Source of the DNA: Fibrobacteria bacterium
Lineage (GTDB): Bacteria > Fibrobacterota > Fibrobacteria > UBA11236
Assembly: GCA_043721115.1 (NCBI GenBank)
Contig: JAYSRH010000172.1
Coordinates: 1-37,239 of the forward strand
Reading direction: 5' to 3'
Length of the DNA: 37,239 nt
Part shown: piece after piece, positions 1 through 37,239 of the stretch
Position numbering within the stretch: the first letter of the stretch is position 1
Layout: each line of letters starts with the position of its first letter
Made by a program: the position numbers and the translations under genes
Notes under the pieces: model-generated
Seen by the model: only the letters and a program-made list of their open reading frames with translations
What the model was told of the DNA's origin: nothing
Database searches by the model: none

Positions 1-645
1 GAGAACGAAACCAGCTACGTTGAGAAACCATTTTGGGGGATATTGATCTGCTGCCTGTGGAAGCAATTTGGCCAATGCCGTGAAATCCTCCCGGACCACG
101 GGCTTTCTGCCTAAAAAGAAAGGGAGGTAATAATTGCTGACCAGCCGCAGGTAGCGCAGTTCGGTTTGCACCGGGTCCCGGGCTACAGCGGAATCAAGCA
201 TAGGAATACCTGCCTCCAAATTTTTCCATTTGCGATTCAGGTTGAGGCCATGCTTGGCCTGTACGACTCTAATGGCTCCCGAATATCCCAGCAGCAGATT
301 CTGGGCTATTTCATCCTTCCCAAGCGCTTTTTTTAAAAAGAGAATTTCCTCATTCCCGCGATTCAAATATTCTTTTTCCTTTACGCCCAGGACAAAAAGA
401 ATTCGCAGCCTATCCAGATGGGGATTCAAGCTATCGGGTGAATGTCGTATTCTCGCATCGGCGGATGAGAGTTCCATCAGGCCTGTAGAAAAAACATCCT
501 TACGATCGGGTGGCGCAACCGTGTCCGAATTATCCGCAAGATTCCTAACGAACTTTTCCTGCAGGGGTGATGCGCCGTCGGAAAAGGTCAATCCGGCAAT
601 CACCAAGATTACAAAGACTCTAAAAAATCGTCCCTTAATTTCCAT
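1..645 (-). CDS. hypothetical secreted protein, 3' end beyond the window (absent from the supplied ORF track)
   Basis: Hand translation of the minus strand from ATG 645..643 gives 215 stop-free codons down to base 1. The N-terminus MEIKGRFFRVFVILVIAGLTFSDG looks like a signal peptide. The start overlaps the stop of the upstream synthase gene by 11 nt. The + strand ORF 230..691 is its shadow. Confidence 0.6.
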   Translation of the reverse strand, partial: MEIKGRFFRVFVILVIAGLTFSDGASPLQEKFVRNLADNSDTVAPPDRKDVFSTGLMELSSADARIRHSPDSLNPHLDRLRILFVLGVKEKEYLNRGNEEILFLKKALGKDEIAQNLLLGYSGAIRVVQAKHGLNLNRKWKNLEAGIPMLDSAVARDPVQTELRYLRLVSNYYLPFFLGRKPVVREDFTALAKLLPQAADQYPPKWFLNVAGFVL

Positions 646-1597
646 ATACAACATCTCCTTCCATAGCCGGAAATTGGATAGCCGGAAATAGATTTCGAAT
701 GAAGGGTAGAATCCACATAGCCCGCACTCCTATCCCCATTTTCGCCGCTGTCGACGAATGGGCGCGCAGACGGAAATTATCATACTTGTTTCTCCTGAGA
801 GACGTATGGATTTCCCGATAGACCAATGCCGAAACCAAAGACGGTCTTTGGAAAAAATCAGGTAGGGAAGGGATTCCCAGGAAAGCCATACGGTAACGAC
901 GTTCGGCGGCCGACATCAACTCTTCCATCAATGCTCCGTATGCGGGAGGGGGCAGGCTTTTCCCTCCCCAGGGGGAAGCAAATGTTCCCGGTTCAAACCC
1001 ATGACGTGCCAAAGCATCTACCGGCAAATAAACGCGCCCACGTCCCAAGTCTTCACCCACGTCACGCAAGATATTGGTGAGTTGCATGGCATGTCCCAGA
1101 TCCGCAGCTCGCGCCAAGACCCATGGATTCCTGACGCCGACAAGTTCTGTCAGCCATTGTCCAACAACACCGGCCACCCGGTAGGTATAGACTTCTAATT
1201 CACCGAGATTGGCATAAAGGCGAGGGCGTACGTCCATCCGCATTCCTTCGATCAACTCCGCCGCGTATTTGAACGGCACACCTAACTCTCCCATCCGAAT
1301 CAAGGGAATATCCAGCATGGCAATGCCTGTAGAGATGCCGTTATAAGCCTGATGCGCCAGGGCCTCCCATTGCAAAAGCCGTTCGTCCATTTCCTCCACA
1401 CTAACACCTTTGGCTTCATCCACTAAATCATCCGTCAATCGGCAAAAGGCATACACTTCCGCAACCTGTCGTGCTTGCACATCCGGTAAAAACCGGGCGG
1501 CGAAGCGGAAGGAACGGCTGTTCCGGGCCAGGTATCCAATGGGATCCTGGAGGGATAAGCTACTCGTCAAATCAAGAAGCCACGATGGATGTTTCAT
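635..1597 (-). CDS. crtB: phytoene/squalene synthase family protein (CrtB-like)
   Basis: Shows isoprenoid head-to-head synthase motifs: FRFAARFLP, YAFCRLTDDLVDE (first Asp-rich box) and NILRDVGEDLGRGRVYLP (second box). The preferred start is ATG 1597..1595 (MKHPSW...), which forms an ATGA overlap with the stop of the upstream regulator. Confidence 0.85.
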   Translation of the reverse strand: MKHPSWLLDLTSSLSLQDPIGYLARNSRSFRFAARFLPDVQARQVAEVYAFCRLTDDLVDEAKGVSVEEMDERLLQWEALAHQAYNGISTGIAMLDIPLIRMGELGVPFKYAAELIEGMRMDVRPRLYANLGELEVYTYRVAGVVGQWLTELVGVRNPWVLARAADLGHAMQLTNILRDVGEDLGRGRVYLPVDALARHGFEPGTFASPWGGKSLPPPAYGALMEELMSAAERRYRMAFLGIPSLPDFFQRPSLVSALVYREIHTSLRRNKYDNFRLRAHSSTAAKMGIGVRAMWILPFIRNLFPAIQFPAMEGDVVYGN

Positions 1598-2538
1598 GTT
1601 TTGCCTTTTCGGTGCTTGGTTTCTTTTTGAAGGCGCGCCTTCGCCCATTCATAAAGGCTTTCCGTATCTTTTACAATGCGTATGGAAAGAAATGGCCAGC
1701 GATCTTTATCATACTCGTCATTTCTGATTCCTGAACCACCCATCACTAAATGGTAGGGTGCGCTCTCTTTATACAGTCTCCCCATAATGCCCGCACAGCG
1801 TCTGGCATCAGCGCCGACACTGGGAGAAACAAAGGAGATGGCCACCATGCTGGCCTTAAGCTCGGCTTGAATGCCCGCAAATTCATCGAAGGGAACGTTG
1901 GAGCCCAAATAACAGACTTCCCATCCTGCTTCTTCCAAGGCCAAGCGAGCGAACATGGCTCCGATTTCATGGAGGCAGAATTCCGCGCTGCCTACCAGAG
2001 CAAGTGGCGCATTCTTCCCAAGAGTATCGTTGCCTTCCCTGCGTAAACCATACAAGGAGTCCAGAACCTTTTGGGTGAAACGATGTTCATGCGCGATAGT
2101 ACGTGTACCATCTGCCCATTCTCGACCGATCCTTCGCAGTGCTTCGGCAACACCTAAATCAAAAGTTCTTGTTATAGGAATGTCGAATGCTTCCCGTAAG
2201 TACCGTAGCATTTCCACCAGGTAACTGGGTGGTTTTGTATCGCAAAACCGCACGATCAGATCCGTGAGAGGCAAAAAGTTGTTTCGTTCCCGGCAAGCCA
2301 AAGCTGCCAAGGCAAGTTCGACTTCATAAGGGGTGAACCGCAACAAGGTGGCATCGGGTCTTTCTTTTCTCATGAAGTCGATCAAATCAGGCAAGGCGAT
2401 GCGACGATGCCCTCCCTTGGTATTCGCTAATTTCAGGCGCCCCTCATTGGTCCAACGCTTCATGGAGGATTCGTGAACTTGCAATAGTTCCGCGGCTTGG
2501 GAACTGGTGAGCATGGGGAGGGTTTGAATCATTTTCAT
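1594..2538 (-). CDS. MerR/excisionase-type HTH regulator with C-terminal cobalamin (B12)-binding domain (CarH/LitR-like)
   Basis: The N-terminal HTH is LTSSQAAELLQVHESSMKRWTNEGRLKLANTKGGHRRIALPDLIDFM. The C-terminal B12-binding Rossmann region is LALVGSAEFCLHEIGAMFARLALEEAGWEVCYLGSNVP...MVAISF...LVMGGSG, with an xHxxG-type motif (LHEIG). It sits directly upstream of the carotenoid-type synthase. Confidence 0.75.
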   Translation of the reverse strand: MKMIQTLPMLTSSQAAELLQVHESSMKRWTNEGRLKLANTKGGHRRIALPDLIDFMRKERPDATLLRFTPYEVELALAALACRERNNFLPLTDLIVRFCDTKPPSYLVEMLRYLREAFDIPITRTFDLGVAEALRRIGREWADGTRTIAHEHRFTQKVLDSLYGLRREGNDTLGKNAPLALVGSAEFCLHEIGAMFARLALEEAGWEVCYLGSNVPFDEFAGIQAELKASMVAISFVSPSVGADARRCAGIMGRLYKESAPYHLVMGGSGIRNDEYDKDRWPFLSIRIVKDTESLYEWAKARLQKETKHRKGKT

Positions 2539-2583
2539 AAAATAGTCCTTTCAATACGCTCATAACTACTATTTTAATCTAAT

Positions 2584-2614
2584 TAAACGTCTATTATTTC
2601 AAAATGAACGTTTA
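2584..2614. promoter_or_regulatory. candidate operator: inverted repeat TAAACGT-N17-ACGTTTA in the divergent regulator/punA intergenic region
   Basis: Perfect 7-bp arms at 2584..2590 and 2608..2614. An extended -10-like TGgTATATT lies immediately downstream. Location fits autoregulation by the HTH/B12 protein. This is a sequence observation only. Confidence 0.3.
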
Positions 2615-2691
2615 TGGTATATTCCCTATGCTACATTCTTTTTTGTGAATTGTAGGCCGCTTGATATTGAAACCAAATTAATTGGAGGAGC

Positions 2692-3516
2692 ATGCACTCA
2701 TTGTTAGAGAAAATTGAAGCCGCCCGCCTTTATGTAGCCGGGATCTCCCACCTGTCCCCGGAAGTTGGGATTATTTTGGGAACCGGCCTCGGTTCACTCG
2801 CCGATTCCTTGCAAATCGAAACACAAATTCCATATGCGGACATCCCGCATATGCCACAGACTACAGTCGATGGACATGAGGGGAAATTTCTGCTCGGTAG
2901 GCTAAAGGACAAACCAGTAGCGGTTATACAAGGCCGATTGCATTTCTACGAGGGATTTACCATGGAAGAAATCGCCTTTCCAGTTCGATTGATGAAAGCC
3001 TTGGGCATACACTCATTGCTGATCACCAATATTGCTGGCGCAGTGAATCCAGCTTTTTCCCTTGGCGACATCATGATTCTCACCGACCACATCAATCTGC
3101 TAGGTTCCAATCCCCTCATTGGAAAAAATTACGACGCCTTAGGTCCCCGCTTTCCGGATATGAGCGAACCCTATACTCGCGAATACATCCGGAAAATTTC
3201 TGCCTTGGGCGAGTCCTTGAATCTCAAATTGAAGAAGGGGGTGTATGCGGGGATGACCGGACCGTGCTTGGAAACCGCTGCCGAGTATCGAATGCTGCGT
3301 ATTATCGGTGCCGACGCTGTGGGCATGTCGACTATTCCGGAAGTGATCGCAGCCGTGCACGGAGGGTTAAAAGTGCTGGCTCTCAGTCTTATTACGGATG
3401 TTTGTGATCCGGCAAATCTTAAGCCCATCAATATTCCGGAAATTATGAGGGTGGTTAAGGAAGCAGAGCCCAATATGGCCCATCTGATTAGGGAAATTCT
3501 ACCGCTGACTATCTAG
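2692..3516 (+). CDS. punA: purine nucleoside phosphorylase (PNP family 2, inosine/guanosine type)
   Basis: Motifs GIILGTGLGSLAD, HEGKFLLGRL, VIQGRLHFYEG, NIAGAVNP, GPRFPDMSEPY and GMTGPCLETAAEYRMLRIIGADAVGMSTIPEVIAA. RBS GGAGGAG lies 3 nt before the ATG. Confidence 0.9.
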   Translation: MHSLLEKIEAARLYVAGISHLSPEVGIILGTGLGSLADSLQIETQIPYADIPHMPQTTVDGHEGKFLLGRLKDKPVAVIQGRLHFYEGFTMEEIAFPVRLMKALGIHSLLITNIAGAVNPAFSLGDIMILTDHINLLGSNPLIGKNYDALGPRFPDMSEPYTREYIRKISALGESLNLKLKKGVYAGMTGPCLETAAEYRMLRIIGADAVGMSTIPEVIAAVHGGLKVLALSLITDVCDPANLKPINIPEIMRVVKEAEPNMAHLIREILPLTI

Positions 3517-3611
3517 GCTAGCTCTGTGAAAAGCCCGTCCAGTACAAGATTAATATTAAACTTGGCCAAAGAGATGTTCTGTCGATTTTGAGTGCCTATA
3601 AAAAAAGAAGT

Positions 3612-5027
3612 TTATCCTCCAGGCTTTTTGGTCATCCTATAATAGATATCGTCTCGATTCCATCTTGATGAATATTTAGTCTTTATTGTGGGAGTGCTGC
3701 TTTTAGCAAGGCCGGACGCTTTGCTTGAACTAAGCACATTTAGTAAAGCTTCTTCCTGACCCTGCATATTCTCTATCCAGTAGACCGCGTTTCCGATTTG
3801 CGAAATATTTATGCGGGTATTTGGATTAATTAAAATTGAACGAACACCTGTATTGTTAGGTAAATCCGTTACCATAGTAGAATCCCATATTTTTCGTTTC
3901 AAATTTTTAGAATAAAGCATCGATCGGAATTCCGCGGCTTGCGCATTTAATTCAAACGAAAAACACCAGATAAAATTACCATCGGTTTGGTAATTATCAT
4001 TGGTATAGAAAAGGTGATCGCCGGTCCAGCCCAGTGCATCCTTTGCTACAGAGGAAGGTAATTCATCCTTTAGCATTCCGATAATATTTAGAATGCCCAA
4101 ATTAGCGTCTTCAATGTAATCGTTCGTTTTTGTAAAGATGATTGAGCGAATGGCTTCAGCAGGAAACTGGTGGTAAGCCACTTTTTTCCCTGTAATGGTT
4201 TCGGCGCTGGTTAAACCCTTGTCCTTCAAAGCAGCATTGACAGATCCCCAAGTATTATTGGAATATTTAAATAAATCTCGAATGAAAGCAGGGCCTATCA
4301 AGTAAGGGGAGAATGTCGTATATGTTAAATAAAATTCATTCAATGGGACATGGCTCAGAAGCTGAGGAAAATCAAACATCATATTTTTATTTAAATCAAT
4401 GCTGCTTTCTTGTTTGCTAAAAATCATTGCGTTGTATTCCGCGTCGCCCTCGATAACCATTCTGCGAGCAAACATAAAATCAACCTGTTGTTCTGCGTTT
4501 TGGGCTACTGAAGCTATATCTTTGTTAAAAACATCTAAGGCCTGATCTTGAAGGGCGTGAACGAGTTCGTGATAGATCGTATGTTTGAATTCCTCCCATT
4601 CCTCAATGGTTGGAATGGAATCACTTTTGATCACATATATTGTATCAGAATGCGGGATGTAAAAGCCCGCTACCGAGGAACCACTTAGCCCTTCTGATGA
4701 TTTATTGATTTCATAAGCGCTGTCTTCAACAATCCCCAATTGATAAATCTCTCGGTTAAAAAACTTATCCCCTTGAGAAACCGTGTTGTCTGCTTCCTTT
4801 CCTTGTTGCTGAATAAATTGTTGGCGGGACAGTGTGAGCGGAGTGATATGGCGCTTAAATTTAAGTCCCCGATTGACCTCGATGATAGGCATTAAAGAGT
4901 CCAATAATGCTACCACCTCAGGACTAATCGTGCCTATACTGCCTGGGGTAGGTCTAGGGTTTGCATCAAAAATACACCCGTTAAAAAACGAAATACAAAT
5001 CAGTATTCCATAAGTGATCTTATTCAT
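3612..5027 (-). CDS. putative zinc-metalloprotease-like lipoprotein (HExxH)
   Basis: Preferred start is MNKITYGILICISFFNGC (lipobox Cys). It has a single HExxH motif (IYHELVHALQD). It is an AT-rich gene with no closer family recognised. Confidence 0.6.
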   Translation of the reverse strand: MNKITYGILICISFFNGCIFDANPRPTPGSIGTISPEVVALLDSLMPIIEVNRGLKFKRHITPLTLSRQQFIQQQGKEADNTVSQGDKFFNREIYQLGIVEDSAYEINKSSEGLSGSSVAGFYIPHSDTIYVIKSDSIPTIEEWEEFKHTIYHELVHALQDQALDVFNKDIASVAQNAEQQVDFMFARRMVIEGDAEYNAMIFSKQESSIDLNKNMMFDFPQLLSHVPLNEFYLTYTTFSPYLIGPAFIRDLFKYSNNTWGSVNAALKDKGLTSAETITGKKVAYHQFPAEAIRSIIFTKTNDYIEDANLGILNIIGMLKDELPSSVAKDALGWTGDHLFYTNDNYQTDGNFIWCFSFELNAQAAEFRSMLYSKNLKRKIWDSTMVTDLPNNTGVRSILINPNTRINISQIGNAVYWIENMQGQEEALLNVLSSSKASGLAKSSTPTIKTKYSSRWNRDDIYYRMTKKPGG

Positions 5028-5113
5028 TTTTTCCTTGCATTTACAGGGGAATAAAACCAAGCTAATAAATCGGGAAGAAAGACCCAAGGTCCTAAGAGGA
5101 AATCAAACTGATT

Positions 5114-5392
5114 GTGAATCGCAGCCACCTACTTGAACGACTCGACCTCGGTGGCCTCTTCACTTGGAGACGATTTTGGAAGCTGGACTCCAACAAATGG
5201 GACAGGCGCCAGCGGACAATAATAGGTGATGGCAATTATAAAGTTTCAGAAACTTATCACGGATGCCTAGAAGGCGAAGGAATAGGAAAATGGAAATTGG
5301 CATCCGATGAAATTGCTCTTCCTGACGCTGTAGAAAAAATAAGGAATATAACTGAACGATCTTCCGAATTGGTTTCCCGCGATGCAATTTAG
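5114..5392 (+). CDS. hypothetical small protein (weak call)
   Basis: 92-codon ORF with a GTG start in AT-rich DNA. No recognisable motif and no convincing RBS. Confidence 0.25.
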   Translation: MNRSHLLERLDLGGLFTWRRFWKLDSNKWDRRQRTIIGDGNYKVSETYHGCLEGEGIGKWKLASDEIALPDAVEKIRNITERSSELVSRDAI

Positions 5393-5582
5393 GCTGTGAC
5401 CTGTACCCACTTTATTGGACACACTGAACAGGTATATTATAAGAATGGAAAAATATTTGCCTCATTAGCGTTTGTCATAGCTCCCATTCAGCTTTAAACT
5501 CATGACCCAGTGACTCCCGACACAGTCACAAACCCAGATCCAGCCACCATGTCACCATCCAGGCTGGGAAGAAGAATTATTT

Positions 5583-5705
5583 AAAATGGCAAAGGTTAAG
5601 GTGAAAATTGCCAATCCGAAGAAAGAATAAAACCTTAGAAGCTGTGGAGTAAGGGGGTAGGCGAAGCATTCTTCTAGTCCTTCAATTGCATTTCCGAAAC
5701 CGACT
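5583..5705 (+). repeat. copy A of a ~120-bp diverged direct repeat carrying a mini-ORF (5586..5630, MAKVKVKIANPKKE)
   Basis: Hand alignment to 10378..10502 gives about 75 percent identity over about 100 nt plus a weaker tail. Shared blocks are ATGGCnAAGGTnAAnGTGAAAA, AATAAAA, GGGTAGGnGAAGCATTC. Confidence 0.75.
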
Positions 5706-5819
5706 CCGGCGAGCTACGTTAATCATCATTTGTCCTGCGACCCCTTAAAGAATTCCCGGAGCCTATAACTCTGAAAAAGAGAGTGCAACAAATGTCGTTT
5801 ATCTATGCATTGTTTTGAC

Positions 5820-6972
5820 ATGGCACAATCACATTTCGAAGAGCCCGGTGCTGGAATTCCGCACGCCGGGTTCTTGGCAAAAAATTGGGGAAAACGCCTT
5901 GGGTATTTGCTCGGAATCACATTGCTGTCGGTAATCCTGTTGATCGCCGCCGTACTCTGATTAGGTGTTTCCAAGGATATCCACACCTGGAAACCGCCGG
6001 AAGGCCTGCGCGCCGATGCCGGCCATCTGGATCCCGTGAAAATGGGAAAGGTCGTCGAGGTCTCTCCGGATTCGGCCGAGGCGGTGGCCCAGATCGTCGC
6101 CGCCCTAGCGGAGGCGCACACCCGCGGGCTCAAGGTTTCCATTTCCGGAGCTCGCCACAGCATGGGCGGCCAAACCGCCTATCTGGACGGCCAAGGCTAC
6201 GCGGTGCGCATCATGCAGTCGAACAATCCCTTCACGGTGGGCGGCACGCTTTCGGTCAACGCCCACGGCTGGCAGCACAACCAACCGCCCTTCGTCTCCA
6301 GAGTGGATGGGTTTCGTTTGATGACTGCGGACGGCGCAGTGAAGAATTGCAGCCGTTCTGAGAACGCGGAGCTGTTCAAAGCGGCCGCAGGAGTACCCGG
6401 CGCGTTACTATGCCCTCGTGGACGACGATTCCTCTCTGGGCCTCGTGTACGGGCGGCTTTCCATCGCTCCGTCCTCCTTCTTGTCCAAGGCCCTGATGAC
6501 GCGCTACATCAAGGTTCAGGGCGCGCCCATCCCTTTACCCGCGCATAGGGACGACGCATCGCTGATGGACAAGGTCAAGCATTGGATTTTCCTGGCCACG
6601 CGCAACCGCATCCTGGACGATCCCATCGACCTGTTCGAGAACCACGATTCCACACGCACGCAATTGCTGCATGAGTATTTCATCCCGCGAGATTCCCTGG
6701 AGGCCTTCTTGGTCCAGGCGCGAAAAATCATCCCGGCCCACGCCGGCGATCTGCTCAACCTCACCGTGCGCAGCCTGCGCGCCGATTCGGACGCTGTCCT
6801 AGCTTATGCCCGGCAGGACGTGTTCTCGCTGGTGATGCTGTATTCCCAACGGACGAATGCGGAGGGGGAAAAATCCATGGCGGCCGCCTTTTTCGCACTC
6901 AAGCGCAAATGCGATCCGGAAGAGATCTTTCAGAACAAGTTCTACCAGGAATATGGCCATCCCGCCCATTAG
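5820..6972 (+). pseudogene. decayed FAD-binding (PCMH-type) oxidase / lactone-oxidase-like gene
   Basis: ATG 5820 opens an N-terminal TM helix (KRLGYLLGITLLSVILLIAAVL), then an in-frame TGA at 5958..5960. The FAD-domain motifs follow (VSPDSAEAVAQIVAALAEAHTRGLKVSISGARHSMGGQ, TVGGTLSVNAHG). Too few residues separate these motifs, which suggests an internal deletion. The frame changes between about 6390 and 6420, and the C-terminal part continues (HEYFIPRDSLEAFL...KRKCDPEEIFQNKFYQEYG). Very GC-rich. Confidence 0.7.
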
Positions 6973-6980
6973 GAGTAAGC

Positions 6981-7214
6981 ATGGCCACCGGTCATAAAGG
7001 TACTTTCAAGGGCAATGTCCTCATCCAGAAACTGGCGTGGTTCTACGCCGCCAACTTCCTTTTCATCTTCATTATTTCCCATTGGCCCGGCCTCACGGAC
7101 TTCTCCATCACCACCTTCGGCCGCAATCTGCCGCATATCGTAATCCCCGTAAGCATGATGGCTATCGGGTTCGTGCTGGCGCGGCTCAAGCAGGCGCGCG
7201 CGAAAGCGGGTTGA
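6981..7214 (+). CDS. small integral membrane protein, hypothetical
   Basis: ATG 6981 is preceded by AGGAG. The 77-aa product has two hydrophobic helices (LAWFYAANFLFIFIISHW, IVIPVSMMAIGFVLA). It lies in the GC-rich cassette between two decayed genes. Confidence 0.5.
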   Translation: MATGHKGTFKGNVLIQKLAWFYAANFLFIFIISHWPGLTDFSITTFGRNLPHIVIPVSMMAIGFVLARLKQARAKAG

Positions 7215-7220
7215 TCTCCA

Positions 7221-8082
7221 ATGCGTAAGCGCAGAATCCTCTTGCTCGCCGCAGCGGCCGCGGTTATGGCCGAGGGCTTATCGGTCATGGTCTTCAAGCG
7301 ACGTTGCGCCGCGGCTAAACATAATTTCATACCGGTTTCCGCGGTTTTTCCGGAAGCCCTTAGGCGCGCGCAGGACTCGATCCCGAAATACCGCTGCCCT
7401 GAAGAAAGCACCTACTACGAGCGGATTCCCGTACTTGGCTTCCATCCGCCAATGCTGGACCGGATTCTGCGAGACCTGCGGAGCGACCCGCGAGCGGTAT
7501 CCGTTCAATGGCGGCAACTACCTGATGCTTACCGTGATCGGCGTCAGCTTCACGGCCGAGTACGCTATCAAGGAGGCCTGGGAAAACACCCTTGGGCGTT
7601 TTACGGAGTGGATTGCCGGCGGACAGCGCGTTTCCGAAGACGATTTCGCCGCGCGGGCGGCATACGATTAAGGCGCCTTCATCCCCACCGATCCCTGGTA
7701 CATGTTCCCCTTCCCCAAGAAGCTGAGTGAGGTCTGGAGCGATAATCCCTTCTGGGGGCATAACTTCATCCGCAAATGCGAGCGCAAAGTTTTTCTGACC
7801 TTGGAGTTCGGAGTCAAAAGCGTATACGCATGGCTGATCAAGATGGGAACACATTCCGTTTACGGAATCGCCGAAACCGAGGTTTACGCGTCCTTATTGT
7901 GCCCACCGGATTCTTTCTTCGCGGACCCGCGCGTGCGCCGCATCCTCGCCGTGAACGACAGTATCGCGATCGTTACCCTGCCGCATTACCAGGGCTTCAC
8001 CGACGCCGTACCCAGTCTGGCAGCGACACTGAACGATATGCCCGCCCAGGGCGCGCGGCTGGAACACTTTTTCGACTACTGA
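7221..8082 (+). pseudogene. decayed gene of unknown family (frameshift plus in-frame TAA)
   Basis: The N-terminal signal/TM segment MRKRRILLLAAAAAVMAEGL reads in frame 0. Plausible coding moves to frame 1 near 7440-7490 (RERYPFNGGNYLMLTVIGVSFTAEYAIKEAW...AARAAYD). A TAA at 7669..7671 follows, and the same frame stays open to 8082 (GAFIPTDPWYMFPFPKKLSEVW...). Confidence 0.6.
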
Positions 8083-8177
8083 GAAAATATTTTCATCGAA
8101 AAAGCCTGGCCACGCCTATTTAATATCTTCTGATGCTTGACTCCCTAGCCCGCCGAATTACCTAAATTTTGTAGATA

Positions 8178-8660
8178 ATGGAGCCAAGTCACCAAATACG
8201 GGCTATTAATTTCAAGATTAAAAAAGCGACCTTTAAAAACCTTGATCCAATTTCAATAATGTTCAATGACTATCGCGTTTTCTATAGAAAGAATCCGGAC
8301 ATAAACCTATCGCGAAGATTCATAAGCGATCGACTAATAAAAAAAGATTCCTGTATCTTGATCGCAATTTCAAGCTCAGGTAAAATCATGGGTTTCACTC
8401 AGCTTTACCCAAGCTTCTCATCTGTTGTCGCGAAGAAAATTTTTGTCTTGAATGACCTTTTTGTAATCGATGAGTTTAGAAGAATGGGCGTGGCCAAAAA
8501 ATTAATTGAAGAAAGTATTGGAATGGCTAGAAAGCTCCATTGTGCTCGCGTAGATCTTGCAACAGAGAAGATTAATAAAGGCGCGCAAAAACTATATGAC
8601 ACAATGGGATTCGTTGAGAATTATTGCTACAAATATTATAGCAAGTCTATCGCGAAGTAA
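8178..8660 (+). CDS. GNAT family N-acetyltransferase
   Basis: Acetyl-CoA binding motif FVIDEFRRMGVAKKLIEESI and C-terminal NKGAQKLYDTMGF. AT-rich. Confidence 0.75.
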   Translation: MEPSHQIRAINFKIKKATFKNLDPISIMFNDYRVFYRKNPDINLSRRFISDRLIKKDSCILIAISSSGKIMGFTQLYPSFSSVVAKKIFVLNDLFVIDEFRRMGVAKKLIEESIGMARKLHCARVDLATEKINKGAQKLYDTMGFVENYCYKYYSKSIAK

Positions 8661-8775
8661 GTTGAATTCAAGCAAATTTAAAACAAGTACGTTTTAATCC
8701 AGAAGGATGCAATCGGTTCTCCGAATGAGCAACCCGAGCTCGCAGGTTAATGGCTAGTTTTATGGACGGAATAAA

Positions 8776-9552
8776 ATGAATCAGGAAAAAAGACCCATAT
8801 TCAGAATTTGTTTGCTTATAATCGGACTTGCAACGGCATTTGGAAATAAAGGTGGCAGCCTCGAGGTACATCAGGCCTCGGCGGTTTTGAATGTCGTTAC
8901 TATTGCGAACCAAACCGCGTCAAAAAAAGTTCAGTACTTTGTATGTGTGAGGGATTCAGACCCGAAGCCCGAATTGAAGGAAAAAATAACCAAGCTTTTG
9001 CCAAATATTAAATGGTGTTCCGAATTTAAAATTTCAGATCGAAAAGGAAACAAGGAATACGAAGTCGTAAATCTCATTGAACCTTTCGTTTTACCTGCAA
9101 AGGAATACGTTTTTACAATCAAAGGAAGAAGAAAATTCCGATGCGAAATTCCATTCGATAACGGATACCCGACCTCAAAAACTGACTGCATAGAATTATT
9201 TCCAACGACCAATGCCATCATGGCAAGATCCAAGATATGGGAGCTTAGGCCTCTGAAACAAAATGCAATCTGTTGGTGTATTATCCGGGATTTGGATTCG
9301 TCTGACAAGCTGTTGCATATTGAGGTCGTGTGTCGGAAAAACGGGGCAGAAAGTTGGGATCTTGAGAAAATCCTGCCTCACTTGGCTATTACACAGACAG
9401 CTCTAGAAAAAAGTCTAGTGAATCCAAATAAAAAAGGGGATGTATACCCAGAACAATATGAAGAGCAGTTCACAAAATGGAAGGAAGAAAGAAGCAGAGG
9501 CCCAGCCTATATCTGTGATGAAAGTATTGAAAAATGCTTGGTGAAAAAATAA
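8776..9552 (+). CDS. hypothetical Cys-rich secreted protein
   Basis: Signal-like N-terminus (RPIFRICLLIIGLATAFG) and about ten further Cys in the mature part. No family recognised. Confidence 0.55.
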   Translation: MNQEKRPIFRICLLIIGLATAFGNKGGSLEVHQASAVLNVVTIANQTASKKVQYFVCVRDSDPKPELKEKITKLLPNIKWCSEFKISDRKGNKEYEVVNLIEPFVLPAKEYVFTIKGRRKFRCEIPFDNGYPTSKTDCIELFPTTNAIMARSKIWELRPLKQNAICWCIIRDLDSSDKLLHIEVVCRKNGAESWDLEKILPHLAITQTALEKSLVNPNKKGDVYPEQYEEQFTKWKEERSRGPAYICDESIEKCLVKK

Positions 9553-9589
9553 AAGTAGTTAGAAAATTTAAATAGTGCGGAAGAGTAAT

Positions 9590-10339
9590 ATGAATCAACT
9601 TGAAATAGCTCTTATTAGTGCCTCGGAGGATGAAAGAAAAAAAGAGGATTTTTATAGAATCTTAATTGATTCCGATATTTTTATAATTCCAAGTGGAAGG
9701 ATGCCTGAAACAAGGGGCGGTAAAATATTTACTGGTCAAACAATTCAACTCAAACAGATACCGATGCAGGATGGCAAGGCTTACACACCTTTTTTTACAA
9801 GTGAAGAAGTGTTGTCCAATTCCATTGCAGAAAAAGCGACCTATTTAAGGATGAATTCGCTTTCATTTTTTGAGCTTGTGAAAGGAACGGACGCAGTTCT
9901 AAATCCAGGAAATAATTTTGGAAAGTTCTTTTTGAAAGAAGAGATTCATAGCATATTGTCGGGTGATATATTTAAACAAGGTCGTCAAATTACGATTGAC
10001 AAGGAAACGCCCGCACTGGTGGGCGCTCCGGCTAATATTCCAAAAGATCTGCTGCAAAAATTAAGTGCTTTCTATCAAGAAAATAAAATCATTAAGGAGG
10101 CCTATCTAGCATGGATTCAAATTGGAGAAGCTGGTGAGCCTGCCCACTATTTAATAATGTTAAGGTCCACAAGTAGTGACAACCAGATTTTTGAAATATC
10201 GGGAGAAATTTGCAAAAACTGGCTCGGAAACCGAAAAGGAATATTCGATTTTATTTTTGATTCAGGCACAGACTTAAGTTTAATAATACGGAAATCAGGA
10301 ATTCGATTTTATAGGAGAAAATTGTTTGGATTTAATTGA
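9590..10339 (+). CDS. SseB-like (enhanced serine sensitivity protein) family protein
   Basis: N-terminal pattern NQLEIALISA..EDFYRILIDSDIFIIP ... DGKAYTPFFTSEEVL ... DAVLNPGNNFGKFFLKEEI resembles the SseB N-domain as recalled. ATG 9590 is preferred over GTG 9575. Confidence 0.5.
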   Translation: MNQLEIALISASEDERKKEDFYRILIDSDIFIIPSGRMPETRGGKIFTGQTIQLKQIPMQDGKAYTPFFTSEEVLSNSIAEKATYLRMNSLSFFELVKGTDAVLNPGNNFGKFFLKEEIHSILSGDIFKQGRQITIDKETPALVGAPANIPKDLLQKLSAFYQENKIIKEAYLAWIQIGEAGEPAHYLIMLRSTSSDNQIFEISGEICKNWLGNRKGIFDFIFDSGTDLSLIIRKSGIRFYRRKLFGFN

Positions 10340-10377
10340 AATGTAAGGTAGGTGCGGTGGACTCCGAGGAGCTTTTC

Positions 10378-10502
10378 AATATGGCGAAGGTCAAAGTGAA
10401 AAAGGCCTATCCCAAAAACAATAAAAGCTTCGTAGCTTCGGTTTAATTAGGGTAGGGGAAGCATTCCTCTATTTCCGGCTTCCGTCAAAATGCGATGCCG
10501 AT
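10378..10502 (+). repeat. copy B of the ~120-bp diverged direct repeat with mini-ORF (10381..10446, MAKVKVKKAYPKNNKSFVASV)
   Basis: See copy A. GAGGAG lies 9 nt upstream of the ATG. Five of the eight substitutions in the first 12 codons are synonymous. Confidence 0.75.
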
Positions 10503-10568
10503 CCTCCACTACCCCACAGATCCGCCGCCCCTTGGGATTTCTACGTTTCCAGGTAGCCGAAGGCAATC

Positions 10569-11156
10569 ATGACTATACCAATCAACCAAGCCCGGATCTC
10601 ACGTTTCGCCAAGTCCGTGAGCTATGTAAACGCCCTGGATGTGCAGCAAAAGGTCGCACTTTCGGATGAGATATTTGAAAAACAGCCAGAGCTCCTATTA
10701 GAGGTAATCGGACTAAAGTTTTTGAGCGTGTCCGTGCAGCACATTGAACATCTTCTGAACCTTCTGTTCATTTTCTATGACTACTTCCACGCGCGGGGGA
10801 CGGTTGAGCTCCCCCAGGTCAACGATGAAATGATGGACAAGGCGAGTTCGAATATTAAATCAATGCTGAAACTCATGGATAAGGAGGGTCAAGTAGAGTG
10901 GCTCCGGATTATTGGGAAAGGTATTGAGGCTTACCCAGAAGTAGAAGCGATGGCATACTTTTCCAGTTATATGCACGAAAACGGATTCGGCAAGTTCTCG
11001 AGAGAAAATGAAATCTGCCTTCGAACCGGAAAAATGGTCCTGGACTGCTTCACCCATGTAAAGCATCTGAAACGAAATGCGACCCTTCAGCAAAAAGGAT
11101 CTGGCAACAACCAACTGAGGGCTAAAAAAAGAATATCCACCATTTCCAGGAAATAA
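10569..11156 (+). CDS. hypothetical protein
   Basis: 195-codon ATG ORF, predicted cytoplasmic with a basic C-terminal tail. No motif recognised. Confidence 0.55.
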   Translation: MTIPINQARISRFAKSVSYVNALDVQQKVALSDEIFEKQPELLLEVIGLKFLSVSVQHIEHLLNLLFIFYDYFHARGTVELPQVNDEMMDKASSNIKSMLKLMDKEGQVEWLRIIGKGIEAYPEVEAMAYFSSYMHENGFGKFSRENEICLRTGKMVLDCFTHVKHLKRNATLQQKGSGNNQLRAKKRISTISRK

Positions 11157-11250
11157 TTTTCTCGAATGCTCGTTGTAAAATCATGAAAGTATCCACTCAA
11201 TTCAACGATGAAAAGTATGAGGAAATAATCGCCTACTGGAGAAAGCCCAA

Positions 11251-11535
11251 TTGAAATACATCCTCGTGGTTCGATCCGGAACCGAATTCGTTAAGGATAC
11301 GCCACCCATTCTCGCCTCGACCCTCAAAGAACCATTCGATCAAATAGCCGTATTCGGAGTGGGTCGCGCCACCTGGGAAGATGTCATCGACGAAATCCTC
11401 GTCGGGGACGGTCAAAACCCCGATGAGCTACCGACGACGTCCAGTCACCCCAAGGAAAACCAGAAGCAAGTTTTGGACTTTGCGAATACCATCTATCCAG
11501 GCGAAGAACGAAAAATCCAAATCATCGATATTTGA
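11251..11535 (+). CDS. hypothetical small protein (start uncertain)
   Basis: 94-codon ORF that can only start at TTG 11251. A 23-codon ATG ORF (11183..11254) ends in a different frame overlapping this TTG, so an old frameshift is possible. Confidence 0.4.
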   Translation: MKYILVVRSGTEFVKDTPPILASTLKEPFDQIAVFGVGRATWEDVIDEILVGDGQNPDELPTTSSHPKENQKQVLDFANTIYPGEERKIQIIDI

Positions 11536-11575
11536 TTCGGTTGCATTCTCGGATATTGGATTTAAGGAGGAAAAC

Positions 11576-12010
11576 CTGAACATTTCGCATCTACTTGCCC
11601 TCCTGCTGGCAGCGGTTTCATTGGCTACGGCCCATGCGCCCAGACCAGACTATATCCACTATGGAATTTTCGTCCGCGAAACACCTGATTCGACTACAGA
11701 GTGGCCATGGACAAGAATCACACTTTATCACGATGGTAAGTTTGGTATCGAATTAGGAGATCCTGAGGGCGAGTCTGAGCTTGGTTACGGCAATTTTGAA
11801 TATGCTGGCGACACATTAATTTTGAAGAATATCGAAAGCTCTCTTTTTTCAAATGGCTGGCCTTGGGACCTAGACAATATAATGATTCCGGAATTAAGAT
11901 ACCTAACCCGTACCCACAAAAAGCATTCCTTCGAAATTCTACCTCTGACCAAGGGAGCCAAGAAGCCGCCAAAGTGGACCAAACTCGAACGACCATCAAA
12001 ATGCAAGTAA
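11576..12010 (+). CDS. hypothetical secreted protein (non-ATG start inferred)
   Basis: AAGGAGG at 11564..11570 lies 5 nt before in-frame CTG 11576. Signal peptide LNISHLLALLLAAVSLATAHA follows. The 5' part of the track ORF 11381.. overlaps the previous gene and looks non-coding. Confidence 0.45.
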   Translation: MNISHLLALLLAAVSLATAHAPRPDYIHYGIFVRETPDSTTEWPWTRITLYHDGKFGIELGDPEGESELGYGNFEYAGDTLILKNIESSLFSNGWPWDLDNIMIPELRYLTRTHKKHSFEILPLTKGAKKPPKWTKLERPSKCK

Positions 12011-12038
12011 CTGCAGGACCTAAGAACCGAGAACGGAA

Positions 12039-12389
12039 ATGAAAACCTCTCATCCTGAATACGGTATGTTCCTTGTTTTCATTTTCTTGGTTTTCCTCTT
12101 CGCAGGCTGCAAAGACCCGATAGACTACCTCAACAAAAACAAAGCCGAAGTTGTCCTTATCAATAGGGCAGGGGAGCCACTCGTATCAGGCACCCTCTCG
12201 ATTTCAAACCATACCCCTTCCGTAAAAGTGGGCAGAATCGAAAACGATTCCACCGGTTACGTCACCAACGGAATGAACTTCAAGGAAGATCTGATCCTAA
12301 TCAAGATGGGGGATTCATTTGCATTGGTGCTCAAGCGAGACTCTACTTTTTCAGACCCATCAAATAAATATGACAATAACCCCAGATGA
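12039..12389 (+). CDS. hypothetical lipoprotein, possibly interrupted (in-frame TGA, frame open to 12632)
   Basis: Lipobox FLFAGC. Stop TGA at 12387..12389 is followed by 80 more stop-free codons in the same frame, ending ...GNGAISIAHAIAMGVCGT. Confidence 0.55.
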   Translation: MKTSHPEYGMFLVFIFLVFLFAGCKDPIDYLNKNKAEVVLINRAGEPLVSGTLSISNHTPSVKVGRIENDSTGYVTNGMNFKEDLILIKMGDSFALVLKRDSTFSDPSNKYDNNPR

Positions 12390-12729
12390 GCCCAAAGTGA
12401 ATCCCATTACAATCAAGCTGGTGAGATCAATGACCCCATCAGGACCTATGCCATTATCAATGACACCGTTCGAATGTCGTCCCGGAATTTCAAAATCGCA
12501 AGCATTATAAATCCCCTCGATGGCTGGACCGTGCCCTTCAAATACGATGGCCGGTATTGCTCCGCTTTAACGCTCGGAAATGGTGCAATCTCAATTGCAC
12601 ATGCAATTGCAATGGGAGTTTGTGGAACTTAAGGATTGATAAGGGGCTTCGATTTACCTATGCTCCTGTATTTTATAAAGAATTTCCAATACGTTTTTTC
12701 GGTCAGGAAAGAAAGTGAGGGCTTCATAA

Positions 12730-13905
12730 ATGAACAATGCCATCCTGGTAAAGAACGGTTTAATGGGATTTACAGGAATATTACTCCTATCGATTTTCTT
12801 TGGAGGATGCAGGAATGATGTCGCATGCTGCACTGATCCGTCCTTGAAGGCAACTGATGTCCATTTAAAGGGACTGACGGTTTCTGCAGGCGCCCTCAAT
12901 CCAGCTTTTGATTCCTTAACGCTTGGATACACACTTTCAGTACCCAACGATACTAGATCAATTATAATTAACCCAAGAGTTTCTTCTTCTGATTTCGCCT
13001 CTATTTCAGTAAATGGGATGGCAACTCCATCAGGCACTCCGTCTAGATCTATTTTATTGGCGGTTGGTTCCAATACTATTTCTATTGCGGTTTCTTCAGA
13101 AAGTGGTAACCCAAATACTTATACCGTGATCGTCAATCGAGCAAAGAATGAAAACGCTGATTTATCTGGATTGTCCTTTACAAACGGTTTAATCAGTCCT
13201 GTTTTTGACTCTGCGACCCTGGAATATGCCATCACTGTACCGTCTACATCTGTAACTCCGAATGCTTCCGCCTTCGCCACTTCAAGCATCACCGTTAATG
13301 GTTTAACCGTGCTCTCTGGAAAGTCATCCGGGGAGCTGGCGTTAATTGATGGAGCTAATATTTTTCCAATCGTTGTTACTTCCGAAAGCGGAGTAGTAAA
13401 AACATATACCGTGACGATCACCAAATCCACTCCATTCAACCAGGGGCAGAATATCAAGCTGGGCGCTCAAGGATCGCCAATACTACCATCAGCACTTGAT
13501 TTGGATTTTCTGAAACCAATGAATTCCTCCCTAGTCAACGCCGAACAAGAAGCCATTGACTTGGTCTTCCTTGTTTACGCCAACGCCTTCCACATGGATA
13601 ATGCTTTCGCTGCAAGGGCTGCTGGTATTGCAAATAGCATTAATTTGACTAATACATTTGATTCCGCCAGAGTCAAAGATGTTAAAATCGTGAAGGTAAG
13701 TGTCATGCCTATTGATCAAGAACAGACCAAGGCTGCATTTTCCGCTGGTACCGCATCTCCCTCCAACGTGATGCAGGCGGGAGATATTTATCTTGTCATG
13801 ACTACTGGGGGAAAGCTCGCCATAGTTACAATTTCTACACTTGTGGGCATGGACAATAGGGCTAATGCCGACTTCATTGTCACCCTCATTACAATCCCCC
13901 TCTAA
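12730..13905 (+). CDS. lipoprotein with two tandem cadherin-like beta-sandwich domains
   Basis: Lipobox SIFFGGC. Two repeats of the pattern L.GL.v..G.L.P.F.....Y...VP....... end in NTYTVIVNRA and KTYTVTITK. The C-terminal ~170 aa are of unknown type. Confidence 0.75.
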   Translation: MNNAILVKNGLMGFTGILLLSIFFGGCRNDVACCTDPSLKATDVHLKGLTVSAGALNPAFDSLTLGYTLSVPNDTRSIIINPRVSSSDFASISVNGMATPSGTPSRSILLAVGSNTISIAVSSESGNPNTYTVIVNRAKNENADLSGLSFTNGLISPVFDSATLEYAITVPSTSVTPNASAFATSSITVNGLTVLSGKSSGELALIDGANIFPIVVTSESGVVKTYTVTITKSTPFNQGQNIKLGAQGSPILPSALDLDFLKPMNSSLVNAEQEAIDLVFLVYANAFHMDNAFAARAAGIANSINLTNTFDSARVKDVKIVKVSVMPIDQEQTKAAFSAGTASPSNVMQAGDIYLVMTTGGKLAIVTISTLVGMDNRANADFIVTLITIPL

Positions 13906-13983
13906 AATTTACTGGGCCTAGCTGAACAAAATGGACCGTTAGCTTATATCATCCAGTGATTTAAATTTTCTTACACCCTTGAC

Positions 13984-14274
13984 TTAGGGCAAACGACCAA
14001 CGGATCCGTTACGCCGATACAGTTTCCGGCCCAGGAGGGAGAAATTTTTTCTGCTGGAAATCAGTTCTCCCTTCTGTACGGATTTACTGATTTTTCGATT
14101 TAGGGCCACGGGGGTCGGATCATTCACAATCAGGTCCACATTGGTTACTGTGTTAGTCAATGTCAGAGCATCAGATAAATTAAATCTGCTCAGTAAACCT
14201 GTTGTGCAGGCTTCCGGATTCCCAACGATTTCGAAATGCCCATCCATATTGGTAATTGCCCATAGGCTGGACAA
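13984..14274 (-). pseudogene. probable 3' remnant of a secreted protein (CarboxypepD_reg-like segment plus C-terminal sorting-type tail)
   Basis: Only a TTG start is available. TNMDGHFEIVGNPE resembles a carboxypeptidase-regulatory-like fold motif. The tail ...KNFSLLGRKLYRRNGSVGRLP resembles C-terminal secretion sorting domains. At 96 aa it is too short for such proteins. Confidence 0.3.
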
Positions 14275-14354
14275 GGGGTCTCCTGAGGAACAAGTGAAAA
14301 AGATCTGAAGCCTGTTGGAGTCTTTTCCCTCCTCAATCTGCCTATATTATCTGC

Positions 14355-14810
14355 ATGCGATTCCCCATAAGATACCTGAGTCTTGGCATTCTGGTGTCCG
14401 GATTATTCGGGTGCATTCTCGATCCTGGCGAGGAACGTCGTCCTGAAATCCTTCCCGGAAAGTATCAGGCCGACAGCGACGTCGCAGTGGCGATTTACGA
14501 TTTTCATTCCGACGGGACTTTTGAGTTTAAACGGTTTGAGGGAACCAAGTTGACCCTTACTGAAGAGGGAAAGTGGCGTTACCGCTATATCGATCCGGAT
14601 ACCCGCTATTTGGATGAGATTGAAGTCACCCGCAAAGATCTCGTATCCACCGACACCTGGCAGACACAAGAAAATGTGAATTATTCTTATGCAATTTTTG
14701 CGTCATCAGAAAGTGAATTCGTACTCAACCCCGGATCCGGCGATGGACATGGATTTTTTGCACTCCTCACGCTATTCGCAGATACCAATGTCCATTTTCA
14801 CCGCCAGTAG
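14355..14810 (+). CDS. hypothetical lipoprotein
   Basis: Lipobox LVSGLFGC in a 151-aa product. GC content returns to the core-like level here. Confidence 0.6.
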   Translation: MRFPIRYLSLGILVSGLFGCILDPGEERRPEILPGKYQADSDVAVAIYDFHSDGTFEFKRFEGTKLTLTEEGKWRYRYIDPDTRYLDEIEVTRKDLVSTDTWQTQENVNYSYAIFASSESEFVLNPGSGDGHGFFALLTLFADTNVHFHRQ

Positions 14811-15462
14811 TCTACTCGTCGCAGTTCTTTGCTGGCCGATAGTAGAATCGCACGCCGACGCTTCTAAAAGTGGATCGAGTTGGATGTCGATCACCTTGGC
14901 CACTGATGGCGTGCCGCTTACCGATGAGCATCCTTCGCTCGCTCTCGCCATCAAGAAGGAGGTTCGTCCTGGATTCCTGATGGAAGGTCAGATGGTATTA
15001 AGCTCCACCGTGTACGGGCTTTTCGAGGGTAAGCATTCGCCCCGACCCAATTATGGATGTTTGTCCTCATTGATTGGCATTCTCCCCGGGGATCAGGGAA
15101 ACATCGAATTGGCTACCGGCGTAGGCGTGGTCGCGGGACAAAAAGAGGGCACACTCTATTTTAACCACACTTGGGAAAACGGGCTATTTCCCACAAGGAG
15201 TCATGAGTCCAGGCGTTTGGTTTTTGTGGATGTAGGAGTACCCGTAGTGGCGCAATGGCGTTTTACACAGCGGAAAACCACGGGATTGGGGCTCGATTTT
15301 TCTTGCTTGTGGTCTCCAGAATTATTTCGTTGGAATTTGGGGATTTCTATTCAGTTCGGCTTGGGTGCAACCGTACCTCGTCCAGCAAGTATTTTGCCTC
15401 CGCCCAAAATCATTCCGCAGGATGAATCGCCCGAAGGGCCAGTGAGAGAAGAGTTGGAATAG
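14788..15462 (+). CDS. hypothetical exported protein, possibly a small beta-barrel
   Basis: Preferred start is ATG 14788 (MSIFTASSLLVAVLCWPIVESHA signal peptide), overlapping the previous gene by 23 nt. Alternating hydrophobic pattern in the body. Confidence 0.55.
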   Translation: MSIFTASSLLVAVLCWPIVESHADASKSGSSWMSITLATDGVPLTDEHPSLALAIKKEVRPGFLMEGQMVLSSTVYGLFEGKHSPRPNYGCLSSLIGILPGDQGNIELATGVGVVAGQKEGTLYFNHTWENGLFPTRSHESRRLVFVDVGVPVVAQWRFTQRKTTGLGLDFSCLWSPELFRWNLGISIQFGLGATVPRPASILPPPKIIPQDESPEGPVREELE

Positions 15463-15512
15463 CACTTCAGGAATTTACTTCGCCTTGGAAGGATTGCTTG
15501 AATGGCTTAGTT

Positions 15513-15539
15513 TTGAACTGAACTGGGGTTCAGTATAAT
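15513..15539 (+). promoter_or_regulatory. candidate sigma70-type promoter for the LpxR-like gene
   Basis: TTGAAC (15513..15518), a 15-nt spacer and a perfect TATAAT (15534..15539), 14 nt before ATG 15553. The spacer is short. The 7-bp hairpin ACTGAAC-tggg-GTTCAGT overlaps it. Confidence 0.25.
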
Positions 15540-15552
15540 TCCATCAATTGCA

Positions 15553-16701
15553 ATGGGTGAAATGTTTCAATACAAACTTTGGCTACCAATTTTATTGCTT
15601 CTGGCAACAGGGACTCCCTATGCAATGCCGCTATATTTTTCACCTTTGGAGTCGGAATGCCGGGAGACTGGTATGGCCTTCACAAATGATGCCCATTTCC
15701 TGACTTTAAATATGCTCGCGGATGAAGATCGGTACTACACCCAAGGGCTACATTTTTTCTGGGCGGATAGCCCTCGCAAATTATCTGATGCATGGACTCC
15801 AATTCGAAATCTGGGTGAACACCTCAACGCATCCTTGGTTTCCACCCACATCCGGTTGGGTCAGGACGTTTTTACACCCAATGACATTCAAGCTGCACCT
15901 CCTCTTGTGACAGACGACCGACCTTTTGTTGGTTGGTCCCATCTTGATGTGGGGCAGCGGATTTATTTCAATCAAGGAAGCCATGCGGCCCGATTGCACC
16001 TGCAAGCGAATCTAGGGCTAGTGGGGCCAGCCTCTTTCGCCGATGTCACGCAAATCGAATTCCATCGCATCCGTCGCCAAACCGCATCGCGTCCGGAATT
16101 GGATCCAGACCCATCGGCAGGATGGTCAAAACAATTGGGTTCAAAAGGCTTTCCCGGCCACGCGCAGTTCGTTGTCAATTATGGCTGGTCCATCTTTAGT
16201 GAAACGTACACGCATAAAATGGGTGGGCCTTCCAAAATTGGAACGGATCCAAAAATTGGAATGGATATAGGCGCGGAATCCGAAGCGGACTTCGGTTCGC
16301 TATATGGTAACATGGGTGTAGCCCTACAACTTCGGGCCGGGCGCATGACGCGCTCCGTATATTTTCCGATGCCAAATGGAAACGGAAAAAGTTGGGAGGC
16401 GTTTGGATTTGTGCGTAGTGAGATCAAGACCGTGGGATGGAATCAAGTATTGACAGGGGGTAATAGCCATCAGGTTTCGATATCGAATGGGTTGTGGCAG
16501 AATGAATTAGGCTTGGCCTTGCGCGGCGCTTTGCCATTTCCAGAACTTTCTCTGACAGGGTCGCTGTGGAGCCGTGAAACCAATTCCAATCCGATTCAGC
16601 CCTTCCAGCCCGGCCATACGGACTATCGCCCCGAACTGCAAGCGCGGTCACGGTGGATGGATCATGGATTCGGCACCGTGCGGCTGGCCTGGTATTGGTA
16701 G
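15553..16701 (+). CDS. lpxR: lipid A deacylase LpxR family (DUF2219) outer-membrane protein
   Basis: Signal peptide LPILLLLATGTPYA, a family-typical N-terminal DEDRYYTQGLHFFW block, and an aromatic C-terminus ...RLAWYW typical of OM barrels. Confidence 0.5.
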   Translation: MGEMFQYKLWLPILLLLATGTPYAMPLYFSPLESECRETGMAFTNDAHFLTLNMLADEDRYYTQGLHFFWADSPRKLSDAWTPIRNLGEHLNASLVSTHIRLGQDVFTPNDIQAAPPLVTDDRPFVGWSHLDVGQRIYFNQGSHAARLHLQANLGLVGPASFADVTQIEFHRIRRQTASRPELDPDPSAGWSKQLGSKGFPGHAQFVVNYGWSIFSETYTHKMGGPSKIGTDPKIGMDIGAESEADFGSLYGNMGVALQLRAGRMTRSVYFPMPNGNGKSWEAFGFVRSEIKTVGWNQVLTGGNSHQVSISNGLWQNELGLALRGALPFPELSLTGSLWSRETNSNPIQPFQPGHTDYRPELQARSRWMDHGFGTVRLAWYW

Positions 16702-16738
16702 GTGTTTTGGTGATACATAAACGGAAGCAGGAGCCGGA

Positions 16739-17524
16739 ATGAAAGAGTTAAGACTATTCCAAGTAGATGCATTTACCAAAAACCTATTCACTGGAAATCC
16801 CGCTGCAGTATGTCCTTTAGATAAATGGCTATCCGATGAATTAATGCAAAAAATCGCCATGGAAAATAATTTATCCGAAACGGCATTTTTTGTTGCGACT
16901 CCGACAGGGTTTCATCTGCGTTGGTTTACCCCAATCCAAGAGGTCCACCTTTGCGGTCATGCGACGCTTGCGGCCGCCCACGTATTGTTTGAGAGTCTTG
17001 GATATTCAAAATCGACTATCGAATTCCAAACATTAAGCGGGGTGCTGACAGTTTCTAAAAAATCCCAGCTATTGGAAATGGATTTTCCATCCCAAGAGCT
17101 CGTGCCTGTGGATGCGCCAGCGGCTCTTTTGGAAGCCTTCGCCATGCCTTCCGGAAAATGCTTGAAGGGCATGGATTATGTTTTGATTCTAGAAACCGAG
17201 CAGCACGTTCAAGCCGCCAAACCCAAAATGGATAAATTATGTGCTCTTGAACTGCGTGGTGTCGCGATAACTTCACGAGGCAATGATTGTGATTACGTCT
17301 GCCGTTTCTTTGCTCCAAAATTTGGCATTCCGGAAGATCCCGTCACAGGTTCGCTGCAAACGGTATTGGCTCCATACTGGGCGAGCCTGCTCGGTAAAAA
17401 TGAATTGTACGCCAGGCAAATATCGACTCGTGGAGGTGAATTCCATTTAAAAATTGCGGGTGATAGAATATTGATTTCCGGTGAGGCAAAACTGTACCTG
17501 GATGGAAAAATATCCATCCCCTAA
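16739..17524 (+). CDS. PhzF family isomerase-like protein
   Basis: LFQVDAFTKNLFTGNPAAVCPL, LSETAFF, LRWFTPIQEVHLCGHATLAAAHVL and EDPVTGS. RBS AGGAGC lies upstream. Confidence 0.85.
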   Translation: MKELRLFQVDAFTKNLFTGNPAAVCPLDKWLSDELMQKIAMENNLSETAFFVATPTGFHLRWFTPIQEVHLCGHATLAAAHVLFESLGYSKSTIEFQTLSGVLTVSKKSQLLEMDFPSQELVPVDAPAALLEAFAMPSGKCLKGMDYVLILETEQHVQAAKPKMDKLCALELRGVAITSRGNDCDYVCRFFAPKFGIPEDPVTGSLQTVLAPYWASLLGKNELYARQISTRGGEFHLKIAGDRILISGEAKLYLDGKISIP

Positions 17525-17572
17525 ATCAAGTTCCTGCTTCACCCCCTTGCGTTTGAGTACGTAAAGTGGTAC

Positions 17573-18397
17573 ATGTTAAGCATGGCCTTAGACCCTCGTC
17601 ACATTCTGACTATCCGTGCTTTTCAAATAGCGGAAGCCATCGATATCAAACGATGTCGGGTCGATTTTCCCGGGGAGCTGGTAGCCTCGGCCCCACAAGA
17701 GCTTTTTTTCCGACGCAAAGCCTCGCCAGAGGATGGCAGCGGCGAGCGGGAGCAAGGCTATCTGTATATTTTGGATTATGGCGTGGTGATTTTTGCCGGG
17801 CATGGAGATTTGGAAATGGCTGCTTTGATCAAAAAGTTGCAGGCTTTTTGCATCGGCACATTGGACAAGCGCATGGGTGAGGATTTTCGTGTGCATGCCG
17901 ATGTGAGTGAGTTCGTTTTTGGATACAATGATATCCATGTACCGGCTTTCAATGAGGATGTTTTGCGCATCGTGATGTTATACGTGGGTCAATCCGCCGC
18001 GCTCGATCATTACGAGTTGCTAGTCAACCGCATGCTGGTTGAATCCGGAAAATTCAGCCATGAATTGGCGGAATATGGAAGGCTAAAAACCTCACGGCGT
18101 AATGTGCAACGGTTTATCGGCCGGACGCTCACGGTGCGCAATCGGATGGTCGACAATTTGTATATCATGGACGCCCCGGATATCACTTGGGAGAATGAGT
18201 ATCTGGACAAAGTGGATCGCGGCATGAAAAAAACCTTCGACATTTTTGAACGATTCCGTTCCCTGGATTTCCAGCTTCGGGAAATAAAAGAGAATCTGGA
18301 GCTCTTCGCCGAACTGCTTCAGTTCCGGCAAAGCAATATGTTGGAGTGGATCATCATCGCCTTGATCTTTATCGAAATCGTGAACCTGTTTCGGTAG
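17573..18397 (+). CDS. RMD1/DUF155 family protein
   Basis: YLYILDYGVVIFAGHGDLEMAALIKKL block and a C-terminal TM helix LEWIIIALIFIEIVNLF, typical of DUF155 as recalled. Confidence 0.55.
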   Translation: MLSMALDPRHILTIRAFQIAEAIDIKRCRVDFPGELVASAPQELFFRRKASPEDGSGEREQGYLYILDYGVVIFAGHGDLEMAALIKKLQAFCIGTLDKRMGEDFRVHADVSEFVFGYNDIHVPAFNEDVLRIVMLYVGQSAALDHYELLVNRMLVESGKFSHELAEYGRLKTSRRNVQRFIGRTLTVRNRMVDNLYIMDAPDITWENEYLDKVDRGMKKTFDIFERFRSLDFQLREIKENLELFAELLQFRQSNMLEWIIIALIFIEIVNLFR

Positions 18398-18540
18398 GGG
18401 GCTTCCAATCTGAGACAAAAATGTGGTTTAGTAGGCGTTAGTGGGGTGATTTGGCCAGCTTAGCGCATTTTTTGGGCAATTTTGCCGTTAAGGTGCTAAA
18501 ATATTGCCGATGTAGATCATCCTGGGAAGGTTTGTCCTGA

Positions 18541-20289
18541 ATGTCGGAAAGTAAGGATTCAAAAGAGCAGGATAAAAATGAAGCTTCGCTTAAGCGTATA
18601 GCCGAGCTAGAAGCCATGGTCGTCCAGTTGCAGCAGTCCATTGCATTGGTGGGCGCGCCCCTTCCGGCCAGAGAAGCCTTGCTCGCGGAAGTGGAAAAAA
18701 CCGTACACCTCGGCAGTTGGTTTTTGAATCTCAAAACCAATGAAGTGCTCTGGTCAGAGGAGTTGTTTCGGATTCTCGGTATGGATCCCGCTACGGAAAC
18801 AGCTTCCGTTGACCGGTTCTTTCAAGCCCTGCACCTGGATGATTCCCAATACGCGATCAGAAATATGGAAATCCTGGTCCAAACACATAGGCTTGTGCCC
18901 AGCGAGCTTAGAGTTGTCTGGAAAGACGGCACGGTGCGTGAAGTTGTCACCAGTGGAGCTGTAATACTTGGTGCTGATGGCGAAGTTGAGCGCGTGGTGG
19001 GTACGGTAATGGATCTGACCGAATCCCGCAGGGCGGATCGCGAAAGAAAACAAATGGAAAGCCAGCTCCGCCAATCCCAAAAGATGGAAGTGGTAGGACG
19101 CATGGCGGCCGGCGTCGCGCATGACTTCAATAATCTTTTGACCATCATATCCGGAAACGCCGATCTCATGATGGAGGAAGTTAAGGACGAGCGGCTTCGT
19201 CGCATCATGGATGCTGCCGAGGTAGGCGCCACAGTAACACGGCAACTATTGGCTTTTAGCCGCCAGGCGGTGGTCAAACTTATTCCTTTGGACCTTAAAG
19301 CCTCGGTGCGTGATTTGGTTCGATTGTTAGGTCGGCTGCTTGGAGAAGACATCCAAATCCGTTTGGACTTGGGTACGGAGCCTGCCGTAATACTTGCGGA
19401 TCCGGCCCAGATCCAACAAATATTGCTCAACCTGGCCATCAATGCCCGCGATGCCATGCCCACGGGGGGCGAGCTTTTCTTTTCCGCGGACGAATCCTTT
19501 GGCCCCCCTTCCACGGAAGACTCTTCCGGAGATGGCAGGGGGTCCAGCATGTCCAGGCGTTGGGTGGAATTGTCCGTTAAGGATACGGGAAAAGGTATGG
19601 ACGCCAATACCCGTGAACGGGCCTTTGAACCGTTCTTCACCACCAAGGAAATTGGTAAGGGCACGGGTTTGGGTCTGTCGACAGTGCAGGATATCGTCTC
19701 CCAGTTTTCGGGAACCATCCATATTGCTTCGCAGACGGGTTTTGGAACCAAGGTAACCGTGAGGTTTCCCTATCATACTGAACCTATGGCCAAATCCGTG
19801 GTCGTCAATGAGGAGGCTGCGCAGAAGGGTTCCGAGACGATTCTGCTCGTGGAGGACAACGCGGATCTCCGCGAGCTCATCGCCACTTTTTTAGCGTCCG
19901 CTGGTTATCGAGTGCTGTCTGTGGGCCGTCCAAGCGAAGCAGAAGCACTCTGGAATACCGAAGGTGAAACGATTAACCTGCTGGTATCGGATATGGTCAT
20001 GCCGGAAAAATCCGGAATGGAATTGGCCAAAAGTTTGGCTGGTCGGAAACCAGGGCTCCGAATACTGCTTATTTCCGGGAATGCACCGAGCCAGAACCAG
20101 TTGGGAGACGCCGCGTTCCTCCAAAAACCATTTACCCGTAACGAGCTGCTCATTGTCGTTCGCAAAGCTTGCGATGGCATGCCCACTCGCTTCGGGCCAC
20201 CCAAGGGAATCGAGGCGCGAAGCAAGCCAAGACCCAAATTGTCGCCCTTTCTGTTTGGACCTTCTTCAGATTCCCCTCAAGTTCAGTAA
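18541..20289 (+). CDS. PAS-domain hybrid sensor histidine kinase / response regulator
   Basis: N-terminal coiled coil and a PAS segment (WSEELFRILGMDP...). H-box AAGVAHDFNNLLTIISG, N-box LLNLAINARDAM, G-boxes KDTGKGM and GTGLGLS. Receiver domain ILLVEDNADLRE...LVSDMVMPEKSG...ISG...LQKPF. Confidence 0.9.
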   Translation: MSESKDSKEQDKNEASLKRIAELEAMVVQLQQSIALVGAPLPAREALLAEVEKTVHLGSWFLNLKTNEVLWSEELFRILGMDPATETASVDRFFQALHLDDSQYAIRNMEILVQTHRLVPSELRVVWKDGTVREVVTSGAVILGADGEVERVVGTVMDLTESRRADRERKQMESQLRQSQKMEVVGRMAAGVAHDFNNLLTIISGNADLMMEEVKDERLRRIMDAAEVGATVTRQLLAFSRQAVVKLIPLDLKASVRDLVRLLGRLLGEDIQIRLDLGTEPAVILADPAQIQQILLNLAINARDAMPTGGELFFSADESFGPPSTEDSSGDGRGSSMSRRWVELSVKDTGKGMDANTRERAFEPFFTTKEIGKGTGLGLSTVQDIVSQFSGTIHIASQTGFGTKVTVRFPYHTEPMAKSVVVNEEAAQKGSETILLVEDNADLRELIATFLASAGYRVLSVGRPSEAEALWNTEGETINLLVSDMVMPEKSGMELAKSLAGRKPGLRILLISGNAPSQNQLGDAAFLQKPFTRNELLIVVRKACDGMPTRFGPPKGIEARSKPRPKLSPFLFGPSSDSPQVQ

Positions 20290-20370
20290 CGCATACGTTT
20301 TCTTGCCGGTAACTTTCCATTTTCCTAGGTTTAAAATTGAAAAAAGACCAAAAATCACCTCAGTTCCGGT

Positions 20371-20772
20371 TTGGCCTCCAGTTCCTTTCCGGTCGAAGTG
20401 GAGCCTGCTTTGTTGAGTGAGTACGTGTCCTTTATCCTCTATGGATGCTTAGTCGTTTTTGTAGGCGTGGCAGCGATAACCTTGTCTTCCTTGCTCGGAC
20501 CCCGAAAGGTTTACAGCAAGGCCAAGTTCGAACCCTATGAATGCGGTGTTGACCAAGTCGACAATCCCCACAAACCCTTTGCGCTGAAATTCTATTCCTT
20601 CGCCCTCCTATTCATTCTTTTCGATATTGAAACCATTTTCCTTTTGCCCTGGGCCATGGGATTCAAGCATTTGCTGCATACCGGGGCCTTACCGGCGGTG
20701 CTGTTCTTCCTGGCCATTTTGGGGCTGGGCCTTTTCTACATCATCAGGACAAAGGCTCTGGAATGGGAATAA
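20371..20772 (+). CDS. nuoA: NADH-quinone oxidoreductase subunit A
   Basis: Three TM helices and the YECG motif (FEPYECGV). First gene of the nuo block. Start is uncertain (TTG 20371 or GTG 20398). Confidence 0.85.
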
Positions 20773-21353
20773 GCGGTTCGAACAACGATTATACGACCAC
20801 GACCTTGGACGCCGCCGTGAACTGGGCGCGCGCCAATAGTCTGTGGCCCATGCCCTTTGGGGTTGCGTGCTGCGCTATCGAGATGATGGCCGCTTTCATG
20901 GCGAAATACGATACAGCCCGATTTGGATCCGAGGTCATGAAATTCAGTCCCCGCCAATCGGACTTGCTCATTGTATCCGGACGCATCTCCATAAAAATGA
21001 TGCCGGTATTGCAGCGCATCTGGGAGCAGATGCCTGAGCCCAAATGGTGCATTTCGATGGGCGCCTGCGCCAGTTCCGGCGGAGTATTCGATACCTATAC
21101 TTTGATCCAAGGCATCGATCAATTTATTCCCGTGGATGCGTACATTCCCGGCTGCCCACCGCGCCCGGAAGGCTTTCTAGATGCGCTCATGTTGGTGCAA
21201 GAGAAAGCCAAACGCGGACAAGCCAAATCGCAGGAGTTCGTTTCCGCCGATGCCAGTTCCGACCCCTCCGGTTCCGTAGCGTATCGAAGCCCGGACAAGA
21301 ACTACCGCCATGGCGTAGACCATAGCAAGCCGGAATCCGGAAAACAGGCATGA
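20763..21353 (+). CDS. nuoB: NADH-quinone oxidoreductase subunit B
   Basis: [31 protein letters not shown] and PGCPPRPE (N2 cluster ligands). Overlaps the nuoA stop by 10 nt. Confidence 0.95.
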
Positions 21354-21898
21354 TCGTTTATAAGCCGGAAAATCATCTACAGGTTATCGCCAAGGTGGAA
21401 GCCTTTGCCGGGGAGCGCTTGCTCGGCCGCGAAGAAAAATCGCATTACCACCAGCTTCGCGTACTGGGTGCACACGCTCACGATATGCTGCGCTTTTTGA
21501 AAGAAGATGCCGCCCTCGGCTTCACGCTGTTCATCGACTTAGCCGGTGTGGACTACCTCCGGTATCCAGTTGCCCAACCAGAACGGTTCGCGGTGGTTTA
21601 TACGCTGTGTTCACCCATTTTGGGCGTCAAGGTACAGGTCAAAGCTTTTGTTTCCGATTCCGAACCGCGTATCGCGTCAGTTACTGATCTTTTTGCTGGC
21701 GCCAACTGGACGGAACGGGAAGTGTGGGATCTCTATGGAATCGAATTCCCCGGGCACCCGGATCTCAAACGGATTCTAATGCCCGATGATTACGACGGCC
21801 ATCCCTTGCGCAAGGACTACCCTTTACGCGGCCGCGGGGAACGTGGCAACTTCCCCGTGTACCATGCGACGGAAACCAAGCCCAAGGGAGACGCTTAA
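21350..21898 (+). CDS. nuoC: NADH-quinone oxidoreductase subunit C
   Basis: ATGA overlap with nuo[43 protein letters not shown]. Confidence 0.9.
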
Positions 21899-21899
21899 G

Positions 21900-23111
21900 A
21901 TGTACGCCTATGATCAGGAAATCGTAGAGCGCGAAGAGAACACCGTGCACATGAATGTCGGACCATCGCATCCTGCCATGCATGGAACGCTTCGCATCAA
22001 GCTGGAAGTCAAAGGCGAGCGGATTGTAAATGCGGAGCAGGAAATTGGATTTCTGCATACCGGTTTTGAAAAGCTGGGGGAATACCGGAGCTACAACCAG
22101 TTCATCACTTTGACCGACAGGCTGAATTATTTTTCTCCCCTGTCCAACAATATCGGATTCGCGTTGGCCTCGGAAGAGCTGCTGGGCATTCAAACTCCTA
22201 GGCGCTGTCAGGTCATCCGCACCTTGTTGGCGGAGCTCTCGCGGCTCGCTGACCACAGTCTTTCCGTCGGGGCCATGACCATGGACCTTGGTGCTTTTAG
22301 TTCCATCTTGTGGACCTTCATTGAACGCGAAAAACTCTACGATGTTTTCGAAGCCGTGACCGGTACCCGGCTCACCACCAGCTACACGCGCGTCGGCGGC
22401 CTGGCATTTGACCTGCCGGCAGACTTTGAAAAGCGCGTACTCGCCATCCTGGATACGATGAGCGAAACGCTGGATAAGCTTCGCGATAGTTTTTACAAGA
22501 ACCGCATCTTTCTAGACCGCGTGGAAGGCATCGGCATCATCACCAAAGAGGAAGCACTATCCTACGGTCTGACCGGACCCATGGCACGCGCCTCCGGCGT
22601 TCCCTACGATTTGCGGAAGTTTCGTCCTTACCTCGTTTATAACGAGCTGAAATTTGAAACTCCGGTTTATACCGAAGGCGACACTTTGGCCCGCTATAAG
22701 ATTCGCATCGATGAAATGGTCCAGAGCATTGCCATTATTCGACAAGCGCTCAAGCTGCTTGAGCCCGGTCCCATCAATTACGAGGATCAGAAACGAACCT
22801 TGCCGGATAAAACGTCTACCTATACGGATATGGAATCGCTCATCCATCACTTTAAACTGGTGATGCCCGGTGCCGATCACGGCATTCATTGCCCCGTTAC
22901 CGATATTTATTCGGCCACGGAAGTTCCGAATGGGGAATTGGGTTTCCACTTGGTTTCCGACGGCACGTCAACTCCATACCGGGTGCGCATCCGGCCGCCT
23001 TCCTTCATCAACTACCCCATTTTCAGCAAACTGCTCAAAGGCGTGATGATGGCGGACATGGTCGCCATGCTCGCATCCTTCAACATCATTGCCGGGGAGC
23101 TGGACAGGTGA
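21900..23111 (+). CDS. nuoD: NADH-quinone oxidoreductase subunit D
   Basis: ATG 21900 lies directly after the nuoC stop. NVGPSHPAMHGTLR, FLHTGFEKL and a C-terminal FNIIAGELDR. Confidence 0.95.
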   Translation: MYAYDQEIVEREENTVHMNVGPSHPAMHGTLRIKLEVKGERIVNAEQEIGFLHTGFEKLGEYRSYNQFITLTDRLNYFSPLSNNIGFALASEELLGIQTPRRCQVIRTLLAELSRLADHSLSVGAMTMDLGAFSSILWTFIEREKLYDVFEAVTGTRLTTSYTRVGGLAFDLPADFEKRVLAILDTMSETLDKLRDSFYKNRIFLDRVEGIGIITKEEALSYGLTGPMARASGVPYDLRKFRPYLVYNELKFETPVYTEGDTLARYKIRIDEMVQSIAIIRQALKLLEPGPINYEDQKRTLPDKTSTYTDMESLIHHFKLVMPGADHGIHCPVTDIYSATEVPNGELGFHLVSDGTSTPYRVRIRPPSFINYPIFSKLLKGVMMADMVAMLASFNIIAGELDR

Positions 23112-23869
23112 GTCAAAATATTGGGAGCACAAAGATTCTGAAAGAATTGTCGTCCGACAGGATGCGGCAGTTTCACGACTATGCCGAGGAGTATCCCAAT
23201 AAACGTTCGGCGCTGATGATGGTACTGCGTCTGGCCGAAGAGGAATTTGGTTCGATTACCGATGAAGCTATGGAAATCGTCGCCGGGCTATGCAATGTCA
23301 ACGTCTCGCATGTGCAGGGCATGGTCACCTTCTACACCCATTTCAAACGGCCCTTCCACGGCAAACATCGCTTTATGGTTTGCGCCACGCTGATGTGCGC
23401 GCTGGAAAACAACACCAGTCAGGCGCTGAAACAAATCAAGGATCGACTCGGCATCGGGCCCGGACAAATTACGGCCGATGGCCTGTTCTCTTGCGAAAAA
23501 GTGGAGTGCCTGGCCGATTGCGACAAACCACCCGTGGTGCAATGCGATAGCGAGCATTTCTGCGCCATGAAGGGCCCGGCCCTCGATGCCTACATGGACA
23601 AATTGATCCAGGCTGCGGGCAAATCCGTGGACGAGTATCGGACCAAGGCTCCAGTGGATATGGACGCGCGCGTGCCAACCCTTCCTTCCCATTATGATTT
23701 TGTGGGCGAAGCCACCTTGACCACGCATGTGCCTGGCCCCTTGGCCAACCCTTTCTCCGTTCCCGTTGCTGATGGAGTGACCGGTTCCGGAAAACCCTAT
23801 AGCGCAAGCGCAGCAACCGCTAACAGTGCAAACGTTGCGGATAGCAGGAATGGAGCAAAACATGGCTGA
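23108..23869 (+). CDS. nuoE: NADH-quinone oxidoreductase subunit E with a ~90-aa C-terminal extension
   Basis: GTG 23108 forms a GTGA overlap with the nuoD stop. YPNKRSALMMVLRLAEEEFG. 2Fe-2S ligand context MVCATLMCAL ... CLADCDKPP. The tail after about residue 165 is Ala/Ser/Pro-rich and not family-like. Confidence 0.85.
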   Translation: MSQNIGSTKILKELSSDRMRQFHDYAEEYPNKRSALMMVLRLAEEEFGSITDEAMEIVAGLCNVNVSHVQGMVTFYTHFKRPFHGKHRFMVCATLMCALENNTSQALKQIKDRLGIGPGQITADGLFSCEKVECLADCDKPPVVQCDSEHFCAMKGPALDAYMDKLIQAAGKSVDEYRTKAPVDMDARVPTLPSHYDFVGEATLTTHVPGPLANPFSVPVADGVTGSGKPYSASAATANSANVADSRNGAKHG

Positions 23870-25346
23870 TGTGCCCGTACCAGGTGCCGCGCCAGTGGTT
23901 CCTGCGCCTAAACCTGTGGTTCCATTTTCACCAGTCCTGCTTAAACATATTCACGAGCCAGACTCGCATACCCTATCGCATTACCTGGCCCGAGGCGGCT
24001 ATGCCACCGCACGCAGTCACATAGGAGTTACTGTACCCGGCGACTTGATCAAGCTCGTCGACACTTCCGGACTGCGGGGACGAGGCGGTGCCGGTTTTCC
24101 AACCGGTAAGAAGTGGAGCTTTCTAGCTAAGGGGACGGGCAAACCCATCTACCTAGCCGTCAATGGGGATGAAAGCGAGCCGGGCACATTTAAAGACCGG
24201 TATTTACTGGAACGCGATCCGCATCAATTGGTGGAAGGGGTTATTCTAACCTGCTATGCCATTGGGTCCAAGCATGCCTTCATTTATCTGCGTGGCGAAT
24301 TCATCCTTGGCTATGAGCGTTTGCTTGCTGCAGTTCAAGAAGCCAAGGCTAAAGGTTTTGTCGGCAAGGGAATATTCGGCACGGGGGCAGGAACTGTAAC
24401 AACAGGTTCTGGAACCGGTGGTGCGGAGACTCAACCCGCCGTGGACTTGACCATCACCGTGGTGCGTGGGGCCGGGGCCTATATATGTGGCGAAGAAACC
24501 GGCATGCTGTCTTCCATCGAAGGCGGTCGCGGATACCCGAAAATCAAACCGCCTTTTCCGGCCGTGTCCGGATTGTTCGGCTGCCCGACTATCGTCAATA
24601 ATGTTGAGACCATTTGCGCGGTTACCCATATCGTCAAGCACGGTGCGGATTGGCATAAGCAATGGGGCACGGAAAAAAGCGCCGGATTCAAGATCTTTTG
24701 TTTGTCCGGCGCGGTTAAGAAACCGGGTGTGTATGAAGTCCCCCTCGGCATCCCCATGCGGGAGATGATAGACGTTTATGGCGGTGGCCTTAAAGAGGGC
24801 CGTACCCTCAAGGCGGTAATACCCGGAGGCCTTAGCGCACCCGTGCTCACGCCTGAGATGGTAGACAAATGCACGCTGGATTATGAAAGTCTCGCTGCAC
24901 TGGGTTCCATGCTTGGCTCTGGTGGCATCACCGTGTTGGATAATCAGGTGGACATGATATCCGCCATATACAATACGATGCGATTCTACCATCATGAATC
25001 TTGTGGGCAATGCACGCCATGCCGCGAAGGCACCGGTTGGCTGGAGAAAGTGACACATCGACTTCACCATCATGACGGCCGCGAGGGTGATGTGGAGCTA
25101 CTTGCCGACATCGCCAAAAACATGCGTGGACGCACCATTTGCGTGTTGGCGGATGCCGCCGCCATGCCGATGCAAAGCTACTTGCAGCATTTTAAACAAG
25201 ACTTTGTGGCCAAGGCCAAGGCCAACGCCTTCGTGGAAAAACAGCGTACCTATCGCGATGAAATCACTCCCACCGCTAAAAAACTCTCCGCTCAAGGACC
25301 CGGCCCCAGCGCCATGGATGTGGGCTCCGAGCAGGACAAGGGATAA
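23862..25346 (+). CDS. nuoF: NADH-quinone oxidoreductase subunit F
   Basis: GLRGRGGAGFPTGKKW (FMN/NADH site), ESEPGTFKDR and ESCGQCTPCREG (N3 cluster). Start is ATG 23862, or 23850. It contains a Gly/Thr-rich insert, GTGAGTVTTGSGTGGAETQ. Confidence 0.95.
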   Translation: MADVPVPGAAPVVPAPKPVVPFSPVLLKHIHEPDSHTLSHYLARGGYATARSHIGVTVPGDLIKLVDTSGLRGRGGAGFPTGKKWSFLAKGTGKPIYLAVNGDESEPGTFKDRYLLERDPHQLVEGVILTCYAIGSKHAFIYLRGEFILGYERLLAAVQEAKAKGFVGKGIFGTGAGTVTTGSGTGGAETQPAVDLTITVVRGAGAYICGEETGMLSSIEGGRGYPKIKPPFPAVSGLFGCPTIVNNVETICAVTHIVKHGADWHKQWGTEKSAGFKIFCLSGAVKKPGVYEVPLGIPMREMIDVYGGGLKEGRTLKAVIPGGLSAPVLTPEMVDKCTLDYESLAALGSMLGSGGITVLDNQVDMISAIYNTMRFYHHESCGQCTPCREGTGWLEKVTHRLHHHDGREGDVELLADIAKNMRGRTICVLADAAAMPMQSYLQHFKQDFVAKAKANAFVEKQRTYRDEITPTAKKLSAQGPGPSAMDVGSEQDKG

Positions 25347-25347
25347 G

Positions 25348-26826
25348 ATGACCAAGGAAGTGAAGATCAAAATCGACAATAAGGAAGTCACCGTTCCCGC
25401 CAACTGGAATGTGCTCAAGGCCTGCCAGGAAAACGGTGTCGACGTTCCGCATTATTGCTATCACGAAGATCTTTCCGTCGCTGGAAATTGCCGCATGTGC
25501 ATGGTGGGCGTCAAAGGCGCGCCGCGTCCCGTAGTCGCCTGTGCCCAGCCCCTGACGGAAGGCATGGAAGTCACCACCAAGGGTAAGGATGTTGAAGACG
25601 CCCGTAAAGCGGTGATGGAATTCATGCTCATCAACCACCCGCTCGACTGCCCGGAATGCGATCAGTCTGGGGAATGCCGCCTCCAGAATTACAGCTATGC
25701 GCATGGCCGCGATCACGGCCGCTTCTACGAAGAGAAGGTCATCAAGTCCAAGGCCACCATGGGTCCGCATGTCAAGTATTGGGGCTCGCGCTGCATCGTT
25801 TGCACGCGCTGCGTGCGCTTTACCGACGAAGTCAGCGGAACCGGTGAACTCGGTGTCATCTATCGCGGGGATAAAAGTGAAATTGCTCTTTTCCCGGGCC
25901 AGGTTTTGGACAATCCCCTCTCGCTCAATACCGTGGACATCTGTCCGGTAGGCGCGCTCGTGTCTTCGGACTTTCTTTTTCAAAGCCGGGTTTGGAATCT
26001 GCACTCGCGTCCTTCCGTTTGCTCAGATTGTTCCGTAGGCTGCAATACCCGCGTGGATATGGATGCCAAGGACAGCATCAAGCGCATCGTCCCCAGGCGC
26101 AATAATGCCGTGAACAAAGAATGGATGTGCGATTCGGGTCGGCTCAGTTTTCCTTACGTGAACGAAAACCGCTTGATGAAGCCGATGGTGGATGGCAAGG
26201 ATGCGTCCTGGAAAGATGCGCGTAAGGCTACCGCCGAATTGTTAAACATGCCGGGAATTGTCATTCTGGTCAGCGCTTGGAATACCAACGAAACCTTTGC
26301 GGCGCTTAAGGCTGCGGTAATGGACTCATTCCCCAAAGCTCGATTGCATGGCTATGCGAATCCGGGTAGTGCCGATCAAGTATTCCCGGGCTTTACCATC
26401 AGTGGCGATAAAAATCCAAATCGGGCTGGCATGCAGGACATACTGGGTATCGATGCAGATGCTTCTCTACAGGATTTGGCCGCCGACAAGGCCTCCATTG
26501 GCACCTTGCTGCTTGTGCACAATATTCCCGGATATTCCCTGACTAAGGAACTCAAGTCGATTCTTGATAGAACCGAGCGGGTGGTCTTGATGGATTTCGC
26601 GCACACGGAACTTCTCAGATACGGTAACGTAGCCGTTGCCTTACCCACGCTCACCACATTTGAGAAAAGCGGAACCTTTGCGAATCGAACCGGCATCCCT
26701 CAAAAGTTTGACCCGGTGATGGAGCCCAAATCGTTTGGCCGTTCGGAAGCGGAAATGCTTTTGGAAATCGTGCGCGAAGCGAAGTCTCCGGCCCAAGGCG
26801 TGGCTGGCGCTAAGGTGAAAGCATAA
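25348..26826 (+). CDS. nuoG: NADH-quinone oxidoreductase subunit G (short form, 492 aa)
   Basis: ATG 25348 lies 1 nt after the nuoF stop. HYCYHEDLSVAGNCRMCMV (2Fe-2S), HPLDCPECDQSGECRLQ, CIVCTRCVRF and CPVGAL. The molybdopterin-like C-terminal region is short. Confidence 0.9.
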   Translation: MTKEVKIKIDNKEVTVPANWNVLKACQENGVDVPHYCYHEDLSVAGNCRMCMVGVKGAPRPVVACAQPLTEGMEVTTKGKDVEDARKAVMEFMLINHPLDCPECDQSGECRLQNYSYAHGRDHGRFYEEKVIKSKATMGPHVKYWGSRCIVCTRCVRFTDEVSGTGELGVIYRGDKSEIALFPGQVLDNPLSLNTVDICPVGALVSSDFLFQSRVWNLHSRPSVCSDCSVGCNTRVDMDAKDSIKRIVPRRNNAVNKEWMCDSGRLSFPYVNENRLMKPMVDGKDASWKDARKATAELLNMPGIVILVSAWNTNETFAALKAAVMDSFPKARLHGYANPGSADQVFPGFTISGDKNPNRAGMQDILGIDADASLQDLAADKASIGTLLLVHNIPGYSLTKELKSILDRTERVVLMDFAHTELLRYGNVAVALPTLTTFEKSGTFANRTGIPQKFDPVMEPKSFGRSEAEMLLEIVREAKSPAQGVAGAKVKA

Positions 26827-26827
26827 T

Positions 26828-27952
26828 ATGGATTTGATACTCGCCATTCTCACGAATTTCTGGGTCATCCTGGCTATTAAAATGGGCATTGGACTGGGAT
26901 TGTCCATGGGCATGGTTCCGGTGATGGTGTATCTGGAACGGAAGATCAGCGCGCGTTTTCAGCTTCGCGTCGGCCCCAATCGCGTGGGGCCATTCGGCAT
27001 TTTTCAGCTTATCGCCGATTCCATCAAAATTATGTGGAAGGAGGATTTCTTTCCTCGCAATACCGACAAACTTATTTTTCTGGCCGCCCCGATTCTGGCT
27101 TTCATACCCGGCATGCTTTCCTTTGCCTTGATACCGGTGGGAATCGGGACAGGAAATGAATATCTGGGCCCAGGCGGAGTGATGGCGATATCGTATATCA
27201 GCATGGGGCTTTTGGTTATCATGGCCGTGTCTTCCATTTCCGCCTACGGAATTGCATTGGCGGGTTGGGCTTCCAATAACCAGTTTGCCCTCCTCGGCGG
27301 CATCCGCTCCTCCGCGCAGCTCATCAGTTATGAAATCGTCATGGCCATGGCCGTGGTCACTTTGGTGATGATGACCGGTACTTTGAATTTGGCTGAAATC
27401 GTCCAGCAGCAGGCCGTACCCCTGTTTCACTTTTCCTTTCTGCCGGATTGGGTCAATGCGCTGTTTCCCTCCTGGAATATTTTCCGCCAACCCCTAACCT
27501 TCCTGTTATTCCTCATCGCCGCTTTTGCCGAAACCAACCGCGCGCCTTTCGATTTGCCGGAGGCGGAACAAGAACTGGTGGGCGGGTACCATACCGAGTA
27601 CACGGGCATGCGCTATGCTTGGTTTATGAACGCGGAATATGCGGCCTTGTTTACCATGTGCGCCATTCTGACCACCCTGTTTTTAGGCGGCTGGACCTTT
27701 CCCGGCTTCGCGTGGCTAGCCGCCCATCTGCCCTGGTACTTGACGGCACTGTTAAGTTTCGGAACCTTTATGGGAAAAATCTTTTTCCTGATTTTCTTTT
27801 TCATGTGGGTGCGCTGGACGCTGCCCCGCTTCCGCTGGGATCAATTGATGAAGTTGGGCTGGAACACTTTGATTCCGCTGGGACTGGTCAATATCATCGG
27901 TACCGCCTTGTTCTTGGAATACGTGGCGTCCAGATTTGGATTCGGAGCTTAA
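26828..27952 (+). CDS. nuoH: NADH-quinone oxidoreductase subunit H
   Basis: Polytopic membrane protein. ERKISARFQLRVGPNRVGPFG, AETNRAPFDLPEAEQELVGGYHTEY and WVRWTLPRFRWDQLM. Confidence 0.95.
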   Translation: MDLILAILTNFWVILAIKMGIGLGLSMGMVPVMVYLERKISARFQLRVGPNRVGPFGIFQLIADSIKIMWKEDFFPRNTDKLIFLAAPILAFIPGMLSFALIPVGIGTGNEYLGPGGVMAISYISMGLLVIMAVSSISAYGIALAGWASNNQFALLGGIRSSAQLISYEIVMAMAVVTLVMMTGTLNLAEIVQQQAVPLFHFSFLPDWVNALFPSWNIFRQPLTFLLFLIAAFAETNRAPFDLPEAEQELVGGYHTEYTGMRYAWFMNAEYAALFTMCAILTTLFLGGWTFPGFAWLAAHLPWYLTALLSFGTFMGKIFFLIFFFMWVRWTLPRFRWDQLMKLGWNTLIPLGLVNIIGTALFLEYVASRFGFGA

Positions 27953-27953
27953 T

Positions 27954-28484
27954 ATGACCAGTGCAAATCCAGCAACCCCGGCCAAGACCGAAGTCGATCA
28001 ACCGGAAAATCAGCCCGGAAATCAGCCCGGAAAATCCAAAACCTACGATCGCCTATCCTGGTATACGCGCTTTTATATTCCCGCCATCGCCAAGGGCATG
28101 ACCATCTCCTTAGGTCAGTTTTTCAAAAAGCCCGTGACCATCAACTATCCGGAGCACAAGCCGAAAATCAGCGAACGCTTTCGCGGCGAGCATCGGCTCA
28201 CCAAGGACGCGGATGGCAATATGAAATGCGTAGCCTGTTACATGTGCGCTACGGCCTGTCCCGCACTGTGCATCACCATCGAAGCCCAGGCTGCACCTCC
28301 GGAATGGGAAAACCGCGACAAGATTCCCAAGGTATTCGAGATCGATATGCTCAAGTGTATTTATTGCGGATACTGTGTTGAAGCCTGCCCCAAAGAAGCC
28401 ATTGAAATGACGAATAAAGTGCCTCAGGTGTATGACAACCGCCAGGCCTTTATCTACGGGCTCGACAAGCTTCTCAACAATTGA
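27954..28484 (+). CDS. nuoI: NADH-quinone oxidoreductase subunit I
   Basis: Two 4Fe-4S ferredoxin motifs, CVACYMCATACP and CIYCGYCVEACP. ATG 27954 lies just after the nuoH stop. The N-terminal extension carries the QPENQPGNQPGK repeat. Confidence 0.9.
   Translation: MTSANPATPAKTEVDQPENQPGNQPGKSKTYDRLSWYTRFYIPAIAKGMTISLGQFFKKPVTINYPEHKPKISERFRGEHRLTKDADGNMKCVACYMCATACPALCITIEAQAAPPEWENRDKIPKVFEIDMLKCIYCGYCVEACPKEAIEMTNKVPQVYDNRQAFIYGLDKLLNN
28002..28034 (+). repeat. imperfect 12-nt tandem repeat (about 2.7 units) inside the nuoI 5' end
   Basis: ccggaaaat / cagcccggaaat / cagcccggaaaa, encoding PENQPGNQPGK. In-frame, so coding is preserved. Confidence 0.6.
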
Positions 28485-28512
28485 TCGTTCCTGCCTGACC
28501 GGAAGGATTCCT

Positions 28513-29430
28513 TTGCGACTTTTATTTTCTGGCGTATCAGCTCTATCCATCCTATCAGCCCTATTGATCAATGCCTGCACCGCGCCCCGCTCTGTCCTCA
28601 TTTCTCCAGACGCATTGCCCAAGGGTCATTTTCAGGCGGGTGGAAATTTCGAATTCAATATTCCCACCCAAACGGCAGCCGCACTGTATGGAGGGCTGGA
28701 GTCGGGCGTAAAATCCATTTATGCTCGCGCTAACTCAGGCACTCCCGCACCCATTACGGCCGATTCCCTGAATGACCTGACCAAAGGCATGATTGCCTAT
28801 GCCCTTGACCCTTTAGGGCCCCAGCCCGGTTTCTTCCTGCGCTATGGATTCTGGCCCCGTTTTGACGCGGGATATCATCGGGATGGCGGCGTCAACGCTT
28901 ATAATTTGCGATGGCAGTTTATGGGTCCCATCTCAGGGGATTCCACAGCATCCTCCTCGGCCTGGCGCGGCAGTCTGGCTGTGCAGTACAGTCAGCAAAG
29001 TTATGAATTGCCTTCTGTGGCAGGTTTGGATAAGCTGCAAAAGATCCTGAAATTCGAATTCAACCGTAAGGATATTCTGGTCCCGATTATTTTCGGAAAG
29101 CCTTTTGGCCCGCATGGGCGATTTGGAAGTTTCGGCGTCGGAGGAGCTTATAATCTTTCTTTAATCGATTACGGATCGGAAATTCTGAATCTGGTCGAAC
29201 GCGTCTCGCCCGGTGTCACCAAACCTTTTGATCCCATCCAAGGAAAGAAAAAGATTTCCGCTTATGGTGGATTCGCAAATGTGCGTTTGGGTTATCGATG
29301 GGCGTATGCAGTTGGATCTTTAGCCGGTTACTGGCAGGATTATGGAGATTTCCAATTGTTCGGAGGAAAATCCGTGGCCTTATCCGGCGTGACTCTGGTG
29401 CCGGCGCTGGGGTTGGAATTCCTTTTTTAA
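28513..29430 (+). CDS. outer-membrane lipoprotein / beta-barrel-like hypothetical protein
   Basis: TTG 28513 is preceded by GGAAGGA. Lipobox LLINAC. The C-terminal GLEFLF ends in a terminal Phe, typical of OM barrels. It follows nuoI where nuoJ would be expected. Confidence 0.55.
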   Translation: MRLLFSGVSALSILSALLINACTAPRSVLISPDALPKGHFQAGGNFEFNIPTQTAAALYGGLESGVKSIYARANSGTPAPITADSLNDLTKGMIAYALDPLGPQPGFFLRYGFWPRFDAGYHRDGGVNAYNLRWQFMGPISGDSTASSSAWRGSLAVQYSQQSYELPSVAGLDKLQKILKFEFNRKDILVPIIFGKPFGPHGRFGSFGVGGAYNLSLIDYGSEILNLVERVSPGVTKPFDPIQGKKKISAYGGFANVRLGYRWAYAVGSLAGYWQDYGDFQLFGGKSVALSGVTLVPALGLEFLF

Positions 29431-29446
29431 GCCTTTTTACCTTAAA

Positions 29447-29487
29447 TACCATGAAAATATTGAGTCTATCCATGTAATATCATGGTA
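29447..29487. promoter_or_regulatory. inverted repeat TACCATGA-N25-TCATGGTA upstream of the ATPase gene
   Basis: Perfect 8-bp arms at 29447..29454 and 29480..29487, 11 nt before ATG 29498. A third CCATG lies in the spacer. Function unknown. Confidence 0.25.
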
Positions 29488-29497
29488 TATTATATCT

Positions 29498-30646
29498 ATG
29501 CTACCCCGTTCAGTTCTTTTAAAGACAGTTCGACAGGCGTTGGGCCGCAGTCCAATCCTGGTATTGGCAGGGCCAAGGCAGTGCGGCAAAACCTATTTAG
29601 CCAGGGAATTTCTCAACGAGAATTCCGCCAATTATTTTGATTTAGAAGATCCGACAAGTTTGGCGCGACTAGAAGAACCCATGACGGCCTTGGGCGCATT
29701 ACAGGGATTGATAGTCATTGATGAGGTGCAAAGAAGACCCAATTTATTTCCTGTGCTGCGCGTGCTCGTGGATAGAAAAAAGAATCCAGCGCAATTTTTG
29801 ATTCTAGGAAGCGCTTCGGGAGATCTGCTTCGGCAAACCTCCGAAAGTCTGGCCGGTCGCATGGAGCGCATCGTAATGGCTGGTTTCAACCTGAATGAAT
29901 TAGGCAGGGAATCAGAAAACAAGTTATGGCTGCGCGGTGGGTTTCCTCGTTCTTATTTGGCGGATAGCGATGCGGACAGCCTTTCCTGGCGCAAAAATTA
30001 TCTGCAAACCTTGCTGGAAAGGGATTTCCCTCAATGGGGTGTGCGCGTCTCCGCGGCAATGCTGCTCCGTTTCTGGACGATGTTGGCGCATTATCACGGG
30101 CAGATTTGGAATGGAGCCGAGCCCGCCCGGGCATTAGGCGTCAGCCAATCAACCATTCGCCATTATCTGGATTTGCTCACCGATGCTTTTATGCTGAGGC
30201 AATTGCCGCCTTATTTTGCCAATATTCAAAAGCGGCAGGTCAAGGCACCTAAAATCTATATACGGGATAGCGGCCTCCTGCATCAATTATTGGGTGTGGA
30301 TTCGGCCAAAGCGTTGCTGACGCACCCTAAAATTGGCGCCTCGTGGGAGGGCATGGTCATTGAACAGGTATTGGCTACCGTACCACATGAGGAGGCATTT
30401 TTCTGGGCCACCCATCAAGGCGCTGAGATCGATTTGGTTTTGCGATGCGGGGGAGCGTTGGTGGGTATTGAGTGCAAGCGAATCGATGCACCCCGGCTGA
30501 CGCCTTCTATTCGCAATGCTTTGGATAATTTGAAATTATCTAGAATTGTGGTGCTGTATCCTGGGAATAAACGCTACCCGATAGCGGATAAGGTTGAAGC
30601 GGTTCCCTTGCAAGCCATAGCTGTTGGAGACACTCTTTTCAATTAA
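29498..30646 (+). CDS. AAA-family ATPase with C-terminal DUF4143-type domain
   Basis: Walker A LAGPRQCGKTYLA and Walker B-like LIVIDEVQ. The WRKNYLQTLLERD ... GASWEGMVIEQV pattern is typical of the AAA_14/DUF4143 architecture as recalled. Confidence 0.75.
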   Translation: MLPRSVLLKTVRQALGRSPILVLAGPRQCGKTYLAREFLNENSANYFDLEDPTSLARLEEPMTALGALQGLIVIDEVQRRPNLFPVLRVLVDRKKNPAQFLILGSASGDLLRQTSESLAGRMERIVMAGFNLNELGRESENKLWLRGGFPRSYLADSDADSLSWRKNYLQTLLERDFPQWGVRVSAAMLLRFWTMLAHYHGQIWNGAEPARALGVSQSTIRHYLDLLTDAFMLRQLPPYFANIQKRQVKAPKIYIRDSGLLHQLLGVDSAKALLTHPKIGASWEGMVIEQVLATVPHEEAFFWATHQGAEIDLVLRCGGALVGIECKRIDAPRLTPSIRNALDNLKLSRIVVLYPGNKRYPIADKVEAVPLQAIAVGDTLFN

Positions 30647-30674
30647 TGCTCGAATCGAATATAGGAAACTACAT

Positions 30675-31352
30675 ATGACGTATTCATTCTTCCTGGTATT
30701 CGCCACCTTGTGGATTCTTTTTCTGGGTTGGCGAGTCAAAATATTCTCCGGAAAAAAATCAGCCCTGCTTCTCCTTTTGGCATGGGCGGTCTGGCTGATA
30801 TACACATCCTTACTCGCGCGATCCGGAATTTTAACCAGTCCATCTATGCCGCCGCGTTTACTTCTTTTGTTGGTTCCTATTCTTTCCATGGCGATTTGGA
30901 TGAGCCGAAGTGCGTATGCCACTGTCATGGCAAGGAAATTTCCCATGCGGGAATTGATTGGCCTGCAATCATTCAGAATCCTTGTTGAAATCTTCCTCAA
31001 TCAATTGCGGAAGGAAGGATTGGTTCCCGAAGCCATGACTTTTCATGGACAAAACTTCGATATATTGATTGGCATTTCAGCTTTGGTACTTTATCTGGTT
31101 TGGAATCGGATTCCGAACCAACCCGTGATCAGCAGGCTTTGGAACATCCTTGGGCTTGTGTTTCTGGCCAATGTGGTATTGACGGGCATCCTATCGGCTC
31201 CTGGGCCCCTACATGTCCTCAACCTGGAACACCCCAACATCGCCATCACCCAATTCCCGTATGTATTTATTCCCGCGCTTTTTGTACTATCTGCATTCTG
31301 CTTGCATATTCTTGCCTTAAAGAGCATACGGCTTCAAAATACTTTAGACTAA
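30675..31352 (+). CDS. hypothetical polytopic membrane protein
   Basis: ATG 30675 is preferred. About six hydrophobic helices. No family recognised. Confidence 0.55.
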   Translation: MTYSFFLVFATLWILFLGWRVKIFSGKKSALLLLLAWAVWLIYTSLLARSGILTSPSMPPRLLLLLVPILSMAIWMSRSAYATVMARKFPMRELIGLQSFRILVEIFLNQLRKEGLVPEAMTFHGQNFDILIGISALVLYLVWNRIPNQPVISRLWNILGLVFLANVVLTGILSAPGPLHVLNLEHPNIAITQFPYVFIPALFVLSAFCLHILALKSIRLQNTLD

Positions 31353-32383
31353 GTGCCGAATTTATAGGCCAGGGTAACTTCCAAATTCATGACCACCAGG
31401 TCTCCCATATTGGCACATTTTAGGAATCGATCTTCTTTATGGAATTTTTGCAAACCTAATTTCAATTCCTGAGTTTTTTCCGGAAGAGAGAGCTCTCCGA
31501 ATTTCATGGCTTCGGTGAGCATGGTCACTTGGGCTTTGGCGAAGTTGAGCCTTCTGGCAATTAAAGTTCTTTCTTCCAATTGATATTGTCGAATGGTTTG
31601 GGGATTCAAAATCTGAATGCACAAATCGACTACGCGCCGGTTTTCCGGGAAGAATTGCGGCAAATAAACATTTATTTTTCCCTCATAACTCTGCTGGTCA
31701 AAATCAATTGCCCGCACGCGGTATTGTTCATCTTCAAAATCCGGAGTGATATCAATGACATAATTATACGAGCGCATATCTCCCAGCAAACGGGCAAAAC
31801 AACGCTCATTGAATTTGACGAACTCCTTGGCAATGCGAACTTTGTTTGTGGAGGTTCTGTCCAGAATTTCGGAAAGAAAAATATCCCCCGGAATTCCAGC
31901 AATATGTTCTTCGATGAGCGTGTTGCCACTGACCATATAATTGATGCGATTGGGCGACAGAATATCTTCCAATTCCAGACCGTATATACGCGAGGCATCG
32001 GCCTTTTTAACATAGAAGTGATCGTAATTGTCATTGTATTGATTTACGATTCGCACCCGAAAAGGATTGGAATTTCCAAAAGTACAGAAATCCACCCGTT
32101 CCACGCCAAGGTGATCGGTTATGCTTAAGTCTCCGGCCGCCTTCAATTGCGAATACATGAAAGTAAGGCCTTTAAAAATATCATTCGCATCGCTCTGACT
32201 ATACAGACAGGTCGCCCAAAGCGTGTCATTGTCGTGCTTGTCGATTAAAGGCACAGCCTCGGTATAGCGCATCAAATCATCGTACTTAACGGGAAGGTCC
32301 CTCGACCGCGTGAAGGTATTAAGGTATTCCGATAAAGGCTCGCTGACCGGGATAAGTTTTTTCTTGCGCGAAATAATTTTCAT
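31349..32383 (-). CDS. hypothetical protein with protein-kinase-like fold signatures
   Basis: Order of motifs: HFYVKKADASRIYGLELE (candidate beta3 Lys / helix C Glu), LIEEHIAGIPG (hinge-like), LLGDMRSYNYVID (D....N catalytic-loop-like) and RVRAIDFDQ (DFG-like). This is pattern inference only. Confidence 0.6.
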   Translation of the reverse strand: MKIISRKKKLIPVSEPLSEYLNTFTRSRDLPVKYDDLMRYTEAVPLIDKHDNDTLWATCLYSQSDANDIFKGLTFMYSQLKAAGDLSITDHLGVERVDFCTFGNSNPFRVRIVNQYNDNYDHFYVKKADASRIYGLELEDILSPNRINYMVSGNTLIEEHIAGIPGDIFLSEILDRTSTNKVRIAKEFVKFNERCFARLLGDMRSYNYVIDITPDFEDEQYRVRAIDFDQQSYEGKINVYLPQFFPENRRVVDLCIQILNPQTIRQYQLEERTLIARRLNFAKAQVTMLTEAMKFGELSLPEKTQELKLGLQKFHKEDRFLKCANMGDLVVMNLEVTLAYKFGT

Positions 32384-32444
32384 ATCTGTAAATATACGGT
32401 CTAATCAATTTAAAATCATCAATAGTTTTGTTGCGCTAGGGAAA

Positions 32445-33611
32445 TTATAAGTCGAATTCCAGGCCAGCCATCATAAGACCTTGCGCGTACTCGACACCCG
32501 GATCATATAGCTGGTATAAAGTGTGCCTGCGTTCCGTAGGGGACACGTTGCGGACGTCTCCATGCGTGTCGCGAAGCAGATAATCGTATTTCACATTCCA
32601 CCGATCTGGAAGCCAAGGAGTGTCGCCCCAAGATTCAAAAAAGGTGGACGATATTTTTGCTCCGATAAGTCGGGAAGTAAAAGGATACCAGCGTATGTCC
32701 GCTGATCGGTACGTTTCGTGGCCGCTGTAGTATTCCTTGGCGAAAAAAGTTCCCGATTGCCGATAGAGTCGACCCCGTAGCTCTACAATTGTCCCTTCCC
32801 AGAGATTTTGGTCCAAGTGACAATCCAGCGTGCCAGATTCCATACGCCATTCATCCTGATAGATTCGTCCATCAAGGTTTATCGAGCCAAGCAAAGAACT
32901 TAAACGGTAGCCCTGGATGATTTGTGCAGATACAGTGACCGCCTGTTTGTGATCGGGCACCTTTTCTTGAATCATGTTGCCGTTAGAATCGATAGGTGGT
33001 GTATAGGGGTGCCCCAGGAACCCCCAACTGTTTTGGAAACCGATGGTCCCGCTAACCATGGTGAGTGGCGTCAGCAACTGAGTTAGGGAAAGGCTGGTGC
33101 TTTGGATTCTTTTTTTTCCGCCTTGTCCTGCAAACGGTGCCATGGGTGTAAACTCATCGAAAAATTGGGCATGAGAAAGACTCACGGTGGTATTGCGTTC
33201 ATTGAAGTCCCAGGCTAAGGAACCTGAAGGCCCAAAGGAAAAATAGTCGTTTTCCCAACTGTTATAGAAACCGGCCGTTGCCACTACGCCAGCATGCGAA
33301 AAGGTAATCGAAGGATTTTCGGAATGGCGGAATTCAATTTTCGATGCGCCGCTCACTCCATCCATTTGTTGGCCCACGCCGGTTCCAAGGCGTCTAGATG
33401 CGCCAGTCACTACATCAAACTCCTGTTCCAAAGTAATGTTCCACATGCGACCCAGCATTTTTCGAAACAAAAAAGCGGGAGTATGGTTCCAAACCCTATT
33501 CCTATCCCAGAAATATTCGTGTTTAAGTACAAGTAAATCTCCCGTTTCGCTCGCTATTACCGGGAGCAATCCAGCGAATGCTAGAGTCAAAACTTTTTTC
33601 AGCAACCGCAA
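32445..33611 (-). CDS. DUF3570 family outer-membrane protein
   Basis: Signal peptide LKKVLTLAFAGLLPVIASE. Repeated D.VTGAS / DGVSGAS blocks and beta-rich body fit DUF3570 as recalled. It has a TTG start and overlaps the DUF4266 gene by 13 nt. Confidence 0.6.
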   Translation of the reverse strand: MRLLKKVLTLAFAGLLPVIASETGDLLVLKHEYFWDRNRVWNHTPAFLFRKMLGRMWNITLEQEFDVVTGASRRLGTGVGQQMDGVSGASKIEFRHSENPSITFSHAGVVATAGFYNSWENDYFSFGPSGSLAWDFNERNTTVSLSHAQFFDEFTPMAPFAGQGGKKRIQSTSLSLTQLLTPLTMVSGTIGFQNSWGFLGHPYTPPIDSNGNMIQEKVPDHKQAVTVSAQIIQGYRLSSLLGSINLDGRIYQDEWRMESGTLDCHLDQNLWEGTIVELRGRLYRQSGTFFAKEYYSGHETYRSADIRWYPFTSRLIGAKISSTFFESWGDTPWLPDRWNVKYDYLLRDTHGDVRNVSPTERRHTLYQLYDPGVEYAQGLMMAGLEFDL

Positions 33612-33823
33612 CCGCCACCCGATCCCGAGCTGCCGCCGGTAGTGCCTTCACGGCGCGGAAAGTCATGGCTTTCCAGTGATGCCTCCAACGGATCTTTTAG
33701 TTTTTGCATGACAGGGTCACTTAAATATTCCCGATCCTTTTGATGTACTCTAGCGCAGCCGCATAAAATGCAAAGACTGGAAAGGAATGCGCAAATGAGT
33801 CTAAGAATAGTGAGTCGAATCAA
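33599..33823 (-). CDS. DUF4266 family small lipoprotein
   Basis: Lipobox ILCGC, then REYLSDPVMQ...HDFPRREGTTGGSSGSGGGCGC at the C-terminus, which is the hallmark Gly-rich GGGCGC end of DUF4266. TTG start in a TTGA overlap with the upstream gene. Confidence 0.7.
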   Translation of the reverse strand: MIRLTILRLICAFLSSLCILCGCARVHQKDREYLSDPVMQKLKDPLEASLESHDFPRREGTTGGSSGSGGGCGC

Positions 33824-34185
33824 TCATTCCACCTGTAGGCATCGCTTAAGGACTCATGGCAGGTGATGGCGGAACAAGTCAGGTTTTTTGGATTGAAAGA
33901 TGCGGTAGTCGAATGGCCAGCGACCACATCGTTTTCTGCGAATTCAATATCGAGGTGGCGATCAAAATGCTTCCGGGAAGTGCGCCATGGAACCATTTCG
34001 TTTTTTTTCACATAGGACCGAATCAGAACATCGATTTCAGCTGCCAAGGCCGCGCCACGGGTAGTGTCAACATTGGAGTACGGTAAAGGTCGAAAGGTTT
34101 TGCCATCGACAGAAAAATGGGCAATGGCACTCTGATGGCAATCCATGCAGGTCATCAAACCATTCAGTCCAGGTTTTTGCGACAT
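33820..34185 (-). CDS. heme-motif protein, CxxCH plus CxxxxCH (Geobacter/Myxococcus CxxxxCH...CxxCH-type), possibly the distal part of a split gene
   Basis: Carries CMDCH near the N-terminus and CSAITCH near the C-terminus. It has no signal peptide of its own. Its ATG directly abuts the TAA of the upstream lipoprotein ORF in the same frame. Confidence 0.6.
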   Translation of the reverse strand: MSQKPGLNGLMTCMDCHQSAIAHFSVDGKTFRPLPYSNVDTTRGAALAAEIDVLIRSYVKKNEMVPWRTSRKHFDRHLDIEFAENDVVAGHSTTASFNPKNLTCSAITCHESLSDAYRWND

Positions 34186-34395
34186 TTATTCCATCAAGTC
34201 CTTGGAAAAAAGATGATGGCGGTGGCTGCCTTCGTCTGGAGGATAGGCGTGACAACTTGCACAATTAGGAGCAGCTCCGATCCCAGCATCATTGCTGTCA
34301 ACGAGCGCCTTTTCCGGCCACAATTTGGGAACGAGTTCACAGCCCGAAAGGCACAATAGGCATGCAAAAAGGCTTAGCTTAATGGATGGCAACAT
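34186..34395 (-). CDS. small lipoprotein with one CxxCH heme-binding motif
   Basis: ATG 34395 opens MLPSIKLSLFACLLCLSGC (perfect lipobox LSGC). CASCHAYPPDEGSHRHH matches the C..CH..PP..G.H..H pattern of the CxxxxCH...CxxCH family as recalled. Confidence 0.6.
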   Translation of the reverse strand: MLPSIKLSLFACLLCLSGCELVPKLWPEKALVDSNDAGIGAAPNCASCHAYPPDEGSHRHHLFSKDLME

Positions 34396-34405
34396 TTCAC
34401 CTTTA

Positions 34406-34745
34406 TTATAAATCAAAAACCAGCACTTCAGCATCCGTTTCAGCCCGAATCAGAATTTTCCGCTCTTCCTCCAGTCCCGCCCCATCACCAGCCTGCATCT
34501 CCACCCATTCCCCCGCGCCCCTCAGCTACCTGCAATTCAACCTCCACACCCGCATCCAACACGGTTGCATACACACGCGCATCCTGGTCAATGGAAAGCG
34601 AACCCTCCGCCTCATCCGGAGAAGCCATGAGACAAAGTCGATTCTTTCGGTTCTCCAACGGAAAATTCCGATCCTCATACCGCGGCGCCACACCACGCTT
34701 TGCAGGTACAATCCAAATCTGCAAAAAATGCGCGGACACGATCGC
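34406..34745 (-). pseudogene. pirin (YhhW-like) C-terminal remnant
   Basis: HFLQIWIVPAKRGVAPRYEDRNF...LMASPDEAEGSLSIDQDARVY...VAEGRG reads in one frame. After a C5 run (34510..34514), GEWVEMQAGDGAGLEEERKILIRAETDAEVLVFDL-stop reads in another. It aligns by eye to E. coli YhhW residues about 113-229. The N-terminal cupin half is absent. Confidence 0.75.
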
Positions 34746-35048
34746 CGTCCGTAAGACGTTTCACTTCGGGCCTTTCCGCGCCTGCCGCGCTGCGCCTTTC
34801 GGTTCCCGCGCAGGCTACGCACGGCGGGGCCTAGCCGGGACGTCCGGCCGTCCGCGATACGGCCACCCTTTACATAATGTCGTTTATGCAAACTCGCCCT
34901 TGGCGAGTCCGGTTCTTTCCAGACCTTCGCGAAACAGGTCCTTATGCAAACGTCCCGGTTTCAGATACGCGGCCTGGCCGTGTATCCCTGGCCCCAACTC
35001 CGGCCCACCACCCGAGGCAAGATTCCCGATATTATTCTATGTGACAAG

Positions 35049-35636
35049 TTAAGAGCGTATTCCATTCATACACCAGCCAAGGAGAAACCCTAAGTAACCA
35101 AGGAATCCTAATGCCGGAAGCCAGGCCGTGATTTTGGCTGGGATCACTAAATGGGCAAACGTTCCTTCAGCATGCCTGCAGAAAGCGGAATCAAATGCGA
35201 ACAAAAGAATGGAAAGGGAAACCAGGACAACGGTCCAAAAGGTATGTTCCCTGGCCGTCCGATTTTCTTCTAGGGCCTTTAAGGCCACACTGTTGTTTGT
35301 TTCTGCGGCAAACCGGATATAACTTGCCTCTGAGACTTCAATTTGGGTTTCTGTGTGGCTGGAAAAAACGCCAATCGTTGCCAACTTCAATTCAAAAAGA
35401 AGAAATGGCTTTATCAATCGGAACAGCATGCCATAGGGCAAGGCGAGAAAAAGGAAATGACAAAGAAGCTTCGGGATATTTTCCTTGGAATAATCCCATT
35501 TGAGCAAGGGGGTAAGGCTTAAAACGTGGGTACAAAGATCGCAGAAGAGCAAGAAAGATACGGCAAAAAGAATCGGCGTGAGACTCAATTTCGAACCTTT
35601 GAAAAAAGGCGGCAGGGAAACCGGAATAGGCGTCAT
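35049..35636 (-). CDS. hypothetical membrane protein
   Basis: 195-codon ATG ORF with 4-5 hydrophobic helices. No family recognised. Confidence 0.5.
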   Translation of the reverse strand: MTPIPVSLPPFFKGSKLSLTPILFAVSFLLFCDLCTHVLSLTPLLKWDYSKENIPKLLCHFLFLALPYGMLFRLIKPFLLFELKLATIGVFSSHTETQIEVSEASYIRFAAETNNSVALKALEENRTAREHTFWTVVLVSLSILLFAFDSAFCRHAEGTFAHLVIPAKITAWLPALGFLGYLGFLLGWCMNGIRS

Positions 35637-36174
35637 AGAAAATCCTTTTCTTGGCTTTTGTATCTGGTAAATGAAAGCTCAGGAATATGAGATGTTTAGA
35701 CGATTCAGCCCGGTCGACGGGAAACTATCTTTTACCCAGCGATTTCTATCTATAGCTCTCCGAGGGAATGTCCGTTGCGCGGTAATAACAGATTTCCTCC
35801 CCTGGGGGCAGCCTTCCGGCTACCCCCACCTCCTATTCGGATTTCCCGTTCGATATTCACAAGCCTTGACCGATTCCGCCGCCAACCCCAAAATAAAGGA
35901 ATGGATCTGGAAAGGGCGGAGTGGGTATTTTCTTGCGAAGTCTTCCGCATGAAAATGCTGGAGGCCAAAAAGGCCGGCATCTCAATTCAGTCCCCGGCGC
36001 GTCCGGTGCTTCAAAATCCGGAATGCCTGGAGCTTCTGGGCGGATTGCAATTTCATCACGACGACGATTCGTATAAGCGCCTATTCAAAAGTGAAGCGGA
36101 AGGGCGTGCTCCATCGAGATTCGCTCACCCCCTTTGATTTTCCTTCTTCGGAAAATCTATCCAAGCCAAGTGAG

Positions 36175-36543
36175 CTAAAGGAAACGGGCTACCGGCTGCT
36201 TGAAGAGTTCGGAAAGAGCCTTGGCAACATTCTTACTGATGGCCCTGTGCCCGGTTTCCAAATCGGAGACGTAGCGGCGGGAAAGACCACCAAGCTTTTG
36301 TCCCAGTTCGTCCTGGGTCAGGTCTTTGTTCTCCCGATAGATTCGCAGATACTTACCCGGCGTCATGGCATTTTTGCGGGCTTTGTACCAATCTGTTTCG
36401 AATACGTTGACGATTTCTTCGTCCGCATCCTCCCTGAGGACGAGTTTCTTACCGTACTGGGATTTAAGGACCGAAAGCAGCGGCCCCGGAATGTCTCCCT
36501 GAATACGCAAACTAGTATGGGGCGTTTTCACGACTGCCAGCAT
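36175..36543 (-). CDS. XRE-type HTH antitoxin (HigA-like position, downstream of the toxin)
   Basis: C-terminal HTH LTQDELGQKLGGLSRRYVSDLETGHRAISKNVAKALSELF. The ATG start overlaps the toxin 3' end by 32 nt. Confidence 0.75.
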   Translation of the reverse strand: MLAVVKTPHTSLRIQGDIPGPLLSVLKSQYGKKLVLREDADEEIVNVFETDWYKARKNAMTPGKYLRIYRENKDLTQDELGQKLGGLSRRYVSDLETGHRAISKNVAKALSELFKQPVARFL

Positions 36544-36788
36544 AATACACCTCGATGATTAATGTTCCCTTTTCATTCCGCCAACAAGCCACCCAGGAAT
36601 ATCTCAGGTGACAATGGTATTTGTTTTCTCCCAGCTTGCTGTAGTTCTTCCATTCGGATTGAACCGGGCCTTTGGCTTTAAGATCCTCGATTAGGGCTAA
36701 GAATTTATCCTGAATAGCCTCAGGAAGCCTTTTCAGCTCTTTCAAGATCTTTCAAGATCTTTTTCGGAAGAACGACGTCAAATGCCAT
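36512..36788 (-). pseudogene. RelE/ParE-superfamily toxin gene disrupted by a 10-bp tandem duplication
   Basis: From ATG 36788 the reading is MAFDVVLPKKILKDLERAEKAS-stop. Deleting one copy of the 10-bp unit gives MAFDVVLPKKILKELKRLPEAIQDKFLALIEDLK...KYHCHLRYSWVACWRNEKGTLIIEVYYAGSRENAPY (88 aa, RelE/ParE-like). The track ORF 36512..36745 needs an internal TTG. Confidence 0.8.
36738..36762. repeat. perfect 10-bp tandem duplication (TCTTTCAAGA x2.5)
   Basis: ttcaagatct at 36741..36750 is repeated exactly at 36751..36760. The periodicity extends over 36738..36762. Confidence 0.95.
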
Positions 36789-36947
36789 TAACGATAATGT
36801 ACCCTAATTTAGTGGACATGACAAGATGGCGATAGAGATTCCGGACAATGGCTTTGGGCAACCTTTGGGTTTTCGTCTCGAAAAGCCAAAGCCCCAAGCG
36901 GCCATTACAGTTTCTACGGTCCACGTCCATAGACCCGCTTTGAATTG

Positions 36948-37239
36948 TCACCCTACTTCCGGACAGGGGATTTGGACAATTTCCTGAAAAATGGCGATCA
37001 ATTTGGAACGTTCATTGGATACTAGGTGGCCCAGAAAATCAATGTCCTTGGTTGGCCTGAGTGAAGTCATATGGTGTGCCAAGAAAAGCAGGCCACCCTT
37101 GAGAATGAATCGGTTCTTATATGGTGAGATGGAAAGCCGACACAACAATCGTTCCTGAAAATATTGGAGCAAGGTCATTTCGTGATTCCGGCCATCGCCC
37201 TTGGAAAGGAGCAAAAGCTTAGCCCGGATTGAGTCTGCT
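36948..37239 (-). pseudogene. AbiEii/AbiGii-type nucleotidyltransferase toxin fragment (5' end outside the window, 3' truncated)
   Basis: The frame is open to the window edge (ADSIRAKLLLLSKGDG...). LLQYFQERLLCRLSISPYKNRFILKGGLLFL...LRPTKDIDFLG matches the N-terminal AbiEii signature. It stops after about 97 codons, whereas the family is about 250-300 aa as recalled. Confidence 0.6.

Follow-up and report, generated by a model that had tools for sequence, protein, structure and literature searches.

Two diverged direct repeats in a Fibrobacteria genome as possible paralogous copies of a small module composed of a reading frame and a hairpin

In the window analysed here (the whole stretch of 37,239 nucleotides), two diverged direct repeats of ~105 bases, copy A and copy B, are present in the same orientation (Table 1). 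Our tentatively preferred explanation, to which we would give somewhat less than even odds, is that the repeat represents a small two-part module preserved as two old paralogous copies, with a short translated frame followed by a spacer and a hairpin. The divergence between the copies suggests that both evolved as protein-coding sequence in the first part, under selection on the amino acids, while the second part appears to have diverged under selection on the nucleotide sequence. As only three distinct full-length sequences are available, selection is deduced from one old pairwise comparison.

Table 1. Location of the two repeat copies, their components and the neighbouring features within the window
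Feature	Position	Strand	Detail
Copy A (coding-type block, spacer and hairpin)	5571..5682	+	covariance model R1, 133.5 bits
Copy B, flanked by the SseB-like and 195-aa orphan genes	10366..10477	+	R1, 137.3 bits
17-codon block of copy A with protein-coding divergence pattern (EELFKMAKVKVKIANPK)	5571..5621	+	codon-position identities
Counterpart 17-codon block of copy B (EELFNMAKVKVKKAYPK)	10366..10416	+	codon-position identities
Mini-ORF A from ATG (MAKVKVKIANPKKE, then stop)	5586..5630	+	sequence reading, alignment
Mini-ORF B from ATG (MAKVKVKKAYPKNNKSFVASV, then stop)	10381..10446	+	21 codons, sequence reading
Hairpin A (contains GGGTAGGCGAAGCATTCTTCTA)	5652..5682	+	-9.7 kcal/mol
Hairpin B (UAGGGGAA-GCA-UUCCUCUA core)	10450..10476	+	-10.5 kcal/mol
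SseB-like gene, directly 5' of copy B	9575..10339	+	PF07179, PF14581
195-aa orphan gene (p195), directly 3' of copy B	10569..11156	+	patchy homologs in phylum
GC-rich (55-64%) frameshifted FAD-linked-oxidase-like pseudogene cassette	5880..8100	+	
R2, group II intron 3' end remnant (domain V/VI-like)	5796..5911	+	RF00029, 25.3 bits
Segment holding copy A, missing in G002	5531..5823	.	293 nt

In a blastn search of the 4.16-Mb assembly, positions 5580-5676 aligned with 10375-10471 with 76.5% identity over 98 nt (E 5e-12), and the local-alignment score of 77, compared to 15 +/- 2 for shuffled sequences, was reached by none of the 300 shuffles. The longest run identical between the two copies comprises 9 nt (GAAGCATTC). 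The edges of the repeat are sharp: similarity begins ~15 nt 5' of the ATG and runs out at about 5676-5682 in copy A and 10471-10477 in copy B, the identity of the flanking sequences is at the random level (6/51 and 13/51, or 12-25%), and cross-comparisons of the flanks of A and B detected nothing above chance. The original prediction had described two intergenic repeats of the same orientation sharing about 75% identity over about 100 nt, which agrees with these results, as neither copy lies within a recognisable gene. The locations it gave were right, while its ends at 5705 and 10502 lie beyond the true ones and its start at the ATG leaves out the first ~15 nt. The shared start ATG GCn AAG GTn AAn GTG AAA, the 1-nt indel leading to frames of 14 and 21 codons, and the conserved 22-nt block GGGTAGGnGAAGCATTCyTCTA (5655-5676 in A, 10450-10471 in B) were all found as it had reported.

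The 17 aligned codons, whose limits were set after inspecting the data, read EELF[K/N]MAKVKVK[I/K]A[N/Y]PK and contain 14 differences, 11 of them at third positions. Identity amounts to 15/17 at the first, 16/17 at the second and 6/17 at the third codon position, the last being saturated (Fisher P 6e-5, position 3 vs positions 1+2). In the frame of the ATG, 9 codon changes are synonymous and 3 non-synonymous (permutation P about 5e-5), while the remaining two frames show 1 synonymous vs 15-16 non-synonymous changes, so that a synonymous excess in a single frame, as used to recognise short open reading frames (sORFs), is present in this block. The suggestion that the repeat could be a small-protein or leader-peptide family thus gains support from the codon-position pattern, and more strongly than was first seen. 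The signal reaches 5 codons 5' of the ATG, where copy A is without a start codon. Once the frame is corrected, the C-terminal tails are seen to differ by 6 non-synonymous changes and 0 synonymous ones. Downstream of the block, 56 alignment columns are 75% identical vs 35% at its third positions (P 0.004). Because of this difference, and because the flanks fall to 12-25%, constraint rather than recent copying explains both the similarity and its sharp edges; the codon pattern and the 75% downstream identity therefore point to a two-part module shaped by selection, comprising a small frame and a hairpin.

The first part of such a module would be a short translated frame with the core EELF-x-MAKVKVK-x-A-x-PK, spanning in copy B 21 codons from the ATG or up to 36 from a TTG, and the second part would be a conserved spacer of ~45 nt with a hairpin of 8-12 bp. 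In copy B, GAGGAG is found 10 nt 5' of the ATG (GAGGAA in the ortholog of the sister genome G002), and the frame is open from TTG 10336 (36 codons), which overlaps the stop of the SseB-like gene as TTGA. Flanked by the SseB-like gene and p195 and located on their sense strand, copy B would be transcribed with both; together with the GAGGAG Shine-Dalgarno (SD) sequence, this suggests that it is the working copy. Mini-ORF A is preceded by GAAGAAGAA, without a GGAG-type SD, and carries one extra base relative to B, a frameshift that shortens it to 14 codons; with that base removed, the frame would stop at the aligned TAA of B. Lacking an SD, frameshifted, surrounded by mobile debris and deleted in the sister genome, copy A is probably a decaying paralog. 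Hairpin energy is kept in all four variants, from -7.4 to -10.5 kcal/mol (G002 -7.4, G004 -9.9), and the 3' arm of the copy B hairpin (UUCCUC) has two alternative pairing partners, its own 5' arm and the mini-ORF SD. We lean towards a product that would be a cis-acting leader or a small peptide made from the SseB-like/p195 transcript: it might act as a free basic peptide, or just during its synthesis, as a leader steering the downstream message.

The whole-genome BLASTN search found exactly two copies in this 88%-complete genome. Apart from G002 and G004, no further element was detected in 296 Fibrobacterota genomes, 185,579 species genomes, JGI metagenomes, IMG/VR, phages and plasmids. The sister MAG G002 carries an ortholog of copy B (G002:C469:5579-5696), four Logan contigs from other samples also keep copy B, and G004 holds a partial copy B, namely the hairpin alone with the mini-ORF part absent. 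Within the searched data, the A/B repeat is thus restricted to this Fibrobacteria lineage. Peptide homologs were not found beyond these copies, and neither the 296 phylum genomes nor the 185,579 species genomes contained a gene with such a C-terminus. Between G000 and G002, copy B shows 8/118 differences vs 5/111 in the rest of the spacer, and is therefore no better conserved; three of the changes lie 3' of the conserved block, and all three are non-synonymous. The absence of peptide homologs and of extra G000/G002 conservation, along with the signal 5' of the ATG, counts against a coding module.

With regard to the surroundings, the expected content of the interval between the copies was borne out: it holds the GC-rich frameshifted FAD-oxidase-like pseudogene, a GNAT, a DUF5086 protein and the SseB-like gene, and its GC content varies between 36 and 64% vs 49% in the genome. 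An intact ortholog of the FAD-linked-oxidase-like cassette is located within an operon in G012. Pseudogenes and fragments of mobile elements make the region a patchwork that differs among G000, G002 and G004, and copy A sits amid mobile-element debris. The junction of the 293-nt segment that is gone from G002 together with copy A falls in 10-nt direct repeats, CACAGTCACA (5521-5530) and CACAATCACA (5823-5832), while the interior genes and copy B are kept there. R2 belongs to a dispersed genus-wide family with copies in G002 (two), G006 and G007, and resembles group II intron 3' remnants (RF00029) in its domain V/VI-like fold and dispersed copies, with a score below gathering (25 vs 40 bits in the window, 39.0 and 39.1 in G007); bona fide group II intron matches are also present in the genus. 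Unlike such remnants, copies A and B have no sequence in common with either R2 or intron-bearing genomes. Another short dispersed repeat family is found nearby, at 12576-12667.

An unlikely, though not negligible, origin of the two copies is that two larger genes, homologous to each other, left behind just their last ~20 codons and 3' untranslated hairpin when their bodies were overwritten, and that neither copy now has a function; the parent genes would have diverged elsewhere as working genes before rearrangements in a decaying region. The coding signature extending 5' of the ATG into a part of copy A without a start codon would suit such remnants, as would the patchwork nature of the region, the dispensability of copy A and the ordinary conservation of copy B. 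However, two independent truncations would be needed at one and the same codon, the ATG is kept at the equivalent place in both copies, the intact SseB-like gene leaves no more than 36 codons before copy B, and the larger gene itself is missing from the genomes searched. The coding-type divergence would also suit a duplicated gene end, as expected if the 4.7-kb interval had been integrated here with the copies as its degenerate direct repeats of the attL/attR type, possibly by insertion into a gene 3' end that brought a replacement end. This origin, one of those put forward at first, is very improbable, even though direct repeats of the same orientation around compositionally atypical genes do recall integrated islands. 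Since G002 lacks copy A yet carries the interior genes, having lost only the 293-nt piece at the microhomology, the evidence argues against attL/attR scars; moreover, an empty site with a single copy, or a relative lacking 5.7-10.4 kb between single copies, was not found in 15 genus genomes. Unlike island boundaries, A and B come without an integrase (Pfam scan of the larger ORFs beside and between the copies, to 14 kb), and without a tRNA or tmRNA in the window; they appear to have no identical core, their longest identical run being 9 nt, although old scars could have decayed. Neither copy has a gene body attached, and the interior is itself a mosaic, with the cassette ortholog in an operon elsewhere and AT-rich genes that vary among the three genomes. 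The bracketing of "foreign" DNA by the repeats thus looks incidental. Just as improbable is that A and B are what remains of a MITE or REP-like miniature mobile element, with AGAAGAAT/ATTCTTCT as its short inverted termini. The discrete ~105-nt unit with inverted ends of 7-8 nt would fit, as would the presence of R2 and of the 12576-12667 family as dispersed short repeats next to it, but against the earlier MITE-like reading there are only two genome copies, just the ortholog in the 296 phylum genomes, no matching element elsewhere and no duplication of the flanking bases as a target site, and codon-phased divergence is not predicted by a mobile repeat. Integron attC sites were considered as well and rejected: by reading the sequence, the R''/R' consensus (RYYYAAC ... 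GTTRRRY) is in neither copy, the arms are very unequal (35 nt vs 5 nt between stems), and such sites are missing at most gene junctions of the array.

A non-coding RNA was also among the initial suggestions. Such an RNA, or a cis-regulatory one, in which a multi-stem fold is conserved and the reading frame is incidental, has in our estimate a small probability. The stems would be an outer GAGGA/UCCUC, a start-codon hairpin, CCUAUCC/GGGUAGG and the terminal hairpin. RNAalifold returned a common fold in which two pairs of the outer stem are compensatory, the hairpin is retained in all variants, and both spacer and hairpin show conservation of the nucleotide sequence. Against this, folding energies are no better than those of shuffles (MFE z-scores +0.94 for A and -1.0 for B), two outer-stem pairs are broken in G002, the two differences within the 22-nt block face each other yet form a C-U mismatch in A, no conserved promoter was found on either strand of the unit, and Rfam gave no gathering-score match in the window and only chance-level matches at E up to 10 on the copies; an RNA fold would also leave unexplained why third codon positions account for 11 of the 14 changes. 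Copy B does resemble translational attenuators of the ermCL/ermDL type and trpL-type attenuators, being a short ORF just 5' of a same-strand gene, with an SD that can pair with the downstream pyrimidine stretch UUCCUC and with alternative pairings possible, and its geometry and coding signature appear to fit a leader ORF. Unlike trpL and ermCL, the copy B region has no U-run terminator and no conserved link with the downstream gene family: 13 genomes carry p195 homologs, and only G000 and G002 have the element upstream of them. Furthermore, p195 does not belong to the known resistance or biosynthesis genes, and copy A is without downstream partner sequences. In-silico blocking of the mini-ORF left the p195 ribosome-binding site at P(unpaired) 0.50 either way. 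A rather speculative extension, which we hold to be very doubtful, is that copy B serves as a nascent-peptide sensor: MAKVKVK, with its two overlapping arrest motifs of the form Arg/Lys-X-Arg/Lys, would stall the ribosome on a tunnel-binding small molecule, e.g., a macrolide-like natural product, freeing the SD/anti-SD hairpins and inducing p195.

The preferred two-part module is comparable to unannotated sORFs of fewer than 50 codons in having a very short, basic, lysine-rich frame with an SD and a following hairpin, in being missed by gene callers and in its amino-acid-level conservation between copies. It differs from the sORF genes compared in that no sequence similarity was found, its peptide is not of the K/A/P repeat kind, no promoter of its own is evident, and A and B occur in a single lineage with one of the two copies degenerate. 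From a methodological point of view, a lone old paralog pair can expose coding constraint through codon-phased divergence, without other homologs, and sharp repeat edges can reflect the limits of selection and not those of a mobile element; annotation of the 4.7-kb interval as an att-bounded island is not warranted. If copy B is translated, it would be one more unannotated, lineage-restricted micro-gene among the tiny basic peptides that gene callers miss, and would offer an entry point to how an orphan gene array is regulated in uncultured Fibrobacteria of the glacier-stream type. Should the sensor function prove true, p195 would represent a novel gene for resistance or response, under inducible control, in an environmental lineage of Fibrobacteria.

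The two repeat stretches were present as originally predicted, and a BLAST search against the whole assembly (4.16 Mb in 579 contigs, 49% GC, 88% complete) aligned them with 76.5% identity over 98 nt (E 5e-12). The local-alignment score between copy A and copy B was 77, compared with 15 ± 2 for shuffles. In copy A the similarity begins at ~5571 and ends at 5676-5682, in copy B it begins at ~10366 and ends at 10471-10477, while identity beside the copies is random (6/51 and 13/51), and neither same-side nor cross-side comparisons of the flanks rose above shuffles. Based on the alignment score and the chance-level flanks, the repeat is real, discrete and ~105 nt long, and a larger duplicated gene, the origin that the original prediction had set against its own readings, is excluded as the source of the similarity.

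The divergence between the copies follows codons. In the gapless block compared (5571-5621 and 10366-10416, 17 codons in the ATG frame), 11 of the 14 nucleotide differences are third codon positions, and identity per codon position is 15/17, 16/17 and 6/17. The block, EELF[K/N]MAKVKVK[I/K]A[N/Y]PK, comprises 5 identical, 9 synonymous and 3 non-synonymous codons, and the other two frames show 1 synonymous and 15-16 non-synonymous changes. When substitutions of equal number and type were placed at random, three or fewer non-synonymous codons occurred in 5e-5 of trials, in agreement with Fisher P 6e-5 for the codon positions, the true significance being somewhat weaker than computed because the block limits were set after inspection. 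Taken separately, the five codons preceding the ATG and the stretch beginning with it each give P ~0.02 (from the listed difference positions). The proposed small-protein gene is thus borne out in so far as the divergence is of the coding type. An ORF on the minus strand (30 aa in copy A) was rejected, as it is not conserved in copy B.

The proposed copy count by BLASTN returned, for either copy, the other one as the sole significant match in the 4.16-Mb assembly, and pattern scans likewise revealed no third copy in this 88%-complete genome. Among 61 relatives, BLAST gave chance matches alone, after inspection. R1, a covariance model made from the two copies, was run on 296 phylum genomes and, under relaxed filtering, on 39 relatives, and detected one additional full-length element, in the sister MAG G002 (G002:C469:5579-5696), together with a 21-bit partial match in the relative G004. 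The G002 element is the ortholog of copy B, with the same SseB-like and 195-aa neighbours and flanks 96% identical. Four Logan contigs from other samples (runs SRR22198305, SRR23617295, SRR22198347 and SRR23617214) carry an element identical to either our genome's version or that of G002, and no further strains covering copy A are on record. DNA and peptide-derived patterns found no more homologs in 185,579 species genomes, matches in JGI metagenomes were shown to be due to chance, and IMG/VR, phage and plasmid collections held none. A six-frame search of the 296 genomes with the mini-ORF peptide gave nothing outside our genome and G002, no Rfam family matched either copy at gathering or permissive thresholds, and MAKVKVK had no match in the literature.

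Coordinates of the repeat copies, their neighbours and R2 elements
Feature	Location	Details
Copy A	5571-5682	
R2, this window	5796-5911	RF00029 25 bits (gathering score 40)
FAD-linked-oxidase-like pseudogene	5880-8100	GC-rich (55-64%), frameshifted
SseB-like gene	9575-10339 (+)	upstream of copy B
Copy B	10366-10477	
195-aa orphan gene	10569-11156 (+)	downstream of copy B
R2, G007	G007:C58:1-338	two tandem copies, RF00029 39.0 and 39.1 bits
R2, G006	G006:C155:3213-3307	
R2, G002	G002:C469:129-215 and 4222-4294	

Copy A sits in a patchwork of element fragments and a pseudogene. Just upstream, window positions 5397-5453 match G004:C76:42-99 at 84%; this G004 segment precedes a reading frame beginning MRMRKSKKSDRRTFTPTFK, which looks like the start of an IS3-family OrfA, and the window stretch is probably what is left of the end of an insertion sequence. 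Downstream lies R2, a member of a ~110-nt dispersed genus-wide family with a fold like group II intron domains V/VI and a conserved 5′ part of 38 nt (CGTTTATCTATG..TTGTTTTGACATGGTACAATCACA), copies of which are located at gene-cassette junctions and contig ends; genuine group II intron matches above threshold occur in four genomes of the genus. The FAD-linked-oxidase-like gene is intact in the relative G012 (G012:C89:16358-17500, 74-79% identity), inside an operon in which the preceding gene's stop and its own start overlap, while in the window R2 stands in place of the first codons, and the gene is further deleted in G002. The pseudogene is followed by a GNAT gene, a DUF5086 gene, the SseB-like gene, copy B and the 195-aa orphan gene, in line with the GC-rich decayed cassette, GNAT and SseB-like gene noted originally between the copies. 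The 195-aa protein is an all-helical orphan without a Pfam or PADLOC match, its structure model (mean pLDDT 42) is too poor to use, and its homologs are patchily distributed, occurring in 13/296 genomes of the phylum at 23-95% identity, with neighbours varying per genome. Farther downstream, a ~90-nt stretch (12576-12667), likewise one of the short repeats dispersed in the genus, is placed in an open extension past the TGA of a 116-aa lipoprotein gene; copies 82-88% identical are found in G004, G002 and four contigs of G006, two of which carry it at the contig start.

In the second half of the element, a 22-nt block forms the core of a predicted hairpin (UAGGGGAA-GCA-UUCCUCUA in copy B), with folding energies (kcal/mol) of -10.5 for copy B, -9.7 for copy A, -7.4 for G002 and -9.9 for G004. 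No U-run occurs 3′ of the hairpin, and a terminator scan did not call it. Its pyrimidine arm has an alternative predicted pairing with the purine-rich stretch upstream of the ATG, in which A and B differ by compensatory changes at two pairs; G002 disrupts two pairs of this alternative. The copy B block is also predicted to pair with a downstream CUACCC...UCC segment, a partner that copy A lacks. Fold energies of the whole elements are no better than those of shuffles (z +0.94 and -1.0). An ermC-type switch acting on the ribosome-binding site of the 195-aa gene was unsupported, as constrained folding left its predicted accessibility unaltered, and minus-strand terminator-like hairpins were weak, non-homologous between the copies and uncalled by the scan.

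In regard to the nature of the copies, we tentatively favour a module consisting of a translated micro-ORF and a hairpin, although this reading has somewhat less than an even chance. Copy B would be the working copy, with GAGGAG 10 nt upstream of the ATG and a frame also open from a TTG overlapping the SseB-like stop. Copy A, which lacks an SD, carries a 1-nt frameshift (an extra base within 5618-5624, as assembled) and is deleted in G002, would be a decaying paralog; without the extra base both frames would stop at a common aligned TAA. Against such a module, there are only three distinct sequences, copy B is not specially conserved between our genome and G002 (8/118 vs 5/111 differences), the C-terminal tails are unconstrained, homologs are absent everywhere else searched, and homologs of the 195-aa gene in other genomes have no mini-ORF-like frame upstream. 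The main rival, in which each copy is the defunct 3′ end of a larger gene and these two genes were homologous, accounts for the coding signal upstream of the ATG, but requires both truncations to coincide, as well as a parent gene, which was not found in 296 phylum or 185,579 species genomes, and we consider it unlikely. The mini-ORF as the 3′ end of the G004 tautomerase gene was also rejected, as similarity did not rise above shuffles for either protein or DNA and Pfam gave no match. An element acting as RNA only fits the data more poorly than the micro-ORF module and is rather improbable, and a MITE, likewise a poorer fit, is very improbable.

The chances are just as slim that the copies are attL/attR-like scars, as also proposed originally. 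The sister MAG G002 has copy B and the interval genes, the latter further decayed and with an extra 1.4 kb. Between its DUF5086 and SseB-like genes it additionally carries a SIMPL (DUF541) gene, an ORF of 102 aa and a second copy of R2. Window positions 5531-5823, which include copy A, are absent there, and the sequence runs from ...CACAGTCACA directly into TTTCGAAGAG, with the junction in a 10-nt direct repeat (5521-5530/5823-5832) outside which similarity is not significant. As the missing piece includes the R2 5′ part common to the G006 and G007 copies, deletion in G002 is the simplest reading. In G004, a tautomerase gene replaces the SseB-like gene, homology to the window restarts at 10448 in the hairpin block of copy B, and just 17 codons of the 195-aa gene are present. 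In no examined genome was the site empty with just one copy present, so the proposed search for relatives lacking precisely the interval yielded none; no integrase was seen near the repeats and the window holds no tRNA. The att reading is therefore unsupported; the stretch is prone to rearrangement, and that the copies bracket the interval looks like coincidence. Close relatives (G002:C469, G004:C120) differ in which genes they carry in the AT-rich same-strand array (8100-12250), and identity between our genome and G002 drops from 96-97% elsewhere to 87-88% in 5824-6036 and 8061-9553, which suggests recombination patches.

Third positions of the 17-codon block are essentially saturated, while identity is 75% across the 56 alignment columns 3′ of it (P 0.004 vs third positions). 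Together with the random flanks, this indicates that selection keeps the similarity between the copies, acting on amino acids in the first half of the element and on the nucleotide sequence in the other half. That the repeat ends so sharply on both sides may reflect the limits of constraint. This codon-phased divergence of copies A and B is the main new result of our analysis.
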